Part shown: positions 1 through 64,000 of the stretch, in pieces | How the letters are laid out: every line of letters starts with the position of its first letter | Numbering within the stretch: the first letter of the stretch is position 1 | Notes under the pieces: model-generated | The model's database searches: none | Seen by the model: only the letters and a program-made list of their open reading frames with translations | Told to the model about the DNA's origin: nothing | From: a phage | Assembly: GCA_009015555.1 (NCBI GenBank) | Contig: GCA_009015555.1_3613.1 | Length of the DNA stretch: 64,000 nucleotides | Direction: 5' to 3' (one strand) | Position numbers and translations under genes: made by a program

Positions 1-196
1 GCCGGAGATCATCGACATGCTTCCCTTGGTCACTCACCTCCGTGTGGTTGAGAACCAGGGTTACCCATTCGGTTTCAACGGTGACGCACAGGCATTTGGG
101 TTCGCATCGGTTTATGACTCAGAGCGTACCGGGGCAGGTGGCATGTCCACCCTAATTTATGTATCGGACGACGAGGAAGACTGGTCGTTCACGTGA
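1..196 (+). CDS. 3' end of an upstream gene truncated by the window edge (probably structural)
   Basis: Open frame from position 2 to TGA at 194-196, then GAGGAG RBS and ATG of the fibre gene at 207. Confidence 0.35.
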   Translation, partial: PEIIDMLPLVTHLRVVENQGYPFGFNGDAQAFGFASVYDSERTGAGGMSTLIYVSDDEEDWSFT

Positions 197-206
197 GGAG
201 ATTTTC

Positions 207-1862
207 ATGGCTAAACCAAAGGACCCTATTTACGTTTGGGCTGCTGCCGACGTAAACCTTCCAGGCACGGGTCGTCCTAACAAATCAAAACCTATTGACG
301 ACTTGCTCGCCAAGGGTTACGATAAAGGACAAAAGCCAGCAGCAGAAGAGTTCAACTATATCCTGAATATGTCCTCTGCCTGGGTTAACTGGATCGTCAA
401 CGAGAAGTTTCCAGAGCTTGAGGCAGAAATCGCCCGGCTCTTGGCAGAACTTGAAAACCGCATCAACCAGCAGTTGGCTGTTATCCGTCAGGATATTGCC
501 CAACTGAAGCAAGATGTCGCAGACCTTCGTCGGTATGTCGATCAGAAGGTTCAAGAACTGAAGCAAGAAATCCAAGGCGTCCGAAACGACCTGAACAAAC
601 TGCGTCAAGACTTTGATGCTGCGATTGCTCAAGTCAACGGACGAATTGATGACCTTGAGCCACGCCTTGTTCCAATCGGTGCCGTTATCCCTTGGCCTGG
701 GGCTACAGTCCCTAACGGCTGGTTGGAGTGTAACGGCCAGGTGTTTAATACCGGGACAAACCCTAAGCTGTATGGAGTCTTGGGGCGTAACGTTGTTCCT
801 GACTACCGTGGTCTCTTCCTGCGCGGCTGGGCACACGGCTCCGGTGCTAACGATCCTGATGCTGGTCGTGCTCTCGGTTCTGTTCAGGGTGACGCCATCC
901 GTAACATCACGGGTTACTTCCCTGCGGATATCGGTCAGTCAGGCTGGATCGGTCGTTACGTTGGTGGTGTGTTCCGGGACGATGGCGCACTGACCTCTGG
1001 TGACCAAGGATCTCGTAGTGGTGAAGTACGTAAGTATAGCCTCGATGCTTCCCGCCAGGTCCCAACGGCCCCGGAAAACCGTCCGAAGAACGTCGCGGTT
1101 ATGTACATCATCAAGACTGACCAGGCACAATCCTCCGGAGGCAACTCACCAACGGCGATCGTCGTCTCTCCAGACACAATCACCAACCGTGTAGGATACA
1201 CCGTCAAAGCGACTGCGAGTGTACTCCCTGCTTCCATCGCAGGTCAATACCCTGTAACATGGTCTACTCAAAATGCTGCGGTGGCAACGGTTGATGGTTC
1301 TGGCAACATCCGCCTTGTAGGGCCGGGTGAAACCAACATCATCGCTTCCATCTCTACCGGGATGAACGTAGCGATCCGTGTGACGAGCTATTCTGTTCTG
1401 ACCAGCATCTCCATTGCTGATCCGGGCCAGATTCCGGTCACAGAATCGAAGATGCTGGTTGTTACCAAAAACCCGGGGAGCGCGAACGAACCTCTGCAAT
1501 TCCTGTCAAATAACTCCGGTGTTGCGACTGTGAACGACGCAGGTTACGTAACTGGTGTTTCCCCGGGAAGTGCCACAATCACGGTTCGTGGTACTCTTTC
1601 CGGAGTGTCATCAACTCGTTCAGTGACTATTATCCCTGAGCAAGTGGAGGAGAGCGTACAGGACAACCGTCTCGGTGCGGTAGGATCTTACATCCCACCC
1701 GGCAACGAAATCAGTTGGACTTTCCAAGCCCCTCAAGGTTGTGCTCTGACAGGTATCATCGTACAAGACGTCGGGTCCAACTCCGCCGACAACATCGGTG
1801 GTGTTTATTACAAACCGATCCAGAAGAAAGTTAACGGCGTCTGGGTCACGATCACGGGGTAA
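207..1862 (+). CDS. tail fibre protein (tail-collar domain, coiled coil, Ig-like repeats)
   Basis: GAGGAG RBS 6 nt before ATG 207. Heptad-like coiled coil (LAELENRINQQLAVIRQDIAQLKQDV), tail-collar-like signature IGAVIPWPG..VPNGWLECNGQ..YP.L...LG..VPDYRGLFLRG, then two Big_2-like Ig segments. Confidence 0.8.
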   Translation: MAKPKDPIYVWAAADVNLPGTGRPNKSKPIDDLLAKGYDKGQKPAAEEFNYILNMSSAWVNWIVNEKFPELEAEIARLLAELENRINQQLAVIRQDIAQLKQDVADLRRYVDQKVQELKQEIQGVRNDLNKLRQDFDAAIAQVNGRIDDLEPRLVPIGAVIPWPGATVPNGWLECNGQVFNTGTNPKLYGVLGRNVVPDYRGLFLRGWAHGSGANDPDAGRALGSVQGDAIRNITGYFPADIGQSGWIGRYVGGVFRDDGALTSGDQGSRSGEVRKYSLDASRQVPTAPENRPKNVAVMYIIKTDQAQSSGGNSPTAIVVSPDTITNRVGYTVKATASVLPASIAGQYPVTWSTQNAAVATVDGSGNIRLVGPGETNIIASISTGMNVAIRVTSYSVLTSISIADPGQIPVTESKMLVVTKNPGSANEPLQFLSNNSGVATVNDAGYVTGVSPGSATITVRGTLSGVSSTRSVTIIPEQVEESVQDNRLGAVGSYIPPGNEISWTFQAPQGCALTGIIVQDVGSNSADNIGGVYYKPIQKKVNGVWVTITG

Positions 1863-1867
1863 TTAAC

Positions 1868-2383
1868 ATGCGTATGAATAACTTCAAACACTACAACCCG
1901 AAGGCGAAAGCCTTCGGGGACGGTGTTCAATATTTTTCTGATGACAAGGGCCGTGATTTTTACGAGAGTCTCGGCCTGTTTACCAAGAAATATGCGGTCC
2001 TTTTCGATGAGTTCGGAATGGTCCGCTTCTTGGTCAAGTCTGTGGATATTTCTATGACTTATCCATTGGGCCTGTCTATTTCTGACCTGAACAGCATCCC
2101 AAAGGACTTCGACATCATGAAGGGGCCTTGGATGTTCGATGGGAAGAAAATTACCAAGGTGGACTTCGACTTGGCTATCGGAACTGCCAAGCGTAAGAAA
2201 GCCATCATGGGGTCTCTGTCCAGCCAGATCACACCATTGGCTGATGCAGTGGGACTGGGTGAAGCAACAGAAGAGGAGATTGAGAAATATAATGCTCTTC
2301 TGAAACTTCGTGTTAAGCTAAATCGGATCTCTGATGACACTCCCGCGAGTGAAATTGATTGGTCTGAGTTCACCGCTGCATAA
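1868..2383 (+). CDS. putative tail fibre assembly chaperone
   Basis: Starts 6 nt after the fibre stop; size and position typical of fibre chaperones; no diagnostic motif. Confidence 0.45.
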   Translation: MRMNNFKHYNPKAKAFGDGVQYFSDDKGRDFYESLGLFTKKYAVLFDEFGMVRFLVKSVDISMTYPLGLSISDLNSIPKDFDIMKGPWMFDGKKITKVDFDLAIGTAKRKKAIMGSLSSQITPLADAVGLGEATEEEIEKYNALLKLRVKLNRISDDTPASEIDWSEFTAA

Positions 2384-2424
2384 CCTTTCAGGCCGGGTAT
2401 TTGCCCGGCCCCAGGAGAACACAC

Positions 2425-2763
2425 ATGGCTCTTGATATTATGTTGATTCTGAAGTCTCTTTGGGGTTTGGTGACTTTCCTTCTGTTGGGGGTACTCAAAA
2501 TCTTTTATTCCGACTTCAAGAAAATGCAGGAGAAGCAGGACGCTCTTGAAAAAGATCTGATTCGGCTTCGTGGTGAGATGGTCAGCAAAGATAGTATTGA
2601 TGACATCCTGGATCGTAAGATCAAGCATATCACCGACACTATTGGCGACATTCGTGCCGACATCACTGACATGCGGAAAGAGGCCAAAGAAGAGACTAAC
2701 GCTCTTCAGAAGGACATCCGCTCCGTACTTAACGTCATGTTGGAGAGTCGTCGCAACAAATGA
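2425..2763 (+). CDS. membrane-anchored coiled-coil protein
   Basis: AGGAGA RBS before ATG 2425; N-terminal TM segment then charged coiled coil. Track start 2401 is TTG inside a GC hairpin. Confidence 0.5.
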   Translation: MALDIMLILKSLWGLVTFLLLGVLKIFYSDFKKMQEKQDALEKDLIRLRGEMVSKDSIDDILDRKIKHITDTIGDIRADITDMRKEAKEETNALQKDIRSVLNVMLESRRNK

Positions 2764-3218
2764 TCACGTCCATTATTTTTGGACTCTGCTTCGTCATCCT
2801 GGCAACTCGCCCGGATGCCGGGGCCAAGATTATGGCGGGGCTTGGCCTCGCCTATCTTGTTCTCGAAAACCTGATGTTTTGGTTTTTCAGCGGGGCCGAG
2901 TTCTTCGACATCACGCTGTACTTTACCACAGCTTGGGCATTGGATTCAATACTTTTATTTGCCGTGGCACTCTTTGTCCGAGGGTATCGTCAGGTCGCTG
3001 TTTTGGCGCTGGCCCTGCCTCTGATGCTGGTACAAGTATTCGCAATCCAATATCCAATCTTATTCCCCGATTGGGTTTATTCCTTCGCCGTACAGGATGC
3101 ACACAGGTATTTCATCGAGGTGTTTATCTTCGTCTATTCCTGGAAGGACAATACAGTCTCCGAGTGGCTCAGAACAGGAACCGTTCTGGCACTTGTTATT
3201 GTTGCCCATCTGGTGTGA
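2760..3218 (+). CDS. multi-pass membrane protein
   Basis: ATGA overlap with upstream stop; four or more hydrophobic segments. Confidence 0.5.
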   Translation: MITSIIFGLCFVILATRPDAGAKIMAGLGLAYLVLENLMFWFFSGAEFFDITLYFTTAWALDSILLFAVALFVRGYRQVAVLALALPLMLVQVFAIQYPILFPDWVYSFAVQDAHRYFIEVFIFVYSWKDNTVSEWLRTGTVLALVIVAHLV

Positions 3219-3241
3219 CGCATTGATAATGAAGGTGTTCT

Positions 3242-3505
3242 ATGCTAAAATTCTTCAAAGACCTCGTAACTTCCCCCATCGAACCTGACAAGGCTTCCCA
3301 CACGAAGTTCTGGTCAAACGTGGGTATGGCGGCTATGACGGCAGTTTTCCTCTGGTACGGCTTCAACAACACCCTCCCGGAGTGGTATGTTTGGGTTTAT
3401 GCACCCACAGTAGTAGCACCTCACCTTCTGAGTGACCTCATCAATCTTCGTTGGGGTATTGCCAAGAAAGAGTCGGAAGTTTCCAACAACGAAGAATCCA
3501 AATAA
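3242..3505 (+). CDS. small membrane protein (one TM)
   Basis: ORF with a central hydrophobic helix (MAAMTAVFLWYGF), same strand as the fibre genes. Confidence 0.45.
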   Translation: MLKFFKDLVTSPIEPDKASHTKFWSNVGMAAMTAVFLWYGFNNTLPEWYVWVYAPTVVAPHLLSDLINLRWGIAKKESEVSNNEESK

Positions 3506-3517
3506 GAGGAGATTCGC

Positions 3518-6500
3518 GTGTCATCCAATACTGATATCATTGCCCTGTTGAGCAGCGATGCTGACAAGGCAGTTGACCAGATCATCGAAGACTCCAAACG
3601 TCTTCACATCGTGGTCAACGGGACGGGCACCGAGCAGGCTGTTGCAGAGGATGGGAGCTTGCTCCCGTCTGTTCGCAAAGCGCTGATCGACAACCTGTAT
3701 TTCAAAACCCCACCTCTTCCCTGGAGAAACGGTGGGTCTGTCAACGAGTTCAACCAGCTTTACTCCTTCACCGACGTAAGCGGGAACACCACTTGGTGGT
3801 ATGCGCCCGGAGCTACGGTATCAAACCCGGTTGTGATGCGTGACAGCCCGATCAATGACGGCAAGTTCAAGGTTTTCTTGGACAAAACCAACATCGCCGA
3901 TATCTATGCCCCTCTGAACTCTCCGAACTTCGTCGGTAACCCCCGTGTGCCTACCCCGGCCCCTGGCGACAACAGCCAAACCGTCCCGACAACCGGGTGG
4001 GTTCAGTCAGAGATGCAGGACCTGGAAGACCAGATCATTGCCTCTATGAAGGGTGATTTCGAAAACATCACCGTCCGTAACGATGCCGTTCTCAAAGACA
4101 CGTATATCAGCGGTGAGTTCATTGTCACCAGTGATAAGTTGTCCGCTGCCAGCGCCGAAGCAACCTTCCGTCGTATTCGTGTGGTCGGCACCGCAGACAA
4201 TACTGAGATCGCTTTTGAGCAGAACACCGCACCTCCAGCGGGGGCGAGCACAAAGACTAACATCAAGCCGTACACGATGTCAACAGGCATCTTGACGATT
4301 GACCAGTTGAAAGGAAAATCTGCCCAGATTGGTGATGTTGCTGTTGCCACGGACTCCCTGAATGTCGATGGGTACATGCGTGGGGATTACCTGCATCTGG
4401 AAGGTAACAACCGAAACAGCACAACCCGCCCTCAGTTGATCGTTGATGGTATTGCAGAGATCAATACGCTGCGGGTGACTGGAACCATCGAGGGTGTAAA
4501 AGCTGATGTTGATGGCTTGGATATTCATCCTCGTAGTGTTATCATCGACGAAGGTTTGACGGTTGGCAAAGATACCTCCCTGACAGGAAAGCTGACTGTC
4601 GGCGGTACAACCAAGGTGAATAACCTGGAGGTTACTGGAACCCTGTCTGGTGTTGCTATCAGTGTTGACGGTAAAGACATCAAGCCCCGCTCTGTTAACA
4701 CCGGGAACTTGGTTGCTACTGGCAACGTGCAGATCAGTGGGACGACCACTGCAACCGGGAAGATCACAACTCAAGATCTTGAAGTGCTTGGCACACTGAC
4801 AGCTAACCTCGACCTGTCCGGGTCGGATCTGAGTGTTGATAATATCAACGTTGCAGAAACCGCGACAATAAAGGATTTGGTGGTTACCGGAAAAACAACC
4901 GGGGTCAAAGGTGACGTTGATGGAACCTTGATCAAGCCTTCTTCTGTTCAGGCAACGGGCCTTGTGTCAGCAGGTTCATTGTCTACCAATGCAAATGCCT
5001 CTATCGGGGGTAACCTGACGGTGACTGGAGAGTTCCGTCCCGCCAGCATGGAAACAGGTGCAGTTGAGGCAGATAGTCTGGTTGTTAATGGTAACATTTC
5101 CCAGACGACAGGAACAACCTCTGTAGTCAACCTGGTTGTCACAGGAACGACAACTGGCGTAACAGCCGATGTCAATGGTGACGACATTTTGCCTCGCTCC
5201 GTGACTACTACTGCGGGGGTTAAAGTCGGAACCACCCTCGACGTAACTGGAAAGACTACCCTCGGAGATGTTGATTTCACTGGGGTTGTTACCGGGCTTG
5301 AACTTGATCTTTCTCAAAAGAACGTGACAGTTAAGTCAATTGCTGCTGTAGATCCTTCTGCATTTGGGGATGTGACGACAGATAATCTGACCAACAGCGA
5401 GAAGATCATCACTCAAGACATCCAAGTTCTGGGTGATATTCTGGATGCTGCGGGGAATCCTGTCAACACCTTTGATGTTACAGGCAAAGATATTCTGCCA
5501 AACAGTGTTCAATCTGCGACGTTTATTCGCGGAAAAACTCTGGACATCAGTGACGGTTCCACCCTCCGTGGCCCTGTCGAGTTCCGTAACGGGCTGACAG
5601 TAACTCTTGGAGACATCATGTCGCCCCAAGGGAAGGCAACGTTCAACGATGTACAGGTCAATGGTGCATTGACGGACGCTAACGGCAACGTCATCGGCTC
5701 CGTTGAAAGCATCAAGGGCAAGGACATTGAACCACGCTCCGTTGTGGCTACCGTGTCTGTACAGGCCCCTCGTCTCCAATCAACTGGGGATATTTTGGGC
5801 CAGAGCGCGACAATCACCAATAACGTCTCTGCGGGGACCTTGGGTGTTTCCGGGTTGACAAACCTGGCAGAAACTCGTGTGAATGCGAAGCTAACAGGGC
5901 AATCCACAGAGTTCGAAACTCTGCTCCTGAAGCGCGTTGCTGGTCAAGATACACCTCGCTTGGTTGTGCAGGGGGATTCAGATCTCCAGGGGGACCTGAA
6001 CGTCTCGGGGACCATTACCGGGATTGTTGACCTGACGGCTCAAGATATCCGTATGAACAGCCTTGTGCTCGCCGAGGATCTTTCTGCAAGGAATATTACA
6101 GGATCAGGCACGGTTCAGGGCGCTAATGGAATTTTCGGCCAGTCTTCCCAGCCCACCACCCAGTACGGTTTGCAGTCTCTTTCCAGCGCTAAGGTAGATA
6201 AAAACCTCGATGTTGGAGGAAACTTGCGGGTAACTGGGGCCATTACCGGAAGTATGGACTTCACAGGGAAGGATATTACCCCACGGAGTGTCGCGGCGTC
6301 AGCCGGAATCGGGGCCGTGGATATCACGGCATCCGGCACGACAACGACGAAGGACCTTGTGGTCACCGGGACGACAAGTTTTGCGGGAGACAGCGTTTTC
6401 AATGCAGGCCAGGTTAAGTCCAAGTTGTTCACCGTTGACATTGGTACTGATATCACTTCAGGATCGGGGTCTTGGATTCCAGACGGGCTTCAGTCCGTTT

Positions 6501-6742
6501 ATAACGTGACGGTTACCGCCGATACCGTTATCGGTTCCATTGCTCAGTTGCCGGGCGCGGGGACTTACTTCTTCTATATCGAGCAGGATGCTGTTGGGGG
6601 CCACACTGTGACCTTTGACCCAGCTTACCTCAAGATTGGTGATGGAGAAGTGGCTACAGCGCCAAACGCAATCTCTCTGGTCCAAGTAATCTACCGTGGT
6701 AAAGGTTCAATCTTCGACTACGTGATTCTTAACCGAGGTTAA
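3518..6742 (+). CDS. large tail fibre / adhesin with tandem ~30-aa repeats (1074 aa)
   Basis: GTG start after a purine-rich RBS. About 8 copies of TGx(T/S)GVxADVDGxDIxPRSV. Followed by a terminator. Confidence 0.8.
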   Translation: MSSNTDIIALLSSDADKAVDQIIEDSKRLHIVVNGTGTEQAVAEDGSLLPSVRKALIDNLYFKTPPLPWRNGGSVNEFNQLYSFTDVSGNTTWWYAPGATVSNPVVMRDSPINDGKFKVFLDKTNIADIYAPLNSPNFVGNPRVPTPAPGDNSQTVPTTGWVQSEMQDLEDQIIASMKGDFENITVRNDAVLKDTYISGEFIVTSDKLSAASAEATFRRIRVVGTADNTEIAFEQNTAPPAGASTKTNIKPYTMSTGILTIDQLKGKSAQIGDVAVATDSLNVDGYMRGDYLHLEGNNRNSTTRPQLIVDGIAEINTLRVTGTIEGVKADVDGLDIHPRSVIIDEGLTVGKDTSLTGKLTVGGTTKVNNLEVTGTLSGVAISVDGKDIKPRSVNTGNLVATGNVQISGTTTATGKITTQDLEVLGTLTANLDLSGSDLSVDNINVAETATIKDLVVTGKTTGVKGDVDGTLIKPSSVQATGLVSAGSLSTNANASIGGNLTVTGEFRPASMETGAVEADSLVVNGNISQTTGTTSVVNLVVTGTTTGVTADVNGDDILPRSVTTTAGVKVGTTLDVTGKTTLGDVDFTGVVTGLELDLSQKNVTVKSIAAVDPSAFGDVTTDNLTNSEKIITQDIQVLGDILDAAGNPVNTFDVTGKDILPNSVQSATFIRGKTLDISDGSTLRGPVEFRNGLTVTLGDIMSPQGKATFNDVQVNGALTDANGNVIGSVESIKGKDIEPRSVVATVSVQAPRLQSTGDILGQSATITNNVSAGTLGVSGLTNLAETRVNAKLTGQSTEFETLLLKRVAGQDTPRLVVQGDSDLQGDLNVSGTITGIVDLTAQDIRMNSLVLAEDLSARNITGSGTVQGANGIFGQSSQPTTQYGLQSLSSAKVDKNLDVGGNLRVTGAITGSMDFTGKDITPRSVAASAGIGAVDITASGTTTTKDLVVTGTTSFAGDSVFNAGQVKSKLFTVDIGTDITSGSGSWIPDGLQSVYNVTVTADTVIGSIAQLPGAGTYFFYIEQDAVGGHTVTFDPAYLKIGDGEVATAPNAISLVQVIYRGKGSIFDYVILNRG
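4440..6330 (+). repeat. in-frame tandem coding repeats inside the fibre gene
   Basis: Repeated protein motif V(T/D)G(K/D)DI(x)PRSV at irregular spacing; DNA copies are diverged. Confidence 0.6.
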
Positions 6743-6745
6743 TAC

Positions 6746-6771
6746 AGCCGCCTTCGGGCGGCTTTTATTTT
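6746..6771 (+). terminator. rho-independent terminator
   Basis: AGCCGCC-TTCG-GGCGGCT hairpin followed by TTTTATTTT, directly after the fibre stop. Confidence 0.8.
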
Positions 6772-6780
6772 GGAGGTATT

Positions 6781-7977
6781 ATGTTTCCTTTTGCTATTAT
6801 TCCACCGTTTGTTCTTTCAGGCAAGGAAAAAATCAAGCAGTTTTCGGTTACGTCTTACGACAGTATGGTCCTGACTGATAAGGGGAACCTGTATGTTACA
6901 GGATTCAACCGGGTGGGTGAGCTTGGTGTTGGGGACACAACTAACCGAAATAACCAATGGGTTTTGGTAATGCAGGACGTAAACTGGATTGCAAGCAACC
7001 GTGAGAAGCTGTGGGCAATTAAGAACGACGGTTCCATTTACACCCCGGATCTTCGGTCATCCAGTACAACTGCATATACTTGGCAAATCGACACGGTAGC
7101 ACCTGGAAGTATTGGGGATTTGTCTGGGGATAATATCAAGGAGATTTACAGCGACACAGAGAGCGTATATATCCTCAAAAAGGATGGTTCACTGTGGTAT
7201 CTGGGAAATAACTCTAAAGGCCAAGCTGGAAACGGGGGAACTTCCTTAACCACACGCTTTGTGAAGGTTTCAGATGGTGTGGTATCTTGGTCATCCAGTG
7301 GACCCACTGTTGTTTTCGTGAAAACAGACGGATACTTCTGGGGCTGCGGATCAAATTCCCGAAATATCATTTCCTCTGCTGGCAGCAGTATCACAACCCC
7401 TACCCGGATGTTTAGCACCACCCACGCTGACGGAGGTGTTGTAACAGATTACACGCTGGCCTCTGACCAAGCGTTTTTGATCAGATATAGTAATGGTAAA
7501 TATCGTACCAAAGGTCTCAATATCGGACAACTTCCTTCAGGGGATGCAAGTCCATACAATACCCTTACGGACGTTCCTGACGGATACACCCCCGGTGATG
7601 GAACGGAGCCTCTGGTAAGCAAAACAGGAGGGGTGTCGGCCTCTGGAACTTGGCCTAACTATAGTGGTCTTTTCTTCTACCATACGGGAGGGAAATTCAT
7701 AGTCACTGGTCAAGCAAGCGGGAGAATTTCCGGGACCAGCCAAACCAGCGGTACACTCTCAAACTGGACCAATGTCGATGCGGCAAGTGACGAGATCCCA
7801 TCTATCAAGGGAATGACCTTCGGACTGGGTTGGGTTGCTGCCTACAACGATACGCAGATTCTGTACTGGGGGTATACGGGAAACTCCTCTGCATATCCGG
7901 TTGTGGGATACCTAATGCCCGGACCTTCAAGGCTTGAATATGTGGCACGTTTTGCAACCCCGCCGATCGAGGCATAA
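6781..7977 (+). CDS. RCC1-repeat (beta-propeller-like) protein, probably fibre-associated
   Basis: GGAGG RBS. Repeated G-x-N-x-x-G-x-L/A-G-x-G motifs (GFNRVGELGVGD, GNNSKGQAGNGG, GLNIGQLPSGD). Confidence 0.65.
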   Translation: MFPFAIIPPFVLSGKEKIKQFSVTSYDSMVLTDKGNLYVTGFNRVGELGVGDTTNRNNQWVLVMQDVNWIASNREKLWAIKNDGSIYTPDLRSSSTTAYTWQIDTVAPGSIGDLSGDNIKEIYSDTESVYILKKDGSLWYLGNNSKGQAGNGGTSLTTRFVKVSDGVVSWSSSGPTVVFVKTDGYFWGCGSNSRNIISSAGSSITTPTRMFSTTHADGGVVTDYTLASDQAFLIRYSNGKYRTKGLNIGQLPSGDASPYNTLTDVPDGYTPGDGTEPLVSKTGGVSASGTWPNYSGLFFYHTGGKFIVTGQASGRISGTSQTSGTLSNWTNVDAASDEIPSIKGMTFGLGWVAAYNDTQILYWGYTGNSSAYPVVGYLMPGPSRLEYVARFATPPIEA

Positions 7978-8010
7978 TAAAAAGGCACCCTAACGGGTGC
8001 CTTTCTTTTT
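7978..8010. terminator. bidirectional rho-independent terminator between convergent blocks
   Basis: AAAAA-GGCACCC-TAAC-GGGTGCC-TTTCTTTTT: A-tract on one side and T-tract on the other. Confidence 0.8.
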
Positions 8011-8021
8011 ATCATGACAAC

Positions 8022-9254
8022 TTAGAAGGGGATGTCATCGTCGAAATCAACTTCCGGCGGAGTCATGTCGATATGACCGTTGCTGCTTGTCGCAGGAGTC
8101 GATTGTAGAGTCTCCGGTTTAGGGTCCACCTTAGGGTCAGGCTGGGACTGTGCAGTTTGTGCCACAGAGCCACCAGAACTTTGCTCACCCTTGACGTATG
8201 CAGATACGCCCGGGACAACCTCGCTCATGAGACCACGAGCATAAGCCAACAGCTTACCAGTGATCTCTTCTGGATTGTCGTTCTCACCAACCTGGATATC
8301 ACGGGTGGCGTTCAGAACAGCATGGCCCACCATCGCACCCAGATCGTAATCAGACATACCCTTGTTAGCCGGATCATTTGCAGCGTCCAGCTTCAGATGT
8401 TTGGTGACATCATGAACAACCTTGGCTACTTCCACCACCGGAGGGATAGTCAGACCGCTACGACGCAGGTTCAGGGCACCGTTCAGTGCATGGCCCGTTT
8501 CCATACCGGAGTTGTCCTTCTTGAAACCACCTTTGGAACCGCCCGCACCTGCACCAGCAGAACCTTTTGGACCGTAGGCTTTGAAACCTGACAATGTACC
8601 ATCCTCAGCACGTTGCCCTGCCAGGCGACCACCCACCTGAACTTGGGCGATCTGCTCTTTGTTCAGAACCACAGAGACTTCATTACCGTTCTCATCCTTC
8701 ACCACAGCGCCTGTATCGCTCAGGGAGAGGATTTCTCCGTAAACCTTAGTGGTTTTGCCACCTGGGGCGTTGGACGACGCAGAGGACGTCTGAGAGCCTC
8801 CTGCATTGCCTGCCGGGGCGGCATCACGGGCACCGGATTTGTCGGTAATAACGATCTTGGATTTCTTACCCTCCGGGGCAGAGCGTTCGTTGCCGTCACT
8901 ATCAGTCCACTTACGGATCTGGACAGGAACACGAATTGCCATACCCGGCTTCAGGTCAACCCATACTTCGCCTTCTTTTACCTGATACTGGCTTTCGTAT
9001 TTCATGTTCTTCACTTCGTGAGTTCCGAAGCTGATCCACACCTGATCTTCACCGTTTTTAACCAGCAGAGATGCACGGTGAGTGGCAACGATAGTCTTAC
9101 CCTTGTTCGGACCCTTGTTAATGGGGGTAATTTTCGGACTGCCGTCCTCGTTGATGCGTTTAATGTTGATACGTTCGATAGTACCAACAGCCAGGCTTAC
9201 CGTAGAGTTGTCGATCGGGTTAACTACTTCGGTAATTACTTTAACATCAGACAT
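8022..9254 (-). CDS. ssb: single-stranded DNA-binding protein
   Basis: C-terminus DFDDDIPF (bacterial SSB-type acidic tail); Gly/Ser/Ala-rich linker; N-terminal beta-rich region. Confidence 0.75.
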   Translation of the reverse strand: MSDVKVITEVVNPIDNSTVSLAVGTIERINIKRINEDGSPKITPINKGPNKGKTIVATHRASLLVKNGEDQVWISFGTHEVKNMKYESQYQVKEGEVWVDLKPGMAIRVPVQIRKWTDSDGNERSAPEGKKSKIVITDKSGARDAAPAGNAGGSQTSSASSNAPGGKTTKVYGEILSLSDTGAVVKDENGNEVSVVLNKEQIAQVQVGGRLAGQRAEDGTLSGFKAYGPKGSAGAGAGGSKGGFKKDNSGMETGHALNGALNLRRSGLTIPPVVEVAKVVHDVTKHLKLDAANDPANKGMSDYDLGAMVGHAVLNATRDIQVGENDNPEEITGKLLAYARGLMSEVVPGVSAYVKGEQSSGGSVAQTAQSQPDPKVDPKPETLQSTPATSSNGHIDMTPPEVDFDDDIPF

Positions 9255-9339
9255 TCACTTCTCCTTCGAGGATAAACAAGGCCCCAGAATTGAGGCCAGG
9301 ACAACAGGTTACCACATTTACTCAGAATTGCAAGGTGCC

Positions 9340-9525
9340 TTACCAGACACCGAACCAAACGCCGACCCCGTGGATAACACCGACCGGGGCGAAGATAGCA
9401 CCCGCAATCAGGAACAGCCACGACGCAGTTTTGATACACACCACAACGTGGGTGATCCATGCGACGATGGATGCGATTACGATTGCCAGCCAACCCAGAC
9501 CTAAACCTGCCAGTAACTTGTTCAT
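9340..9525 (-). CDS. small membrane protein (two TM)
   Basis: 61-aa ORF, almost entirely hydrophobic. Confidence 0.4.
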   Translation of the reverse strand: MNKLLAGLGLGWLAIVIASIVAWITHVVVCIKTASWLFLIAGAIFAPVGVIHGVGVWFGVW

Positions 9526-9537
9526 TTCCTCTCCTTT

Positions 9538-9915
9538 TTACAAATAGACGCGCTGCACCTCTTTGTCTGCTTGATCAAACATCAAGTTTGCAGCATTAAT
9601 GTCCTTAATCATCTCCTCCGTCATCTGATCCGGGCGCAATGCCCGCAGTGAACGTTTGAAGAGGACTTTCGGATCTTCAGTTACATCTCCCGACACATCG
9701 AACATCTTGATGATCATCTTCACCGGAACCTCACGAGAAATCTGTCCGCCGACGTTGATGGCGTATGTAGCCCCTACTTCAACTTGACGGTGGTCCAGTT
9801 CGTACATCAGATTCAGGTTAACGTATTTGTATTCGTCGCAGCGAGTAATGTTCTTCTGTGCCTGAACACAAACCCAGCCCGGCTCAACAAAAGTGTTATC
9901 GAAAATGCTCATCAT
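9538..9915 (-). CDS. hypothetical protein
   Basis: Track ORF in operon orientation; no motif recognised. Confidence 0.5.
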   Translation of the reverse strand: MMSIFDNTFVEPGWVCVQAQKNITRCDEYKYVNLNLMYELDHRQVEVGATYAINVGGQISREVPVKMIIKMFDVSGDVTEDPKVLFKRSLRALRPDQMTEEMIKDINAANLMFDQADKEVQRVYL

Positions 9916-9967
9916 GTCTTCCTCATCAGTTAATGTTGTGACCAGTATACCTACATTCCCGTAGAAG

Positions 9968-10621
9968 TCAACTTACTTTTGAAATTACCAGTTTTTGAAC
10001 GTAGCCCTGCAACAGGGCGTAAGTTACACCACCCACATAACTACCGCCGACAGAGAGTCTCTCTCCGGCACCGAACCAGTTGGGAACAGAAAAGTTCTGA
10101 ACTTCCCCGCTCACCATATTTCTCACACGGATCTGCCGAGAGTCCGGGTAAGTTTCGATCCGCAGATTAAAAACTTGGCCCTGATTACCATTGATCGAGC
10201 AACGAACATAATTTCCGCTGTTGTCTGTTGGGAACAATTGGTGCCCTCCAACCCCAACCATGCCATAATGCGCCAGTCCGGCGACGATCCTTGTGACGTA
10301 ATCGCCAGAACACCACACCATCTGGGTTGCAGAAGGACTAAGGCTTTGGAAAACAACCTCAATCACCATAGGATCTGTGGATAGATCCACTGAATACTGA
10401 GTTTGGAAATACCCTTGGCCTTGGGCAGGTATGAACTGCATGACCCTTCCAATCCCTGCAACATCGACTATCCTTGGGCCTGTGCCGACCAAAGAGAAGG
10501 TGTGGTTTTCAGACCAGTCCTTCAAAACAGTCTCGCCGAGAGATTGCCGTGTGGCATCCACGTAGAGAATGGCATCCTCTTTGCGAGATGACTTCCCTAT
10601 AATCATTATCTCGTTCATCAA
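9968..10621 (-). CDS. hypothetical protein
   Basis: 217-aa ORF; 4-nt overlap with the downstream gene. Confidence 0.55.
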   Translation of the reverse strand: MMNEIMIIGKSSRKEDAILYVDATRQSLGETVLKDWSENHTFSLVGTGPRIVDVAGIGRVMQFIPAQGQGYFQTQYSVDLSTDPMVIEVVFQSLSPSATQMVWCSGDYVTRIVAGLAHYGMVGVGGHQLFPTDNSGNYVRCSINGNQGQVFNLRIETYPDSRQIRVRNMVSGEVQNFSVPNWFGAGERLSVGGSYVGGVTYALLQGYVQKLVISKVS

Positions 10622-10989
10622 TTTCTCCGAGGTTTTAAAACACCTGATTTTGAAAGAGGGATCTCATCGGCATCTCTGCCTTTCTCTCCATCTTTCCCGT
10701 CCTTCCCGGCCTTTCCTGGTTTGCCCTCCGGGCCTGCCGGACCCGCTGGACCTGGCACATAAACATACTGCGGTTCAGTAAACGCTGCAATAAACAGCAG
10801 TATTGCCCAAGCAACACCATTCACCCACAGTGCAGGCCACATTGAAAAGAATACCGACAGCGCCAGAATCAACATCGTATTCCGATGTTCTCTCTTGCGG
10901 GCCACGAAGTAAGGGACCAGCCAGAACAGTACAAATACCCAGGCCGAGCCTGAGAACAACGACCACATCACATCGACAAACTCTGTCAT
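10618..10989 (-). CDS. membrane protein with collagen-like Gly-X-Y repeat
   Basis: Three hydrophobic helices, then GPAGPAGPEGKPGKAGKDGKDGEKG (8 G-X-Y triplets). Confidence 0.5.
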   Translation of the reverse strand: MTEFVDVMWSLFSGSAWVFVLFWLVPYFVARKREHRNTMLILALSVFFSMWPALWVNGVAWAILLFIAAFTEPQYVYVPGPAGPAGPEGKPGKAGKDGKDGEKGRDADEIPLSKSGVLKPRRN

Positions 10990-11282
10990 TTGATCAGCCC
11001 CTCTTGGATTTTAATTTGGAGGATCTCCGCATCGATCGAGTAGGTATTGCTGGTTCGGGTGTAATCTGCATCCCGGTATCGACACATCACACCTTTGGCC
11101 TCGCCGTCTCGCTGGACCACCCAGCTTGTGTCATAATTGGGTTGGCTCTTACACACCTTGTGTAATGCCACTACCTCGGTCGGCATCAGCGATTTCTTCG
11201 ACTCATAATGATCTGGTTTCCCGTCATCGAAAGGATTGCATCCCGAAAGCAGGAGCGCCGTTAATAAAATCAGTTTCTTCAC
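10986..11282 (-). CDS. lipoprotein
   Basis: GTG start giving KKLILLTALLLSGC (signal peptide plus lipobox). Track ORF begins 26 codons further upstream at a TTG. Confidence 0.5.
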   Translation of the reverse strand: MKKLILLTALLLSGCNPFDDGKPDHYESKKSLMPTEVVALHKVCKSQPNYDTSWVVQRDGEAKGVMCRYRDADYTRTSNTYSIDAEILQIKIQEGLIK

Positions 11283-11431
11283 ATCCACCCCCAGTATTTC
11301 GAAAGTTCTGTGGAGATCATGATCCCCACGACATAAGTCATTGAGAAAACCACGGTCCAATACATGAACCGGGTCCCAGCCATCGCTACCATAATGAACA
11401 ATATAACAAAAGTTTCAGGCGCGATCAACAT
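11279..11431 (-). CDS. small hydrophobic protein (50 aa)
   Basis: Hand-translated MLIAPETFVILFIMVAMAGTRFMYWTVVFSMTYVVGIMISTELSKYWGWM; stop overlaps the lipoprotein GTG (GTGA). Confidence 0.35.
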   Translation of the reverse strand: MLIAPETFVILFIMVAMAGTRFMYWTVVFSMTYVVGIMISTELSKYWGWM

Positions 11432-11844
11432 TTTGTTGCTCCCTTGCGACGTTTATCTTCATCTTCAATAGCCTCGTCTTCTGCCCGGGCCAAGATCTGA
11501 TAGATTGTCTCTGGATTGTCGAGGAACTCTGTATACTTCTTGATCCTCACTGCCAACTTGCCACGGATCTTACGCTCCTGCATCTGCTGGTTCTGCATGA
11601 AACCACGCTGGTACAGGATGAAATAGTATACCTGCTTTGCTCGATTACGATCGCAACCCAGTGCATGGGCGAAGTCATTGAAGCAGTCGCTGTCGTGTTT
11701 GACCATGAAAATGTCCCAGAACACCTCACGCGCTTTTGCAAGCTCCTCGGGAGTCACTTTTGGGAACTCCGGGTCGCCATAGCGTGGATGCTTTTTGCCA
11801 GCCCACTCGGGTTTTGCCGGATAAACTTTTCTTGTATTGCTCAT
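11425..11844 (-). CDS. hypothetical protein
   Basis: GAGGAG RBS before ATG at 11844; track start is an upstream TTG. Confidence 0.55.
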   Translation of the reverse strand: MSNTRKVYPAKPEWAGKKHPRYGDPEFPKVTPEELAKAREVFWDIFMVKHDSDCFNDFAHALGCDRNRAKQVYYFILYQRGFMQNQQMQERKIRGKLAVRIKKYTEFLDNPETIYQILARAEDEAIEDEDKRRKGATKC

Positions 11845-11910
11845 TTCATCACTCCTCAAGGTAAAACGTTATTCCACAGGATGGGGGCCGAAGCCCCCGA
11901 TATTACTTAC

Positions 11911-12603
11911 TTAATCACAGGACGAGGAACTTGAACCGCTGTCATACGAACTGGAGTCGTAAGAACTGCTGGAAGAAGAACCATAGCTCGAACTGCTGTA
12001 GCTGTCGTCAGAAGACGAGTAGCTTGAACTGTACGTTGAGGTCGCAGAGGAACTGCGGCACTCTTCCACCGGGGCAGGCTGCGCCGCCGGGGTGTCGTCA
12101 CTCAGGATCGCTCCGGCTGCATAGCCGTACATCGCCGCGTTTACGGGATCAATACCGTGAGAAACGACATGACCACCTGTGCTGTGCGGGGTATCGTCAA
12201 GACGTCGGCTTGGGGCCGGAGAACCGGACATCTTAGCCTGCTTGATGAACTGACGCTTCGCCTTCGGCGGTAGAGTCTTACCCTTCGCATACGCTGGCAG
12301 TTCCACACCTTTAAGCTGCTCGTTCAGAGGCTTTGGTGGGGTCTTTTCCACCGGGGCCTCACGAACAGTCTGGCGAGTTTCTACTGTCACCACGCGCTTG
12401 GTGTTTTCTGCTACATTTGCACTTACCAAGACTTGGTTCTTTTCCAGAGGCTCGTCCAGCGGACGGGTTTCAGCCTTGGTAAAGCGTACCTGACTTACGG
12501 TCTGGGCCTGAGATTGTTTGGCGATATACTCGTCAACCTTTGCGTCTTCGATCTTCGCCGGGGCGAACAGGGCTTTGATCCACGCCACAAATTTCTTGAT
12601 CAT
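11911..12603 (-). CDS. hypothetical protein with Ser/Tyr-rich low-complexity C-terminus
   Basis: 230-aa ORF; C-terminal SSYSSSDDSYSSSSYGSSSSSSYDSSSY. Confidence 0.5.
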   Translation of the reverse strand: MIKKFVAWIKALFAPAKIEDAKVDEYIAKQSQAQTVSQVRFTKAETRPLDEPLEKNQVLVSANVAENTKRVVTVETRQTVREAPVEKTPPKPLNEQLKGVELPAYAKGKTLPPKAKRQFIKQAKMSGSPAPSRRLDDTPHSTGGHVVSHGIDPVNAAMYGYAAGAILSDDTPAAQPAPVEECRSSSATSTYSSSYSSSDDSYSSSSYGSSSSSSYDSSSYDSGSSSSSCD

Positions 12604-12815
12604 ACTTTCTCTCCTTTCTCGTTGAGAACAGTTAGGTAATTGGTGCCCAGCAAGCCAGCGGAGATCAGATCATCAATACCCGCCTGCCCGGTAAGGCCGT
12701 CTTCGAAACAATCCTTCAGATTGTCGTTGTTGAGCATCCAGTTATTGGCGGCTTCCTCTGAAGTAAACAGAACGCCCTCCTGACCAACATCCCATTCGCA
12801 GAAAATCTCAAACAT
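12600..12815 (-). CDS. hypothetical protein
   Basis: 71-aa acidic ORF; ATGA overlap. Confidence 0.45.
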   Translation of the reverse strand: MFEIFCEWDVGQEGVLFTSEEAANNWMLNNDNLKDCFEDGLTGQAGIDDLISAGLLGTNYLTVLNEKGEKV

Positions 12816-12816
12816 C

Positions 12817-13146
12817 TCACTTCCTCCTCTTATTGTAAACTTCCCTCGCCCATTTCACAGCCGCTTCAAGTACGTCTCCGTGACATGGGTGGGGATGACA
12901 AAAGCATACCAGATCTTTACCTTCCAAATCAAGAAGATCTTCAATGGTAATTTTCCCGGTACGAATCTGTTCCCACAACCAAACACGGTAGCGTTCGATA
13001 GTGGCCCCTCTCGGCTCGTCTTTCGACAGCTTGAAGGGGTTTGCAAACTTAGACTGCTGTAGCCCGAAGTGGGGCATCCTGCGTCCTATGTATACAGCAT
13101 TATCCGGGATTACTTTACTCAGGTGGTAAAAGTTAAGGACCGCCAT
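12817..13146 (-). CDS. DUF4326-like protein
   Basis: Motif NPF...GK.L.CFCHP.PCHGD typical of a widespread phage domain of unknown function. Confidence 0.45.
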   Translation of the reverse strand: MAVLNFYHLSKVIPDNAVYIGRRMPHFGLQQSKFANPFKLSKDEPRGATIERYRVWLWEQIRTGKITIEDLLDLEGKDLVCFCHPHPCHGDVLEAAVKWAREVYNKRRK

Positions 13147-13436
13147 TATCGGTCGGCCTTTAACTTCTTGTCAACCTCCGCCACCATACGGTTCAGTTCA
13201 GCCATTTCTTCGTCCAGCTTCTTGTTGATAGGTTTCCCAAACAACCAGAATTTATCCTTCGCAAAGTCCACCTTGTCGGCTGTCCACTGGCAAAGGTCTT
13301 CCAACTTTCCCGCCAGGAAACTGCCAAAGGCAGCGAGCAGGCTGAACGGAATCAGTACCGCACGATGTGGGTTAAGCACAATGAGCGCCGTCAGCAGAAG
13401 AATGACTTTAGCAAACTTCGACAATACCTTCAACAT
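13146..13436 (-). CDS. membrane protein
   Basis: Two hydrophobic segments; start moved to an internal ATG to avoid overlap. Confidence 0.4.
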   Translation of the reverse strand: MLKVLSKFAKVILLLTALIVLNPHRAVLIPFSLLAAFGSFLAGKLEDLCQWTADKVDFAKDKFWLFGKPINKKLDEEMAELNRMVAEVDKKLKADR

Positions 13437-13437
13437 T

Positions 13438-13671
13438 TTATCGCTCCAAAAGTTCAACAGCTTGATTCACCAACGCTTGCAGTTTGAGAAGGCCCGCTTT
13501 GTCGAGGAGTATGATATCGCAGCCTTCATCATCCCCTCCTTGGTTCAACCCGAAAGATGAGGATGTTTTGCACACCCACACTTCGGTTTCCCCACCAAGA
13601 TCCCCGCCATCAATTTTGGCATGGTAGGTCTCAAACTCCGGACGGATACTTGGGTCAAGTACCAGCTTCAT
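13438..13671 (-). CDS. hypothetical protein
   Basis: 77-aa ORF, operon context. Confidence 0.4.
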   Translation of the reverse strand: MKLVLDPSIRPEFETYHAKIDGGDLGGETEVWVCKTSSSFGLNQGGDDEGCDIILLDKAGLLKLQALVNQAVELLER

Positions 13672-14072
13672 CAGTTCCCCTCCAAACGAACATGTGGGTC
13701 AGCAAGATCATCCAACCCGTAATCCCAGAGGTCCATCCCGAAGTGACGAACGCCATCCTCTGGCTCGTAGCCCGGTCGGGTGCATGGAGACACCCAAATA
13801 CCTTCGACATTTGCTTCGATAAGCCCCTCGACACCAATACGGCTGTATGTCAGATAAGGGACCAACACCGGGTCTTTTTCGCCGCAGCCGCAGTCACAGA
13901 CCCATGCTTTTCCTTCCCCGATATACGGAAGTTTCTCTGCCGGGATGAAATTTAACTGTGCCAGAGGGAATCTTTGGATCATCGCCGCCTGGTAGTCCGG
14001 GCCTACCAACCCGGATACGAAAGCATTGACTTCTTCAGATTGCTTCTCAACGAGTTCGCCGTTATTTAGCAT
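13671..14072 (-). CDS. hypothetical Cys-rich protein
   Basis: 133 aa; CDCGCG cluster. Confidence 0.5.
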   Translation of the reverse strand: MLNNGELVEKQSEEVNAFVSGLVGPDYQAAMIQRFPLAQLNFIPAEKLPYIGEGKAWVCDCGCGEKDPVLVPYLTYSRIGVEGLIEANVEGIWVSPCTRPGYEPEDGVRHFGMDLWDYGLDDLADPHVRLEGN

Positions 14073-14409
14073 CCAAAAGCTCCTTCTTGGTTTTGATTTC
14101 CTGATTAACTTTCACGTAAACATCCTTGGCGATCGGCTTGTAACAGCGGTTGTCAGAGAAGATGTACCCGGCCTGTTTGGCTTCGTACTTCTCACACGTT
14201 GCATAGTGACGCTTGTAATCACCGTAGTCCATACGAATGACCAGGGGAGACAAGATGAACCCCCAAAAAATAACCCCAACCCCCACACCTGCCAGTTTAT
14301 ATTTCCATGACTCACCGAGGCCCTGTACAAATCCAAAAAGTGCGCCTGCAATCACGAACACCAGGATAACTTCAGCGTTTTGCATCAAAAACTCAAAGAA
14401 ACCAATCAT
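14062..14409 (-). CDS. membrane protein
   Basis: Three hydrophobic segments. Confidence 0.45.
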   Translation of the reverse strand: MIGFFEFLMQNAEVILVFVIAGALFGFVQGLGESWKYKLAGVGVGVIFWGFILSPLVIRMDYGDYKRHYATCEKYEAKQAGYIFSDNRCYKPIAKDVYVKVNQEIKTKKELLDAK

Positions 14410-14419
14410 CTACTTCTCC

Positions 14420-14641
14420 TTAAAAATCAAACTGTTTAGTTAACTTTTTCATCGTGCCCTGATAAGACGGGTGTAGTTTGTAATTACACCCCTTCTCAAC
14501 ACACCAATCCGAAGCGGGGTTACGAAGCGCCACCAAACCACACCAGGCGCAGACTTGCTTGCCTGCGTGTTTGTCCAGATAGAAGTGGTGACGCTCATAA
14601 TGGTACTCTTCTTTCTGGCCCTTGTCTACCTTTTTCACCAT
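14420..14641 (-). CDS. zinc-ribbon-like small protein
   Basis: CAWCG ... CNYKLH spacing. Confidence 0.45.
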   Translation of the reverse strand: MVKKVDKGQKEEYHYERHHFYLDKHAGKQVCAWCGLVALRNPASDWCVEKGCNYKLHPSYQGTMKKLTKQFDF

Positions 14642-15309
14642 CCGAATTTCTCCGTTGGGAGGTAAACTTGCTGCTGATTACGCAGAACCAGCCGCAGATC
14701 TTTTTGTGGCTCAAGATAGTCAGTCTCGGTCACACGAATAAGGTATCGCCAGCCCGGCGCACGGGCCTGCTGTGCGGTGTGAAGTTCCCACCAGTCCCAT
14801 TCCACCACCTGCCCATCCGGTGCGTCGTAGGTGTCGAGAAGGCCCTTATTGTCCATCTCACAAACCTGACTGGAGATTCCGGCGTACAGGTTCGGGAGGT
14901 TCTCCGTCACGAGGTTGATGTTTCGTGAGGCAATGAACTTCGTCGGGCAATCTCCGCCGACAACCAGCAGGTGGTAACGAGGTGAGTCGGAACCGATCTG
15001 CATGTGGATGTGCGGAGCGCCGGAGGCCGGAGACAGAGACTTCCCGCCACGAGGAACGCCGTCCGTGTGCCAACCAGGGATCGCAGGGATCATACCCGGC
15101 ATTAGCATGTGGGTCTTCACGTCAACCACGATATGCTTTTTGTCGCCACGGATGTTCATCGCTTGCAGGGCGGCGCGGGTCACGTCCCCACCGAAGCGGA
15201 AAGCATCATCGAACGATGCGTTCCACAGGCCCTGTGTGTTCTTGATGTCGTCCTGAGACGGCTTCTCGATCTTATTGCCAAACTGTACTTCGCCACGGTT
15301 AAATTTCAT
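14635..15309 (-). CDS. hypothetical protein, possibly cupin / 2OG-Fe(II)-oxygenase-like
   Basis: H-x-D ... H spacing (WHTDG ... HIHMQ); weak, by eye only. Confidence 0.5.
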   Translation of the reverse strand: MKFNRGEVQFGNKIEKPSQDDIKNTQGLWNASFDDAFRFGGDVTRAALQAMNIRGDKKHIVVDVKTHMLMPGMIPAIPGWHTDGVPRGGKSLSPASGAPHIHMQIGSDSPRYHLLVVGGDCPTKFIASRNINLVTENLPNLYAGISSQVCEMDNKGLLDTYDAPDGQVVEWDWWELHTAQQARAPGWRYLIRVTETDYLEPQKDLRLVLRNQQQVYLPTEKFGW

Positions 15310-15318
15310 TTCGTCACC

Positions 15319-15567
15319 TCATTGATATTGGGCTTTCCAGGTAATTCGTCCGGTCTTGCATACAAACTTGTCTTCAACAACCAAGCCGCTGAAGGCACCG
15401 TCCGGGGCGTTGACCACGGAGTTGACCATCCGCTGCTCCCCAGTCTTTACACATCCGTCCTTGAAGTCTTGGTATTCCTGCATCAGGTAACCAACGAGAC
15501 CAAGTATAATCAAACCGCCGATGAAAGTAAACCACAATTTGAACCAAAAGTTACTATTTTTACGCAT
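15319..15567 (-). CDS. small membrane protein
   Basis: Start re-chosen at MRKNSNFWF..; one TM segment. Confidence 0.4.
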   Translation of the reverse strand: MRKNSNFWFKLWFTFIGGLIILGLVGYLMQEYQDFKDGCVKTGEQRMVNSVVNAPDGAFSGLVVEDKFVCKTGRITWKAQYQ

Positions 15568-15796
15568 CCGAACCCCCGAAGATCTTGTACGCCTTGCTGT
15601 AATCAATGTGCCCTTCCACAACGTGAGTCTCTTTCTTCAGGCACTTGCAGCAGATCCGGTACACATTCGTCTGCTTCGACTCCGGGACAACGTATGCCGG
15701 AGTGTCGTGGTGCCGAGTGACGTGCAGGTTCTGGGTTATTTCCCAAGTGTGGTCGCAGGTACGCTCTTTCTTTCTCTTTTTGCTGAACCAACCCAT
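15560..15796 (-). CDS. Cys-rich small protein
   Basis: CDH ... CCKC pattern. Confidence 0.4.
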   Translation of the reverse strand: MGWFSKKRKKERTCDHTWEITQNLHVTRHHDTPAYVVPESKQTNVYRICCKCLKKETHVVEGHIDYSKAYKIFGGSDA

Positions 15797-15797
15797 C

Positions 15798-16016
15798 TTA
15801 CACCCCCGGTGGTAAAGTTACGCCGCCGACGCTACGGCAGGCTGACAGGTACTGGGCTTGCGCCCGTCCGGCGTGAGCACGAAGCTCCTCATTCTCAATG
15901 TTCTGGCACTCAATGAACTGGAGCATTTCCCACAGTTTGTCGATAAGGACATCTTTCTTCAGGGATTTCCAGTGTTTGCGGAAGGCAACCTCATCTTCAC
16001 TCATCAGTCTTTTCAT
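15798..16016 (-). CDS. hypothetical protein
   Basis: Start re-chosen at an internal ATG abutting the upstream stop. Confidence 0.4.
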   Translation of the reverse strand: MKRLMSEDEVAFRKHWKSLKKDVLIDKLWEMLQFIECQNIENEELRAHAGRAQAQYLSACRSVGGVTLPPGV

Positions 16017-16384
16017 TACATCTTCCTCATTTTCTTGATGTTTTTTGGGGACACGTAAGAGATATTGTTGAAAATCTTCATCTCTTCGGTGGAAACGCAC
16101 ACATTGTCTGTTTCTGCACAGAACGTACTGCCGAGCCACACGTACATGCAGCGCTCATCGCCGATGCCGAAGCATGGCTTGTCCCGGAGGTCACCGAAGA
16201 TAAAGTTTTCATCCTTGTCCATCGGTTTCCCGTCAATAAAGATAATATACCCCTCGTCCTTTAGTTGCTGAATCTCAAAGGCCCGGTCAAAACCCTTCAT
16301 GAAGCGACGGTATGAAGACTTATTCATGAAATCACTTTCGTGGATGATTGCAGAACTTACCTGCGTGATTTTGGTGTTGGTCAT
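16016..16384 (-). CDS. hypothetical protein
   Basis: 122-aa ORF. Confidence 0.5.
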   Translation of the reverse strand: MTNTKITQVSSAIIHESDFMNKSSYRRFMKGFDRAFEIQQLKDEGYIIFIDGKPMDKDENFIFGDLRDKPCFGIGDERCMYVWLGSTFCAETDNVCVSTEEMKIFNNISYVSPKNIKKMRKM

Positions 16385-16452
16385 GTCTTTTCCTCTTTGT
16401 TGTCGATGAGAGGATTATGCGGGAAATCAGGAAGGAAGTCAACAATTTTGTG

Positions 16453-16481
16453 CAAATAAAAAGGCCACCCGAAGGTGGCCT
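16453..16481 (-). terminator. rho-independent terminator (minus strand)
   Basis: On minus strand GGCCACC-TTCG-GGTGGCC followed by TTTTTATTT. Confidence 0.75.
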
Positions 16482-16486
16482 TAATC

Positions 16487-16885
16487 TTATTCAGCGTCCA
16501 GCGCCGCCAGTTCCGCACGAAGCTCTTCTGGGGTCTTGGACTGAACTTCACGCTGCTCGGCTTCCGCCAGGGCGTTGATCAGTTTCTGACGCTGCGCCGC
16601 CTTGTTCTGCGCTGCAACGCGCTCTGCCGCTTCGGTCTCTTTCACGCCGATCACGTGCTTAACGATCTCCAGCTTCAGTTCCAGATCTTTACGCACGGCG
16701 TTTTTGTTCTGGGACAGGAAGGACTCTTCCTTCTCTGCATTGATCTGGCGGTTGATACCCTTCGCCACTTCATCCAGTTGGGTCAGAGACAGATCGAACA
16801 GGTCTTCAGTCGCCAGTGACGCGAAGCGTGGGGAAGCGAAACGGATTTTTGCACGTGCTGCGATTTCAAAGATGTTGGTAGACAT
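16487..16885 (-). CDS. hypothetical coiled-coil protein
   Basis: GAGGAG RBS; own promoter upstream and terminator downstream. Confidence 0.6.
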   Translation of the reverse strand: MSTNIFEIAARAKIRFASPRFASLATEDLFDLSLTQLDEVAKGINRQINAEKEESFLSQNKNAVRKDLELKLEIVKHVIGVKETEAAERVAAQNKAAQRQKLINALAEAEQREVQSKTPEELRAELAALDAE

Positions 16886-16917
16886 TGTATTTCTCCTCAG
16901 TAATTAAGTTCGGGTTC

Positions 16918-16946
16918 ATTATGGGGCCTTTCGGCCCCGCTGTCAA
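16918..16946 (-). promoter_or_regulatory. sigma70-type promoter with GC hairpin in spacer (minus strand)
   Basis: Minus strand TTGACA-gcGGGGCCgaaaGGCCC-CATAAT. Confidence 0.7.
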
Positions 16947-18956
16947 TTAAAAAATCACTTTCAGTGTGCGGGTGAATGCACCAGTCACTTTCACCGTCAG
17001 TTCGTTGCGCTGGGTATCAGAGAAGCCCAGGCCAGACAGTTGTTCGTCAGAGGCCGGAACCTTCATCTTACCTGCCAGATGCTCGAACACTTTACGGTGC
17101 TCGTTCAGTTCGTTACGCAGATACTCGTTGTAGAAACCGCGAGTAGTGCCCGGCTGTTTTGCGCCTTCCAGCATGAAGAAGTAATGCTTGTTACCAATCG
17201 CCTGACCGTCCCAGTGGTTCGGAGAGTTCATGATTACAGACACCTTCTGGAACTGCTCGGTAGCCATTCCCCACACATCTTTAGACTGCTTGCTGTGTGG
17301 CAGTGATTCAATGACCTCCACGCCACCTTTACGGGTGTAACGGAAGGTGATTACATCAACATCGCTACCGCGAGACATCGCCTGTGGACGACTAAACTCC
17401 AGCGTTGTATTGCCATGCTCCAGTTCAAGAGTGAAGCCAACACGGTCACGAGAACGAACATTGTACTGGTTCACCCACACCTTATAAATACCTTCTTCGA
17501 TCTGACTCTCGCGTTCGAAGATGATGTTCTCAACAGGGTTCAGATCATCATGCTTATCCATGCCGTTCATATCCAGGTCCAGATACGCACCGCCACCACG
17601 ACGATTACCGTAATACAGGTGCTCACCGCGAGGGGTACGCATATGCAGGTCAAGGTCATCGCCATTGTTCCACGCCAGAGAGATACGCAGGGCACCCTCC
17701 ACTTTACCACCCGCTGCTTTCACACGCTCTTTAATAGAGTCAGTAACTTCACCATTGTAAGACCAGGAGAAGTTGTTGTCCCACTTCAGCATGTTCGGAG
17801 CGTCCGGATATACCGGGGCCACCAGAGACACCAGGTTGCCAGTGTGGCGGTTCTCAACCAGCGCTTCGATGCTTGTTGCCGTCGGCAGAACTTCACGGAT
17901 GAATTTCTCGATGGAGATCTCTTCCACGTTAGCCGGGCCTTTAACAGGCTTCTTCGCCCCTTTCAGCAGGTCACCGAACACATCTGTGGCCTTCTGGGTG
18001 TTGCGGTCAGCAAACAGCACGTTGTTAACGGTCAGGTCTTCCAGTACAGCGTAGCGGCGAGGCAGAGAGTCCATCAGACCCAGTTGCTGAACCTTCTCCT
18101 GTGCTTTCTTGATCATCGCTTCGGTAACCAGCGCAGTCGGGCGCTTGTAGTTTGCCGGGGCCATAACCTTTTCCCAGCGCTTAACCGCAGATTCGATATC
18201 CATACCGCCGGACAGATCTTCCAGCAGGTTGCCGATCGCAGTATTACGGAACTTACCGCGCTCACCCAGCTTCAGGCCGTTTGTCCACACGAACGCTTCT
18301 TTACCTGCGGTATCCAGAGCATCGTATTTGTTCTTCAGGTCGAGGAACAGGTTGACGCTGGCGATCTGCTCGTTACCACGGTACAGGGAACCCTGTGCGT
18401 TCAGTTCGATGATCGTTTCTGCTGCGTCGGCAGTCAGTTCAATCAGGCTACGCTCCAGAACCTGCACGTTGCTACGAGAGCGGCTCAGGGCAGTTGCGAT
18501 ATCTGAGTTTGGCTTCACGAAGTTCTGCGGCAGAACGGCGTGGAAGTGGTTATACGTCACGACCTGATCGTTTTCCAGAACGTTGCTTTGTGCCGTACCC
18601 ACCTTAGTGGTGAAGTGCAGGAACTCGTCAGCGATCGGTGCTGCATGGATCAGCTTGGACAGCGAGTCAACCACCGCCTGGTAGTAACCCGGCACCTTGA
18701 TGTCCCAGATGGAGACACGCTTACCGTCAACGAAGGTCACCACACGACCAACATCACGGATGAATTGCTTACAGCAGTTGCAGTCGTACTCACGGCGCTC
18801 ACGGAACATCAGGTTGGTGCCCGCCGGGAATGAATCGAGATAATGGTTCCACACGACGTCTTTGTCAGCAGCCACTTCAAACAGGCCAGTTTTAGCCATC
18901 TTGGTCAGTTGTTTCTGGATAGCCAGTACGAAGTTATGATAGTTGTTAGTGCTCAT
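16947..18956 (-). CDS. large hypothetical protein (669 aa)
   Basis: Long uninterrupted ORF; N-terminal CNCC cluster; C-terminal Gly/Asp-rich region (WNNGDDLDLHMRTP ... LDLDMNG). No family recognised. Confidence 0.7.
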   Translation of the reverse strand: MSTNNYHNFVLAIQKQLTKMAKTGLFEVAADKDVVWNHYLDSFPAGTNLMFRERREYDCNCCKQFIRDVGRVVTFVDGKRVSIWDIKVPGYYQAVVDSLSKLIHAAPIADEFLHFTTKVGTAQSNVLENDQVVTYNHFHAVLPQNFVKPNSDIATALSRSRSNVQVLERSLIELTADAAETIIELNAQGSLYRGNEQIASVNLFLDLKNKYDALDTAGKEAFVWTNGLKLGERGKFRNTAIGNLLEDLSGGMDIESAVKRWEKVMAPANYKRPTALVTEAMIKKAQEKVQQLGLMDSLPRRYAVLEDLTVNNVLFADRNTQKATDVFGDLLKGAKKPVKGPANVEEISIEKFIREVLPTATSIEALVENRHTGNLVSLVAPVYPDAPNMLKWDNNFSWSYNGEVTDSIKERVKAAGGKVEGALRISLAWNNGDDLDLHMRTPRGEHLYYGNRRGGGAYLDLDMNGMDKHDDLNPVENIIFERESQIEEGIYKVWVNQYNVRSRDRVGFTLELEHGNTTLEFSRPQAMSRGSDVDVITFRYTRKGGVEVIESLPHSKQSKDVWGMATEQFQKVSVIMNSPNHWDGQAIGNKHYFFMLEGAKQPGTTRGFYNEYLRNELNEHRKVFEHLAGKMKVPASDEQLSGLGFSDTQRNELTVKVTGAFTRTLKVIF

Positions 18957-18989
18957 ATTTGAATCTCCTCAGTGAATGAAATGGGTTGC

Positions 18990-19274
18990 TTACTTAACTG
19001 TTACGAAGTTTACACCAGCTTGCTCAAGGATGTCAATACGCAATTGACGTTCTTTTCCACGGTAAATGTTTTTCAGGGCTTGACGCTGCTTTTCGAGGCT
19101 CTCGTACTCTCCTTCTGGGAAGATACGGATTACCGAATCAGCAGAGTAAATTCCAACACCCACGGCGTTGATCCCGCCCGTTTTTGTTAGCTTACCCTTT
19201 GTCACCAGGTAATAAGGATACAGGTCATACCCCACAATCGCCGTGACTGTCGGCAGCAGATCATCAGGATTCAT
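18990..19274 (-). CDS. hypothetical protein
   Basis: Start at internal ATG (MNPDDLL). Confidence 0.45.
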   Translation of the reverse strand: MNPDDLLPTVTAIVGYDLYPYYLVTKGKLTKTGGINAVGVGIYSADSVIRIFPEGEYESLEKQRQALKNIYRGKERQLRIDILEQAGVNFVTVK

Positions 19275-19455
19275 CAGCCTTACCCTCCACTTTTCCAATA
19301 TATGTCATATCCAGCTTGCTGCTGAATGTTTCGAGTCCGAGTTCATAAACCCCGTTCTCAACCAGACCAACACCCGGGATTTCGTGATTAATAACTTTTC
19401 CAGTGATGGTCCCGTCAGGGTGAACAGTCACCTGAGCCAGTGCTTTAAATGACAT
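19264..19455 (-). CDS. hypothetical protein
   Basis: 63-aa ORF. Confidence 0.4.
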   Translation of the reverse strand: MSFKALAQVTVHPDGTITGKVINHEIPGVGLVENGVYELGLETFSSKLDMTYIGKVEGKADES

Positions 19456-19612
19456 AATCCGTCTCCTTTATCTTCGTCAGATCTTTTATCAGTTGTGCCA
19501 GAGAATAATTCTTTGCCACCCACGTGTTGTCTTTGCCAACTCGTTCCGGGTCACCAAGATATTGCACTATTTCTTCCAGCGTGTCAAACGATTTGTTGTC
19601 ACGGGTTTTCAT
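19445..19612 (-). CDS. hypothetical protein
   Basis: Start at internal ATG (MKTRDNK). Confidence 0.35.
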   Translation of the reverse strand: MKTRDNKSFDTLEEIVQYLGDPERVGKDNTWVAKNYSLAQLIKDLTKIKETDYVI

Positions 19613-19895
19613 TTTTCCACTCCTGAAACTCTTCCCACTCATCGAACCAACGCTTGTACTTGGCGAAAGCGGCATTCGCCCGGTCCTCAGTCTTGAACTT
19701 TCCTTTCACCGGGTAAATGTCCAGTGCCATCACCAAGGTCGGGTCGATGCTGCTCGGCCCGGCGACCCAGATCTTCCAGTTGATGTCGAAAGGATCGTTA
19801 GAGTAATTCAGGCGGAGACCGTGTGGCTTCCAGTTTCGCCGGGCGAAGTATTCAACCGACTTGTCCAGAACGTCGAAGAAATCGTCTTTAGTCAT
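19599..19895 (-). CDS. hypothetical protein
   Basis: 98-aa Trp-rich ORF. Confidence 0.5.
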   Translation of the reverse strand: MTKDDFFDVLDKSVEYFARRNWKPHGLRLNYSNDPFDINWKIWVAGPSSIDPTLVMALDIYPVKGKFKTEDRANAAFAKYKRWFDEWEEFQEWKNENP

Positions 19896-20089
19896 TAGTC
19901 CTCCGCCGGGGCAGTTAACCCCGCCATGTATCGCCGGGCAACTTGGAGTCCCAACCTCTCCTGTGGGGTGGCCTCATTGAAACCCTCCCCCATCATCTGT
20001 CTCAGTTGGTACTGTGTCACGGCAGACTTGATAGTCTCCTCGTAGCACTCAATCTCAACTGTGAACTTCACAATTTTCTTCTCGGTCAT
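19895..20089 (-). CDS. hypothetical protein
   Basis: AAAGGAGG RBS; promoter just upstream. Confidence 0.5.
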   Translation of the reverse strand: MTEKKIVKFTVEIECYEETIKSAVTQYQLRQMMGEGFNEATPQERLGLQVARRYMAGLTAPAED

Positions 20090-20116
20090 GATGACCTCCT
20101 TTGTTTCGATGGGGCC

Positions 20117-20144
20117 ATATTACCAGAATGAATCTGGACGTCAA
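20117..20144 (-). promoter_or_regulatory. sigma70-type promoter (minus strand)
   Basis: Minus strand TTGACG-16-TAATAT followed by GGCCCC. Confidence 0.55.
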
Positions 20145-20159
20145 CACTTTTCTTCAGGT

Positions 20160-20187
20160 AATAAAAAACCGCCCCGAAGGGCGGTTA
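20160..20187 (-). terminator. rho-independent terminator (minus strand)
   Basis: Minus strand AACCGCCC-TTCG-GGGCGGTT followed by TTTTTATT. Confidence 0.75.
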
Positions 20188-20811
20188 TCTTTTCTTGGTT
20201 TCAATCTTGATTGAGCGCATCAAGCACCGGGAATGATACAGAGCTTGGTCTTGAGAACCGCCGATCATGAGATTAAAACTTGTCCCGTCTGCAAGATCTG
20301 GGATGGCTTTGTTGTTTATCGTTGGCGATCCATCAACAGTTACAGTGAGGCTCTTGTTAATAGACTCGAAGATTATCTCGTGATAAACACCTTTTGTCAC
20401 GGCGGGGCCTGCATTGACCCTGCTGGAATTATACCACCAGTCAAGGTATCCGTTACTCAGCATGTTGGCGATCCAAGTGCCAGACCCGTTTCCTTGAATA
20501 GATCTCCCCACAAATATCATTGGGTTTGTTGCCGCTGCCTTAACCTTCAGATTCATGGTGATCTTCCAGTCATTGTTTAGCAGCTTGTCTGGGGTGGTCC
20601 CTCCGCTCAATGCCCCATCTCCAACAAAATCCATCGCTGGCAGGCCCTCGTCGAGAACCGTCGCGGATGTTCCGGCGGTCCTGTTGAACGTTATCCCGCG
20701 ATCAGTGAATCCTGAGAATGTGCCCAAGGGATACTTGGTGAAGTCCAACTCGAACCAAGTGCTGTACTTTTTCGGATCTCCGCCCCCCGGCAGTACCAAC
20801 ATCTCTTGCAT
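20185..20811 (-). CDS. MQEML-family paralog 1; concanavalin-A/LamG-like lectin fold suspected
   Basis: N-terminus MQEMLVLPGGGD shared with three other genes; beta-rich with a LamG-like segment (LTVTVDGSPTINN). Confidence 0.6.
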   Translation of the reverse strand: MQEMLVLPGGGDPKKYSTWFELDFTKYPLGTFSGFTDRGITFNRTAGTSATVLDEGLPAMDFVGDGALSGGTTPDKLLNNDWKITMNLKVKAAATNPMIFVGRSIQGNGSGTWIANMLSNGYLDWWYNSSRVNAGPAVTKGVYHEIIFESINKSLTVTVDGSPTINNKAIPDLADGTSFNLMIGGSQDQALYHSRCLMRSIKIETKKR

Positions 20812-20825
20812 ATTGCCCCCTAAAA

Positions 20826-20851
20826 GAAAAGGGGCCGAAGCCCCCGGAATA
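20826..20851 (-). terminator. rho-independent terminator after the DNA polymerase gene (minus strand)
   Basis: Minus strand GGGGGCTTCGGCCCC followed by TTTTCTTTT. Confidence 0.7.
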
Positions 20852-20885
20852 CAAGCATTTTACCACAAATGTGTAAAAATAGCCA

Positions 20886-23522
20886 TTAGTGACAATCTCC
20901 CCAGCTTGTGCCCGTCAGGTATTCACCTGTGATGTGGACTGGAGATTTCATCATCTTAGCCGCCTGCTCCACGCACTTAACGACCATCTGCCCGACCGGG
21001 CAATGAATAATCGTGTACACGCCGTTCTCGTCCGGATCACACTTGAACTTACCTTCTTTCACACAGTGACCATCCAGAACCAGACCTTTCGCCAGGCACT
21101 GCTCAACAAAGGCTTTTGCGGTTGCCTCGTCGTTGAACTTCCATTCTTTCTTGAACTTGTGCGGCACTTCAAGCTGGTATTCATCGTGGTAGTAGATGAT
21201 ACGGCGGACGCCTTCATCATACCAGCCACGCTTAACCAACTGCCAGTGCAGCAGGATACCGACCAGATCGAACAGTGCAGCACCGCCGTTCTGCTGGTAT
21301 GCGTTCAGCAAGGAGTGTTTGGAGCGGGTGTAGATCTTACGACCATCGAGGCCGTAGATAAAGCGTTTCCCGGTCAACTCCCAGAACTTCTCAAGTGCTT
21401 CTTTACGACCTTTCAGACCGATGTTGCTATCCCAGAATGCGTCGATTACCGCCTGAGCCTTGTCGAGGGAAATACCCAACATGGAGGCGATCTTCGCGGC
21501 CTGGGCACCGTACATGATGCCGTATGTCACACCCTTACCTTCACCACGGGAAACCTTCTTACCCGCCGCTTTGGTATACGCTTCAGCGTTTCGGCTGTGG
21601 GCGTCACCTGATTCCATGATCCGGAGATATGCCCCGCCGTCGAACTCGTAGGCACCCCATGCTGCGATCATACCTTCGAGGTTTGAGCCGTCGATACCAA
21701 CCTGATATTTCCCTTCAGATGCCCGGAATAAGCCACGCATCTCTTTACCCAGTAAAACCTTCTCGTCTGGTTTAGGGACGTTAGCCACGATTGTGTGCTT
21801 ACGTCGCCCGGTGTTGGTGATCCCAGAATAACGCGCCGGGAGTTTACCGTCAATACGCAGTCGTGGGTGGTTCAGCCATCCTGTGTCAACCTTGTCTTCC
21901 TTGAGCGGGTCAAGTACAGAACGACGGTTACGCAGAGACAGCCACTTCACGATCTGCTTTGCCATATGACCGTCAACCTTCTCCAAGTTCGGACACAGGC
22001 CGCTCATATCTTTCAACTGCGGAGACGTAGGCAGGCCACGGGCCTTACGTCGCAACAGCTTGTACATCTTCTCTTTGTCCTGCCACGCCTTCGGGGTGAT
22101 GCCGAGGTATTCCAGAATAAGATCCCGGTATTCAACTTGGTCCAACTGCTCAATGTACTCACGGACAAGCCCATCGACCTCGTTATCGGGGCGTTGTTTC
22201 TTAAACTGGTCCTTCGTCACATCCTTACTGCGCCACAGGGTTGGCTTCCAGCCTGCATCACGGATAAGGAACTTCTTCACGTCATCTTGGTTACCGATAC
22301 GCATCGGAATCATAATGTCCGGCATGGTTTGGTTCTTCAGATCCAACATTGCCCGTGCCATGTCCTCTGGTGAGAGAGGGATCAGGGTCGTTTGCTTGTT
22401 GTTCTGGTCCCGGATAAACTGCGGCATCGCTGCCTCATCCTCGACACCATGCTCATTGCAATACTTGATTGCTGCCGCCGTCAGGCTACCATCGGCCTTG
22501 AAAGACTTCGCCGGGGGACCCTTAAAGTCGAGTGCCTCCCAGTTGACATTATACCCCAACTTCTCCAGCCACTTCCACCCAGTCCCGGACAAAGATCCAT
22601 CGCCCTTGAACGGCTTAGAAGGGAAGGTCGGTTGTGCTGACTTCGCCATCTCTTTCTTCGGGAGATGGGGTTCAACATCTCCCTCGATCTCTCGCATCAT
22701 TTGATCGATACGGTCACGAAGTTTAAGTGCCGCCTCTTCGTCGAAAGATACGCCCTGAATCTCCTGCTCAATCATCAGGTAGTCTGTCAGCATACCACGA
22801 CGCATGGCATTCTTCCAGTTGATCAGCTTGTACTTCTTGGCGTCCTTATCCTTATCTTCATCCTTGTACATGAAGCGTTTGTCATCTACCAGCTTGCCGT
22901 CGCAGGCGATCTCCTCCATGAGGGCCGTCCACACCATTTCGTTGATGATAACGTCTTCGATGATACGATCACAATACTTCCACAGCGGCAGGCCACGCCA
23001 GTCTTCGATTGCCACTTTCTGGTTGGCAACACGCATACCCCACGCCTCTAAGCCGTGAGGGCCGACAGGTTTCATCTTCCCGGTGACCGGGTTCTTTACC
23101 ATCTCCGGACACCCACGAGGAAGCGGTCGGTCTGGATAAAGAGTTCGAGACATTGACAGAGTGTCGAACAGGTTAACCTGCTTGCCGTTCAGGGTGCCCA
23201 TGCACTTAGGGTCGCCGAACATATCATACTGTGTTCCCAACATCTTTTTAAACAGACGAAGGTCGTAGCCGAACAGGTTGTGGATCGCGATGGATTTAGG
23301 CTCCGTCTTGAACCAATCGTTCAACTCCTCAAAGGTACGAATTTTGAAATTCTTGCCCTTCGATTGGATAAATTTCAACGCCTGATCGTACCCTTCCCGG
23401 TTGGGGTCGAGGAAGATATTCCAGTTATCGACCTTATACTCCTTGAACAGGATCACGTGAAGCTGGTCTACTTCTTCGAGCAGACCATTGGCTTCAGCAT
23501 CCCCTACAAACAACCCTTTCAT
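20886..23522 (-). CDS. family-A DNA polymerase with 3'-5' exonuclease domain
   Basis: Exo motif FVGDAEANG; motif A IDGSNLEGM; motif B R...KGVTYGIMYGA; motif C YYHDEYQLE. AGGAGA RBS before ATG at 23522. Confidence 0.9.
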   Translation of the reverse strand: MKGLFVGDAEANGLLEEVDQLHVILFKEYKVDNWNIFLDPNREGYDQALKFIQSKGKNFKIRTFEELNDWFKTEPKSIAIHNLFGYDLRLFKKMLGTQYDMFGDPKCMGTLNGKQVNLFDTLSMSRTLYPDRPLPRGCPEMVKNPVTGKMKPVGPHGLEAWGMRVANQKVAIEDWRGLPLWKYCDRIIEDVIINEMVWTALMEEIACDGKLVDDKRFMYKDEDKDKDAKKYKLINWKNAMRRGMLTDYLMIEQEIQGVSFDEEAALKLRDRIDQMMREIEGDVEPHLPKKEMAKSAQPTFPSKPFKGDGSLSGTGWKWLEKLGYNVNWEALDFKGPPAKSFKADGSLTAAAIKYCNEHGVEDEAAMPQFIRDQNNKQTTLIPLSPEDMARAMLDLKNQTMPDIMIPMRIGNQDDVKKFLIRDAGWKPTLWRSKDVTKDQFKKQRPDNEVDGLVREYIEQLDQVEYRDLILEYLGITPKAWQDKEKMYKLLRRKARGLPTSPQLKDMSGLCPNLEKVDGHMAKQIVKWLSLRNRRSVLDPLKEDKVDTGWLNHPRLRIDGKLPARYSGITNTGRRKHTIVANVPKPDEKVLLGKEMRGLFRASEGKYQVGIDGSNLEGMIAAWGAYEFDGGAYLRIMESGDAHSRNAEAYTKAAGKKVSRGEGKGVTYGIMYGAQAAKIASMLGISLDKAQAVIDAFWDSNIGLKGRKEALEKFWELTGKRFIYGLDGRKIYTRSKHSLLNAYQQNGGAALFDLVGILLHWQLVKRGWYDEGVRRIIYYHDEYQLEVPHKFKKEWKFNDEATAKAFVEQCLAKGLVLDGHCVKEGKFKCDPDENGVYTIIHCPVGQMVVKCVEQAAKMMKSPVHITGEYLTGTSWGDCH

Positions 23523-23611
23523 ACTCTCTCCTTTTTGGCATACCTCCACTCAGGATAGCCCAATGCCTCGTAAAGATCAACCTATCAATACCCGTCCTTG
23601 GGTGAATAATC

Positions 23612-24328
23612 CTAAAGTTTTTCGAACACGGGCCACCAGATCCCGTTGTTTACCGTCGTCTGCAAGTAGGTGTTGTCGAACTGCACATACTTAAAGGGGT
23701 ACGTTGCCGAGTCCGGGTAGTTAGTGTCAAACCTACCACGAATGAATGCCTTGGTGGTCAGGTTTCCTTTCACCATTGCCCCGCTTCTCGTAGACCCGGT
23801 GTAGTTAGGCTTCGTGACCTTCACCGACTCCGGGACAAAAAGATCATGAAAGTTGATGACCGCCTTTACCTGATCTGACAATGCCCACATATTGGGCACA
23901 AAAAGATCGTATTCCTGAACCGGAGTGAAGTCAGGAACATTTATGGTGGCAGAGGCTCCATAAACATCGTTGGGCACACCTGACATCAAGCGGACCCGGT
24001 AGGTATCCTGCCCAATGGTGATCTTTCTGTCCTGTGCTGTTGCTGCCACCCCTGGTGGGGTTATTCCAACACCGTCACTACCGAATACCGCCCCTTTGAG
24101 ATAAACAGCCTGGTAATTGTCCCGTCCGATGGGATGGGAGGGGACAATAATGGTCTTGCCTCCCTTTGTGTAAATGAAATATTTAAAGGAAGCCGCCTTG
24201 GCAAGTATATTCGCCGGGGCAAGATCTGCAACAAGGTCAGCGTGTGATATGAAGGAACCTTCTGAGAGAATCCCTACATACGTAGCCTCCGCGCCGGGCT
24301 TAGAGGCAACAATCAACATTTCCTGCAT
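23612..24328 (-). CDS. MQEML-family paralog 2
   Basis: N-terminus MQEMLIVASKPG; beta-rich. Confidence 0.55.
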   Translation of the reverse strand: MQEMLIVASKPGAEATYVGILSEGSFISHADLVADLAPANILAKAASFKYFIYTKGGKTIIVPSHPIGRDNYQAVYLKGAVFGSDGVGITPPGVAATAQDRKITIGQDTYRVRLMSGVPNDVYGASATINVPDFTPVQEYDLFVPNMWALSDQVKAVINFHDLFVPESVKVTKPNYTGSTRSGAMVKGNLTTKAFIRGRFDTNYPDSATYPFKYVQFDNTYLQTTVNNGIWWPVFEKL

Positions 24329-24507
24329 CAGCCCTCCAGTTTAACCATGCACGAACCGCTTTTCCATTTGCTTACGGTGCCCAGAACTTCGACCTTGGCC
24401 TTGTTCCCTTTGATCTGGCGGATGATCCCACCCTGAAGCTCATTGTAGCCCCAATAAATAGCCACCTTGTCGCCCTCTTTAAGAGGGGTCCCACGATAAT
24501 CAGTCAT
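24328..24507 (-). CDS. small hypothetical protein (59 aa)
   Basis: Hand-translated MTDYRGTPLKEGDKVAIYWGYNELQGGIIRQIKGNKAKVEVLGTVSKWKSGSCMVKLEG; AAGGA RBS; stop overlaps the next ATG. Confidence 0.35.
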   Translation of the reverse strand: MTDYRGTPLKEGDKVAIYWGYNELQGGIIRQIKGNKAKVEVLGTVSKWKSGSCMVKLEG

Positions 24508-24591
24508 TATGGTTCCTTATGTCCATGATGTACATGACAACACAAAGGAGGCCCACGGCCCCCAAGAAAACTAAACCAAACCAATCCGGCA

Positions 24592-25062
24592 TCAGTCCAC
24601 CTCAACAGGCTCGATGAAGTAGTTCTGGCCCTTCTTGACTTGCATGAAGGTCCCCTCTACCCAAGTACCTGAACCTTGAATACGTGTTTCCGAGATGTCA
24701 TACTTCGTGTTTGGATCACGTTTTCTGTGAAGCAGTTGGAGAATCAACTCCAGACTACTGAAGGAGATCTTGTATTCAAATCCCTCTTTGTCTTCAAAGA
24801 CCGCCACCGCAGAACTCCTTCCTTTCTCTGTGTGAGAAAACTGGAGAGACATCTTGCGGGTTTCGTGCTCTATCTCTTCTACACGTTTGTTTTCCGAACC
24901 GGGCCGGAACATATGAACAAAGTCACAGAGTGGGAATCGGGCAGCATACACCTCTTCTGCTTTTGGTGTAAAAGCAAATCCCTCCCATCCTGTGAACCAC
25001 TTCCCGCCTGACCCGGCTTCCGCCAAGGCAGGGTATGAACGTTTACGAAGTTTTCCCATCAC
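24592..25062 (-). CDS. hypothetical protein
   Basis: 156-aa ORF. Confidence 0.5.
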   Translation of the reverse strand: MMGKLRKRSYPALAEAGSGGKWFTGWEGFAFTPKAEEVYAARFPLCDFVHMFRPGSENKRVEEIEHETRKMSLQFSHTEKGRSSAVAVFEDKEGFEYKISFSSLELILQLLHRKRDPNTKYDISETRIQGSGTWVEGTFMQVKKGQNYFIEPVEVD

Positions 25063-26012
25063 AAACCTCCCGGTAATTTGTATTGATAGATCGTCTTCGA
25101 ACTATAACCAGATAGCCAGAAGAACAAGTCGCCCACCCTTAAACATGGGCAGTGGAACTGGTTTGTTGGGACAGAAGCTGTTGTTTTACTACCTGTCAAG
25201 ATATCGAACTGGTTAAGTACCGTACTGCTTTGTTGGACTGTATATATAACCCCTTTCCATACGCAAGACGGCATATCATAAGGGGTAAATCCCGGGCTTG
25301 TAACTTGTACTGTTGAGATCTGAAGGTTTGTCAAATCCACACGGAGGACATCCAGATATGGAGAGCCGTCACCCTCGCTTGTGTTCTTTATTGAACCCCC
25401 TCCGGTTATATAAACAAACCCGCCCATCAAAGTGGCGTCCCCACCAGACACCCCGTGAGAAAAAGCACCGGAAAGAACTACGTCTTCCCAAGCCAAGCCA
25501 TCTATCCGGCACCTGCGGATTGCATTGGATGAAAACCCGGTGGACTTGTAGACATTGGCAATAGAGTACACGTAATCGTCATCTACGTAAATAGCTCCAT
25601 AATCATAAGGCAAGGCGGGATAAGTTTTGTACACACCCGTCTCCAAGTTCAGGGATTCGATTACCCCTGTCTTTGTCCTGCCTTGTCCGAAGTAAAGAAC
25701 TCCCTTATGGAGATAACTGGCGGTATTCAACGGTATGGTTCTTCCAGCCACACCAGGGACCATACCTGAGTATGCCATGTCGCTCACATTGAAGGTGTGC
25801 AAACCATCTGCTTTCAGGACATAGATTTTTCCATTCCAATACCCGATCGCGACGGCTGCTGTGCTGGTAGGAGAAGAGCCTCCCAAAGTTCCACCACGGG
25901 ATTGGCCCGGCATCATGGCGGCTGATGCCGACACTAATGCCTCGTCAGCATTAACGTCATCCATGTCCACAGGCACCCCTTTCTTCCCTCCTGCCATTAA
26001 TAACTCGATCAT
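25059..26012 (-). CDS. MQEML-family-related protein (beta-rich, Gly-rich)
   Basis: N-terminus MIELLMAGGKKG resembles the MQEML..GG family. Confidence 0.55.
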   Translation of the reverse strand: MIELLMAGGKKGVPVDMDDVNADEALVSASAAMMPGQSRGGTLGGSSPTSTAAVAIGYWNGKIYVLKADGLHTFNVSDMAYSGMVPGVAGRTIPLNTASYLHKGVLYFGQGRTKTGVIESLNLETGVYKTYPALPYDYGAIYVDDDYVYSIANVYKSTGFSSNAIRRCRIDGLAWEDVVLSGAFSHGVSGGDATLMGGFVYITGGGSIKNTSEGDGSPYLDVLRVDLTNLQISTVQVTSPGFTPYDMPSCVWKGVIYTVQQSSTVLNQFDILTGSKTTASVPTNQFHCPCLRVGDLFFWLSGYSSKTIYQYKLPGGL

Positions 26013-26203
26013 TATTCCTCCACCAACTCGCCCGCGCCGTTGTACCGAGTGTTCCAGTCCCTCAGCACGGAATCGTACCCGTACTCAGATCTCTTTTCTG
26101 CCCCGCACCAGCCGCAGGTTATTACGTGCCTGTCTTGATAATGGGTATCTTCCCAGTAATCAGGTTGCTTACCACAGAAAGGGCATGGTTTAATATCAGT
26201 CAT
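26012..26203 (-). CDS. Lar-family restriction-alleviation-like zinc ribbon
   Basis: MTDIKPCPFCG ... CGWCG matches the Lar family signature (KPCPFCG). Confidence 0.5.
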   Translation of the reverse strand: MTDIKPCPFCGKQPDYWEDTHYQDRHVITCGWCGAEKRSEYGYDSVLRDWNTRYNGAGELVEE

Positions 26204-26570
26204 CGGACCACTCCTTGTCGTACCCGGCATCTTCACGGGTCATAGCGATATGCGGGGCATCGCACCCGTCATACCAGTTATCGACAAACATTTTCTCGGA
26301 CCCTTCTACGATGAACAGGCCCGCCTGCCGTAATTCCTCTTGCAGGTTGCCAAACATATTATCGTTCTGGTCGAAGATCACCAGGCCTGCATCATACGAC
26401 GGTCCGTCTTCATGACGGTAAACGACCATATCACCACTGTAAGTGATCTTCAGCTTGGAATCGATCTCGTCAAGCCTGTCGGAAACCTCTTGCCAAGAAT
26501 CCGTGTGCAGATTGCCCAGCGGAGGGTCTAACAGTGCAATGACGCCCACGGTTACACGTTGCTCGCTCAT
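26196..26570 (-). CDS. hypothetical acidic protein
   Basis: 124-aa ORF. Confidence 0.5.
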   Translation of the reverse strand: MSEQRVTVGVIALLDPPLGNLHTDSWQEVSDRLDEIDSKLKITYSGDMVVYRHEDGPSYDAGLVIFDQNDNMFGNLQEELRQAGLFIVEGSEKMFVDNWYDGCDAPHIAMTREDAGYDKEWSDD

Positions 26571-26585
26571 GAATACTCCTCTCTA

Positions 26586-27239
26586 TTAATCAAGAACAAA
26601 TGGTGCCGTCGGCACTGAGAAATTACCGTCGTAACGGGCCACCTTGCTGATACGGAATTGGTCAAGCCCACCAAACATAGTTTGTTCGCCGAAGCCGATT
26701 CTTGCAAAACGGCTTACGTCACTCCACCCTCCGGAAGCAAAGGACGTGGTGGTTGGTGCCACTTTACCGTTCAGATATAACTTCGTGACTCCCCCTTTGC
26801 TCACAATAGCCACATGTGTCCAGTTGGAAAGAGGCCAGTAGTTGGTACTAAAGCTCAAATAATTCTTCTGGTCCTGAAGATAAACCACACTTTGGTAAAC
26901 CTTGAGGCAACTCTGAGTACCTGTCCCAAAATACATCCACCAGGAAGAGGCAACTGAAGAGTTTCTTGACCAAAATTCGATAGTGAACTCGTCCTCTGGT
27001 TTGAAGACGAGATCTGTTTTCTCTGTCGCCATCATCTCAAAATAGCTGGCAGTGTTAGTACAGTCAAAGTATTTGTTGTTGAATTTTCCGTAACTTCCGG
27101 TGCCTACTGTTGCTACTTTTGAAAATTGCCGGGTAGGCTTGGCAACATCAATACCTCCCTTGTCTGCTTGCAGGAGAAGGAGAGTTTTATCTCCCTTCAT
27201 GCCGCCGCCTGCACCAGCCGCCAATAGGATTTCCTGCAC
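26586..27239 (-). CDS. MQEML-family paralog 3; LamG/concanavalin-A-like
   Basis: N-terminus MQEILLAAGAGGG; LamG-like segment SNWTHVAIVSKGGVTKLYLNG. Confidence 0.6.
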   Translation of the reverse strand: MQEILLAAGAGGGMKGDKTLLLLQADKGGIDVAKPTRQFSKVATVGTGSYGKFNNKYFDCTNTASYFEMMATEKTDLVFKPEDEFTIEFWSRNSSVASSWWMYFGTGTQSCLKVYQSVVYLQDQKNYLSFSTNYWPLSNWTHVAIVSKGGVTKLYLNGKVAPTTTSFASGGWSDVSRFARIGFGEQTMFGGLDQFRISKVARYDGNFSVPTAPFVLD

Positions 27240-27249
27240 TTTTTACTCC

Positions 27250-27921
27250 TTAATGATTGAAGTGGTAAACAGCCCGGGCAAACCCCTCTGGGGTCAGCGA
27301 TCGTAGCTGTTTGGTCCTCTCCGACTTACCACCTAAAAACTTCCAGCCCCAGAAGCAGCCTATATGAGGCACAGGCTTCTTGTCAGGCATCACAAAGCCA
27401 TTCCCTACCCAGAGGCAAGTTTTCTTTGTGTAGGCGTTCCTGTACGGCATTTTTGGGTGGTACGAGCCTTCAATCTGACTCAAGTACCCTCCATACTCGT
27501 AAGGGTCGAAATAATGATCCGGCTTGCGCCACAGCGTACTCATCTTACCCACCGGGTTCTCGACCATCCAAGGACAGCCAAAAACGTTAGCAACACGCTC
27601 TACCATTTTAGCATTATCTATCGACTCCATCAACTCCGATTTCGTCCGGGTATGCTTGGCCCCGGCTACAGACAGGTTGGTGCAGCTTGGAAATGCAAAG
27701 ATAATGTCCGGCTTCGGAATACCCGCTTTGGCAACGAAGGCTTCGAAGTCTTCATCGATCCAACAATTCACATACTGGATGTTGGGGTGCTCCCGGCGCA
27801 GTTCATACTGACCATGATCAGCGGTGTCTGCATTAAAGCAGAACACCTTCCAACCATTCAGGGCGTACTCATACCCCATGAAACCAGACCCATCAAACAG
27901 GCTCCAGACGACTTTAGACAT
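27250..27921 (-). CDS. putative divergent DNA (cytosine-5) methyltransferase-like protein
   Basis: Motif I-like LFDGSGFMG, PSC in place of PCQ (motif IV), ENPVG (motif VI). By-eye only. Confidence 0.45.
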   Translation of the reverse strand: MSKVVWSLFDGSGFMGYEYALNGWKVFCFNADTADHGQYELRREHPNIQYVNCWIDEDFEAFVAKAGIPKPDIIFAFPSCTNLSVAGAKHTRTKSELMESIDNAKMVERVANVFGCPWMVENPVGKMSTLWRKPDHYFDPYEYGGYLSQIEGSYHPKMPYRNAYTKKTCLWVGNGFVMPDKKPVPHIGCFWGWKFLGGKSERTKQLRSLTPEGFARAVYHFNH

Positions 27922-28168
27922 TACCAACCTCGCCGTGAATTGTGCAAGGGACAAATACATCACGTCCGAAACCATCGCGCATCTTAACTTTTTGGTAAGG
28001 GAACAGGATGTCGTCTTCATCTGCCGCGATCATGTTTTCGCCGTGTTCGATGTAAAAACGAAGCTGCCGGATCAGATAGATGGAATCTATACCGGAAGAG
28101 TCCAGCAGGTCCTCTTCGTCGTAATCTGCCATGATGCGCTGCTTATCCAGACGGACCCAATATTTCAT
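27914..28168 (-). CDS. hypothetical protein
   Basis: 84-aa acidic ORF. Confidence 0.45.
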   Translation of the reverse strand: MKYWVRLDKQRIMADYDEEDLLDSSGIDSIYLIRQLRFYIEHGENMIAADEDDILFPYQKVKMRDGFGRDVFVPCTIHGEVGNV

Positions 28169-28515
28169 TGCATTCTCTCCAAAATGATCCCTGCCTCTTT
28201 GGCCTCTTTCACAGGCACATATCCACCATGCCAGTCAAGGATGAACTCCTTGCCCTGGCGCACGAAGATTTGGTAGCGTCCGTTAACCGTCAACGCCGGA
28301 ACCTTGCGAGTTGTGCTGACCACTCTTACTGTACCACCCATCATAGCGTACCCCTCGCAATAAGTCCACCAAAAGACATCAGAACGGCGATAAAGTTGGT
28401 GGTAAACACCACCCGGCTCCAGATGCCGTCGCCATAAATCTTGGGCCAGTACACCGCAGTTAACATGAAAAACCCATTGGTAATCAGGAAGATCAGGTCT
28501 AAAATATCGCGGCAA
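28165..28515 (-). CDS. hypothetical protein
   Basis: 116-aa ORF. Confidence 0.45.
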   Translation of the reverse strand: MPRYFRPDLPDYQWVFHVNCGVLAQDLWRRHLEPGGVYHQLYRRSDVFWWTYCEGYAMMGGTVRVVSTTRKVPALTVNGRYQIFVRQGKEFILDWHGGYVPVKEAKEAGIILERMQ

Positions 28516-28516
28516 C

Positions 28517-28858
28517 TCATCGTTTAGCTCCTTTCACAGACACAACAACCAAGAACTGGAATACCGCCAAGACGCCCATCAAGAATAACCCTGCGATAGT
28601 GGCAAAAAATATGAACGGTAAACCGTATACCGATGCCAAAACGCAACCACCGATAAACCCAGCCACAATCACCTCAATGCCCTCCAAGATGAACATGGCT
28701 TCACATTTCTTGTACTGATCTCGTAAGATAAAGAACAGCGCCACTGCCGAGAAGGCTATGAGGTAAATAATTAGGGTTGTCGGTGAAGTGATGGGTTTCA
28801 GGATTTCCCACCACCAATCCTGTGCCGCCGTCATCAGCCCAATAATCCTGTCAATCAT
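28517..28858 (-). CDS. membrane protein
   Basis: Three hydrophobic helices. Confidence 0.5.
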   Translation of the reverse strand: MIDRIIGLMTAAQDWWWEILKPITSPTTLIIYLIAFSAVALFFILRDQYKKCEAMFILEGIEVIVAGFIGGCVLASVYGLPFIFFATIAGLFLMGVLAVFQFLVVVSVKGAKR

Positions 28859-29127
28859 GATCCATACCTCGCTTCATAAAGGAAAGTGTCCAAATCTGTT
28901 TTGTTGTCCCAGCCCGGCTCGGAGACAGGCATCAGCCAATCTACGTTGAGGATCAGCATATCCCCTTTGCGGTCGAAGGACTCCCACCAACCGAACTCGT
29001 CGGCCTTGCTCAGGAAGACCATCTTCCCGTGGAACTCTTTTGGCCCGGCGTAGACCAAGGCATACCCGCCGGAGAACAACGTCCCCTCGTGCAGGTTGCA
29101 AGGGTCTTTGCGTGAATCGTCAATCAT
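28855..29127 (-). CDS. hypothetical protein
   Basis: 90-aa ORF. Confidence 0.45.
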   Translation of the reverse strand: MIDDSRKDPCNLHEGTLFSGGYALVYAGPKEFHGKMVFLSKADEFGWWESFDRKGDMLILNVDWLMPVSEPGWDNKTDLDTFLYEARYGS

Positions 29128-29333
29128 TTACGTGGTTTCCTCTTTGAGGGTTGTGGTTCACAGACCCGCGCCCGGTAGCAACTGTACTCAACGTAGCGCC
29201 AGGTTTTCTTTAAGTGCTCGATCAGTTCTTTGAGATGTTCCTCGGTCCGGGCATAGCCGCACACATGATAACAGTCCCCGACTGACATCCGGCACTTCAC
29301 ACTGTAGTGTGTTTCGAAGTTCTTGTCAATCAC
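29124..29333 (-). CDS. Cys-rich small protein
   Basis: GTG start overlapping the upstream stop (GTGA); CYHVCGY ... CYRARVC. Confidence 0.3.
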   Translation of the reverse strand: MIDKNFETHYSVKCRMSVGDCYHVCGYARTEEHLKELIEHLKKTWRYVEYSCYRARVCEPQPSKRKPRK

Positions 29334-29470
29334 TTCAACAACTCCCCTATCGCCAGCCCGGCGATCAGAAGCTCCAGCATACCAACCATCATTGCAATCA
29401 CCCAAATCACCTCATCCACAGGTCGGCGACCAAAACAGTGTGCCAGCAGCGTCATGAAAAATGTGATCAT
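29330..29470 (-). CDS. tiny membrane protein (46 aa)
   Basis: Hand-translated MITFFMTLLAHCFGRRPVDEVIWVIAMMVGMLELLIAGLAIGELLK; ATGA overlap. Confidence 0.3.
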   Translation of the reverse strand: MITFFMTLLAHCFGRRPVDEVIWVIAMMVGMLELLIAGLAIGELLK

Positions 29471-29763
29471 AATCCAAGTTCCTCCGCAGAATAAATGTCG
29501 TTGCCCTCATAACCACGGAACAGTACCATCACTGGGTCACAGCGGCCCTTGGTAGACATGAAACGCGACTTCTCGGCATTCACCAAGTAAACATCTTTGT
29601 TCACCGGAAATGTCTTTGGCTGACCCATACCGGGCGTTGCCACCGTGATACGGCTGTGCTTAGGGATCTTCTTGACGACTTCGACCTGCTTGCCGACCAG
29701 CGACTCGATCCCTTCACGTTCTGCGACCATATCCCGCACTACCGGGACCAGTAACTTAATCAT
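29467..29763 (-). CDS. hypothetical protein
   Basis: Start at internal ATG (MIKLLVPV). Confidence 0.4.
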   Translation of the reverse strand: MIKLLVPVVRDMVAEREGIESLVGKQVEVVKKIPKHSRITVATPGMGQPKTFPVNKDVYLVNAEKSRFMSTKGRCDPVMVLFRGYEGNDIYSAEELGL

Positions 29764-29971
29764 CCACAACCTCCACTTCATCTTCAAACAGGCAAACCGA
29801 CAATCCATCGGTGTTCTTCACCACATAGTACACCGGGGTTCCATCGTAGCCACCATAGGGTACACCTTGAACTTCCAGAATATCCCCGACCTTAGTCCGA
29901 GTGAACAGGGCCGGGTGCGACCAGCAACGGTTCATGCTGGCTACCTTGACCTTGACTTTAGTCACAATCAT
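29756..29971 (-). CDS. hypothetical protein
   Basis: 71-aa ORF. Confidence 0.45.
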   Translation of the reverse strand: MIVTKVKVKVASMNRCWSHPALFTRTKVGDILEVQGVPYGGYDGTPVYYVVKNTDGLSVCLFEDEVEVVDD

Positions 29972-30057
29972 ATAACCTCCTACTGGTTGATAAGGGGAGT
30001 TTACAGGGGTTTTATCGGGGAGTCAAACGAAAAAAGGCCCCCGAAGGGACCTTTTTA

Positions 30058-30576
30058 TTATTCTGCCGCTGCTTCAGGCATTGCCTCAGCAACTTCCGGC
30101 TCCGGAGTGAATACACGGAAAGAGGTTTCTGTCTCGATAGAGAAACGGTCATTGTGCCGACGCAGAAATGCGTATACCGAACGGGCCTGCGTGTTTGCGT
30201 ACATGATCATATCTGCCGGGTGGAACTCCAAACAGGAGTGGCCTGACGCCTGCACACGCTGAATAACATTATTCGCCTGCACGGTGATCACTTGGGCGAT
30301 AAAGTTACGCAGTTCGGTAGATGCCGTTCCAGTACGAACAAACTCCGACAGGTGCGGATAAAGATATTGCGGCACATTCCGATCCAGCGGATAGAACTGA
30401 GAGTCGTTCGGCACAGACGTCGAGAAGGTCACCTTCACAGAGTTACCAAGATTCTGCAAGATCGCATTCTCAAAAGCGGTTGTCACAATATCGGTGATGT
30501 CCACAACCGCACCATTTTTCATCGGCGGGATGTCAAAATCGTTACGTTCGCCACCACGTTGACGTTCAATAATCAT
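30058..30576 (-). CDS. hypothetical protein
   Basis: GAGGTGA RBS before ATG at 30576; follows the primase-helicase after a GC hairpin. Confidence 0.55.
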   Translation of the reverse strand: MIIERQRGGERNDFDIPPMKNGAVVDITDIVTTAFENAILQNLGNSVKVTFSTSVPNDSQFYPLDRNVPQYLYPHLSEFVRTGTASTELRNFIAQVITVQANNVIQRVQASGHSCLEFHPADMIMYANTQARSVYAFLRRHNDRFSIETETSFRVFTPEPEVAEAMPEAAAE

Positions 30577-30613
30577 AATCACCTCGAAGTAAATGGGGCC
30601 GAAGCCCCGTTAA

Positions 30614-32686
30614 TTAAAATGGGCAGTCATCATCCATTTCATCAGGCATGTCCGGGACTTCCGGGATGTCTGGGATAACGACAGGTTTTGTTTGAACAGG
30701 CTCCGGAGTTTCCTCCTTCGTCTGTTCCTCTTCCGGAACTTCCAGGCCCAGATCCTGCTGTTCAACCTGCTGTTCCTTGGCCTCTTCCTGTGCTGCCAGG
30801 AACTGCTCGTCCGCCGGAGGGATGTCATCATCCGTCAGGTCAGATCCGGTCTTATCTTGGTTCTCCGGAGACAGAGGTTGTGCTGCACTTCCCGTCGGCT
30901 CCTGATAAGAATCGTTGCTCGGATCATGTTCCGGGTGGACCGCATACCACTCACGGAGAGTTTCGTATGGACTGTCCAAGAACCCCTCTGGCGGTTCCAG
31001 ATAATCACCTGTGTCGATGTCGTAGAACACCGGGAACTTACCAGCACGACCGTGCTTACGGTCATCCAACAGCACAAACCAAGAGGTGTTGCGCTGCTTC
31101 ATTGGAAGCTCCGGGTCCTTATTACGCTCAATACCTACCATGTAGTAGGTGTTACGCATCATTGCACGGGAACCAGCAAACTGTGCCGACTGAACCTGAC
31201 CACCGAACTCGTGAGGCTTACCAGTCTCCGGCTTGTTCAGGTGACAGAAGCAACAATACCAGAAGCCCAGTTCCTTCGCAAGTTTGGAGATTTCATCAGA
31301 GAAACGCTCCAACTCCACGTTCGCTTCGGATGCAGACATACCCTGCACCAGACGAGTGATCGGGTCAATGAAGATGTCCTCACAACCCTCTACGATAACC
31401 GCATGGCGGATAGCGCCCTTAACCTCGTCCCATACTGCACGACCGTAGTTGTTGTAGTAGATGATGTTGTCACCTACCTTGTCGGTAGCCTCAATCAGTT
31501 CTTCCTGTTTGAAGTAACCACGCTGACCCTCGAAGACTTCCTCACCCCAGATGTCCCGGTAAGTTCCGTCCTCTTGTGGGATCATCACCTTCTCTGCGTT
31601 CACGAAATCCTTGTGGTACAGCTTACCAGCGACCTTCTTACACGTGATCTCGTTCTCTTCCTCGAACTTGAACACTGCGGCCTTACGGCCCTCTGTACCG
31701 ATGATGTGCTCCACAAGCTGGTTAAGCCACTCGGACTTACCCATCTTAACCCCGGCACCGACGAACATACCTTCCCCGAGACGACGGCCCAACGTCAGGC
31801 GCGTCATTGTAGGCCAAGGCCATTTCTTCCCGAGTTTAGGGATCTCGTGTGCCTTCTCACGGAACTGAGAGTAGGTCGCAAAGCCGTCCGGCACGTACTC
31901 TTTAGGCTTCATCGCTGCCCAGAAAAGCTGCTGCGCCAAGCCCTTATTGTACATGTCACAAGGGTCCATGTCTTCAGGGATATCGACGACTTTCATCTGT
32001 GGGATGACAGAATACACTGCCGCCACGGCATCTTTACCCTTCATGATACCCTTGGCTTTCTCAGTTTCGTTCGCCCGGTCGGCGTCGAAAGCCACAATGA
32101 TCTCTTCGAACTTACTCAGGAGCTTATAGTTGTTCTTCTGAGACAGGTTCTGTACTGCGTTGGATGTGCCGTTGGAGATTGACACAACCGTGAAGTTAGG
32201 CTTACGGGCATTGCCGTCCTTCGATTTGTAGTTCTCGCGGAGAACCTGCCACAAAATCGCTGCATCGTACTCACCTTCGGTGATGAAGATCATACGCTTG
32301 GACGACTTGTTGGCACCTTCCAGGCCAAACAGATCACAGGCTACTGACTGGAAGCCGATGGTGCTGAAGTGGCCCTTCTGCTGCTTAGGGATGGTCAGGT
32401 CGCGCTTCTTAAAACCAACGATCTTTCCTTCCAAAGTATATGGAAAATAATGCGCTTCCGGCGTCATACCGTCCTTAGCAGACAGTTTTGTGCGAATACC
32501 GAAGCGTTCAGCCGTCTTCTCATCAATCCCGCGCTCTGGGATCGCCTTGAAGGGATACGTCTTTACATCTTCAACTGTCTCTTCAACTCGCTGCACTCCG
32601 CCTCCAAAACCACGGGTGGTTGACGCCTTCGGGTTGGTGTACCCCGTCTTATATCCACCGAACAACCCTTCACCAAATGTGCTCAC
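30614..32686 (-). CDS. bifunctional primase-helicase (T7 gp4-like: TOPRIM + DnaB-type helicase)
   Basis: GTG start. TOPRIM-like FITEGEYDA ... VAFDAD; Walker A GAGVKMGKSEW; acidic C-terminal tail. Confidence 0.85.
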   Translation of the reverse strand: MSTFGEGLFGGYKTGYTNPKASTTRGFGGGVQRVEETVEDVKTYPFKAIPERGIDEKTAERFGIRTKLSAKDGMTPEAHYFPYTLEGKIVGFKKRDLTIPKQQKGHFSTIGFQSVACDLFGLEGANKSSKRMIFITEGEYDAAILWQVLRENYKSKDGNARKPNFTVVSISNGTSNAVQNLSQKNNYKLLSKFEEIIVAFDADRANETEKAKGIMKGKDAVAAVYSVIPQMKVVDIPEDMDPCDMYNKGLAQQLFWAAMKPKEYVPDGFATYSQFREKAHEIPKLGKKWPWPTMTRLTLGRRLGEGMFVGAGVKMGKSEWLNQLVEHIIGTEGRKAAVFKFEEENEITCKKVAGKLYHKDFVNAEKVMIPQEDGTYRDIWGEEVFEGQRGYFKQEELIEATDKVGDNIIYYNNYGRAVWDEVKGAIRHAVIVEGCEDIFIDPITRLVQGMSASEANVELERFSDEISKLAKELGFWYCCFCHLNKPETGKPHEFGGQVQSAQFAGSRAMMRNTYYMVGIERNKDPELPMKQRNTSWFVLLDDRKHGRAGKFPVFYDIDTGDYLEPPEGFLDSPYETLREWYAVHPEHDPSNDSYQEPTGSAAQPLSPENQDKTGSDLTDDDIPPADEQFLAAQEEAKEQQVEQQDLGLEVPEEEQTKEETPEPVQTKPVVIPDIPEVPDMPDEMDDDCPF

Positions 32687-32862
32687 TTCTTACCTCCCTC
32701 TTTCGGAGATTCAACCATTGTGGCAACATAAATCGTACTGCCATTGGGGTTAGTTCCCACAGAAACAGACCCTTGCAAGGTGTAACCGTAATCCCTGATC
32801 CATTTTCGGATCTGGCGCTCTAACTCCACCGGGTGAGTATACACCAACAGTTTAACTTCCAT
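32683..32862 (-). CDS. small hypothetical protein (59 aa)
   Basis: Hand-translated MEVKLLVYTHPVELERQIRKWIRDYGYTLQGSVSVGTNPNGSTIYVATMVESPKEGGKK; stop overlaps the primase GTG. Confidence 0.4.
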   Translation of the reverse strand: MEVKLLVYTHPVELERQIRKWIRDYGYTLQGSVSVGTNPNGSTIYVATMVESPKEGGKK

Positions 32863-33137
32863 TAAAAACCCCCGTCTTCTTCCAAAAACGCACGTGACAT
32901 TTCGGCATCACGAATTTGAGCCGAGATCTCAGCATAAATCACTTGACGGGGAATGTCAATGTCCAGCACATCACCTTCGAAGTAGACGGAAACCGAAATG
33001 ATGTCGAGGTAATCCTCTGCATCCCAGTCGCTTGCGGCGTTGGGAATGCCCTTATACAGCATCACTTCGGCTTCGACTACAACTTCCTGTCCGAAATCCT
33101 TGTGAAAATATGGGAACTCTACAGTTGTGCTACGCAT
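32862..33137 (-). CDS. hypothetical acidic protein
   Basis: 91-aa ORF. Confidence 0.5.
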   Translation of the reverse strand: MRSTTVEFPYFHKDFGQEVVVEAEVMLYKGIPNAASDWDAEDYLDIISVSVYFEGDVLDIDIPRQVIYAEISAQIRDAEMSRAFLEEDGGF

Positions 33138-33172
33138 GATAACTCCTTATTGATGATTTCTTAACTGATCTG

Positions 33173-33364
33173 TTACTTCTTACCGGAAATTTGGTCTTCT
33201 CTGACCTGTGTCTTGACTCCATCCGGCATTTCGACCAGATAAGCATTGCAGGTCAGGTATTCCTGTTGAAGCAGGACCTTACCTTCCCCGCGATAATCCC
33301 AGCGCTGATTGCCCTGGTCAAAGAGAACAACGTCGTTGATCTCATAAGCAAAAACAGGTTTCAT
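33173..33364 (-). CDS. hypothetical protein
   Basis: 63-aa ORF. Confidence 0.4.
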   Translation of the reverse strand: MKPVFAYEINDVVLFDQGNQRWDYRGEGKVLLQQEYLTCNAYLVEMPDGVKTQVREDQISGKK

Positions 33365-33576
33365 CGGAACTCCACCGCAGATACCTTTTCGAAACCATCC
33401 TCTGCGAGGTGCTTTTCGAACAGCTTTAGTAAACGTTCAGGGGTCGTACAGGCGCTCCCCGGGTAAATCAACCACATATAACCCTCAGCGCAGTTCAGGT
33501 TGATGGCGTATCCCAGCCCTGCGGCCCGATCAAAATCCCCTTCACCCTTCTTCACCAAACAACGGACATCTTTCAT
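33361..33576 (-). CDS. hypothetical protein
   Basis: Start at internal ATG; ATGA overlap. Confidence 0.4.
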   Translation of the reverse strand: MKDVRCLVKKGEGDFDRAAGLGYAINLNCAEGYMWLIYPGSACTTPERLLKLFEKHLAEDGFEKVSAVEFR

Positions 33577-33842
33577 CTTGGCCTCGTATGTGAATGGTCC
33601 GGCACAACGTACTTGGAGATAACTCCGACCAGCTTGGTCCGGCACTGCTGGGTCGCACCATAGGTCTTAACGGTATCCATGATGTCGATCACCAGCTTGT
33701 TGAACAAATCCGGGCGGATTCGAGGAGTTTCACGCTCACGCTGTAAAAGCTCCTCAATCGCGCTCTCAGCGATTTCTGCCATTTGCTGGGCGTTTCCATG
33801 ACATGCCTCGTCAAAACGCTCCCAGTGGCGTTCTGCGGTCAT
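33573..33842 (-). CDS. hypothetical protein
   Basis: Start at internal ATG. Confidence 0.4.
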   Translation of the reverse strand: MTAERHWERFDEACHGNAQQMAEIAESAIEELLQRERETPRIRPDLFNKLVIDIMDTVKTYGATQQCRTKLVGVISKYVVPDHSHTRPR

Positions 33843-33849
33843 TCTGACC

Positions 33850-34014
33850 CTATTCTGCTGCTCGGTTTCCACGGACTTCGATCTCCAGCTTAATTGCCGC
33901 CAACATTTCTTCCAGTTCTGCTTTGTTCTTCTCCACACGGCGAAGATCATCACGGCCCAGATCACGCAGGGCCAGAAGGTGACTCATGGACAGATTGCTC
34001 AGGTCTTTAGTCAT
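33850..34014 (-). CDS. small coiled-coil protein
   Basis: Start at internal ATG with 8-nt overlap on the upstream stop. Confidence 0.3.
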   Translation of the reverse strand: MTKDLSNLSMSHLLALRDLGRDDLRRVEKNKAELEEMLAAIKLEIEVRGNRAAE

Positions 34015-34435
34015 TGAGAGACTCCTCATATTTTTCCACCAGAGCATCAACAAAGTACGCATGGTGAACCCACGCAGATGCACATCCGTCTTTGTGAAGC
34101 TCTTCGGAGATTTCTCTACGAAGTTCTGCCGCAGGACCAACAATATTGCGGACGTGTTTGTCAAACGACTCCCAAGCGTTGGCCCGGCCCTCTTTGCCGG
34201 GGTCTCGTTTCGTCGTGTCAATTACGAAACAACCCTCTCCCCGGCGAAGCTCGTCGGAAGCAGAACGGTACATGGACCCGGTTTTACCGGAGAAGAAAAC
34301 GGATTTCTCCGTCATCTTCGTGATCACTGCCATCTCGAATGGCTTGGCCCCGGCATTTCCCCGGGAAAAGGCGATGTGGTCACCCACACGCGCCTCGATT
34401 CCGAAACAGTCCTTAATCACCACACACCTCAACAT
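34007..34435 (-). CDS. hypothetical protein (start uncertain)
   Basis: Frame open 34007-34519; start placed at an internal ATG to limit overlap. Confidence 0.4.
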   Translation of the reverse strand: MLRCVVIKDCFGIEARVGDHIAFSRGNAGAKPFEMAVITKMTEKSVFFSGKTGSMYRSASDELRRGEGCFVIDTTKRDPGKEGRANAWESFDKHVRNIVGPAAELRREISEELHKDGCASAWVHHAYFVDALVEKYEESLND

Positions 34436-34631
34436 CAGTTTCGAAACAGTAGAAGCCCTCGCATACCGTGCCGTCTTGGCGGGTAAAGTTGACGATGACC
34501 TCATCGTCATCGGCGTCAACAGAGACTACGACGCCCTTATCCCCCGGACTAACCCCGTCGAGGCTATAATCTTCCAGATTTTCCGGATTGAAGATAACCT
34601 TTTCGCCTACCGCTACCAGTTTGTTGCTCAT
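34413..34631 (-). CDS. hypothetical acidic protein
   Basis: 72-aa ORF; ATGA overlap with the helicase stop. Confidence 0.45.
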   Translation of the reverse strand: MSNKLVAVGEKVIFNPENLEDYSLDGVSPGDKGVVVSVDADDDEVIVNFTRQDGTVCEGFYCFETDVEVCGD

Positions 34632-35989
34632 ACCTCACCTCCAAAAATTTCAGGGAATGTCTCATGATAGAACTTACGGACACCTTGGTCAACAATAATG
34701 TCCTTCACACGTAGGCGCTTCATCAGGCGAAGACCTTCGGTGCTCGTCGCTCGGGACAGCATAACATAGGCTTGGCCCGGCGTGAAGGTGCCGAAACCTA
34801 AATCAATGTTCACTTTACCCAGCGTCAGGCCCTGTGCTTTGTGTCCGGTGATAGCATAGCCCAATTTGAACGGGAACTGCAAGTATTTCCCGATCTCTTT
34901 GTCAACCAGTACGGTCTGCTTCTCCATCACCTTGACAGTCTGCTTGGTGCCGTCTTCCAGTTCGATCTCCTTTTCAACCTGGACCATCTTTTCTTCCGGG
35001 ACCTGTGTCACGTTGGTCCACTCGTACTTGCCGATGTGGATCGGCTTTCCGTCAATGTCCACGATGACAAAAGTCTTGGCGATTTTCTTGATGATCCCCA
35101 CCGTACCGTTGACGTAATCTGGCTCCTTTTTCTTCTGGTCGTTGTCGTTAACAACAATCATGACCTTCAGACCTTCTTTCAGGTTCAGAACTTCGTTGAC
35201 CGGACGCTCCGGGAACTCGCCCGAGATCTTGGCTTCGAACACATGAGGCTGGGCCTTGATCTTCTCAAACTCCCGCTGGTTGATTTCCTCTGCGAGTTTG
35301 TTGGTGGTCGTTAAAGTCACCGCCCCTGGCAGGGCCGGGCCGAAACAGTGTTGGTTGAAGTAATCAACCGCCGCCCCGACGTTATTACCCACACGGATGT
35401 TGTTCAGGTGTTGAGCGAACACAGGATCAGACTGGCGGTGTACCTTCGGAAGATACGCATTGGTAAAATCCAGTTGGTTCCAAATATCCGAACCGAACGG
35501 GATTTCATTGCCGTGCAGTTCACGGAACATCGCCGTCTCTTCGCGCTTCAGAACAGGCTTGATCTGGAAACCGTCGCCAAACATGATGACCTGAAGGCCA
35601 CCGAAAGGCTTGTTTACCTTGCGGTGATAACGCAGCTTCATGTCGATCTCCCGCAGCTTGTCGCTACGAATCATGGAGATTTCGTCGAACACGATAGCGT
35701 CCAGCGCATTAGATGCCATCAGCATCGCAGGCTTCTTGGACTTCGCTTTGTAATCTTCCTTGGTGGTAACACCAAACGTCAGACCAAAAGCCTTGTGAGC
35801 GGTGATCCCTGAAATGTTCAGCGCCGCAATCCCTGTCGGTGCAACGAACAGGAAACTGTCAGCGAAGAACTCACGCAGAGTGGCAATCATCAAGCTCTTG
35901 CCAGATCCACCTGGCCCGGTGATGAACACGTTATCACCCGCCATGATGGCTCGCATTGCTTCTTCGTTACCAATTACTGTTTTACCCAT
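34628..35989 (-). CDS. SF1 DNA helicase (Dda/RecD/Pif1-like)
   Basis: Walker A GPGGSGKS; Walker B VFDEISM; further helicase-like motifs toward the C-terminus. Confidence 0.85.
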   Translation of the reverse strand: MGKTVIGNEEAMRAIMAGDNVFITGPGGSGKSLMIATLREFFADSFLFVAPTGIAALNISGITAHKAFGLTFGVTTKEDYKAKSKKPAMLMASNALDAIVFDEISMIRSDKLREIDMKLRYHRKVNKPFGGLQVIMFGDGFQIKPVLKREETAMFRELHGNEIPFGSDIWNQLDFTNAYLPKVHRQSDPVFAQHLNNIRVGNNVGAAVDYFNQHCFGPALPGAVTLTTTNKLAEEINQREFEKIKAQPHVFEAKISGEFPERPVNEVLNLKEGLKVMIVVNDNDQKKKEPDYVNGTVGIIKKIAKTFVIVDIDGKPIHIGKYEWTNVTQVPEEKMVQVEKEIELEDGTKQTVKVMEKQTVLVDKEIGKYLQFPFKLGYAITGHKAQGLTLGKVNIDLGFGTFTPGQAYVMLSRATSTEGLRLMKRLRVKDIIVDQGVRKFYHETFPEIFGGEV

Positions 35990-36174
35990 TACGCCTCTGC
36001 CTCAAATTTGGTGGTGCCAATGATTTTGGCCTCACTGATTTCAATATTCGTGTGGCCTTTCTTTGCCAAACGGCTGGCCTTCAGTGTTGCCGCCTGCGGA
36101 TCGTCAACTTTGGCGCGAACGCTTTGACCATAACCCGCATCGGATGATACCAGAAAAACAGACTTCTCTTCCAT
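35989..36174 (-). CDS. hypothetical protein
   Basis: 61-aa ORF. Confidence 0.4.
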   Translation of the reverse strand: MEEKSVFLVSSDAGYGQSVRAKVDDPQAATLKASRLAKKGHTNIEISEAKIIGTTKFEAEA

Positions 36175-36183
36175 ACACTCCCC

Positions 36184-36372
36184 TTAATCGTGAGCCAAAC
36201 AAGCAGTGATTACAGTTGCCAAGAGGAACATCAAGGCTCCCCACCCCATCAAATACGGGACCTGGGATGAGAACTGTGCCATCATCTCAGGGAAAAAGAA
36301 CTGTGCGCCCCAGCGGGCCGGGAATATCCAAACCAGCATGAATGTAATGAACAGAATGATAAGATTTCTCAT
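36184..36372 (-). CDS. small membrane protein (two TM)
   Basis: 62 aa, two hydrophobic helices; immediately downstream of the wall hydrolase. Confidence 0.4.
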   Translation of the reverse strand: MRNLIILFITFMLVWIFPARWGAQFFFPEMMAQFSSQVPYLMGWGALMFLLATVITACLAHD

Positions 36373-36902
36373 GTCGCCTTTTCCTCTTTTGGTTTATAAA
36401 ACACATGGTAGCCGATAGTGGCTGTTTTCGTAAAGAACTTTCTCCAGTATGGCTTGACCTTCTTCGTGTGGAAGTGAGTCGCACCATGTGTTGGGTCCAG
36501 CTTGTTGTACAATACCTCATTATTCCGGATCTTGTAAAGGAATCTCGCAATATCTTGTGCGACCATCCAAGACTCCCGATCCCTGACTGCATAGCCGTTT
36601 CTTGCCATTGTCCAGGAAAATTGTGCAGATTGATACACAACCTTCCTGACTGACCCGGGATACCCGTCGTGCTTTAGCCTGTTCAGAGTAACAAATCCAA
36701 CCGCCATCTGTCCACTGATATTTTCCCCACGCGACTCGAAATAAATATTGCAGGCCAGTGCGTTGACCGACGAGTCATTGTTTTTGCACACATGAACAAC
36801 CGGGGCGAGCTTTTTCTTCGGTGCGTTATCTTTTGCCAAAGCAGATACTGGGGCGAAAGATAAAGCGCTGGCTGCGAATAGTGCAGCGATGCTCTTTTTC
36901 AT
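36369..36902 (-). CDS. secreted cell-wall hydrolase (SleB/CwlJ Hydrolase_2 family)
   Basis: Signal peptide MKKSIAALFAASALSFAPVSALA; NIYFESRGE ... GQMAVGFVTLNR ... YQSAQFSW conserved block. Confidence 0.75.
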   Translation of the reverse strand: MKKSIAALFAASALSFAPVSALAKDNAPKKKLAPVVHVCKNNDSSVNALACNIYFESRGENISGQMAVGFVTLNRLKHDGYPGSVRKVVYQSAQFSWTMARNGYAVRDRESWMVAQDIARFLYKIRNNEVLYNKLDPTHGATHFHTKKVKPYWRKFFTKTATIGYHVFYKPKEEKAT

Positions 36903-36951
36903 CCAAACTCCTAAATGAGAAAGGCCCAGTTTATCACTGAGCCTTTAGAAG

Positions 36952-37332
36952 TCAAGCCTTTTTGGAGGCTTGAGCGAGAACTCCCTTCTTAACATCTTCC
37001 CAAAGAGAATTGAGGAAAGGGTCGTTGGTGATCACGTCGGCATACCAAGGGCCGTAGATACGGTACACGGAATCGACGGTGATCGCGTACAAATGCCCAG
37101 AATGGACGGCAAGGCCAGTCACGTAGCCAGTACGCACTTGGGTCCCATCCTTACCTGTCTTCCGGCGCTTCGCCTCATTGAACTCGATATAACCTGTCAA
37201 TGTGACAATCTTCTCCGGGACCTGAAGATCCGGGAGTTTTTCGTGGCTAAGGACCTGATTCCCAGATTTACATCCCTCCAGGCACAGATTTCCGCCGTAC
37301 TTCTTCCCGTACTTACGGGCAAACTCAGCCAT
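36952..37332 (-). CDS. hypothetical protein
   Basis: Start at internal ATG (MAEFARK). Confidence 0.45.
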   Translation of the reverse strand: MAEFARKYGKKYGGNLCLEGCKSGNQVLSHEKLPDLQVPEKIVTLTGYIEFNEAKRRKTGKDGTQVRTGYVTGLAVHSGHLYAITVDSVYRIYGPWYADVITNDPFLNSLWEDVKKGVLAQASKKA

Positions 37333-37855
37333 TTTGATCGTGGACAATTTCACTCTCCTTCAGAACATAAATGGTCACATCGAAGTCTCTCAGGCGACCT
37401 TCAATCATCCGAGATATGATACCCCAATCGCCACCTGCGAGTCCAGCCCCTATTTTTGGTAGCCCGATACGAAGGTCTTGGGTACTCATATCCAGAGTAC
37501 GACACTTGGCATGGAGAGATACCGCCATTGCAGACAGGGCCGAACGCAATGCCCAGTAATCGAGGTCCATCTTACCCTCTCTGCGCCCGGTGAAGGTGTA
37601 TTGACCGTACAGATTGTAAACCAGTAAACCATTTTTGCAGAAGGCCGACGACAAAGTTCCCAGTTTAGCCCGATCACCACGGGTGGTCATTTGGTCTGCC
37701 GTCCACGCTTCCGGAAAAGCTGACGCAATCTTTGGGGCAATACCAGACTTCATGGTATTCATGCAGTTACAGCAGTGGGCTATCACGTTTACCTCTCCAG
37801 CCTGCGCCGCAGAGATCAGATCGCCCACACGGTATGTCATTTTACCACAAGGCAT
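37325..37855 (-). CDS. macro-domain protein (ADP-ribose binding / ADP-ribosyl hydrolase-like)
   Basis: VNVIAHCCNCMNTMKSGIAPKIA resembles the macro vvNAAN..l.gGgGva.aI block; later GLPKIGAGLAGG resembles fPaIstGiyG. Start chosen at MPCGK. Confidence 0.65.
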   Translation of the reverse strand: MPCGKMTYRVGDLISAAQAGEVNVIAHCCNCMNTMKSGIAPKIASAFPEAWTADQMTTRGDRAKLGTLSSAFCKNGLLVYNLYGQYTFTGRREGKMDLDYWALRSALSAMAVSLHAKCRTLDMSTQDLRIGLPKIGAGLAGGDWGIISRMIEGRLRDFDVTIYVLKESEIVHDQNG

Positions 37856-37856
37856 A

Positions 37857-38069
37857 TTAAAGTTCACCCCGCTTCGCCTTCTGGCACATCTGGAGAACGT
37901 CATAGCAAGACTGCTTGACGATCCACGGCTCGCCACGGTACAGGGTAATCAGGGTTCCCTTGCGGTCTTTCCCTTCTACTTCGGTCACCTGCGGGTGAAA
38001 CTCCCGGATATTTGCAACATCGAGGCAGATTGGTTCTTCAGACGCTAGTTGGTTCAGGTATACGAACAT
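37857..38069 (-). CDS. hypothetical protein
   Basis: 70-aa ORF. Confidence 0.4.
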   Translation of the reverse strand: MFVYLNQLASEEPICLDVANIREFHPQVTEVEGKDRKGTLITLYRGEPWIVKQSCYDVLQMCQKAKRGEL

Positions 38070-38077
38070 AAACCCTC

Positions 38078-38344
38078 CTACAGGTATTGATTTTCAAGCC
38101 ACTGCGCCGCCTCATCAGGGGACTTGCAGTCTCGCTTTTCGTTGATGGTGAACCAGCCGTCAACACAATGACACGCCCAGTCCTCTTCATCCTCTTCCTC
38201 AGCACGTTCTTGAACCTCAACGTGCCAAGTGCCGTCCCAGTTCTGGTCGATAATTACCTGAACCTCATTGTGGAGTTCTTTTTCCACACGGTCAGCAACT
38301 TCATTGAACTGATCCATAATATCAATTTCATTTTCCACTTTCAA
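38078..38344 (-). CDS. hypothetical acidic protein
   Basis: 88-aa ORF; acidic stretch EEEDEEDW. Confidence 0.45.
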   Translation of the reverse strand: MKVENEIDIMDQFNEVADRVEKELHNEVQVIIDQNWDGTWHVEVQERAEEEDEEDWACHCVDGWFTINEKRDCKSPDEAAQWLENQYL

Positions 38345-38705
38345 TCTCCTTCAGTTTGAGAGACAGAGCTTCAACTTCCCTCTTGAGGTCCTCAGCCAAC
38401 AGCGTTGTCCGGGACCACTCTCGGGCTTTCTCCATGAGTTGGCGACCAATAGCGAGCGCCTCAGTGGCGCACACAATTTCACCTTTGCTGTAACGAACTT
38501 TCACAGTGCTGTTGTATGGAACATCACACCAACCGACCGCCCCAAGGTTAGTGTAGTGGCTGAATTTGTACGGCCCCCACACCTTCCCCGTCTTTTGGTT
38601 AAAGACCCAGAAGTCATCACCCCGTTTCAGTTGCGGGTTCCAACTTTTGTCGATCTCTTCCTGATAGCGATAATCGGTCGGTTTGTATTCAGGACGTCTT
38701 GACAT
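38328..38705 (-). CDS. hypothetical protein
   Basis: 125-aa ORF. Confidence 0.5.
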   Translation of the reverse strand: MSRRPEYKPTDYRYQEEIDKSWNPQLKRGDDFWVFNQKTGKVWGPYKFSHYTNLGAVGWCDVPYNSTVKVRYSKGEIVCATEALAIGRQLMEKAREWSRTTLLAEDLKREVEALSLKLKEIESGK

Positions 38706-39150
38706 GTTTGCCTTCTCCGGTCCCCATGCAATTCAGTTCTCGGCCTGTACGCATCTCTAAAAATGCCTTCAGGTCCCCAAACTTCCCTGTTGCCACCGCT
38801 CCTGCTGGCGCTCGGTTGTAGTCCCAAGTGTCCTTCGCCTCCTCGATATCACCAACCCGAGTTTCGACCTGCTTACGGAATTTGTATGCAGAGAACTTCG
38901 ACTTGATTTTTCTGGGCGGTACATAACGCATCGTATCACAGAACCCACCGTGCAGACGGACCTTGTTCTGGTGCAACTTAATGCAGCGTTTTGTGTACTC
39001 TTCGAACTCCACTTTGAACGCCGGGTGAATCAATTCTTCAGGGGCCGTAATCGTCACTTCACGGTAATTGCCGTTACCGTCATTGTGGTAAACGATCTCG
39101 GGCTTACCCGCCAGAACTGTCACCTCAAAATCTTCAATCGTAAATTTCAT
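38689..39150 (-). CDS. hypothetical protein
   Basis: 153-aa ORF. Confidence 0.5.
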   Translation of the reverse strand: MKFTIEDFEVTVLAGKPEIVYHNDGNGNYREVTITAPEELIHPAFKVEFEEYTKRCIKLHQNKVRLHGGFCDTMRYVPPRKIKSKFSAYKFRKQVETRVGDIEEAKDTWDYNRAPAGAVATGKFGDLKAFLEMRTGRELNCMGTGEGKHVKTS

Positions 39151-39193
39151 CTAAAAAGCCCTCTCTGTTTCCAATGAGGGCAGATTACATGAC

Positions 39194-39382
39194 TTACTGG
39201 TCGGTGTCAACCTTTTCGATAAACACAATGTCGCCATACTTCAATTTACGACGTTTGTCTTCGTCCTGCTCTTGGTTCAGGTTGAATGAACCCTTACCAT
39301 TAGAACGACGCCAGCCAGATGCTCCCGTGAACTGCTTCAACAGGGCCGCAAAGTCTTCTTTCGTCACTTCAACCTTGTGCAT
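39194..39382 (-). CDS. hypothetical protein
   Basis: 62-aa ORF. Confidence 0.4.
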   Translation of the reverse strand: MHKVEVTKEDFAALLKQFTGASGWRRSNGKGSFNLNQEQDEDKRRKLKYGDIVFIEKVDTDQ

Positions 39383-39705
39383 TACAGGCTCCCCGGCAGT
39401 ACCAGTTTAGGACCCTCGCCCTTCTTAGATTCACGGATACGCTCACGAACGTATACCTCGATGTCCGTCGGACGCCACAGTTCAACAGCGACAACCTGGA
39501 ATCGACCAATGTGGGCACCCGGTTGTTTGTCCATGTGGTTAGCCATCAGTTTGGCGCTGTCTTCGTCAGCAAACACAGCTTTCACCACAATCGGATGACC
39601 GTCATCGGTCTGCCCGAGGCTCATGGAAGGCACATTGTGCCCGGCGGCGGTGTCGTCGATTGCATACATCAGGGTGGTGCCGCCAACGTTATTAGTCAGT
39701 TCCAT
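39382..39705 (-). CDS. hypothetical protein
   Basis: GGAGA RBS before internal ATG (MELTNNV). Confidence 0.4.
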   Translation of the reverse strand: MELTNNVGGTTLMYAIDDTAAGHNVPSMSLGQTDDGHPIVVKAVFADEDSAKLMANHMDKQPGAHIGRFQVVAVELWRPTDIEVYVRERIRESKKGEGPKLVLPGSL

Positions 39706-39910
39706 CAATTTTCTCCACTTTGCTACCAAAAGAGGCCATAAAACAACGGCCCTCGTCTCCACCGAACGGGATCATCACGGTCCCGCCGATGATAATTGCA
39801 TCATCACTTGCCAGGATCGGCTGGCTCATGATCGGCTTGCCGAACAGGTCGCAATCACACACGTATTTGAACGTGTCGCCAACCTTGATGTCTTGTGCCA
39901 ACACTTGCAT
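39692..39910 (-). CDS. hypothetical protein
   Basis: Start at internal ATG (MQVLAQD). Confidence 0.4.
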   Translation of the reverse strand: MQVLAQDIKVGDTFKYVCDCDLFGKPIMSQPILASDDAIIIGGTVMIPFGGDEGRCFMASFGSKVEKIDGTD

Positions 39911-39914
39911 CCGA

Positions 39915-40034
39915 TTACCCCACGCAGACTTCGTACCAGCCGCATTTTGTGCATTCACGAACAAAAGCGTGTACGCTGCCCTTGGTAATGAACTTATGCT
40001 CACAATTTTGCTGCTTCACAGATTTTACTGTCAT
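39915..40034 (-). CDS. tiny zinc-ribbon-like protein (39 aa)
   Basis: MTVKSVKQQNCEHKF ... CTKCGWYEVCVG; ATGA overlap with the upstream stop. Confidence 0.3.
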   Translation of the reverse strand: MTVKSVKQQNCEHKFITKGSVHAFVRECTKCGWYEVCVG

Positions 40035-40375
40035 ACAACACCCCTCGGTTTTACCAGTTCCAGATCTGATTGCGGGATGAAGTAGAACCCGCTGCGATAG
40101 AACCATTCGTACCCGTCGCTACCTTCCTGTACCTCGGCATCGCTCACATAAAACGACTTGCCGTTGAACTTGTCACGAACAAAGTCGCCACGGGTAAAGC
40201 CCGGGATGCCACACTTACGAACGTGATAAAGCTCATGACGAACTCCCTCGAACGCCCCACGCAGATCCATAACCTCACGAAGCTCGAACTCTACGTCCTC
40301 TTCGTCGTTACCGATCCCGTGGATTTTGGCATCAATCCGGGTCAGCAGGTCCTCTACTGTAGCCCAATCTGTCAT
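40031..40375 (-). CDS. hypothetical protein
   Basis: 114-aa ORF. Confidence 0.5.
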   Translation of the reverse strand: MTDWATVEDLLTRIDAKIHGIGNDEEDVEFELREVMDLRGAFEGVRHELYHVRKCGIPGFTRGDFVRDKFNGKSFYVSDAEVQEGSDGYEWFYRSGFYFIPQSDLELVKPRGVV

Positions 40376-41103
40376 CCTTTGTCCTCCAACTCCAGAGGCT
40401 TCATGCCCAGCGCCTTGATCCCGGTGCGGGTGATCAGGCTGTTGAGGGACGCTTCAATCTCTGCATTGGCACGGGCCATGACCGTCTCCGAGTGCTCAGT
40501 GAAGGTATGGAGTGCATATGCCGTTACTTCTGGCAGCTTGGCATGAATGGTCTGGAACTTCTCCATCGCCGCCTGCAACTCTCCCTTGTTGGCCTTGCCT
40601 TTGGCAATCAATGCCGACAGCGCTTCCAGACCCTCTGCATGGCGTTTCATCATGATCTTGAGGGATGCCTCAATCTCACGGTTGGCCTGCTCGGTACTGG
40701 TGTTCTGCCCATCAATCAGAGGAAGGTTACCCTGCCCATGAGGGGTAATGTAACGCAAGGTACACGGTACACCATTCCCGCTGTGGGATGCAACCAAACC
40801 TGCCCACTGGTAAGCTGTCAGTTCCAGTTCCAGCACACGCCCTCCACGGCTCTGTGGCTGGCTGCGGTAATTAGGAATACCGTAGGCCGTCTCTTCATAC
40901 GCCAGGTCGATACGCAGCGCTATGCGCTCATTGTGGATGATGTCCGAACCAAACATCTCCGTATTGCCACCGGACGGGTGGGTCAGGGTGATGCGACCAT
41001 ACGCCGGGTGCTCTTGGATAATACGATCACAACCTGAACCCGTCATTTCAGAACGGATCGTTGGTCGTTCCTTCGGGTAAGGTTTGAACTCCTCTTTACT
41101 CAT
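40372..41103 (-). CDS. hypothetical protein
   Basis: 243-aa ORF; ATGA overlaps on both sides. Confidence 0.55.
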   Translation of the reverse strand: MSKEEFKPYPKERPTIRSEMTGSGCDRIIQEHPAYGRITLTHPSGGNTEMFGSDIIHNERIALRIDLAYEETAYGIPNYRSQPQSRGGRVLELELTAYQWAGLVASHSGNGVPCTLRYITPHGQGNLPLIDGQNTSTEQANREIEASLKIMMKRHAEGLEALSALIAKGKANKGELQAAMEKFQTIHAKLPEVTAYALHTFTEHSETVMARANAEIEASLNSLITRTGIKALGMKPLELEDKG

Positions 41104-41303
41104 TTCGCCACCTTAATTACATAGTCGGAAGTTTTCTTGGTGGTTTTCGTCTCACCGTAATGGGAATACTCTACGATGACCATCCCCATACCTTTAGAAA
41201 ACCCTTTCACGGTGCCACGGGTCAAGGCGTGGCGGTTATATTCGGTGAAGGCGACATCATCACCCTCTTTCAGTTCATTGCCCACAAAATCACGCATTTG
41301 CAT
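41100..41303 (-). CDS. hypothetical protein
   Basis: GAGGAG RBS before internal ATG (MQMRDF). Confidence 0.4.
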   Translation of the reverse strand: MQMRDFVGNELKEGDDVAFTEYNRHALTRGTVKGFSKGMGMVIVEYSHYGETKTTKKTSDYVIKVAK

Positions 41304-41535
41304 TGGCTCGTTGCTCCTCAAAGAACAGTTGGTCTGCCAGTGCATTAAGGTGATCCGCCATCTGGCGGGCCTGCTCACGGGTAAGTCGGATACCTGCACT
41401 ATCACGGTCCCCGTTTTCAATGTCTTTCATCCAGAGTTGGATGAGAATCATACCAGGGTTCGCTTTTGATTCCATCACCTCGATGTCACCACGATAGAAA
41501 CGAGTATCTTCTTTCAAATTCAGGTACTTTTCCAT
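41290..41535 (-). CDS. hypothetical protein
   Basis: 81-aa ORF. Confidence 0.45.
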   Translation of the reverse strand: MEKYLNLKEDTRFYRGDIEVMESKANPGMILIQLWMKDIENGDRDSAGIRLTREQARQMADHLNALADQLFFEEQRANANA

Positions 41536-42731
41536 TATTTCTTCCCCTTACGTTTAAATTTATTGTGGCCCTTACCACGGCGGAGTCGCCCCTGCTCCCA
41601 GTCACGTGCTGGCTTGTCCAGCTTCGCAATGTTGGCGAAGTCTTTGAAGTTCCACGTGTCGAAAGAGTCAACACATACAGACAGGCCATGCTGATCTGCG
41701 ATAATCCGCTTCACCATCCCGCTGATTCCGCCGCCACCGACAATTGCGACCCTGCGGAGCTTGCTTTCGTACATCTCGATGGCTTTCTCCACAGAGATCT
41801 CGTCAAGCTGCGACATGTCGAGGTCTTCCTTCTTGGCACCGTACATCAAAGAGTACAAAGCAGTCTTCAATGCAGGCTTGGTGCCGAAGTAGATCTGCAC
41901 TTTATACTTTCTTGCGAGCGCTGTCAACTGAGACATTACGTCTGCCGCCGCACGGGCCACAATGTTGGCATCGGGGATTGCTTCGATGAACATAGGTGGC
42001 GCAGGCCAGCCGATCATCTCTTCAATTTCTTTGTTGCGCTCCAGAGTCTCTTGCAGGCGCTTCATCTCTTGTGCCTCTTCCACCAGGTCGGTGATCTTGA
42101 AGATCATCGGATGCTTACGGACCTTCAGCGCCGGGTCATCGCCGGAGATGTGCAGGTCCGGGCGAGGCAGGTCGGCCTTGCAGAGTTCTTCCAGACGAGA
42201 CCAATCCATCTCGCTCTCCATGCAGATAAAGGCATCACCATCTTTAGGTGGCATGTACGTCTTGTTCAGGCGTGGCATGTGGTGCATGTCCGGCAGGAAC
42301 GGATAATCGAAACGCCCGGTAGAGCTACGGCCCTTGAGGATCTCGAAGGTTACAAATTCCTCTTTCGGTGCATTGACCTCATCAAAACAAACCAAGTTGA
42401 TGTCACGAACTTCCGGCATGTTGGCAATCTTGTCCTTGAGAGCTTCACGCTGCTCGGCGGTCTCGACCCCGTGCGCCGCACAAACCTGGTCAATGTCGAT
42501 AACCAAAGTGCGATTACGGATATCCTTCGGCAGGTCAGAATAGTCGATGCCAGACACGGCGTCTTCGACAACCTTTTTCGCCTTCTCCATATCAAATCCC
42601 AAGCCCAACTCACGTTGCTTACGGATGTTTTCCATGTGGTTCTTGAAGAACGGATCTTCAACGAAGACATCATCTGCCAGCGCGGAACGAACTTCTTCGA
42701 AAGTCTGACCTTGGGATTTGTAATTGTTCAT
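41535..42731 (-). CDS. hypothetical protein (398 aa) with Gly-rich GGGGISG loop
   Basis: Start MNNYKSQ with GAGGAAA RBS and own promoter; track start lies inside the promoter. VAIVGGGGISGMV near the C-terminus. Confidence 0.6.
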   Translation of the reverse strand: MNNYKSQGQTFEEVRSALADDVFVEDPFFKNHMENIRKQRELGLGFDMEKAKKVVEDAVSGIDYSDLPKDIRNRTLVIDIDQVCAAHGVETAEQREALKDKIANMPEVRDINLVCFDEVNAPKEEFVTFEILKGRSSTGRFDYPFLPDMHHMPRLNKTYMPPKDGDAFICMESEMDWSRLEELCKADLPRPDLHISGDDPALKVRKHPMIFKITDLVEEAQEMKRLQETLERNKEIEEMIGWPAPPMFIEAIPDANIVARAAADVMSQLTALARKYKVQIYFGTKPALKTALYSLMYGAKKEDLDMSQLDEISVEKAIEMYESKLRRVAIVGGGGISGMVKRIIADQHGLSVCVDSFDTWNFKDFANIAKLDKPARDWEQGRLRRGKGHNKFKRKGKK

Positions 42732-42763
42732 CGGTGTTTCCTCATTTGTGTTGGTATGGGGCC

Positions 42764-42792
42764 ATAATACAGGCCCCATTTATTACTGTCAA
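42764..42792 (-). promoter_or_regulatory. sigma70-type promoter with -10 inside a hairpin loop (minus strand)
   Basis: Minus strand TTGACA-17-TATTAT; -10 flanked by GGGGCC / GGCCCC inverted repeat. Confidence 0.65.
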
Positions 42793-43052
42793 CCGAATTT
42801 AATGATTTCGGTAAACAAAATGTACACGATCTGCGGGATGAGGATCACAACATAGATTCGGATTGGCATCCAAGCCACAGTTTTCCACGTGTAACCTTGT
42901 CGCAGGCCCTTATTGAACAGGGCGCGGACGCGCTCATAGATGCAATAGACTTCCACACAGAACAGCCATAATACCCCGATCAGTCCGAAGGTCAGCAGGG
43001 TAATCAGTGCGCCAGCAGGTTCAGCGGTGAAAAACGCGATTACAGCTTCCAT
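42789..43052 (-). CDS. membrane protein
   Basis: Three hydrophobic helices. Confidence 0.45.
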   Translation of the reverse strand: MEAVIAFFTAEPAGALITLLTFGLIGVLWLFCVEVYCIYERVRALFNKGLRQGYTWKTVAWMPIRIYVVILIPQIVYILFTEIIKFG

Positions 43053-43327
43053 TATTTAATCTCCTCAAGATTGGATTCACATTGGTAAAAATTAAAAGCC
43101 GGGACGTAATACACCCAAGAGTGCAGTAAGTCCGACCAAAACATCCCTTCAACTACGAACTGATGCCCGGCGTACCCGGCACCTGAACTCCCATCAAGCC
43201 GCAGGATGTCCCCACAGCAATACTTCGGCATCCCGTACAAGGAGATGCTCTGGCGGTCATGCCCATACAGTTCACGACCGAAGAACTTTTCCAGGAGGTC
43301 TGGCCCAGTCTCTACGATCTCACCCAT
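43052..43327 (-). CDS. hypothetical protein
   Basis: Start at internal ATG. Confidence 0.4.
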   Translation of the reverse strand: MGEIVETGPDLLEKFFGRELYGHDRQSISLYGMPKYCCGDILRLDGSSGAGYAGHQFVVEGMFWSDLLHSWVYYVPAFNFYQCESNLEEIK

Positions 43328-43586
43328 GATACACCCCGTCAATGGTGGTAACAGACTGCTGCGGTGACTTACCTGCCTTAGTGCGGGATGTCACCTGTGC
43401 GTTCGGGCAGTACACCACATCGAGGGAGTTCTCATACTTCCCTTCCATGTGGTAGATCTTGCAGCCCTTTTCCAGCAGGTCCTTCGGGAGGACATAGCTG
43501 TCAGTGGATTCACGGGTGCTGGCGTCGCAACCAGCCAGGACGAAGCCCATCAGTGCAGCCATCAGAATCAGTCGTGTACGTTTCAT
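43320..43586 (-). CDS. lipoprotein
   Basis: MKRTRLILMAALMGFVLAGC: signal peptide plus lipobox. Confidence 0.55.
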   Translation of the reverse strand: MKRTRLILMAALMGFVLAGCDASTRESTDSYVLPKDLLEKGCKIYHMEGKYENSLDVVYCPNAQVTSRTKAGKSPQQSVTTIDGVYHG

Positions 43587-43816
43587 GCTCTTTCCTCCAA
43601 GGTTAGGCGGTCGTTAACAGGTTTCTTGATCACATCGTACCCTTTAGTTTTCAGGTACAGGGCGCAGTATTGCTCCAGCAGCGGGGAGAACCAACCCATC
43701 CCATGCTCCAGTTCATCCACGCCTACCACAAAGCCAATGAGGCGTTTGTCCGGCTCGTTAGTCTTTGGTGCATTCGACAGGCGCAGGTTAATCTGTCCAG
43801 TCAGATCTTCTTTCAT
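43583..43816 (-). CDS. hypothetical protein
   Basis: 77-aa ORF. Confidence 0.45.
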   Translation of the reverse strand: MKEDLTGQINLRLSNAPKTNEPDKRLIGFVVGVDELEHGMGWFSPLLEQYCALYLKTKGYDVIKKPVNDRLTLEERA

Positions 43817-44109
43817 GATGCCTCCGGAAACGAATAAAAGGTTCTCACAACCACAATCTCAAGGTTAATACCCGGATTGTCTCTTGTCAAGGCTTCTTTT
43901 TTCCTTTCTGCATTTTTCAGTTTGGAGAAAACTTGGAACTTCTTGTTGATGACCGGAAGGGTGTCAGACCCAACCATCTTTATCGCAAAGTACACATCTC
44001 CGCCACGCAACCCTTGGCCCAGCTTATGCTGGAACCAGGCGTTGAACTCATCAGGCGTGGTGTCAATACCTGCGAATCTTTTCAGCCACAGCCTCAGCTT
44101 ATTCATCAT
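43813..44109 (-). CDS. hypothetical basic protein
   Basis: Start at internal ATG. Confidence 0.45.
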   Translation of the reverse strand: MMNKLRLWLKRFAGIDTTPDEFNAWFQHKLGQGLRGGDVYFAIKMVGSDTLPVINKKFQVFSKLKNAERKKEALTRDNPGINLEIVVVRTFYSFPEAS

Positions 44110-44626
44110 AGTCCCCTTTCGCATAACGTGGGCCACGAAGTTCAAGGCCCGTCTTATCCAGTGAATGTGGGGATATCATGCCATTACTGTTCCAGAACTT
44201 CAAGTCTTTTTTCACCTGCTCCGCCTTTCGGTCCACGAAAGCCGCAACGATGTCGGGGTTTGTCTTCGGCATTGCCCGGTACACAGCACTGCGGGCATTT
44301 TCAAACTGGTCCTCGATAATCTTCAACTGATCCATCATTTCCAGTTCGTCCATTGCCTCTTTACACACGCAGCAATGACCTTTGGAGAAATACTCCCGGC
44401 TATCCTTGAAGTGGTCCCAACGCTCACCTTGGATAGGGAGGGCCATACGCCCACAGTAAGCACAGACGTGGGTAGATTTGTCAGACAGGACGGTGGTAGG
44501 GCGGATGCCTTCCTTTGTACTGTTCCAGCCGTAATGGTGACCTTCCCTGCCATACATATAAGAGAAGAATTTATAGGCGCGTTCATCGACGTGCTCTTCG
44601 TCACGATTTTTGGTACGTTCGAACAT
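44099..44626 (-). CDS. Cys-rich hypothetical protein (first gene of the leftward block)
   Basis: AAGAGGAA RBS; promoter upstream; CAYCG ... HCCVCK. Confidence 0.55.
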   Translation of the reverse strand: MFERTKNRDEEHVDERAYKFFSYMYGREGHHYGWNSTKEGIRPTTVLSDKSTHVCAYCGRMALPIQGERWDHFKDSREYFSKGHCCVCKEAMDELEMMDQLKIIEDQFENARSAVYRAMPKTNPDIVAAFVDRKAEQVKKDLKFWNSNGMISPHSLDKTGLELRGPRYAKGDYDE

Positions 44627-44658
44627 ATTTTCGTTCCTCTTTTGTGTTTGATGGTGGG

Positions 44659-44687
44659 ACTATACCGAGTCTCGATCGGGAAATCAA
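44659..44687 (-). promoter_or_regulatory. sigma70-type promoter heading the leftward block
   Basis: Minus strand TTGATT-17-TATAGT; spacer contains CGATCGAGAC, the motif repeated at 55.5-55.7 kb. Confidence 0.6.
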
Positions 44688-44750
44688 CCCTTGCATCGTG
44701 TTTTTGTTCATGGTACTTTATTGTTCACTCAACATGAACAGGAGATTACT

Positions 44751-45314
44751 ATGAACAAAGTATTATCCCCGGCAGAGCAGCTTGCCATGATGATTAAGTT
44801 GGCTGCAACACACCACATGCAACAGTTTGATAAGGGCGGGCGTCCTTATGTTCTGCACGTCCTGAAGGTAATGCACTACCTTAAGGTAAAGGATGACGAC
44901 GAACTGAACTGTATTGCCGTGGGCCACGACATCGTTGAAGATACCCCGGTACAACCCTGCGATTTGGAACGGCTGGGTATGTCCAACAGGGTTATCTCTG
45001 GGATCGCTCGGCTGACCAAGGTAGAAGGTCAGACCCACGGCGAATACCTCAAAGGTGTCCTGGAGAGTTATGATGCCTGCCGTGTTAAGCTGGCAGACCT
45101 GCGTCACAACACCGATATCCGCCGTCTGAAAGGACTGCGTAAAAAGGACTTGCAGCGAATCCAGAAATATCATAAAATGCACATGCAGATTAAAGACATG
45201 ATCGCATGGTACGAAAACAACCATTTGAGCATGTTCTCTTTCCCGGGCGATTATTTTTCTGCCCGTGATGAGCAGGTGAAATCAATCATGGAGAAAGAAT
45301 ACGATGCGGATTAA
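44751..45314 (+). CDS. HD-domain phosphohydrolase, (p)ppGpp-hydrolase (SpoT/RelA HD)-like
   Basis: AGGAG RBS. H..H ... GHDIVEDT, resembling the HD motif of alarmone hydrolases. Confidence 0.65.
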   Translation: MNKVLSPAEQLAMMIKLAATHHMQQFDKGGRPYVLHVLKVMHYLKVKDDDELNCIAVGHDIVEDTPVQPCDLERLGMSNRVISGIARLTKVEGQTHGEYLKGVLESYDACRVKLADLRHNTDIRRLKGLRKKDLQRIQKYHKMHMQIKDMIAWYENNHLSMFSFPGDYFSARDEQVKSIMEKEYDAD

Positions 45315-45465
45315 GGTTTTAGATGCCCCTCTGGGGCATAAATTCGACCCGGACAAGCACTATCTGGTTTACGGGACACACGGCTATGCCTTCGTTTTTG
45401 ATGACGACTGTGAATCTTGCTTTTTGAGCGATATGGAATGGGAGGAAGTGACAAGTGAAAGTTGA
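45304..45465 (+). CDS. small hypothetical protein (53 aa)
   Basis: Hand-translated MRIKVLDAPLGHKFDPDKHY..; overlaps both neighbours. Confidence 0.3.
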   Translation: MRIKVLDAPLGHKFDPDKHYLVYGTHGYAFVFDDDCESCFLSDMEWEEVTSES

Positions 45466-45661
45466 AATCATTGAGCGCGGTACTGAGGTGATCTTGGTAA
45501 GCCGAGATACTGCGGTCAACCCGGGGTTTATCGTCCCCCGCAAAAACGAGCGAATCTGCGCCCACGGAGATAACTATTTTGTCCGTGAGGTTAACCATTA
45601 CTACTACCGTGCCATCCCTGGTGAAGATGATTTCATTGAGATTTTGGTGGAGGCAGAATGA
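45455..45661 (+). CDS. hypothetical protein
   Basis: GTG start 7 nt after GGAGGAAG. Confidence 0.45.
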   Translation: MKVEIIERGTEVILVSRDTAVNPGFIVPRKNERICAHGDNYFVREVNHYYYRAIPGEDDFIEILVEAE

Positions 45662-46188
45662 AAAAGACACTAAGCATTAAACCTGTTATCTCCACATACC
45701 TCGGTTGTCCTGACCGATACGGGAGTGCCGAGGTTATGGACGATGGTGATTGGTTGGACCTCGAAGAGGACAAGCAATACCCTATCACTCGTTTGGGTTG
45801 CCTGATCAACGGCAAAGAGCCGGAGGAGACGTACTGCATGTACTACTTCCTCCAAGCAATGAAGCCCGGCTATAAGGGCGATTATCAGGACGGTTGGACG
45901 TGGAACACGTTCTTTACCTGTTCCTGCGGTCACGGCGGTTGCGCCGGGTATCACGAGAACGTCCGTATCCACCGTAAAAAGGCTACCGTCCGGGTCATGG
46001 GTAAGGTATCCGACGGTTATAAAAACGGCGTGGTGGGCACTGGGGAGGCCGTGGTGTACTTCGATAAGAAGGAGTGGGATGCGGTCCGTGATTACTACAT
46101 GGACCTGTTCCGCAAGAACCCGGATGGCATCTTCCAGGATAACGAAATCTTCTTTACCGGGCGTTACGGCCTGAAAGCATGGGGTTGA
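45658..46188 (+). CDS. hypothetical Cys/His-rich protein
   Basis: 176 aa; CSCGHGGCAGYH. Confidence 0.55.
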   Translation: MKKTLSIKPVISTYLGCPDRYGSAEVMDDGDWLDLEEDKQYPITRLGCLINGKEPEETYCMYYFLQAMKPGYKGDYQDGWTWNTFFTCSCGHGGCAGYHENVRIHRKKATVRVMGKVSDGYKNGVVGTGEAVVYFDKKEWDAVRDYYMDLFRKNPDGIFQDNEIFFTGRYGLKAWG

Positions 46189-46190
46189 GA

Positions 46191-46805
46191 ATGAAGCGTA
46201 CCAAAGTAATCAACAAGGCGCGATTCCGTAAATCCTTTCTGGGGTTTGCTGTCGCGGCTGTTGTAACCTTCACCCTGTCCGGCTGTGAGCAAGCTGACGA
46301 AACGGTGAAACTGTACATGAACTCTGAGCAGTGTGCCAAAGAAAGCGGAAATACGCTCGAACAGTGCCAAACTGCGGAGAAAGAGGCCCAGAAGGTTGCC
46401 GCAGAAACGGCACCGAAATTTGGGACGTATGCCGAGTGTTACGAAGAGTTTGGCAGTATGTGCCAACATAACTCGGCGGCTGCTGCCAGTACGGGCGGGG
46501 AATCCCCGTGGATGCCTCTGATGATGGGTTACATGCTGGGCAATATGATGGGGTCAAGTAACTCCTATCACGCAGCACCGATGTACCAGAGCCGTTCTGG
46601 TCAGTGGGTTGACAACAAGGCCCGGTCTTACGACGTGAAGCCGGGGAAATCGTTCAAAGTAACGAAGTCTGCCATTAAGCCAAAGGTTGAGGCACCGCGA
46701 TCCACTTGGTCCGGTTCCAAATCCGGCTTCTCCTCGTCAAAGACAACCACCCGTGGCGGGTTCGGTTCCTCTGTGGGGCGTAGTAGCAGTTCTTTTGGTG
46801 GATAA
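46191..46805 (+). CDS. lipoprotein
   Basis: MKRTKVINKARFRKSFLGFAVAAVVTFTLSGC signal plus lipobox; Gly/Ser-rich C-terminus. Confidence 0.55.
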   Translation: MKRTKVINKARFRKSFLGFAVAAVVTFTLSGCEQADETVKLYMNSEQCAKESGNTLEQCQTAEKEAQKVAAETAPKFGTYAECYEEFGSMCQHNSAAAASTGGESPWMPLMMGYMLGNMMGSSNSYHAAPMYQSRSGQWVDNKARSYDVKPGKSFKVTKSAIKPKVEAPRSTWSGSKSGFSSSKTTTRGGFGSSVGRSSSSFGG

Positions 46806-46810
46806 AAGTA

Positions 46811-46838
46811 TTGACTTATCAGATGGCCCATATATAAT
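46811..46838 (+). promoter_or_regulatory. sigma70-type promoter with -10 inside a palindrome
   Basis: TTGACT-16-TATAAT; the -10 sits in the loop of GGCCCAT...ATGGGCC. Confidence 0.65.
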
Positions 46839-46870
46839 GGGCCTCATTGACAACAAAGAGGAGAAATTCA

Positions 46871-48109
46871 ATGCAGCAGACTTACAAACGTACTGACCAA
46901 ACCATGTTTAAGAAACGAATCAGTATCCGACAGATGGAAGATCTGATCCGCCTTGGTGCCCGTATCGGTAAAACCACTTTCTTCTTCGGTGGTGCAGGTC
47001 TCGGTAAGTCCCAAAAAGTGTTGCAGGTAGCCAACAACATGTTCCCCCACCGCATCGGGGACAACCTGTGTGACGTTCGCCTGTCCGACAAAGAGCCGCA
47101 GGATATTGCAGGTATCCCGGTCCCGGTAACCTATTTCGATCCGGTTCAGGGCAAAGAAGTTACCCGTACTGTGTACGCATGTCCGAGCTTCTGGCCTACA
47201 GACCCGAACTGGGAAGGTATCGTATTCCTGGATGAACTGCCGAACGCAATGCTGGGCACTCAGCACTCTGCGTATCAGGTTATTCTGGACCACGTTGCAG
47301 GTGACCACCGCTTCCCGAAAGGTTGTGTGTTCGTTGGTGCAGGTAACCGTGACACCGATAACGCAGGCACCACCGAAATGCCTGGGCCGCTGGTTAACCG
47401 TATGATCATGGCAGAGGTTGAATACAATCTGGATGTGTGGATTGAGGACTTCGCAGTCCCATTCAAACTGCACCCACACGTAATCGGCTTCCTGAAGCAG
47501 TTCCCGGAGCATTTCTACACTGGTGACGTAGAGAAGCGCTCTACTCCGGTGTTCGCATCACCTCGTCAGTGGAAAACTGTTTCTGACATTCTGTACGATT
47601 ACGAAGTACAGAAGAATGAGTACATCACCGAGATCGCTATCGCGGGTTCTGTTGGTGAAGGTCTGGAAACTGCGGTTCTTGCGTACCACTTACGTGCCGC
47701 TGAACTGCCGAAAGTTGAAGACATCTTCTCCGGTAAGGTGAAAAAGCACGAACTGTCTCGTGAGAAGAACGACCTGGTTTACGTACTGGCACAGACCTGC
47801 TTACGTCAACTGGAGAAAGAAGTGATGGACAATGGCATGAATGATGAGATCTTCATCGAACGTGCTTCTAACTTCCTAAACTTCATGTTCAACAACTATT
47901 ACAAGGCGAACAAAGACACCATGATCGCGCTGATGATTGGTATCTTCCGTGCATCCAATACGGATCAACAGGCGATCCTGAGCCTGAACCCGAAACGTAC
48001 CAAGATGATCCCGGCGCTGCGTAAGAACTGCGAAGCTGTTATGACTATCGTAATGGAGTATCAGACTCGTTATGGTAAAATCATGGAGGATTTCAACGTT
48101 AAAGGTTGA
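46871..48109 (+). CDS. MoxR-type AAA+ ATPase
   Basis: GAGGAG RBS. Walker A GGAGLGKSQ; Walker B VFLDELPNA. Confidence 0.8.
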   Translation: MQQTYKRTDQTMFKKRISIRQMEDLIRLGARIGKTTFFFGGAGLGKSQKVLQVANNMFPHRIGDNLCDVRLSDKEPQDIAGIPVPVTYFDPVQGKEVTRTVYACPSFWPTDPNWEGIVFLDELPNAMLGTQHSAYQVILDHVAGDHRFPKGCVFVGAGNRDTDNAGTTEMPGPLVNRMIMAEVEYNLDVWIEDFAVPFKLHPHVIGFLKQFPEHFYTGDVEKRSTPVFASPRQWKTVSDILYDYEVQKNEYITEIAIAGSVGEGLETAVLAYHLRAAELPKVEDIFSGKVKKHELSREKNDLVYVLAQTCLRQLEKEVMDNGMNDEIFIERASNFLNFMFNNYYKANKDTMIALMIGIFRASNTDQQAILSLNPKRTKMIPALRKNCEAVMTIVMEYQTRYGKIMEDFNVKG

Positions 48110-48133
48110 CATCACAATATAAGCTGATAGAAT
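48106..48133 (+). promoter_or_regulatory. candidate promoter ahead of the VWA gene
   Basis: TTGACA-16-TAGAAT overlapping the MoxR stop codon. Confidence 0.4.
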
Positions 48134-48167
48134 GGGGTCATCTTTCGAGATGGCCCCTTTTTCTTTT
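48134..48167 (+). terminator. terminator-like hairpin / leader stem-loop
   Basis: GGGGTCATC-TTTCGA-GATGGCCCC followed by TTTTTCTTTT, between the MoxR stop and the VWA RBS. Confidence 0.6.
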
Positions 48168-48176
48168 GGAGGAAAT

Positions 48177-49733
48177 ATGTTCGACAATATCATGAGTGCC
48201 GAGGAGCTTGAGCTTGCCAACGCCAATACAGAAGAGGCAGAGAAACTCCTTGAGGCTGCAAGTCTTCAACTGATGCGCTACAAACCTTTCTATGGTGTTA
48301 TGTTGGCGTCAATGCCGATTATCCGTGCCACAGAGACCATCAACACGATGGCTACCAATGGGCGCGACCTGTTCTATTCTCCGGAATTTGTTGCCGGGAT
48401 GTGCGATAAGCGCAAGGCGCTGGTAAAACAGCGCATTGACCAGCAAATCACCGACAAGAAGAAGAATGCTGAGATGAAGTTGATGATCGATGTGTTCTAT
48501 CGTAGAAAGACTGCCCGTGAGGTGGCCTTGGTGTTGGAGCACGAGTGTGATCACGTGGTTTCTGAGCACATGTACCGTGGAAAGGGTTACAACTTCGCGC
48601 TGTTCAACATTGCTGCCGACCACCGTATCAATACGAACGCTGTTCTTAACCACACAACGAATAATGAAATGGGGACAGCGTGGTTCCCTCTGGGTGCCAA
48701 AACAGTGTTCGACCCAGGCAAAGAGTTCGGCTTCATGAAGTGGGCATACTGTGACTTCCAGTATGCAGATATGTATGCCGAGCAGATCTATGAGCTTCTC
48801 GTTAAGCAGACCCCTCCCCCTCCGCCGAGCGGTGGTGGCGGTGGTGAATCGGGAAGCGGAGAGGAAGGTCAAGGTGATTCCGGTGGTCAGGGTAATGGCC
48901 CAATGGGTACTGACCAACACCCGAATGCAGACGGGACCTTCAGTGAGCAAGATGGGGAAGACGATCTGTCCAAAGCAATGGGCACTGACCCGGGGGCTAT
49001 GAAGCCGCTGACCCAGGATCAAAAGAACTATAACGACACGGTAATGCGTCGGGCAATCGAGAACGCTGTTCAGGCAGCGGGCAAGGGAGCGCCAGCGGAT
49101 GCTCGTAAGTTTGTGGAGGAGGCAGGAAAGCCGAAGGTTAACTACCTGCGACTGTTACGTCGGACAATTGAGCGGCTGTTCAAAGACAACGTTTCATACC
49201 GTCGTTTAAACCGCCGTAGCTACTCCCTGACGCGATCTTTACGTCAAGCAGGGCATCTTACTTCCCGGCAGACGATCGGCCTTCCTTCGTACACTAAGGC
49301 TAAGACAATCCGTGCTCACGTATTCTTCGACGTGTCTGGATCTTTTACTGATGATTTGCTGGCTCCGACCAAACGTGAGATCAAGGGCCTGTGCAACCAG
49401 TACGAGGACTTTGAGGTCACTATGGCGGCATGGTCCACAAAGGTTGGTAATATCTGTACTTACACGAAGAAGAACCTGAAGGAGATTGATAACTACAAGA
49501 TCAAGACTACCTACGGGACCGATGTACAGTGCGTGTTCGAATGTCTTGATAATCTTGACAAAGAACCCGATCAGATTGTAATCTATACAGATGGTTACTT
49601 CTCTGATGTGTCCAATGTTAAAAACTGGGCCGAGAAGTATGGCAAGAAGACGCTGTGGATCATCCTGGGCCGTCACGGACCGGAATGGACCCCTCCGTTC
49701 GGCACTGCCATCGACTTCGACAAATATCTGTAA
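48177..49733 (+). CDS. von Willebrand factor A (VWA) domain protein with MIDAS motif
   Basis: GGAGG RBS. MIDAS D-x-S-x-S (VFFDVSGSF) and TDG (IYTDGYF); Pro/Gly-rich linker. Confidence 0.8.
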   Translation: MFDNIMSAEELELANANTEEAEKLLEAASLQLMRYKPFYGVMLASMPIIRATETINTMATNGRDLFYSPEFVAGMCDKRKALVKQRIDQQITDKKKNAEMKLMIDVFYRRKTAREVALVLEHECDHVVSEHMYRGKGYNFALFNIAADHRINTNAVLNHTTNNEMGTAWFPLGAKTVFDPGKEFGFMKWAYCDFQYADMYAEQIYELLVKQTPPPPPSGGGGGESGSGEEGQGDSGGQGNGPMGTDQHPNADGTFSEQDGEDDLSKAMGTDPGAMKPLTQDQKNYNDTVMRRAIENAVQAAGKGAPADARKFVEEAGKPKVNYLRLLRRTIERLFKDNVSYRRLNRRSYSLTRSLRQAGHLTSRQTIGLPSYTKAKTIRAHVFFDVSGSFTDDLLAPTKREIKGLCNQYEDFEVTMAAWSTKVGNICTYTKKNLKEIDNYKIKTTYGTDVQCVFECLDNLDKEPDQIVIYTDGYFSDVSNVKNWAEKYGKKTLWIILGRHGPEWTPPFGTAIDFDKYL

Positions 49734-49741
49734 GGAGAATT

Positions 49742-50119
49742 ATGTCACAGTATGGTTATCAATTAGAGTGTGGTCGCCGGGGGGCGACCCTCTCTGTGTT
49801 CCGTTTGGATAAGGCTGGGCAGGTAGAATACACCTGGCGATCGATGTTCAACAGCCGGGGTATGGAAGTTGTCAGGGCCAATGCCGAGGGTATCGAGACA
49901 GAACTTGCCCATTTTGAGACATTCCTTTACCCGGATCGTGTAGACGAGGATGAACTTGCCTTTGTGGATCTTCTGTCGATGTCTCCGGTAAAAGAGGATC
50001 ATGATTTCATTATGCTGTGCTCTTTCTTGGTTGCCAAGTGGGCAGCGGGACATAACGAAGAGATGTTGCATGATGCTATTCGCCCGACCCTGAAAAAGTG
50101 GGCAGAAAAGACAACATAG
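49742..50119 (+). CDS. hypothetical protein
   Basis: AAGGAG RBS before ATG 49742. Confidence 0.55.
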   Translation: MSQYGYQLECGRRGATLSVFRLDKAGQVEYTWRSMFNSRGMEVVRANAEGIETELAHFETFLYPDRVDEDELAFVDLLSMSPVKEDHDFIMLCSFLVAKWAAGHNEEMLHDAIRPTLKKWAEKTT

Positions 50120-50359
50120 TATGTAGCCCTGAAAGGCACACGAAGTAATAATAGATCTAACACCTTCGCTACGCTCACCCATCCGGGCCTACGGGGTGTT
50201 GATCTGATCTTATAATAAAACTTCCCCACTCACATTCGTTCGGAGTCAGTTTTATTAAATTTCTTCGAAATTGTATTGACACCAACATTTCTCTCATGTA
50301 TCTTTGTGTTCAAGGGAGAGAACTCCCACACACAACAAACAACATGAAGGAGAGATAAT

Positions 50360-50602
50360 ATGAGAGTTCGACAGCATCGCGGTTCACTGGTGGAAAGCCT
50401 GAAGACTGTGAAACAGATCCCAGCCACCAAAGAGGCTCTGGCAGATCATATCAACATGGTGATGGACTTCCCGGTGAAGTTTGGACCAGGCTCGATCAGC
50501 CTGATCTACCAGGGTGTTGATGATCGTATTGGGTGGAAGACCTATATGATCACGGTTGCAGGTCTGGGTGTGTTTGGATATTGTGATGAGGAGGTCAAAT
50601 GA
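50360..50602 (+). CDS. hypothetical protein
   Basis: GAAGGAGAG RBS. Confidence 0.55.
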   Translation: MRVRQHRGSLVESLKTVKQIPATKEALADHINMVMDFPVKFGPGSISLIYQGVDDRIGWKTYMITVAGLGVFGYCDEEVK

Positions 50603-50908
50603 CCGTACTGATTGCAGGTATTGCTTTGACACTTGTTGTGGATTTCTTCTACTCAAAATATCGAAGGAATCCATATGGAACTTGGGGATAAGATCTATAA
50701 GGGTCTTGTAATCCTCGGTGGGTCTATGCTACTGTTAGGCGTGATCGGAAAGATCATTGTGTTTGTTATCCAAATCTGTGGAGGTTATAATGGGTAATAT
50801 CAAATGGTGGGCACTTATGCCTGCGGCAAACGAAGATAAGGGTGGCGACGGTAAACGTGCCCCGGCACAGCAGTATTTCTGGTGGCCTTCCAACATTCAG
50901 CCGGGGGC

Positions 50909-51262
50909 ATGATGGAGCACATTTACTTCTATCTCCTCTGGGTACTGTTCTCAGTGGTCGGCATCTGGCGTATGTTGTCCCTGATGTCCGTTTCTGGTCG
51001 TGTAGGCAATGATGACCGGGTAATGCTCTTTTTTATGCTTACCCCGGCTTGCTTTTTGATGACACCCGTGCTACTGTTCGTAGAGTTGATGTTCTGGGTC
51101 GGCAGGAAGATCGATAAGTTCAGAGAGTCCCCTCGTTACGTGACGTGGAAGATCCAACGCCAAATCCGTAAGCGCCGCCGGGGGCCGCTGGTCCGTGTTG
51201 TTGAGCACCTGCACAATAAACGTAAGGAGAAGACACGTGAAGAAGACGTACCTGAAGTATAA
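50909..51262 (+). CDS. membrane protein with basic C-terminus
   Basis: Start at ATGATG; three hydrophobic helices then RQIRKRRRGPLVR. Confidence 0.45.
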   Translation: MMEHIYFYLLWVLFSVVGIWRMLSLMSVSGRVGNDDRVMLFFMLTPACFLMTPVLLFVELMFWVGRKIDKFRESPRYVTWKIQRQIRKRRRGPLVRVVEHLHNKRKEKTREEDVPEV

Positions 51263-51395
51263 GTGGCGGTTCTGGGAGCATACCCTTGTCTTTACCGGGT
51301 GGTTGTTCGGTTACGGGCATGATGCCTATTACGGCGTGAAAAATAGCCGCAATAAAGCATACTTTGCCTATGCTTTCTACAAGGAACGGGTATGA
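51237..51395 (+). CDS. small aromatic-rich protein
   Basis: GTG start 5 nt after AAGGAGAAG. Confidence 0.4.
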   Translation: MKKTYLKYKWRFWEHTLVFTGWLFGYGHDAYYGVKNSRNKAYFAYAFYKERV

Positions 51396-51634
51396 ACCTT
51401 GGGAAAAACCAAATCGGGGTCCTGAAGTGTCTCAGCGACGGTCGTTACGGCTATATCGCCTTCCCCTGGGGCTGTGGGTGGGTGTGGAACACACGCCAGG
51501 GAACCATCAAGATCCTTGAGACCCTTGTCAAAAAGGGTCTGGTGGAGAAAGGGACATATACAACCGAAGAGGGTAAAACTTACCCTCAATATACCATCTC
51601 CCGCACCGGGAAAGTGTATATTCTCGGCAGATAA
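51392..51634 (+). CDS. hypothetical protein
   Basis: 80 aa; ATGA overlap. Confidence 0.5.
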   Translation: MNLGKNQIGVLKCLSDGRYGYIAFPWGCGWVWNTRQGTIKILETLVKKGLVEKGTYTTEEGKTYPQYTISRTGKVYILGR

Positions 51635-51665
51635 CAGCACAATCCTATTGATAAAGGAAGAAATA

Positions 51666-51863
51666 ATGGCTAAACTAACTAAACCCCAGCAAAAATTCCT
51701 GCTGGCTGCACTCGGTGGTGACCACAATCGTGACCTGAAGGGAAAGGTTCAGGACAACCTGGCTTCCCAAGGACTGATCCGTTATCTCCCGCCGTTTGGC
51801 TGGGTACTCACCGCAGAAGGCGGGGAAATTGCCCGTGAACTGGAGGCCCGCCGTGCAGATTAA
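51666..51863 (+). CDS. hypothetical protein
   Basis: AAAGGAAG RBS before ATG 51666. Confidence 0.5.
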   Translation: MAKLTKPQQKFLLAALGGDHNRDLKGKVQDNLASQGLIRYLPPFGWVLTAEGGEIARELEARRAD

Positions 51864-52392
51864 ACGTTCCACAATCGAAAAGATCCGTATCGAAGACATT
51901 CAGGATTCCCACCGTCTCGACCCGGTTGAGGTTATTGTGGAAAACTTTGAACCGGGCACTGGCAAGATTACCATCTCTTGCTACGGGCAGGTCTGGACAG
52001 GCTTCTGGGGCAGCATGGGCGGCACAGTGGAGGAGTTCTTCCAGCGTGTGTCCAATGACTACCTGATCGACAAGATGTCTGATTACCGAGCCACTGAGCC
52101 GGACCCGGACAGAGACCCGGACTACCTGAAGTCTTTAATTCTGAAACACCGCCGTTCCGGAGACATCACCAAAGACCAAGCCAAACAGGCGTGGTACTAC
52201 GTTGATAGCTACGGCCCGGATCGTAACTCTTTGTGTTACGGTCATGTGCCGGAGGAGTTGCGGGTCATCGAGGGGATGTGTGAGCCGTGGCACATTGACT
52301 GGCCTAAAATGCCAAGCCACCAATACGCATACCTGGAGCGTATTCTTGATCTCGTTCGTGAAGTTATAAAACCCGGAGGAAACAATGAATAA
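51853..52392 (+). CDS. hypothetical protein
   Basis: GTG start after GGAGG, overlapping the upstream stop. Confidence 0.5.
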   Translation: MQIKRSTIEKIRIEDIQDSHRLDPVEVIVENFEPGTGKITISCYGQVWTGFWGSMGGTVEEFFQRVSNDYLIDKMSDYRATEPDPDRDPDYLKSLILKHRRSGDITKDQAKQAWYYVDSYGPDRNSLCYGHVPEELRVIEGMCEPWHIDWPKMPSHQYAYLERILDLVREVIKPGGNNE

Positions 52393-52594
52393 GGTACGCT
52401 GTACGTATGTCGAAGAGGATATGGAATGCCACTTCACCGTAGGTAAAGAATATGCCTGCAAGGTTGACGAGTCAGCGGCAGATCCTAACTCAATGATCGT
52501 TGTTGGGGAGGATAAAGAGCGGTGGTATGCGGAGCGTCTCGACGACAAAAACGCCGCTTTGCTGGGGATGTTTGTAAAATTTGAATTTATTTAA
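52385..52594 (+). CDS. hypothetical protein
   Basis: 69 aa; overlap with upstream stop. Confidence 0.5.
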   Translation: MNKVRCTYVEEDMECHFTVGKEYACKVDESAADPNSMIVVGEDKERWYAERLDDKNAALLGMFVKFEFI

Positions 52595-52597
52595 TTA

Positions 52598-52625
52598 AAG
52601 GGGTTGACTTCGGTCAACCCCTTTT
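52598..52625 (+). terminator. rho-independent terminator
   Basis: AAAGGGGTTGAC-TTCG-GTCAACCCCTTTT. Confidence 0.8.
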
Positions 52626-52671
52626 GCTATTCTTAGTCCATCGAAACGAAACAGAGAAAAGGAACGACAAG

Positions 52672-52902
52672 ATGAGCATGAAGAAAAAAGCAAATGACCT
52701 GGCTCGTGTCGCAGTACAGAAAGGCCACATCGAGGCAGTTCGCCGCTTGCAGCAGGCTTTCGAACTGGAACTCCGCGCCGCAGGTGTGAAGGGAGAGGAA
52801 GTGAACAAGGCACTGGCAATCATCAATGCCAACATCGGGTTCTACGAAGACAAGATCGGCGGCGAGTATGACAACGCACTGTTCGAGATGGAGGATCTGT
52901 AA
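52672..52902 (+). CDS. hypothetical protein
   Basis: AAAAGGAA RBS before ATG 52672. Confidence 0.55.
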   Translation: MSMKKKANDLARVAVQKGHIEAVRRLQQAFELELRAAGVKGEEVNKALAIINANIGFYEDKIGGEYDNALFEMEDL

Positions 52903-53264
52903 TGGATATTCGTAAAATCGTCCCGCAGTTCATGGTTCGCCAGGGCCTCGGCGACTGCGAGTGCCACATCAACGACTCCTGTGACTGTATGCCGGAACTG
53001 ATCCTAACCCGCAACGGCCTGTCCGGGTTCGGTGTGGCTCACTGGACGTACACCGACGAGACCTGCCCGAAGTCCATCGACTCATGGGGAAAGGCGTACT
53101 GGTGTGAGTTCCTCGGCCTGCCCGGCTTCTGGGCTATGGGTGAGGATGATGCAGCAGAAACTCTGCTGGAACGTCTTGACATGATGGGGCAGAGTGCTAC
53201 AATCAACTTCCGAAATACAAAACAGGCGTCCGCCGTGATTGCCGAACTGGAGAAGAACAAATGA
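52902..53264 (+). CDS. Cys-rich hypothetical protein
   Basis: 120 aa; CECHINDSCDC. Confidence 0.55.
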   Translation: MDIRKIVPQFMVRQGLGDCECHINDSCDCMPELILTRNGLSGFGVAHWTYTDETCPKSIDSWGKAYWCEFLGLPGFWAMGEDDAAETLLERLDMMGQSATINFRNTKQASAVIAELEKNK

Positions 53265-53602
53265 GCCACATTTTCGACAATATCCGCAACATCGAAGCCC
53301 AAGCAGAGATCTGCGAGAAAGACCAGCGCCAGTACATGGCGATGCGTTCCGGCGGTGCGGAGCGCTGGGAACTGGATGCGTTCATCCCCCGCATGGATGA
53401 TAACGATCACCACTTCACCCAAACGGTGCGGGAACTGAGTCTCGACAACCCGGCGCAGATGGTTCGCTTCATCAAGGCCATCAAGGCCCTCGGTGCCGTT
53501 GAAGCACTGGAGCGCATCCAAGAGGGCCAAGAGTTCTCCAACTGGGTAAACCTGGGTCTGGAGTCATGGGTAAACCGTATCACTGCGGAGGCACACGAAT
53601 GA
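53261..53602 (+). CDS. hypothetical protein
   Basis: 113 aa; ATGA overlap. Confidence 0.55.
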   Translation: MSHIFDNIRNIEAQAEICEKDQRQYMAMRSGGAERWELDAFIPRMDDNDHHFTQTVRELSLDNPAQMVRFIKAIKALGAVEALERIQEGQEFSNWVNLGLESWVNRITAEAHE

Positions 53603-53823
53603 AGTTGATTAGTCAGAAGAATGCGTGTAAACTCATTGACAGGGCCTATGCTCTTAACCGGGCACACCCTCAGTTACGAGTAGGCCAGAACCTGTGGAAC
53701 TACGTCAACGAAGATTTTCCTGACGTGGCTAATATGTTCCACGGGACGGTGAACGATTTCTTTTATCAAACCAACGCCGCATTGGCGGTAGAAACTTTCC
53801 TTACCCATTACGTGGAGAAATAA
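53599..53823 (+). CDS. hypothetical protein
   Basis: Start MKLISQK; ATGA overlap. Confidence 0.5.
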   Translation: MKLISQKNACKLIDRAYALNRAHPQLRVGQNLWNYVNEDFPDVANMFHGTVNDFFYQTNAALAVETFLTHYVEK

Positions 53824-53824
53824 C

Positions 53825-54097
53825 ATGAAAGACCTGAAGATCACACGCACTATCAGCACCGGGGTAATGTTCTTCGTTCCTCATGACGAAGACCGTTATG
53901 ATGAAATTGAAACCACGATCCTGAATGAGTTTATCGATCTGGATTGCGGGTCTGTCGCGCTTCACACCGATGATGCCGAGTTCTGTCAGTATTACCTAAC
54001 TGCCGACATCGGGGATGAGGAAGAGTTCCACAAGGTGTGCCAGTGGCTTCTGAAGCGTATGGAAGAACTGGGCACCACATTGGACTTCGTATCATGA
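53825..54097 (+). CDS. hypothetical acidic protein
   Basis: 90-aa ORF. Confidence 0.55.
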   Translation: MKDLKITRTISTGVMFFVPHDEDRYDEIETTILNEFIDLDCGSVALHTDDAEFCQYYLTADIGDEEEFHKVCQWLLKRMEELGTTLDFVS

Positions 54098-54366
54098 TCG
54101 CCTACGACAAGTACGGTAAGATGACGCCGGAGTTCCAGGCTTACCAACAAGAGGCTTGGGACAAGCTGCGGGCCATTGCCGGGCAACTGACGAAGCAAGC
54201 CATTGCCAGTGGTGTTTGTCCTAATGCAATGCGGGATACAATGACCAAGGCCATCGAATGCGGCTGTGTTGTTGCAAGCGCAGAGGTCTTCGTCGAAGAC
54301 AATAAGAAGGAAGTGCCTCACAGAGGCTCTCCTGACTGGCACATGGGTCTCGTGAAGGGTCTTTGA
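54094..54366 (+). CDS. hypothetical protein
   Basis: Start MIAYDKY; ATGA overlap. Confidence 0.5.
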   Translation: MIAYDKYGKMTPEFQAYQQEAWDKLRAIAGQLTKQAIASGVCPNAMRDTMTKAIECGCVVASAEVFVEDNKKEVPHRGSPDWHMGLVKGL

Positions 54367-54424
54367 TAAATCATACCGGGAGAGGCTTGCGCCTCTCCTG
54401 ATGCGTTACAGGAGCTTTTAGAGC

Positions 54425-55264
54425 ATGTCCTCATTTGATGCAGCTTTTCTACACGGTGTCGCTGATTATTCCAAGGGCACCAGTCCAACGCCCGAGATCC
54501 CCGATTGGAAAAATTTACAGCGGCGGCTGTCTGATGTCCAAGATACTTTGCTGAAGGAATGGCAGAGCAATGATTCTGTAGCTTCCGACATCAAAGACAT
54601 AGCCAGTGATTTTGACTTTGATTCTTCTCTTGAGGATTTTGTTTACAGGGCCAACGAAAAGATAGATACTTTGCACCGCGCTGTGCGTGATTCGTGTTAC
54701 GATCTGAAGATGAACTGGGACCCGGATGGAATGACCCGTGACCAGATGGTGACCTTTGTCGAAAACTTGAAGGACCAACTTGAAGAGTACCTACCACAAT
54801 CCCACATAATGAAAGATGTGGTTATGGGTTGGTACGGGTACAATGTGGCCCGGTTTGTTCAGGATTACCATGCACTGGGTCAAGCCTGGTTGTCATATAC
54901 CCACGATGATACGTACATGGGGGATCTGGAAGATTCCAAACTTGGAGACTTGACCATCAAGGCGTGTTCGAACGGCATCCTCCGATTATCCACCCAGTGG
55001 GTGCCAGGCTACCTGTACTTTACCAGTGATAATAAGATTATCCTTGGGGGTGAGAAGCACAGTCTTGCCATGAAAGTAGAAGAGTTCAGGACTTTCTTTG
55101 ATGACTGGAAGCGACCAACGGAAGAAGAGATTGCCCTGTTTGATGTCCTCAACCCTGGGGCCAACTGGTCTGTGTTCAGATACTTGAGGGATTACGAAGG
55201 GAAGAACTACATCTCGAACGTGAAACCGATCACATTGCAGGTGTCGGTTAGCACCAAGCTGTGA
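54425..55264 (+). CDS. hypothetical protein (279 aa), last gene before the repeat region
   Basis: Long ORF; no motif recognised. Confidence 0.6.
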   Translation: MSSFDAAFLHGVADYSKGTSPTPEIPDWKNLQRRLSDVQDTLLKEWQSNDSVASDIKDIASDFDFDSSLEDFVYRANEKIDTLHRAVRDSCYDLKMNWDPDGMTRDQMVTFVENLKDQLEEYLPQSHIMKDVVMGWYGYNVARFVQDYHALGQAWLSYTHDDTYMGDLEDSKLGDLTIKACSNGILRLSTQWVPGYLYFTSDNKIILGGEKHSLAMKVEEFRTFFDDWKRPTEEEIALFDVLNPGANWSVFRYLRDYEGKNYISNVKPITLQVSVSTKL

Positions 55265-55440
55265 TATTTGTGGGCCAAGGACGGCTCAGTTTTCAGATCG
55301 GATTTCGATTTGATATTTGCCTGTGATATTTGCGCCGATATTTGAAATCAGATTTCAATTCGAAATTCAATTTGAGATTTTATTTGAGATGGCCCGCCGG
55401 GCCGGGACTCAGATCAGATTCCTTTTTCAGATTTACTCAA
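55263..55440. repeat. cluster of short A/T-rich direct repeats (GATATTTG / GATTTCGA / ATTTGAGAT)
   Basis: gtGATATTTGtg ... GATTTCGATTTGATATTTGcctgtGATATTTGcgccGATATTTGaaatcaGATTTCAATTCGAAATTCAATTTGAGATTTTATTTGAGAT. Confidence 0.7.
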
Positions 55441-55564
55441 CAATGTACCAGCACACCCGGCCCCGGTCAAGGGCTAATGTACCATAAATGTTACATTAAG
55501 GGGCTTATGCACCACTAACGGCACATATACGTTACAATACGGGAGTTATCTCTGGTCAAAAAAT

Positions 55565-55735
55565 TTGAGGGTCTCGATCGGTTTTTCGTTTTGCCGATCG
55601 TATTCTCTGCCCGCCGGGCCGGACTGGGGTCTCGGTACAGAAAGCAGGGTCTCGATCGAAAACTCAATTTCGAGATCGTATTCTCGATACAGGTACAGGT
55701 CTCCGCCCGGGGTCTCGATCGAGATTTCATTTTCA
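55565..55735. repeat. three ~45-bp direct repeats GGGTCTCGATCG-N-CGTATTCTC
   Basis: GGGTCTCGATCG at 55569, 55647 and 55710, each followed 14-18 nt later by CGTATTCTC; GCCCGCCGGGCCGG blocks in between. Confidence 0.75.
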
Positions 55736-55769
55736 AAAACGTATTCTCAAAATCTATACAGAGGTGAAA

Positions 55770-55895
55770 ATCGAAATGAGAATTTTTATCATTCACGTTA
55801 GGCCCGAGGCGAAATGAGAATCGTTCTCATTTGCAAATTGAAATGATAATTATTCGCATTTACGTAGTTGAATGAGAATCATTCTCATCTCCAGA
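55770..55895. repeat. four palindromic repeats GAAATGAGAAT-n-ATTCTCATTT
   Basis: Four copies, two of them perfect palindromes (AAATGAGAA-TCG-TTCTCATTT; ATGAGAAT-C-ATTCTCAT). Confidence 0.75.
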
Positions 55896-56164
55896 ATAGC
55901 GGGCACCCCCGGTGATTGTCTCCGGGTCATTTCTCCCCGCTATGTGTATAATATAGCCCAACCCCGGCCCGGTTGCAAGCGTCTTTACAGTTCTTTACAA
56001 AACTATTTTGGACGAACTACCGGCGATCCACCTTCCGACCTGGCCCCGGTGCCCGGTACGTTAGCCCCGCCTTTTCGCCGTGGGGTGGCGTCTCCTCTCC
56101 TGTATGTGTACATTATGGACTAGCCCCGCCGGGCCGTCAATACCAAAACGAAAATAAATTTTTC

Positions 56165-56193
56165 TTGACCTGCCAGGCAAGCCGGGCCACAAT
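56165..56193 (+). promoter_or_regulatory. sigma70-type promoter
   Basis: TTGACC-17-CACAAT ahead of ORF 56223. Confidence 0.55.
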
Positions 56194-56222
56194 GCAGGCA
56201 CACCAACAAAGGAGATCGACCG

Positions 56223-56555
56223 ATGCAACAGACGAAATATTTTATTGAAGGTAACGCCGCCGCCCACGCCGGGCAGATCCGCGCCTGCCGCTACAATAAA
56301 GAAGAGAACCGCCGCGAATGGTTCGCCGGGTTCGATAGTGTGGATCGTGGTTTCGCCGTGTTTAAGATCCTGCCTGGTCCCGGCGCTGTTAAGCTGGCGG
56401 ACCTGGACCCGGTTTATATTGGTGGCGTCAAGCAATGCCAGGATCGCGCCGTCACACTGCAACAGGCGGACCGCGCCGGGCAATATGTGATCTATGATAT
56501 GACAACGGGCAAGCCGTACCAGGAAAGCACAAAATTAAATTACAAAAAGATTTAA
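56223..56555 (+). CDS. small early-type protein (110 aa)
   Basis: AAGGAG RBS; own promoter; no homolog recognised. Confidence 0.6.
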   Translation: MQQTKYFIEGNAAAHAGQIRACRYNKEENRREWFAGFDSVDRGFAVFKILPGPGAVKLADLDPVYIGGVKQCQDRAVTLQQADRAGQYVIYDMTTGKPYQESTKLNYKKI

Positions 56556-56563
56556 AATAATGC

Positions 56564-56592
56564 TTGACGGGGCCAGCGATAGGCCCCATAAT
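56564..56592 (+). promoter_or_regulatory. sigma70 promoter with GGGGCC...GGCCCC spacer hairpin
   Basis: TTGACG-gGGGCCagcgataGGCCC-CATAAT. Confidence 0.75.
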
Positions 56593-56647
56593 TCACCACA
56601 TAGCGACGCACACCGCGCCGCGCTAACAGAAGAGAGAGACCGTTATC

Positions 56648-57088
56648 ATGTTACATTCAATCAATAAAGAACAACGCCTTTACGTTATGCCTTGCGGGAA
56701 TGGCTTTACCTGCTACGGGTTCGACGTGTTAGACAAACGCGCCCGCGCCTTGTCTGCCTGGTACTTTGAACAGAATCCGCAAGCTATCGCACAGATCCCC
56801 GCCCGGATTGGCACTAAAAAACATTTTAAAGCCTGCCAGGCAGTGATCCAGCAGGTGGGCCGCTATTGCACCCATAAGGGCATTAAATGCCCGGTTGAAT
56901 TGTCGCCACAATTAAAAGGCCTGGAGGGTCGCCGGGTTGAGGTTGTCACCATGTACGGCGAAAAGCGCCGCTTTATTGTGGGCCGTTCTACTGGCTGGCT
57001 GGTCACTCATCTGGAGATCCCCCGCGCCAACAGTAGCGGCGGTATGAGCGCCGAAAAACAATACAAATCTGTAACCGTCATAAAATAA
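56648..57088 (+). CDS. small early-type protein (146 aa)
   Basis: Own promoter and a conserved leader shared with ORFs 60528 and 63616. Confidence 0.6.
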   Translation: MLHSINKEQRLYVMPCGNGFTCYGFDVLDKRARALSAWYFEQNPQAIAQIPARIGTKKHFKACQAVIQQVGRYCTHKGIKCPVELSPQLKGLEGRRVEVVTMYGEKRRFIVGRSTGWLVTHLEIPRANSSGGMSAEKQYKSVTVIK

Positions 57089-57101
57089 TTTAAAAATAGT
57101 A

Positions 57102-57130
57102 TTGACACCGGGGCCACCTGGCCCCATACT
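57102..57130 (+). promoter_or_regulatory. sigma70 promoter with spacer hairpin
   Basis: TTGACA-ccGGGGCCacctGGCCC-CATACT. Confidence 0.7.
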
Positions 57131-57180
57131 ACAAACAAGCCCGGCAAATGGTGCCCGGCAAAATCAGAGAGTAAAAGAAA

Positions 57181-57402
57181 ATGGCTAAAGTAACCTATAA
57201 AAAATCACGTGGCATTTCCTCTGTTAACCTGGCGGCGGTTGTAACCCTGCCCGCATACCGTACCCGCGACGAGGCCCGCGCCGTTGCCAGTAAGATCCGC
57301 GCCGCTGGCGTGACCCCGACAACGCCAACCAAAACGGCGGACGGCTGGCGCGTTACCGCAAAGCATAACGGCGGCACACTTTCCCGCAACACTCACCGCT
57401 AA
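57181..57402 (+). CDS. small early-type protein (73 aa)
   Basis: Purine-rich RBS; own promoter. Confidence 0.55.
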   Translation: MAKVTYKKSRGISSVNLAAVVTLPAYRTRDEARAVASKIRAAGVTPTTPTKTADGWRVTAKHNGGTLSRNTHR

Positions 57403-57409
57403 CCAATTG

Positions 57410-57434
57410 CAGGCCCCCGCCGGGGGCCTTTCGT
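57410..57434 (+). terminator. GC hairpin with weak T-tract (possible terminator or processing site)
   Basis: GGCCCCC-GCCG-GGGGCC followed by TTTCGTGT. Confidence 0.4.
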
Positions 57435-57448
57435 GTGGAGTCAGTACC

Positions 57449-57793
57449 ATGACCAAACAGATCCCCGCTGTCCAGATCACGCCGCTTTTCCGTTGCCATA
57501 TCTTTTATGACTGTAATGATCTTGCGGGGCAATGGATCGGCGATACCGATCAACAATATGATTTCCCGGAATGGGACGAACTAAACCGCCGTGTAAGCAA
57601 CGCCGCACACAATGCCGATCCTGATAGCCTGGCGGACGTGGAACACTTCCCCGGCGGGGCCGCTTGCTTTCCTTATATTGAGATCACCGCGCCAACGTGG
57701 GCGCTATGTAAAGCGATGAGCGACGCCGTGATCCGTTGCATCCTGGACAATGGCGGGATCGTCGAACCAAAAGACAACGGAATAAATATTTAA
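57449..57793 (+). CDS. small early-type protein (114 aa)
   Basis: GGAG RBS; no promoter of its own. Confidence 0.5.
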   Translation: MTKQIPAVQITPLFRCHIFYDCNDLAGQWIGDTDQQYDFPEWDELNRRVSNAAHNADPDSLADVEHFPGGAACFPYIEITAPTWALCKAMSDAVIRCILDNGGIVEPKDNGINI

Positions 57794-57812
57794 ATTATTT
57801 TGCTTTTGGGGG

Positions 57813-57841
57813 TTGACGCCCGGCGGCGCTTCCCCCATAAT
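57813..57841 (+). promoter_or_regulatory. sigma70 promoter with GC-rich spacer
   Basis: TTGACG-17-CATAAT, flanked by GGGGG / CCCCC. Confidence 0.7.
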
Positions 57842-57894
57842 ACACCACATAGGGCGACGGAATAACCCGCCGCCAAAAACCAAAAGGTAACAGT

Positions 57895-58134
57895 ATGCAA
57901 ACCGTAATGATTAGCCACCCGGATCACGCTTCAGATTTCTACGCACCGATCTACGCCCCGCTTGAATGGCAACGCCAGGGCCTGCAAAAAACCGCCACGG
58001 GCTATGGCACCAAGATCCCCACGTCCTATATGTTGGACTATCAAGGCAAGCGCCGCCGGATCTATGTTGACCAGTACAGCAACGCCGGGCACACTTACAT
58101 AATGATCAAAGGCGAAAAAATTACAGTTTGCTAA
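57895..58134 (+). CDS. small early-type protein (79 aa)
   Basis: AAAAGG RBS; own promoter. Confidence 0.55.
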   Translation: MQTVMISHPDHASDFYAPIYAPLEWQRQGLQKTATGYGTKIPTSYMLDYQGKRRRIYVDQYSNAGHTYIMIKGEKITVC

Positions 58135-58143
58135 AAATAATTG

Positions 58144-58172
58144 TTGACCGGGGGCCGGGTAGGCCCCATAAT
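58144..58172 (+). promoter_or_regulatory. sigma70 promoter with spacer hairpin
   Basis: TTGACC-gGGGGCCgggtaGGCCC-CATAAT. Confidence 0.75.
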
Positions 58173-58212
58173 ACCAGACATACCAAACAGACAAGAAAAC
58201 GAGGCTTACAAA

Positions 58213-58443
58213 ATGAATCTGACTACTATCGGCGCTAACCAAACCATGATCACCCTGGCCGACGGCTCACAGGTTTTCTTTTCCTACAATACCCCGGTTG
58301 CGGCATACCTGCCCGGCGTGGGCTATGTAGTGACCGCCAAAAAGCACAGCGCCACCACGTCAAAACATGTTAATGCTTGGGCTGGCAAAGGTTGCGACAC
58401 CCGCCCACAGGAATTTTTTGATAATCTCATTAAATCCGCTTGA
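58213..58443 (+). CDS. small early-type protein (76 aa)
   Basis: GAGG RBS; track start 58141 lies inside the promoter. Confidence 0.55.
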   Translation: MNLTTIGANQTMITLADGSQVFFSYNTPVAAYLPGVGYVVTAKKHSATTSKHVNAWAGKGCDTRPQEFFDNLIKSA

Positions 58444-58469
58444 CGTTTGAATTATGCCGGGGTTATAAT
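58440..58469 (+). promoter_or_regulatory. sigma70 promoter with -10 in a hairpin loop
   Basis: TTGACG-18-TATAAT; GCCGGGG-ttataat-TCCCGGC. Confidence 0.7.
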
Positions 58470-58519
58470 TCCCGGCATAGACAAGCGAAAGCAAACAACC
58501 AAACCGAAAGGATCACACA

Positions 58520-58900
58520 ATGAACATTATCAACACTGTAAACGCCGCCGACATCAAAGAAATTTCCGTAACTGGTAAACGTTGGTTCCAGCGTAGCTAC
58601 GGCAACACTTATCACAGCGTAAGCCTGGGGGCGCTGGTATCCGTTGAAGTGGCGGACCGCTTAGGCGCTAACAAGTACGGCAACAAAAGCGGCGACGTGT
58701 GGATCGACCTGGCTTATGTTGGTTTCGCCTATGGTTATGATCGCGGGTTCGAACAAACCGCATTAAGCGCGATGATCGAGGCGGTGAAGGATGCCCCGGC
58801 GGCGTGGCGTGGTATGTCCTACGCTTGCCAGGCGGCGGCGGATCTCGGGGTTGTCTACACTGATAACGTTTATGATGTTAGCCGCAAAAAAGATTTATAA
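58520..58900 (+). CDS. small early-type protein (126 aa)
   Basis: AAAGGA RBS; GYDRGFEQTAL segment loosely resembles GYNREDAAFQEAI in ORF 59264. Confidence 0.6.
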   Translation: MNIINTVNAADIKEISVTGKRWFQRSYGNTYHSVSLGALVSVEVADRLGANKYGNKSGDVWIDLAYVGFAYGYDRGFEQTALSAMIEAVKDAPAAWRGMSYACQAAADLGVVYTDNVYDVSRKKDL

Positions 58901-58906
58901 TTTTGG

Positions 58907-58936
58907 TTGACACGGGGCCGGGTTAGGCCCCATAAT
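58907..58936 (+). promoter_or_regulatory. sigma70 promoter with spacer hairpin
   Basis: TTGACA-cGGGGCCgggttaGGCCC-CATAAT. Confidence 0.75.
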
Positions 58937-58968
58937 ACCCCCACACCAACAGAAAAGAGATTGACACC

Positions 58969-59178
58969 ATGATCAACGAACAGCAAGTAAACGACGTTAA
59001 ACATGAGGCTTACCAGGTGGCGATCCGTAGTGGTTCCCGCGCCGCCTTCAATCTGGTTATTGAGTTGTACCCTGAACAGGCGGAAAATATTTTAATGCAG
59101 GTTTCCGTATTACTGGAAGCAACAAAGCACACCAAATTAAGCGCCGGGATCGATAAGCTGGCAAAAAGTTTAAAATAG
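58969..59178 (+). CDS. small early-type protein (69 aa)
   Basis: AAGAGA RBS; own promoter. Confidence 0.55.
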   Translation: MINEQQVNDVKHEAYQVAIRSGSRAAFNLVIELYPEQAENILMQVSVLLEATKHTKLSAGIDKLAKSLK

Positions 59179-59181
59179 TTG

Positions 59182-59211
59182 TTGACTCTTACCCCGTCCC
59201 GCTGGCATAAT
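59182..59211 (+). promoter_or_regulatory. sigma70 promoter with -10 in a hairpin loop
   Basis: TTGACT-18-CATAAT; GTCCCGCT-ggcataat-AGCGGGAC. Confidence 0.7.
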
Positions 59212-59263
59212 AGCGGGACTGATTAAGAGAAACACCACAAACCAAACGAAGAGAGAAAACATT

Positions 59264-59650
59264 ATGAACGCTACTTACGATTTTTCCAACATGGTTGTAA
59301 CTTCTGGCGACCTGGGCAAGGCCCGTAACCAAAACAATTTTTACAAGGCCGTTCACCTGGTCGGGCTGGTAGACAATGAGATCAAAGATCTGGCGGAGGT
59401 CCGCTTCTACGGCACCGGGAAAACTAACACGGCGATCCTTTGGATTCACTCCCCGATCCTGGGTCTGTATGGTTCGGAGTTTGGCAAGGCTGGCGGCTAT
59501 GGCTATAATCGCGAAGATGCAGCATTTCAGGAGGCGATCCGCAAGATGGGGGTTAAGGGTGACGGATACCATACGCCCCGCGATTTTTTCGAGGCCCTTG
59601 CTAAATATCTTGGGGTTGCTGTATACTCTGTTATTGAATCCCATGCTTAA
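59264..59650 (+). CDS. small early-type protein (128 aa)
   Basis: AAGAGAGAAA RBS; own promoter. Confidence 0.6.
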   Translation: MNATYDFSNMVVTSGDLGKARNQNNFYKAVHLVGLVDNEIKDLAEVRFYGTGKTNTAILWIHSPILGLYGSEFGKAGGYGYNREDAAFQEAIRKMGVKGDGYHTPRDFFEALAKYLGVAVYSVIESHA

Positions 59651-59659
59651 TGGTGTATA

Positions 59660-59971
59660 ATGACAATCGTAACTCTGATTTGTTTAGCACTGGCGGCGCT
59701 TTATTGCGTCGCCACTCACAAAGCCGCACTATGGCGAAAGGGTCAAAAAATGTACGGTTATTTTGAATACGAGTACAAAGGGGAGAAGGGATCAAGCCGG
59801 GACTATGGCGCAATGTGTGAGATCGATATGGTTGGCGCTATGAACTACCGCCAGGAGTTGGGCGCGGTGATCACTTATGAGGTTTACGACTCCTCAGAAG
59901 AGAAGATCGGAGAAATAATCGATCAACGTTACTACATGGAACAACAGCAAAACAAACGCCGGAGAAGATGA
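59660..59971 (+). CDS. hypothetical protein with N-terminal hydrophobic segment (start uncertain)
   Basis: Track ORF; alternative start at MYGYFEYEY; no clear promoter. Confidence 0.4.
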   Translation: MTIVTLICLALAALYCVATHKAALWRKGQKMYGYFEYEYKGEKGSSRDYGAMCEIDMVGAMNYRQELGAVITYEVYDSSEEKIGEIIDQRYYMEQQQNKRRRR

Positions 59972-59973
59972 GA

Positions 59974-60108
59974 ATGATTCACACTAACATTAACCGCGAT
60001 AAACAACCGCGCCGCGCCCGTCTCTCATACGCTGAAGCAGGCGAGCGCCTGCAACGTGAGAAGGCCAACAAACAACAGCGCCGTAAAACGCGCTATAACT
60101 GGGAGTAA
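59974..60108 (+). CDS. tiny Arg/Lys-rich protein (44 aa)
   Basis: Hand-translated MIHTNINRDKQPRRARLSYAEAGERLQREKANKQQRRKTRYNWE; GGAGAAGATGAGA before the ATG. Confidence 0.35.
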   Translation: MIHTNINRDKQPRRARLSYAEAGERLQREKANKQQRRKTRYNWE

Positions 60109-60143
60109 GCGCCCCGGCATGGAAACACCAGGCCAAACAGTTT

Positions 60144-60170
60144 AAACCGCACAGGGGGCCGCTTAGGCCC
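60144..60170 (+). terminator. rho-independent terminator
   Basis: GGGGGCC-GCTTA-GGCCCC followed by TTATTTTTT. Confidence 0.75.
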
Positions 60171-60184
60171 CTTATTTTTTATCT

Positions 60185-60424
60185 ATGGGGTACACAATGC
60201 AAAACCTTTTAACCTTAACAGATTTTATCCGGGCTATGGGGTCCCGTCCGATGGGGTTTAGCGCCCTTTACCTGGTAACCGATGGCAAAGGATACCGCGC
60301 CACCTGCAAAGCGCTTGCCGCCGTTGCGGCCCGCGAAGGGGTCAAGATCTCCACGGGTCAAGCCTTGGTAGTTGACCCGGCGACATTGGCAACGGCGGAG
60401 GCGATCCGGGTCACTGTAAAATAA
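60185..60424 (+). CDS. small early-type protein (75-79 aa)
   Basis: ATG at 60185 or 60197; no promoter of its own. Confidence 0.5.
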   Translation: MGYTMQNLLTLTDFIRAMGSRPMGFSALYLVTDGKGYRATCKALAAVAAREGVKISTGQALVVDPATLATAEAIRVTVK

Positions 60425-60448
60425 TTTAAAATATTTTCATCCTGGGGC

Positions 60449-60477
60449 TTGACGTCCGGCCCCGGTTCCCCCATAAT
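60449..60477 (+). promoter_or_regulatory. sigma70 promoter with GC-rich spacer
   Basis: TTGACG-tccGGCCCCggttcccc-CATAAT. Confidence 0.75.
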
Positions 60478-60527
60478 CTAACCCATAGCGACGCACACCG
60501 CGCCGCACTAACAGAAGAGAGACCGTT

Positions 60528-60962
60528 ATGACTTCCCCAATTTTCCGTATCAAATCAGGTTTATCCGTTTACGCACTGGCTTGCGGCTATATCCAAGAGA
60601 TCGACACAAAGATCACCGGGAAAAATATCCGGGTACAGCTTTTAATGGAACACGGCGCTTTTCACGTCAAGGCACATGATTTTGATGACGTGGGCCGGAT
60701 CGAGTGGGTTGTTGAAGATCAGATCGGCGACGCCCGCACACAATGGAAAGCGCTTGTTAATCAGCTTTTCGGGGAAGTTATCCGCACAATCAAAAAAGAT
60801 AAGCGCTACACCGTAACCCGTGAATTTTCCGGCGACCCTTGCGGGGCCTTGTATGTTACCCGTTTTTGTGGGGAATTTGTAAGCCGTGCCGACACAATCC
60901 CCGGCGCATGGGTAAAAGCCGCCGAACACAACGCCGAAAGAATGAAAAATTATCAAAAATAA
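60528..60962 (+). CDS. small early-type protein (144 aa)
   Basis: Shares the conserved leader with ORFs 56648 and 63616. Confidence 0.6.
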   Translation: MTSPIFRIKSGLSVYALACGYIQEIDTKITGKNIRVQLLMEHGAFHVKAHDFDDVGRIEWVVEDQIGDARTQWKALVNQLFGEVIRTIKKDKRYTVTREFSGDPCGALYVTRFCGEFVSRADTIPGAWVKAAEHNAERMKNYQK

Positions 60963-60964
60963 TT

Positions 60965-60993
60965 GTTGACCGGGGCCGGGTTAGGCCCCATAA
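60965..60993 (+). promoter_or_regulatory. sigma70 promoter with spacer hairpin
   Basis: TTGACC-GGGGCCgggttaGGCCC-CATAAT. Confidence 0.75.
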
Positions 60994-61025
60994 TACCCCC
61001 AGACAAACAAACCGGAGTTAGACCA

Positions 61026-61178
61026 ATGAAACAATATCTTGTAAACATCCCTGGCGTGGCTGGCCCGTTGAAAGTTTATGGCTATGATGAGCAGGACGCA
61101 AGAAAGCGCCTACGTGATCGGGAAGGTTTCGGATCACGCCTCCCACGTGGCACAAAATTTTATTTGCAAAACGCTTGA
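61026..61178 (+). CDS. tiny basic protein (50 aa)
   Basis: GGAG RBS; track start 60963 lies inside the promoter. Confidence 0.45.
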   Translation: MKQYLVNIPGVAGPLKVYGYDEQDARKRLRDREGFGSRLPRGTKFYLQNA

Positions 61179-61203
61179 CGTGTGGTTATGCCGTCGCCTA
61201 TAA
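61174..61203 (+). promoter_or_regulatory. sigma70 promoter with -10 in a hairpin loop
   Basis: TTGACG-18-TATAAT; ATGCCGTC-gcctataat-GACGGCAT. Confidence 0.7.
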
Positions 61204-61257
61204 TGACGGCATAGACAAACGAAAGCAACACCAGACAACCAAACGAGGGTTAAAATT

Positions 61258-61515
61258 ATGTTTGAAGTATTCGCCGGAATGTGTTTTTATGCCGCCGCCG
61301 CTTTAAAACAGTGTGATGATTACACCGTTGAAGCATACGACGATCAGTTAACTTGCGAGATCGTCGCCAACGGCTACCGCCAGGACCCGCGCTGGATTAA
61401 TCCGGCTTGTATCCCTGGGCCGGAAGTTGAAGCAATGCCGGAAGGTGAGCCGCTATTAGAACCGATCCCGGCGGCTAATCACTTGAACGTAAACCCGGCG
61501 CAAAAAGAGTATTAA
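61258..61515 (+). CDS. small early-type acidic protein (85 aa)
   Basis: GAGGG RBS; own promoter. Confidence 0.55.
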   Translation: MFEVFAGMCFYAAAALKQCDDYTVEAYDDQLTCEIVANGYRQDPRWINPACIPGPEVEAMPEGEPLLEPIPAANHLNVNPAQKEY

Positions 61516-61521
61516 AAGCGC

Positions 61522-61551
61522 TTGACGCCGGGACGGTTCCCGGCTTATAAT
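61522..61551 (+). promoter_or_regulatory. sigma70 promoter, CCGGGA...TCCCGG spacer palindrome
   Basis: TTGACG-CCGGGAcggtTCCCGGC-TTATAAT. Confidence 0.8.
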
Positions 61552-61588
61552 CTCAGACATACCAAACAGGCAAATGAGGCCGCAAATC

Positions 61589-61795
61589 ATGACACGTTAT
61601 TTTGTTACTCGCAATGTTTACCGCTTAGAAAATGGCAACGTTTACCGCTGGAGTGGGGCGCGTGGTGGCTGGTTGCACCGTGACGGCTTTACCCCTTCAG
61701 ATCTCACCGATGGGACCGTGATCGGCGCGGTTGAGGTATCAGAAGAGGAAGCAAACCGCCGGATCTCTGAATTGTTAAAAGGCGGTGCAAAATGA
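61589..61795 (+). CDS. small early-type protein (68 aa)
   Basis: GAGG RBS; own promoter. Confidence 0.5.
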   Translation: MTRYFVTRNVYRLENGNVYRWSGARGGWLHRDGFTPSDLTDGTVIGAVEVSEEEANRRISELLKGGAK

Positions 61796-61971
61796 AATCA
61801 TCTTTACTTTTCGCCCTGGTTGACATCGTGATCGGCAATGGTTGCGGGCAACATACATTTATTGCTAACCGCCCCTATCCGCTAAAGTCATTGCAGGCTG
61901 ACGCCCGATTAACAGCGGCACAGATCCGCCGCTACTTTCGGGAACCACACCCGGCAAAGAATGCAAAATAA
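61792..61971 (+). CDS. small protein (59 aa), translationally coupled
   Basis: Hand-translated MKSSLLFALVDIVIGNGCGQHTF..; ATGA overlap. Confidence 0.4.
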   Translation: MKSSLLFALVDIVIGNGCGQHTFIANRPYPLKSLQADARLTAAQIRRYFREPHPAKNAK

Positions 61972-61974
61972 TTG

Positions 61975-62004
61975 TTGACGCCGGGCACCGTCCCGGCTTA
62001 CAAT
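61975..62004 (+). promoter_or_regulatory. sigma70 promoter, GCCGGG...CCCGGC spacer palindrome
   Basis: TTGACG-CCGGGCaccgTCCCGGC-TTACAAT. Confidence 0.75.
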
Positions 62005-62034
62005 GACCCCACACAAACAAACGAGGCTTTAAAC

Positions 62035-62340
62035 ATGCAACAGGCTAACACTCTTTTCATTCTGGCAAACGTAGCGGATCACGTCGTGGCGTCGCTGTCC
62101 AACGTAGCGGGCACCGTCCAGATCATTTGTCGTCATATGGATGACAAAGCGCCGAACCGCTTACAAATCAACGTAGACCGCGACGGGAAAGAATTTGTGA
62201 TCTCTTATGACGCTATCTATAATGGCAACCGGATCACGCAAGCCAAAAGCCAACCGATCCCCGCCGATTTTATCCAGCAAGTGATCGCCGAAATCGTAAA
62301 CGACACGATCCCAGCGGGGGCGCTGTATGAATCCGCATAA
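62035..62340 (+). CDS. small early-type protein (101 aa)
   Basis: GAGG RBS; track start 61972 lies inside the promoter. Confidence 0.55.
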   Translation: MQQANTLFILANVADHVVASLSNVAGTVQIICRHMDDKAPNRLQINVDRDGKEFVISYDAIYNGNRITQAKSQPIPADFIQQVIAEIVNDTIPAGALYESA

Positions 62341-62482
62341 ACTCTTAATCACCAGTTACCCCAGCAAGGCGGATCGCCGTGAAACTTTGGACCGCTTAAC
62401 GCGCTACTATCAGGAGGCCGGGCACAATAAGACAACCGCCCGCGCCCTGGCTAAAAAGCGTTTGCGATTTGGTAAAAATTAG
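62327..62482 (+). CDS. tiny basic protein (51 aa)
   Basis: Hand-translated MNPHKLLITSYPSKADRRETLDRLTRYYQEAGHNKTTARALAKKRLRFGKN; overlaps the upstream gene by 14 nt. Confidence 0.4.
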   Translation: MNPHKLLITSYPSKADRRETLDRLTRYYQEAGHNKTTARALAKKRLRFGKN

Positions 62483-62483
62483 C

Positions 62484-62513
62484 TTGACGCCGGGAACCGT
62501 CCCGGCTTATAAT
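62484..62513 (+). promoter_or_regulatory. sigma70 promoter, GCCGGG...CCCGGC spacer palindrome
   Basis: TTGACG-CCGGGAaccgTCCCGGC-TTATAAT. Confidence 0.8.
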
Positions 62514-62564
62514 CTCTCACATAGCGCGGGGGATGGTCCCCGCATTATCTAAGAGGTTATGAAT

Positions 62565-62717
62565 ATGTTTACTTTGATGACTTGGGAACACGAAACAAGC
62601 TCCCCGATCCGCCGCACTTTTGAAGACCTATGCGCCGCTTATCGCCTGGCGCAAGGCGGTTATTATAAGGCCCAAATCATTGATGAAAACAATGTGATCA
62701 TGTACGAATTTAAATGA
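62565..62717 (+). CDS. tiny protein (50 aa)
   Basis: Hand-translated MFTLMTWEHETSSPIRRTFEDLCAAYRLAQGGYYKAQIIDENNVIMYEFK; AAGAGG RBS 8 nt upstream. Confidence 0.45.
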   Translation: MFTLMTWEHETSSPIRRTFEDLCAAYRLAQGGYYKAQIIDENNVIMYEFK

Positions 62718-62746
62718 TTGACATCCGGCCCGAAAGGGCCGATAAT
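62718..62746 (+). promoter_or_regulatory. sigma70 promoter with spacer hairpin
   Basis: TTGACA-tccGGCCCgaaaGGGCC-GATAAT. Confidence 0.7.
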
Positions 62747-62777
62747 GACCCACACCAACAAAAGAGAGACCGTAAAA

Positions 62778-62984
62778 ATGATTACAATGATTCTGCAAAA
62801 GTCCCGCCTGATTGATGTTACTGTTACCCTGTCCGCTTGCGGTGAATCATCCCGCCGGGCCGATCATTACCAGGTTACCGCTGTAAGCGACAACGGCGCG
62901 ATCCTTCTCTCTGAAGCGACCCCCGCGCTACATGAGGCATTTTTGACCTATTCGAAGTGGAAAGGGCCGGAAGAAATAAAATAA
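62778..62984 (+). CDS. small early-type protein (68 aa)
   Basis: Track start 62718 lies inside the promoter; start taken at MITMILQ. Confidence 0.5.
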   Translation: MITMILQKSRLIDVTVTLSACGESSRRADHYQVTAVSDNGAILLSEATPALHEAFLTYSKWKGPEEIK

Positions 62985-62991
62985 AAAGTAG

Positions 62992-63020
62992 TTGACGGCG
63001 GGGCCGATAGGCCCCATAAT
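62992..63020 (+). promoter_or_regulatory. sigma70 promoter with spacer hairpin
   Basis: TTGACG-gcGGGGCCgataGGCCC-CATAAT. Confidence 0.75.
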
Positions 63021-63052
63021 ACCCCCACACCAAACGAAATAGGATTCACAAA

Positions 63053-63307
63053 ATGTTAAAATTCATCAAATCACTTTTCACCCGCACCGCCCCGGCTTGC
63101 AAGTTGCCACCGCTGGAGGCGCAAGGCGTGATCGCTCGCAAAGTCTCAGAACTGTTTATCATTTCATTGGTTCACAATGGCGGCGACTGTTACGAAATCA
63201 TCGAAATGGGCCGCTACACCAACACCGGATCAAGCCGTGTCCGCTACGGTGAACACCGCGCCCGGAATCATTTTGATTCTGTATGCTGTATGGTTGGTGC
63301 AAAATGA
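63053..63307 (+). CDS. small early-type protein (84 aa)
   Basis: AGGA RBS; own promoter. Confidence 0.55.
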   Translation: MLKFIKSLFTRTAPACKLPPLEAQGVIARKVSELFIISLVHNGGDCYEIIEMGRYTNTGSSRVRYGEHRARNHFDSVCCMVGAK

Positions 63308-63516
63308 TCGCGTTTACCTTTGAGCGCCTGCCGGACACCTCCCCCCGCTGGGGGGAGTGTGAAGAGGTTGTGATCCTTGCCCGCGATGAGGCGCAAGCCT
63401 GGCAGATGTTAGGGGAATATGTAGCGGCGCACACGTTGCCAGCCTGGAAGCTGGCAGAACAAAAGCCAGCCGCGCCCGGCGTGATCTTTTTCACGTCCTA
63501 CACGTTAGGCGTTTAA
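63304..63516 (+). CDS. small protein (70 aa), translationally coupled
   Basis: ATGA overlap with the upstream stop. Confidence 0.5.
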   Translation: MIAFTFERLPDTSPRWGECEEVVILARDEAQAWQMLGEYVAAHTLPAWKLAEQKPAAPGVIFFTSYTLGV

Positions 63517-63533
63517 TCTTTACAAAACTATTG

Positions 63534-63563
63534 TTGACGCCGGGCACCGTCCCGGCCTATAAT
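63534..63563 (+). promoter_or_regulatory. sigma70 promoter, GCCGGG...CCCGGC spacer palindrome
   Basis: TTGACG-CCGGGCaccgTCCCGGC-CTATAAT, followed by the conserved leader. Confidence 0.8.
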
Positions 63564-63615
63564 TCACCACATAGCGACGCACACCGCGCCGCGCTAACAG
63601 AAGAGAGATCGTAAA

Positions 63616-63984
63616 ATGAGCAAATACACCCCGTGGGAACCAATGTATAAAATCAGCCTGGTTGAGTGCAGCAAAAACGAACTGGATGGAATTGTCCGCG
63701 CCGCTACCGCCGTGATCCGGGGTCTTAACTTCAAACACCTGAGATTCAAAGAAGTAAAACAGATTTTCGAGATGCCGGATCACAAGGCCGCTTCCCGCTT
63801 GGGTCTTACTGTAACCTCGCAAGGGCTTTACAAAGATCACGACCTGAAAGGGCCGCATGTTTGGCTTTTGGCTTGCGCCGTGGGCCGTACCATCGCCGAC
63901 ACCATAAAGAGCATGAAAGCGTTACGCGATGCCGCAAAGGCCCGCCGGGCCGAACTGGAAACAATGATCAGCACTAAATGCTAA
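63616..63984 (+). CDS. small early-type protein (122 aa)
   Basis: Shares the conserved leader with ORFs 56648 and 60528. Confidence 0.6.
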   Translation: MSKYTPWEPMYKISLVECSKNELDGIVRAATAVIRGLNFKHLRFKEVKQIFEMPDHKAASRLGLTVTSQGLYKDHDLKGPHVWLLACAVGRTIADTIKSMKALRDAAKARRAELETMISTKC

Positions 63985-63991
63985 AAATAAA

Positions 63992-64000
63992 GTTGACGCC
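63992..64000 (+). promoter_or_regulatory. start of another promoter of the same family, cut by the window edge
   Basis: AAAATAAAGTTGACGCC at the last bases, matching the -35 context of the family. Confidence 0.4.

Follow-up and report, generated by a model that had tools for sequence, protein, structure and literature searches.

Introduction

In the cryo-EM structure of phage phiTE, the model of the long tail fibre covers residues 14-171, which bind wedge 2A and the sheath initiator. The model ends at residue 171 and the shaft is unresolved, and an AlphaFold3 trimer predicts an extended beta-helix beyond residue ~171 (PMC11972413). The short fibre of phiTE is modelled on wedge protein 1, its authors favour it as the first flagellum binder, and a third putative fibre is also mentioned (PMC11972413). 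CR3, CR8, phiTE and CB7 are known to use the flagellum as receptor. Long-fibre orthologues have been identified in purified virions of CB7 (CB7_36, 19 peptides; PMC7344957) and W70 (W70_107, 996 spectra; PMC11370258); thus, in close homologues, the long fibre is a major virion component. The protein encoded at the next position, here referred to as the partner, is a minor one in both phages, i.e. CB7_37 in CB7 (PMC7344957) and W70_106 in W70 (PMC11370258).

Here, we examine the corresponding locus in the window, i.e. the whole 64,000-nucleotide stretch of phage DNA that was analysed. Most of what a sequence-only reading of this locus had proposed is borne out, and most of it is already in print for close relatives. 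New here are the age of a shaft module of ~44 residues, the range of module numbers, a cassette of fibre tip and partner, the pairing of tips with partners, and a conserved terminator hairpin between the two genes. Taken as a whole, we consider it quite likely that the locus encodes a modular long fibre whose tip is exchanged together with a propeller gene.

Results

The long fibre gene and its neighbours

In the window, the short fibre gene is followed by genes for its chaperone, for three small membrane proteins, for the long fibre and for a partner of ~400 residues, see Table 1. The long fibre ORF opens with GTG, 7 nt past AAGAGGAG, and encodes 1074 residues. Its coordinates are those of ADU18_0140 from PBES 02, and the identity to this tail fibre protein is 98.7% in nucleotides and 99.7% in amino acids. 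It is an ordinary gene, annotated before as "tail fiber protein 2" in Cronobacter phage PBES 02. The protein is matched by phrog_4549 (E=0) and, in a phmmer search against the PDB, by the phiTE long fibre (9cuy_g, E=0, residues 1-511 aligned), with ~92% identity over residues 1-228 and 85% over residues 229-510. Both PF26208 and PF26209 are recorded on P0001, a protein identical to the window fibre, and PF26209 is recorded on all other orthologues as well. The gene product is the long tail fibre of a myophage of the genus Certrevirus (Vequintavirinae) that would target the flagella of Cronobacter or other Enterobacteriaceae, and it is orthologous to phiTE gp241, CB7_36 and PBES 02 gp140. That such a protein belongs to the virion, as had been proposed from the sequence, agrees with the presence of both CB7_36 and W70_107 in virion proteomes. 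A PDB sequence search at E<=1 returned only phiTE and one spurious hit, with no similarity to T4 gp34 or its solved fragments, and does not support placing the protein among the gp34-like fibres. No Pfam fibre-repeat family matches it.

The N-terminal domain is homologous to residues 14-171 of the phiTE long fibre. In the AF2 model, it has a pLDDT of 63-83 across residues 21-120 and matches 9cuy_h in Foldseek (E 2.9e-20, 94% identity). The first ~170 residues are folded in close homologues into a helical bundle and a globular domain. Residues 16-130 are also common to colanidase tailspikes of the phi92 gp150 type.

The C-terminal domain is of the Phage_phiTE_241_C type, and residues 807-1071 align to residues 515-791 of phiTE. 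In the AF2 model it consists entirely of beta strands, with a pLDDT of 82-90 over residues 981-1070 and 67 for residues 971-980. The domain is matched by phrog_15437 (1.4e-13), is common to the fibre C-termini of FV3 and jumbo-phage CBB, and superimposes on BFVD proteins named 'phage tail fibre C-terminal domain' with an rmsd of 2-3.5 A over ~100-110 residues.

The short fibre probably starts at M17 of the mechanically called ORF 159-1862; the match to phrog_12846 begins at residue 17, and ADU18_0135 of PBES 02 maps to the shorter frame. The proposal of two fibre systems holds, as a short fibre (collar and Ig-like domains, followed by its chaperone) and a long fibre are both found on the phiTE baseplate wedge. 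The CB7 homologue of the chaperone, CB7_32, was not found in virions (PMC7344957). Between the fibre genes, the three proteins do contain hydrophobic segments, as described from the sequence, although in the 87-residue protein no 19-mer exceeds the strict hydropathy cut-off. That they are unusually inserted is however only partly right, as the same arrangement exists in every Certrevirus, Septuagintavirus and metagenomic relative examined. The C-terminal part of the 112-residue protein is charged and probably coiled. PF26221, now a Pfam family, is recorded on orthologues of the 152-residue protein. None of the three was detected in the virion proteomes of CB7 or W70.

Table 1. Features of the fibre locus, with positions in the window.
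Feature	Position	Strand	Evidence and remarks
Short tail fibre, collar and Ig-like Big_2 domains	207..1862	+	Pfam Collar 9e-13, Big_2 5.5e-14
Tail fibre assembly chaperone of the short fibre	1868..2383	+	Pfam Caudo_TAP 2.5e-12, phrog_136 9.4e-41
112-aa protein, one N-terminal hydrophobic helix	2425..2763	+	Hydropathy, phrog_5345
Multi-pass membrane protein, 152 aa, family Phage_phiTE_239	2760..3218	+	Several hydrophobic 19-mers, phrog_7451
87-aa protein annotated as membrane protein	3242..3505	+	phrog_1322 4.5e-32; PBES 02 ADU18_0139
Long tail fibre gene	3518..6742	+	1074 aa; PBES 02 match, phrog_4549, PDB 9cuy_g
Baseplate-attachment region, aa 1-175, helical bundle and globular domain	3518..4042	+	phiTE homology
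Shaft module 1, aa 308-351	4439..4570	+	64.0 bits, module profile
Shaft module 2, aa 361-403	4598..4726	+	62.0 bits
Shaft module 3, aa 444-486	4847..4975	+	59.4 bits
Shaft module 4, aa 530-572	5105..5233	+	55.0 bits
Degenerate module, aa 576-603, 'VTGLELDLSQKNV' variant	5243..5326	+	13.8 bits; not listed in the sequence-only reading
Module 5, aa 651-671, C-terminal half only	5468..5530	+	17.7 bits
Module 6, aa 704-749	5627..5764	+	15.3 bits
Module 7, aa 825-855	5990..6082	+	11.5 bits; in conserved block aa 807-857
Module 8, aa 898-933, within tip cassette	6209..6316	+	39.8 bits
Partial module, aa 938-953, N-terminal half only	6329..6376	+	9.7 bits
C-terminal globular beta domain, aa 975-1074, Phage_phiTE_241_C type	6440..6739	+	AF2, phrog_15437
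Exchangeable cassette: last 214 aa of fibre, intergenic hairpin, whole partner gene	6100..7977	+	blastn, tip/partner tracking
Terminator-like hairpin AGCCGCC-TTCG-GGCGGCT and T-run, fibre/partner gap	6746..6763	+	Followed by GGAGG ribosome-binding site
RCC1-like seven-bladed beta-propeller, 398 aa, proposed fibre-tip partner	6781..7977	+	Pfam, phrog_4219, AF2, Foldseek
Terminator-like hairpin, gap between partner gene and convergent gene 8022-9254	7981..8004	+	Right cassette border

An old array of shaft modules

All eight copies of the motif listed from the sequence were found again in the 1074-residue protein. The eight instances of the signature [D/L]I.P.S[V/L] end at residues 341, 393, 477, 562, 664, 742, 849 and 925, i.e. 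they are spaced by 52, 84, 85, 102, 78, 107 and 76 residues. Using a leave-one-out PSSM of 30 residues, copies 1-5 and 8 score 17.5-36.4 bits, above all 200 shuffles (shuffle maximum 17.9), while copies 6 and 7 are significant over only part of the motif. We then built a module profile of 44 positions from 52 non-redundant modules of homologues. In the window protein it has ten matches scoring 9.7 bits or more, all within residues ~300-960; shuffling the shaft 200 times gave 7.3 bits at best, below all ten. The consensus of the module is x-V-x-G-x-T-T-V-x-D-L-x-V-T-G-T-x-T-G-V-x-A-D-V-D-G-x-D-I-x-P-R-S-V-x-T-T. The repeat is thus real, but its unit covers ~44 residues and not ~30, and two further degenerate or partial copies had been missed in the count of about eight. 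The array is irregular, as described, but not tandem: the copies are interspersed, 33-107 residues apart. Where the window fibre has its degenerate copy (residues 576-603), A73, P0023 and P0034 have a more canonical one.

The copies have diverged in DNA, as the sequence-only reading had noted. Tandem Repeats Finder gives no rows for the fibre DNA at score >=30, and the identity among copies 1-4 is 46-55% for DNA and 43-52% for protein, with different codons at 50-85% of their common residues. The copies are also parted by non-repeat spacers, and a DNA tandem repeat or a recent expansion was therefore rejected. An old expansion, forming the shaft, is instead favoured, since each copy is best matched by its positional counterpart in orthologues of 37-70% identity. 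Module 6, for example, is 59-70% identical to its counterparts in P0034, P0031 and P0021. The array is older than the split between Certrevirus and Septuagintavirus. Among 26 long orthologues, the modules are 68% identical and the spacers 56% (Mann-Whitney p = 2e-9), and the array is kept by selection on the protein and not on the DNA.

From composition and autocorrelation, the spacers are rich in Gly/Thr/Val/Ser/Asp with a beat of ~11 residues. The Gly/Thr/Val-rich shaft with its 11-residue periodicity also gives a sub-threshold match to Bactofilin, a beta-helix family. The AF2 monomer has a pLDDT <55 and lacks secondary structure over residues 300-960, and the module profile finds only phiTE and designed WD40 proteins in the PDB at E<=10. 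The search thus finds no solved module, and the AF2 monomer is uninformative on the shaft. The modules could be structural nodes of a trimeric beta-helical shaft, to which the composition with its periodicity, the Bactofilin match and the AlphaFold3 trimer published for phiTE lend indirect support only.

The number of modules varies from 1 to 10 among orthologues of 538-1094 residues that have the same anchor and tip, with module counts of 2-3, 5, 4-5 and 8-10 and a single module in the 538-residue fibre of L015. P0025 is missing exactly the 85-residue interval between modules 3 and 4, leaving a hybrid made up of the N-terminal half of module 3 and the C-terminal half of module 4. Two modules are joined in register in this one natural deletion only; the deletions in phiTE and P0032 are at other short microhomologies, and that of phiTE ends at residue 807 of the window fibre. 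Fibre length is probably tuned by in-frame loss or gain of module intervals. Extrapolated from the 512 A predicted for the 793-residue phiTE fibre, the window fibre would be roughly 70-75 nm long.

A cassette of fibre tip and partner

Homology to CR3 and F1M1E, as detected by blastn, is lost at nt 6087-6099 and is back at nt 7975, near the second hairpin. DNA homology to PcCB7V also ends at nt 6087-6099. The left border is formed by the conserved block around module 7, and the cassette spans from just past this block to the terminator after the propeller gene. The identity of the tip tracks that of the partner (Spearman 0.74, Mantel p = 0.0004), the partner type is predicted by the tip type in all 15 genomes examined, and the RCC1-like partner accompanies type-I tips in 7 of 7 cases. 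Between the window and CR3, the N-termini are 100% identical, the tips 38% and the partners 26%. P0007 has an N-terminus that is 95% identical to phiTE, and a tip and a partner that are 84% and 83% identical to the window. These comparisons show that the last 214 residues, which include module 8 and the beta domain of ~100 residues, are exchanged between phages as one cassette with the whole downstream gene. The hairpin between fibre and partner is found in 13 of 13 related loci with self-complementary stems that differ, and the phiTE annotation calls it a terminator.

The partner has both the RCC1 repeat signature and the propeller fold. Pfam RCC1_2 matches with 29.9 bits (cut-off 22), WD40_RLD with E 7.9e-17, which is below the 150-bit cut-off of that family, and phrog_4219 with 5.7e-93. 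The AF2 model has a pLDDT of 87 and a pTM of 0.88, and its full-length Foldseek matches are UVR8, RCC1 and the HERC2 RLD with TM-scores of 0.55-0.72 (0.59-0.72 for UVR8 and RCC1). The other partner types are remote homologues of the RCC1-like partner (hhalign 97.7%). The predicted RCC1 fold alone would not imply exchange-factor or chromatin-binding activity, and 'regulator of chromosome condensation' is an annotation by name transfer.

We suggest that the propeller docks on the C-terminal domain of the fibre, that the two together may recognise the host, and that the conserved hairpin terminator could hold the partner at lower abundance. That the RCC1-like gene encodes a separate receptor-binding subunit, as had been proposed, is plausible and is strengthened by the tip and the gene forming one cassette and by the partner being a minor virion protein in CB7 and W70.

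Discussion

Alternative explanations

The co-variation of tip and partner could come from physical adjacency alone, as any recombination block co-inherits adjacent genes. The RCC1-like protein might then be an unrelated virion protein, e.g. head-internal or DNA-organising, which we regard as possible though doubtful. Three more RCC1-like virion proteins of W70 (phrog_4219; W70_237-239) are encoded far away from its fibre genes, phAPEC6 has eleven RCC1-like proteins, a role in DNA packing or condensing has been proposed for such phage virion proteins (PMC7247149, PMC11370258), and RCC1 takes its name from a chromatin-binding protein. However, in independent comparisons the exchanged block ends precisely with the propeller gene on the right, and on the left it begins within the fibre. 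No mismatch of tip and partner exists in the 15 genomes, which cover at least four cassette types and fibres of 538-1094 residues, although a similar intergenic hairpin could act as a crossover site. Further, the propeller gene is the last of the baseplate-fibre operon, reads in the same direction as the fibre gene, starts 38 nt past it and has its own conserved ribosome-binding site. Tip-specific chaperones of fibres usually come from the gene directly downstream and vary together with the tip, as established for fibre genes of Mu, P2 and the T-even phages. The propeller could accordingly be such an assembly chaperone, either mostly leaving the fibre as T4 gp38 or partly staying as Mu Tfa, and not a receptor-binding subunit. 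The low abundance of the partner in virions (4 vs 19 peptides in CB7, 115 vs 996 spectra in W70) would fit, but would arise just as well if each trimeric fibre had a single copy of the subunit, with its gene behind a terminator. As the partner is found reproducibly in two purified virions while CB7_32, the homologue of the short-fibre chaperone, is absent, and as a full seven-bladed propeller of ~400 residues is unlike known fibre chaperones, we find this unlikely.

For the fibre itself, it is very unlikely that the motif is a ligand-binding unit and the shaft a row of weak receptor sites, e.g. along the flagellar filament. Certreviruses are flagellotropic, a periodic array on a long thin fibre could match a helical filament, and the conserved Asp/Gly/Pro/Arg/Ser of the motif could form a binding loop. 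But receptor-contacting residues are expected to vary with the host, whereas among phages that infect Cronobacter, Pectobacterium, Klebsiella, Enterobacter and E. coli no part of the shaft is better conserved than the motif. Jumbo-phage fibres and those of rV5-like phages, whose receptors are glycans, contain it too, and relatives with a single module retain the same tip and partner. Even less can be said for a bactofilin-like, polymer-forming cytoskeletal protein in place of a tail fibre, a reading that has virtually no chance of being right. It would build on the Pfam Bactofilin match (E 3.1e-4, residues 406-500) and on the GenBank label 'polymer-forming cytoskeletal protein' of the orthologue in the rV5-like Escherichia phage YP-6. 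The score for PF04519 is 21.4 bits, below the curated gathering cut-off of 27.9, and is most simply explained by a shared beta-helix-like sequence periodicity. Cryo-EM shows the long-fibre homologue on the baseplate, virion proteomes contain it, and in practice the phiTE structure refutes the bactofilin reading.

Comparison with known systems

PBES 02 has essentially the same two genes, ADU18_0140 and ADU18_0141 'regulator of chromosome condensation' (99.7% and 99% in amino acids). Its deposited annotation lacks the repeat architecture and leaves the two genes unlinked; otherwise nothing material differs. phiTE gp241 (PDB 9CUY/9MJN; Pfam Phage_phiTE_241_N/_C) and CB7_36 are located at the same gene position and are 85-92% identical over the N-terminal 510 residues. 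They share modules 1-3, the module-7 block and the type of C-terminal domain with the window fibre, and are virion proteins on the baseplate wedge and sheath initiator, a placement that would hold for the window fibre too. In contrast to the window, they lack residues 511-806, i.e. modules 4-6 and one degenerate copy (793 vs 1074 residues), they have a tip of another type (35% identical over the last 110 residues), and their partner of 413 residues is only remotely related to the RCC1-like protein.

In the flagellum-dependent phages CR3 and CR8, the first 300 residues of 'tail fiber protein 2' are identical to the window, and the DNA is 96-98% identical up to nt 6099, including modules 1-7. 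From residue ~861, however, they have a tip of another type (38%) and a different, remote-homologue partner of 422 residues (26%). The difference between CR3/CR8 and the window is a clean natural cassette swap.

Orthologues of the rV5/FV3/PVP-SE1 type (~550-620 residues; phrog_4549) share the N-terminal anchor and the type of C-terminal domain with the window fibre and carry 2-3 modules of the same family, but have a much shorter shaft, and their receptors are glycans, not flagella. The downstream protein of FV3, with 1877 residues, has no demonstrable homology to the propeller (hhalign probability 9.5%). The 'long tail fiber proximal subunit' of jumbo phages (CBB gp226, GAP32, 121Q, SE_PL) has the same 44-residue module, e.g. 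LVVTGTTTGVTA..NVDGLDI.PNSV, and the same type of C-terminal domain. These fibres are 1150-2100 residues long and have other N-termini and other downstream genes. Their 'gp34-like' label has no support from any match found.

The gp37-gp38 pairs of T2/T6 and the fibre-Tfa pairs of Mu/P2 have no sequence or fold kinship to the RCC1-like propeller of ~400 residues, for which binding to the tip is proposed. They are however analogous in how they work: in these phages too, the next gene co-varies with the C-terminus of the fibre and swaps with it as a host-range cassette.

Long tail fibre and neighbours: their identity

The window is a 64-kb genome segment of a Certrevirus (Vequintavirinae) myophage, with 96% DNA identity to the Cronobacter phages PBES 02, CR3 and CR8 over nt 1-25000. 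The long fibre gene, see the table, corresponds to PBES 02 ADU18_0140, annotated as "tail fiber protein (2)", with 98.7% DNA and 99.7% protein identity. In the PDB the fibre matches 9CUY/9MJN best; chain g there, a "putative tail fiber protein" from Pectobacterium phage phiTE, aligns with E=0 across aa 1-511 and in a second stretch at aa 807-1071. The phiTE and CB7 fibres lack window aa 511-806. In the phiTE cryo-EM study this protein is named long tail fibre, and residues 14-171 are modelled as a trimer (PMC11972413). Virion proteomics detected the orthologues CB7_36 (81.9 kDa, 19 peptides; PMC7344957) and W70_107 (phrog_4549, 112 kDa, 996 spectra; PMC11370258). The sequence-only reading would have been given up if the 1074-aa protein were missing from virions; since the orthologues are present in CB7 and W70 virions, this objection does not apply. 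The feature is real and was correctly read. It is an ordinary, already annotated long tail fibre, and both structural and proteomic work on its family has been published.

Features of the fibre region (positions in window nucleotides)
Feature	Position	Strand	Description
Short fibre	207-1862		Collar and Big_2; upstream of the long fibre
Chaperone of the short fibre	1868-2383		Caudo_TAP; upstream of the long fibre
Three small hydrophobic-protein genes	2425-2763, 2760-3218, 3242-3505		between the two fibre genes
Long tail fibre	3518-6742	+	1074 aa; GTG start, 7 nt downstream of AAGAGGAG
Anchor domain of the long fibre	3563-3907	+	fibre aa 16-130
Left cassette border	6087-6099		fibre aa 857-861, directly after the conserved module-7 block
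Hairpin	6746-6763		between fibre stop and partner ATG; GC-rich, TTCG loop, T-run, then GGAGG
Partner gene	6781-7977	+	398 aa, RCC1-like propeller
Right cassette border	7975		end of the partner gene
Convergent gene	8022-9254	-	410 aa, phrog_4477

The anchor domain is ~40% identical to the N-termini of colanic-acid-degrading tailspikes in phi92-like and phAPEC8-like phages. This sharing suggests a baseplate docking module common to otherwise unrelated receptor-binding proteins. Two NCBI entries on a contig of 149,946 bp, "hypothetical protein F9047_11085/11090 [Escherichia coli]", are identical to the fibre (P0001) and the partner (P0090). This means that a complete Certrevirus genome has been filed under a bacterial assembly, that of E. 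coli; its nearest named relative infects Cronobacter.

The three membrane proteins between the fibre genes had been regarded as an unusual insertion. They are indeed hydrophobic, and one of them is Pfam PF26221 (Phage_phiTE_239). However, the three genes are kept in every Certrevirus, Septuagintavirus and metagenomic relative examined; as a typical trait of the lineage, the insertion is nothing unusual. Neither they nor the chaperone appear in the virion lists of CB7 and W70 (PMC7344957, PMC11370258), and they are non-structural. A holin/spanin set was considered for the three proteins and dropped, with no family match. Such a role is unlikely because the lysis genes of CB7 were assigned elsewhere, with the spanins beside the terminase and the holin candidate beside a SleB-like lysin (PMC7344957).

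Beyond the partner, the convergent gene product ends in ~55 residues with a weak resemblance to the C-terminal tails of single-stranded DNA-binding proteins (NCBIfam E 1.3e-4, far under the cut-off). The GC skew changes sign at ~8 kb (~8000) and ~44 kb (~44000) in the window, the former where the structural operon on the plus strand gives way to genes on the minus strand.

A shaft of about ten interspersed modules

Eight instances of the signature [D/L]-I-x-P-x-S-[V/L] are present in the fibre, with last residues at aa 341, 393, 477, 562, 664, 742, 849 and 925 and spacings of 52-107 aa, matching the eight motif copies first noticed. Self-blastp for internal repeats showed only the main diagonal, and PSSM and HMM scans with shuffles were used instead. 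With a 30-residue PSSM and leave-one-out scoring, copies 1-5 and 8 reach 17.5-36.4 bits, a level attained by none of 200 shuffles, while for copies 6 and 7 the match is confined to a part of the motif. A 44-position profile was then based on 122 instances from 44 homologues, cut to 52 non-redundant. With it the window protein yields ten matches scoring 9.7 bits or more, whereas 200 shuffles of the shaft reach 7.3 bits at best. Two of the ten are additional to the eight signatures: aa 576-603, a degenerate copy that is more canonical at the equivalent position in distant orthologues, and aa 938-953, a half copy. The irregular tandem array of about eight ~30-aa motifs in the sequence-only reading is thus a true repeat, but with a unit of ~44 residues and about ten copies, which are interspersed and not strictly tandem.

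The DNA of the copies has diverged, as had been noted. No DNA-level tandem repeat was found within the fibre gene, and copies 1-4 share only 46-55% DNA identity, with different codons at 50-85% of their shared amino acids. In the homologue P0021, each major copy is matched best by the sequence at the corresponding position (59-70% versus 9-52% elsewhere), and this mostly holds in A73, P0031 and P0034, where overall identity is only 37-50%. This positional orthology places the array before the Certrevirus/Septuagintavirus split, in agreement with the old repeat expansion proposed initially. Over 26 non-redundant long orthologues, identity to the window is higher in modules (68%) than in spacers (56%; Mann-Whitney p = 2e-9, with residues that are non-independent).

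The shaft contains no Cys, consists to 54% of Gly, Thr, Val, Ser and Asp, and has an 11-residue periodicity. Together with a sub-threshold match to Bactofilin, this is consistent with a beta-helical rod. In an AF2 monomer of the full fibre, confidence is limited to two parts, the N-terminal domain (pLDDT 63-83 at aa 21-120) and the C-terminal beta domain (82-90 at aa 981-1070). For the shaft the model gives no information on the fold, as is to be expected of an obligate trimer. Foldseek of this model against the PDB is significant for the N-terminus only, which matches 9CUY (phiTE); CBA120 TSP4 gives weak N-terminal matches (E 0.16-0.36). Searching the module profile against the PDB revealed no solved structure that covers the module. 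The sole matches outside phiTE, designed WD40 "WRAP-T" proteins, were rejected as spurious, since their repeats are identical and a 15-residue look-alike, VTGVAFSPDGQTIA, is summed over them. Members of the module family are rare: at E<=0.001 only 52 representative clusters of 1.84 billion match, every one of which fits a phage fibre (480-3974 aa), and the "proximal long tail fibre" proteins of jumbo phages are among them.

Natural length variants

The number of modules varies with fibre length. The rV5-type orthologues (549-620 aa) have 2-3 modules, the 734-aa forms five, the 790-793-aa forms 4-5 and the 1064-1094-aa forms 8-10. The shortest example, a 538-aa orthologue from a metagenomic relative (L015:2343-3959), has the same anchor and one shaft module, keeps the type-I tip (the tip type paired with an RCC1-like partner) as well as that partner, and is a natural "minimal" version of the long fibre. 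The 44-aa module definition accounts for this 538-1094 aa range, and the natural variants mark where in-frame shortening is tolerated.

A particularly clear case is P0025, a 790-aa metagenomic homologue that corresponds to the window protein without exactly 85 residues between modules 3 and 4. Its aa 452-477 form a hybrid module in which module 3 supplies the N-terminal half and module 4 the C-terminal half (DLVVTGKTTGV, followed across the junction by TADVNGDDILPRSV). This is a register-preserving deletion between repeat copies, although these are only ~50% identical in DNA. It could be speculated that module copies are preferred recombination junctions, and the megablast end points at aa 467 and aa 844 also fall inside modules. 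However, the deletions of phiTE and P0032 and the second one of P0025 lie at other microhomologies, and about half of the shaft consists of modules, so the preference is not established.

Exchange of the fibre tip together with the partner gene

In blastn of window nt 1-9400 against CR3 and F1M1E, homology stops at the left cassette border and resumes at the right one, see the table. Between the window and CR3, identity is 100% in the N-terminus, 38% in the tip and 26% in the partner. In P0007 the N-terminus resembles that of phiTE (95%), whereas the tip and the partner resemble those of the window (84% and 83%). When 13 genomes are compared, the partner's identity goes along with that of the last 110 fibre residues (Spearman 0.74, Mantel p = 0.0004) and not with that of the first 300 (0.15). 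An RCC1-like protein follows all seven type-I tips examined, including that of the 538-aa fibre. The last ~214 fibre residues and the partner gene are thus swapped whole between phages, as a two-gene cassette. Its natural borders at nt ~6100 and 7977, like the module definition, are of use to phage engineers and annotators, and retargeting a Certrevirus probably needs the partner gene moved together with the fibre tip.

In PcCB7V an HNH homing endonuclease gene (L006:7084-7515; HNH_3, E 3e-21, and an AP2 domain) lies directly after the partner gene, that is, at the right border. The small minus-strand genes after the partner in L012, L013 and L015 were considered as further homing endonucleases and have no family match; among the loci with a small gene there, the endonuclease is found in PcCB7V only.

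The intergenic hairpin is annotated as a terminator in phiTE. At the equivalent position it is kept in 13 of 13 related loci (L002-L016) with different stems, GCCGCC/GGCGGC, GGCCC/GGGCC and GCCCC/GGGGC. That the stems differ yet stay self-complementary suggests a functional read-through terminator. Partial termination would then lower the dosage of the partner.

The AF2 model of the partner is a seven-bladed RCC1-like propeller (pLDDT 87, pTM 0.88), with TM 0.59-0.72 to UVR8 and RCC1 and Pfam RCC1_2 over threshold. Remote homology (hhalign 97.7%, E 2e-12) links this protein to the partners found with other tip types, which share the N-terminal peptide M-x-P-F-[A/P]-[I/L]-I. The 1877-aa protein after the rV5/FV3 orthologue was discarded as one beginning with the same propeller (hhalign probability 9.5%, 39 columns). 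In FV3 this rV5-type gene (L008:5801-9749, FV3_00027) has one RCC1-blade-like motif, NGQLNITGYNRFGECRTGD, in the first 80 residues of its product.

Discussion

The fibre itself adds little, being near-identical to an annotated gene in a family whose anchor has a published cryo-EM structure. This analysis establishes a ten-module shaft, an ancient protein-constrained array of variable module number, as well as the two-gene tip cassette with its borders, the propeller fold of the partner and the conserved terminator hairpin. Its modest increments, which merit recording, are a definition of the module, natural variants in length, and the cassette of tip plus propeller.

We suggest that the trimeric fibre would be held at the wedge and sheath initiator by aa ~14-171, as demonstrated in homologues. 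The modules could be structural nodes of a beta-helical rod and set fibre length, the propeller would dock on the C-terminal domain of the fibre and add to host recognition, and the hairpin might set the fibre:partner stoichiometry. Infection by CR3/CR8, phiTE and CB7 is flagellum-dependent.

Another role has been proposed for such propellers. RCC1-like proteins (phrog_4219) are found in W70 virions, and the authors proposed that they pack DNA (PMC11370258), as did those of phAPEC6. The proteins at the partner position are minor virion proteins, CB7_37 (43.5 kDa, 4 peptides; PMC7344957) and W70_106 (44 kDa, 115 spectra; PMC11370258), and the window contains no further RCC1-like paralogues. It can instead be speculated that the propeller recognises the host as the distal subunit of the Certrevirus long fibre, or serves this fibre as an obligatory adaptor, docked on the Phage_phiTE_241_C domain, and that tip and propeller form a host-range cassette, swapped whole, with dosage controlled by the conserved read-through terminator. 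We give this proposal somewhat less than even chances. It offers a testable alternative function for phage "RCC1 / chromosome condensation" virion proteins, whose current name is misleading. If true, Vequintavirinae virion proteins named "regulator of chromosome condensation" serve host recognition and not DNA packing, which perhaps extends to the RCC1-type virion proteins of jumbo phages.

Follow-up and report, generated by a model that had tools for sequence, protein, structure and literature searches.

The three envelope-type genes that lie together on the minus strand of this phage DNA, as an earlier note had described, are best explained by an inner-membrane protein of the T4 Imm family that carries a collagen-like tail and has a putative role in superinfection exclusion, an assignment drawn from sequence comparison to which we give about even chances. 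The whole stretch analysed (the window, 64,000 nucleotides) is the genome of a Certrevirus (Vequintavirinae), a large rV5-like phage, and the features found in it are given in Table 1. T4 Imm prevents DNA injection by a second phage. The note had also raised the idea of superinfection exclusion, which keeps its place through the homology of the membrane domain to T4 Imm (PF14373), a basis that the note did not have, but not through the comparison with T5 Llp that the note had offered.

Table 1. Positions of the envelope genes and of their parts in the window
Feature	Coordinates	Strand	Basis or remark
Small hydrophobic protein, 50 aa	11279..11431	-	ORF list; PHROG 22594; two predicted membrane helices
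Lipoprotein precursor, 98 aa	10986..11282	-	GTG start; conservation; AF2 fold
Signal peptide and lipobox of the lipoprotein	11238..11282	-	VKKLILLTALLLSG/C; sequence and alignment
Imm-family membrane protein with collagen-like tail, 123 aa	10618..10989	-	PHROG 15593
Imm_superinfect-like membrane domain, residues 1-71	10777..10989	-	Profile search, BLASTP, AF2
Collagen-like tract, nine G-X-Y triplets, residues 80-106	10672..10752	-	Pfam Collagen, E=6.6e-5
C-terminal motif DADEIPLSKSGV, then basic end LKPRRN	10621..10674	-	Alignment of 28 homologues
Approximate recombination junction in the Imm-collagen gene	10800..10850	.	Sliding identity

Profile and pairwise comparison place the membrane domain of the collagen-tailed protein in the Imm_superinfect family (PF14373, T4 Imm), as a divergent member. 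A profile built from six Vequintavirinae membrane domains was searched against 1.84 billion proteins (E<=1e-3) and gave 99 matches, and 89 of the 97 that lay outside the query set were PF14373 members by hmmscan, so the profile retrieves the Imm family specifically. The window protein alone scores 12.2 bits against PF14373 (E=0.17), below the gathering score of 27.9 bits, and its orthologues reach 24.4 bits in CR9 (E=2.7e-5), 25.0 bits in SSBI34 (E=1.8e-5) and 18.8 bits in A5-4 (E=1.5e-3), the matches of all four covering one common region. For P0015, P0022 and P0023 the precomputed Pfam field gives PF14373.12, and the CR8 and PBES02 orthologues carry the UniRef label 'Superinfection immunity protein'. 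Since PF14373 consists for the most part of bacterial proteins that are uncharacterised, membership does not in itself prove exclusion. Automatic database labels for these genes already exist ('Superinfection immunity protein', 'Lipoprotein' and 'collagen-like protein').

Direct comparison with T4 Imm by BLASTP (E=7e-4) aligns residues 20-63 of both proteins in register, and P26, F28, A30, R33, W55 and W61 are common to the two. The motif of the membrane domain, P26-x3-A30-x2-R33-x-H35-x-N37 with P52 and W61, is found as P-x-x-I-A-x-x-R-x-H-x-N between two hydrophobic helices together with the Trp of the second helix. Among 28 homologues P26, H35, N37 and P52 are invariant and A30, R33 and R36 nearly so; W61 is invariant in an 11-sequence alignment. 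The two proteins are alike in being small membrane proteins of equal N-terminal length and register, with the P-x3-A-x2-R motif, a Trp-rich second hydrophobic helix and a conserved R33, and in that each is coded by a large lytic myovirus among its replication genes. They differ in that T4 Imm ends in an 18-residue polar C-terminus, whereas here a 52-residue tail consists of nine G-X-Y triplets and the DADEIPLSKSGV-basic end; in that the second hydrophobic stretch here exceeds that of T4 Imm by 6-8 residues and holds the invariant Pro52; and in the coupling of the gene to those of a lipoprotein and a 50-aa membrane protein. The mechanism of T4 Imm has been addressed only recently, in a 2026 preprint, where R33A and W50A weakened exclusion, Imm co-purified with the tape-measure protein gp29 and the DNA channel did not open (bioRxiv 10.64898/2026.03.06.709160).

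The topology of the 123-aa protein bears on where the tail would act. The earlier note had counted three membrane-spanning segments, and topology prediction agrees only in part, since AlphaFold2 gives a hairpin of two long helices (residues 2-32 and 38-70, pLDDT about 90), while three TM segments are also compatible with a simple hydrophobicity scan. T4 Imm has its N-terminus toward the periplasm and a loop at W50 between the helices (bioRxiv 10.64898/2026.03.06.709160). Lys and Arg are absent from the N-terminus and from the first 19 residues of the tail, and the loop has four (RKREHRN). An N-out topology is supported by the N-terminal signal peptides or LprI domain that some family members have, whereas the zinc-ribbon-like Cys motifs at the C-terminus of P0081 and P0153, which are among a few canonical family members, suggest a cytoplasmic C-terminus. 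The tail and its terminal peptide would be placed on the periplasmic side with somewhat better chances than on the cytoplasmic side.

The tail itself holds nine uninterrupted triplets (GPA GPA GPE GKP GKA GKD GKD GEK GRD), one more than the earlier note had counted. The Pfam Collagen match (PF01391) of the window protein, at 23 bits, lies below its gathering score of 27.2. Nowhere else in the whole 64 kb window does an open frame contain four or more G-X-Y triplets in frame and in a row, and a search of the window for mimicry of a nearby fibre found no further collagen tract or DADEIPLS motif. Among relatives the number of triplets runs from 0 to 13, some having inserted repeats of the tail-fibre type. 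The tail of the A5-4 orthologue matches the virion protein CB7_10 (E=8e-8) as well as tail-fibre PHROGs, so the tail is built of fibre modules. G-X-Y runs are shared with collagen-like phage fibres such as Certrevirus CB7_10, and the inter-collagen repeat SAY...(D/E)WLxSL(K/R)G of fibre proteins also occurs in the relatives A5-4, P0026, P0066, P0068 and P0070; in contrast to the fibres, the collagen module described here is a short extension of a membrane protein and does not belong to a virion fibre.

It could be argued that the tract is functionally neutral, low-complexity DNA gained by recombination with fibre genes. The range of 0 to 13 triplets, the relatives without any collagen (P0065, P0069) and the recombination junction within the gene, where sliding identity changes from CR3-like DNA upstream to F1M1E-like DNA downstream, are consistent with such an origin. 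However, frame and G-X-Y periodicity are always kept, dN/dS is low across the whole Imm-collagen gene, and the same conserved beta-like stretch and terminal motif always flank the tract in dozens of divergent sequences, which makes neutrality quite unlikely. The DNA of the collagen tract gives only a weak tandem-repeat signal (9-bp, 2.2 copies) and is no perfect repeat of recent origin. In the AF2 monomer the tail has pLDDT <50; the G-X-Y tract, which has only nine triplets, would trimerise the protein.

Nearly all tailed relatives finish with a DADEIPLSKxGV-like motif followed by basic residues, and D106, A107, E109, P111, L112, S113, G116 and V117 are invariant in the 28 homologues. Within the tail, conservation is highest in the terminal peptide, which survives the loss of collagen in P0065, where it reads VPLSKKG. 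This conservation, a spacer of very variable length, which argues for display or avidity and not for a fixed geometry, and the presence of four small envelope proteins in the block would also fit a module for envelope remodelling or host takeover apart from exclusion (for instance protecting from lysis from without, controlling lysis timing or guarding against colicins or other phages), in which the Imm fold would serve only to anchor in the membrane a trimeric tail that is shown, with its end peptide, to some target in the host. We consider this doubtful, although worth keeping in view, because the residues of the Imm motif, among them R33, a functional residue in T4 Imm, are as strongly conserved as the tail, and no host target can be named.

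The Imm-like protein does not stand alone in its operon-like setting, and consecutive genes overlap at their stop and start codons: the 144-aa and 50-aa genes at ATGTTGA, the 50-aa and lipoprotein genes at GTGA (TGA stop and GTG start, context ATGTGA), the lipoprotein and Imm genes at ATGA, and the Imm and 217-aa genes at TTGATG. Translational coupling of the cluster genes is real, and for Certrevirus the picture of a single coupled cluster is right; it does not extend to several more distant lineages, which retain the Imm-collagen gene and lack the lipoprotein. The longest mechanical ORF for the lipoprotein, starting at TTG 11360, is not the gene, which begins at the GTG. The hydrophobic 50-aa ORF proposed earlier was confirmed as a conserved protein with 28 protein clusters, all in the same phage group, a length kept at 50 aa and a dN/dS of 0.06-0.29. 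In CR3, CR8, CR9 and P7_Pc this gene has been left unannotated. Pfam searches of the lipoprotein and of the 50-aa, 217-aa and 144-aa proteins gave no match.

Ten or more sequenced phages have kept all three genes, which are under purifying selection (dN/dS about 0.06-0.3). Together with the unique G-X-Y run and the invariant lipobox, this conservation at low dN/dS shows that the features of the three genes are not due to chance. The whole block is absent from phiTE and CB7, which are viable lytic phages, and it is therefore dispensable or accessory. As to expression, a generic sigma-70 scan gave candidates only, the best at 13174-13145 on the minus strand, and the nearest minus-strand match to the genus-specific promoter core TGTTGAC-N-TAnnnT upstream of the module lies about 9 kb off (20117-20146).

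The second gene codes for a lipoprotein whose lipobox, called clear from the start, has withstood comparison, G14-C15 being invariant across 36 homologues. The beginning of VKKLILLTALLLSGC has a basic n-region, a hydrophobic h-region and a lipobox of the form [LVI][ASTVI][GAS]C. Behind a tether (residues 16-33) AF2 predicts a small alpha-beta-beta-beta-alpha domain (pLDDT 84.5), for which comparison with solved structures found no match; C44 is invariant and C67 nearly invariant in the alignment of homologues. The protein forms 35 clusters, all on phage contigs, and is confined to this phage group. At position +2 the lipoprotein of the window has Asn, where its relatives have Asp, Lys, Gly, Leu or Arg. 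By the +2 rule, Asn at this position is compatible with outer-membrane sorting and Asp is an inner-membrane retention signal.

These features have to be weighed against the possibility that the lipoprotein, placed in the outer membrane, blocks a phage receptor in the manner of T5 Llp and phi80/N15 Cor, the exclusion lipoproteins that block FhuA, with the Imm-like protein in a secondary role. The clear, invariant lipobox, the Asn at +2 and the conserved cysteines, which suggest a folded extracytoplasmic domain, would suit this explanation, and like Llp and Cor the protein is a small phage lipoprotein. Its mature domain, however, has no sequence or fold likeness to either, the PHROG match to Cor being confined to the signal peptide (residues 1-24), so the likeness to T5 Llp drawn earlier goes no further than a signal peptide. 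Moreover, the sorting residue is variable, with Asp in about half of the homologues, and receptor masking, which we regard as unlikely, is also hard to square with the several lineages in which the Imm-collagen gene is present but the lipoprotein missing.

The same pair of neighbouring genes had led the earlier note to mention spanins, in which an inner-membrane protein and an outer-membrane lipoprotein span the periplasm and disrupt the outer membrane at lysis. As in lambda Rz/Rz1, an inner-membrane gene, here with a possibly periplasmic extended tail, adjoins a lipoprotein gene with a stop/start overlap, and there are weak PHROG matches to 'Rz-like spanin' (E=2e-4). Those matches fall in the signal peptide alone (residues 1-26), however, the gene order is the reverse of that of spanins, and the two long Imm-type helices with a G-X-Y tail are not the architecture of an i-spanin, which has a single TMD and a coiled coil. 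Certrevirus has a conserved Rz/Rz1 pair of its own beside the terminase (PMC7344957), phiTE and CB7 lyse their hosts without the block, and the lipoprotein is missing in some relatives. A spanin function was accordingly rejected as very improbable.

T4 Spackle (gp61.3) is a periplasmic partner in T4 exclusion. Both it and the lipoprotein are small secreted or envelope proteins from phages of one kind, and the two could conceivably be analogous in function; unlike Spackle, to which it has no likeness in sequence or fold, the protein described here is predicted to be lipid-anchored and its gene adjoins that of the Imm homologue, whereas sp is not adjacent in T4. Docking of the collagen tail onto the lipoprotein was also considered and is weakened, since collagen-tailed relatives without the lipoprotein exist.

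Superinfection exclusion by a putatively early module built on an Imm homologue is the best reading of these sequences. The short C-terminal tail of Imm would have been replaced by a collagen segment of the phage-fibre type with a conserved end peptide. The protein would be produced in the infected cell from that side of the genome which carries the replication genes, and would be inserted with its N-terminus in the periplasm, like T4 Imm. When a second, related virion arrives, the hydrophobic core of the protein may then intercept that virion's tape-measure or ejection proteins at the inner membrane, and by this interception the DNA channel would stay shut. The G-X-Y tract would trimerise the protein and hold DADEIPLSKxGV and the basic end off the membrane, and the lipoprotein and the 50-aa protein would join it in the envelope as accessory, not obligatory, partners, both in Certrevirus and in a small number of lineages related to it. 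In a more speculative form, which we think improbable though conceivable, the protein would be a trimeric exclusion device of three hairpins under a periplasmic collagen stalk, showing its peptide to the incoming tail tip or tape-measure protein. Recombination in the course of phage-phage competition would then exchange whole tail modules as well as stalks of different length (0-13 triplets, with fibre repeats in addition), and an envelope-spanning complex would in some lineages be completed by the lipoprotein and the 50-aa protein.

The advance made here lies in the combined architecture and its variation and not in a new kind of system. An Imm subfamily with a putative trimerisation tail, a strictly conserved end peptide and optional partners provides comparative material for asking where in Imm the recognition of an incoming phage resides, what role the oligomeric state has and how the specificity of exclusion evolves among competing lytic phages. 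Vequintavirinae phages are used in biocontrol cocktails against Cronobacter, Pectobacterium and E. coli, and mutual exclusion among Vequintavirinae members of a cocktail would lower its efficacy.

The window derives from the genome of a Certrevirus (Vequintavirinae, rV5-like myovirus), and positions 9900-12700 gave a 96% match to Cronobacter phage CR3, with 24 other Certrevirus records also matching. The earlier note had described three minus-strand genes in one cluster here, and this description holds: the ORFs are present with overlapping stops and starts, the trio is conserved in CR3, CR8, KaOmega, F1M1E, P7_Pc, PcCB7V, POP15, CR9 and DU_PP_I, and each member, the 50-aa ORF included, has a dN/dS of 0.06-0.29 (Nei-Gojobori). 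The 50-aa, lipoprotein and Imm-collagen ORFs are thus all real genes. The lipoprotein start is a GTG within ATGTGA, overlapping the stop of the 50-aa ORF, and the remaining junctions also overlap (ATGTTGA between the upstream 144-aa gene and the 50-aa ORF, ATGA between lipoprotein and Imm, TTGATG between Imm and the 217-aa gene), which indicates that the five genes are translationally coupled. The GTG junction is kept in F1M1E and POP15, whose published annotations place the lipoprotein start at a later, internal ATG (L004 3087-3400, 69 aa, and L007 3049-3360, 87 aa, respectively), a call that cuts off the signal peptide. The 50-aa gene carries no annotation in the CR3, CR8, CR9 and P7_Pc records.

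Features of the envelope gene cluster and its surroundings
Feature	Position	Strand	Remarks
Strong hairpin with T-run, terminator-like	7981-8004		Between convergent structural (+) and replication-side (-) blocks
Second terminator-like site	9280-9302	-	Close upstream of the SSB-like gene (410 aa)
61-aa ORF	9340-9525	-	Two hydrophobic stretches; PHROG 7319; in accessory block
125-aa gene	9538-9915	-	In accessory block; homologues in related contigs labelled DUF7325 (Pfam)
217-aa gene	9968-10621	-	Coupled to Imm gene; PHROG 6011 'virion structural protein', E=1.7e-45
123-aa gene	10618-10989	-	Predicted Imm-family membrane domain and collagen-like tail; ORF analysis
98-aa lipoprotein gene	10986-11282	-	ORF analysis
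50-aa ORF	11279-11431	-	ORF analysis
230-aa protein gene	11911-12603	-	Long C-terminal Ser/Tyr/Asp low-complexity tail (...SSSATSTYSSSYSSSDDSYSSSSYGSSSSSSYDSSSYDSGSSSSSCD)

In Pfam, the 123-aa protein gave a sub-threshold Collagen match (E=6.6e-5), and PF14373 Imm_superinfect, the T4 Imm family, was matched below threshold and always over the same region, at E=0.17 for the window protein and at 2.7e-5, 1.8e-5 and 1.5e-3 for its CR9, SSBI34 and A5-4 orthologues. An independent profile, built from the membrane domains of six Vequintavirinae proteins after removal of their tails and searched against 1.84 billion representative proteins, returned 99 matches at E<=1e-3; a Pfam scan assigned 89 of the 97 outside the query set to PF14373. 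BLASTP against T4 Imm, obtained by translating the T4 genome, aligned residues 20-63 of both proteins (E=7e-4), with P26, F28, A30, R33, W55 and W61 in common. P26, H35, N37 and P52 are invariant among 28 homologues of the subfamily and W61 in an 11-sequence alignment, and in UniRef the orthologues from CR8 and PBES02 already bear the name 'Superinfection immunity protein'. Together, the Pfam, profile, BLASTP and residue conservation results indicate that the membrane part of the 123-aa protein is a divergent Imm-family domain. For T4 Imm itself, a 2026 preprint reports a periplasmic N-terminus, co-purification with the tape-measure protein gp29 and weaker exclusion in the R33A and W50A mutants (bioRxiv 10.64898/2026.03.06.709160); R33, functional there, is nearly invariant in this Vequintavirinae subfamily too.

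AlphaFold2, with 28 sequences, predicted two long helices (2-32 and 38-70, pLDDT ~90) and gave the tail no confident structure as a monomer. Three transmembrane segments had been proposed before, and the two helices speak against that count, although the second hydrophobic stretch, with 34 residues and an invariant Pro, can also be read as two short segments. We lean towards a periplasmic tail: the N-terminus and the first 19 tail residues are devoid of Lys and Arg, in contrast to the connecting loop, RKREHRN, family members with an N-terminal signal peptide or LprI domain place the N-terminus outside, and an outside N-terminus followed by a two-helix hairpin would leave the tail in the periplasm. 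A cytoplasmic tail is a somewhat weaker prospect, to which the two-segment reading would lead; the loop described at W50 in T4 Imm (bioRxiv 10.64898/2026.03.06.709160) and the zinc-ribbon-like C-termini of a few canonical family members also point that way.

The collagen-like repeat reported previously is present, with nine G-X-Y triplets and not eight (residues 80-106, followed by DADEIPLSKSGVLKPRRN), and a scan of the 64-kb window found no other real collagen-like run. Across 28 close homologues and some 15 remoter ones, triplet number varies, always in frame, from none (homologue P0065) through 3-4 to 13 (P0072). In A5-4 and homologues P0026, P0063, P0066, P0068 and P0070, one or two copies of a SAY..Y...(I/V)PL..(D/E)WL.SL(K/R)G repeat stand between G-X-Y runs; the A5-4 protein (L012 2401-2973, 190 aa) carries two such tail-fibre-type repeats, SAYETYL…DWLASLKG and SAYDLYC…EWLESLRG. 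Both module kinds also build CB7_10, a 1100-aa collagen-containing Certrevirus virion protein (L015 8031-11330), which the A5-4 tail matched at E=8e-8; this tail matched tail-fibre PHROGs as well. The tail end is far more conserved than the rest (G-(K/R)-D-A-(D/E)-E-(I/L)-P-L-S-x-x-G-V, eight positions invariant), its motif is kept as VPLSKKG in the collagen-free P0065, and the extreme C-terminus is basic in all homologues compared. Given the triplet variation, the fibre-type modules and the conserved end, the tail has the appearance of a spacer or oligomerisation element that varies, is made of fibre modules and bears a conserved terminal peptide.

The lipoprotein family comprises 35 clusters of 92-102 aa, except one 122-aa entry, with no Pfam domain found, and all contigs >100 kb with a member are 134-150 kb long. 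The lipobox G-C is invariant, as is C44, and C67 is almost so; C44 and C67 would fit a disulfide in a protein located outside the cytoplasm. At +2 the window has Asn, about half of the homologues have Asp, and Lys, Gly, Leu or Arg occur as well, so sorting to the outer membrane is not certain. Receptor masking of the Llp/Cor type by the lipoprotein, in line with the T5 Llp comparison in the earlier note, is an unlikely reading, supported by the lipobox and by nothing further. The 50-aa family (28 clusters) is restricted to the same phages as the lipoprotein family. The trio also occurs in Escherichia phage A5-4 (Septuagintavirus), which has a further 62-aa gene, in the metagenomic relative L018 and in Salmonella phage SSBI34, where the small upstream hydrophobic ORF has 58 aa and weak similarity to the 50-aa protein. 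Among other related loci, L016 has the lipoprotein gene immediately before Imm, L020 has the small membrane protein and Imm-collagen without lipoprotein, L019 has Imm-collagen by itself, and L021 has a tail-less Imm with a 37-aa membrane protein. The last three mark the Imm homologue as the core element and the other two proteins as lineage-specific companions, and L019 and L020 show a collagen tail independent of the lipoprotein.

Phages phiTE and CB7 lack the entire six-gene block bounded by the SSB-like gene (410 aa) and the 144-aa gene, and no homologues of its genes were found elsewhere in either genome; the block is therefore accessory. Four of its six genes encode small envelope proteins, the 61-aa ORF and 125-aa gene counted. 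A spanin-like pair, also proposed in the earlier note, is rejected: the block is missing from these viable lytic relatives, an Rz/Rz1 pair is conserved in the genus next to the terminase (PMC7344957), the architecture does not fit and the lipoprotein is optional. The 217-aa protein had no match in a Pfam scan; its gene has two very divergent alleles (window/KaOmega/F1M1E type vs CR8/P7_Pc type) and is absent from CR3, PcCB7V and DU_PP_I. A recombination junction lies inside the Imm-collagen gene at ~10800-10850, with CR3-like DNA upstream and F1M1E-like DNA downstream: within positions 9900-11900, from 11900 down to ~10850 identity is 96-100% to CR3 (one 100-base bin 86%) and 70-89% to F1M1E, and below ~10800 it is 97-100% to F1M1E vs 81-86% to CR3. 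The Imm-collagen tail and the 217-aa gene move together as a single exchanged segment. The transcription unit containing the module may end at the second terminator-like site.

NCBI lists the exact proteins of the window under Escherichia coli WGS entries (KAB3178474.1 and KAB3178475.1). Their contig, of 149,946 bp, is a complete phage genome of Certrevirus size placed within a bacterial assembly; PGAP labels KAB3178474.1 'collagen-like protein'. UniRef already carries superinfection immunity and 'Lipoprotein' names for these genes. Certrevirus genus papers do not discuss them, and our literature search found no description of an Imm core with a length-variable collagen/fibre-repeat tail and conserved terminal peptide, nor of optional lipoprotein or small-membrane-protein partners of such an Imm.

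Superinfection exclusion carried by the Imm homologue is the best-supported reading. By analogy with T4, the protein would sit at the inner membrane and target the ejection apparatus of a related phage arriving second, and the G-X-Y tract probably serves to trimerise the protein and present its conserved terminal peptide. The analysis establishes homology, conservation, coupling and dispensability; we infer the exclusion activity and its target, as we do oligomeric state, membrane side and expression timing. The Imm-collagen subfamily makes questions of Imm mechanism testable by comparison, and its moderate interest comes chiefly from this.
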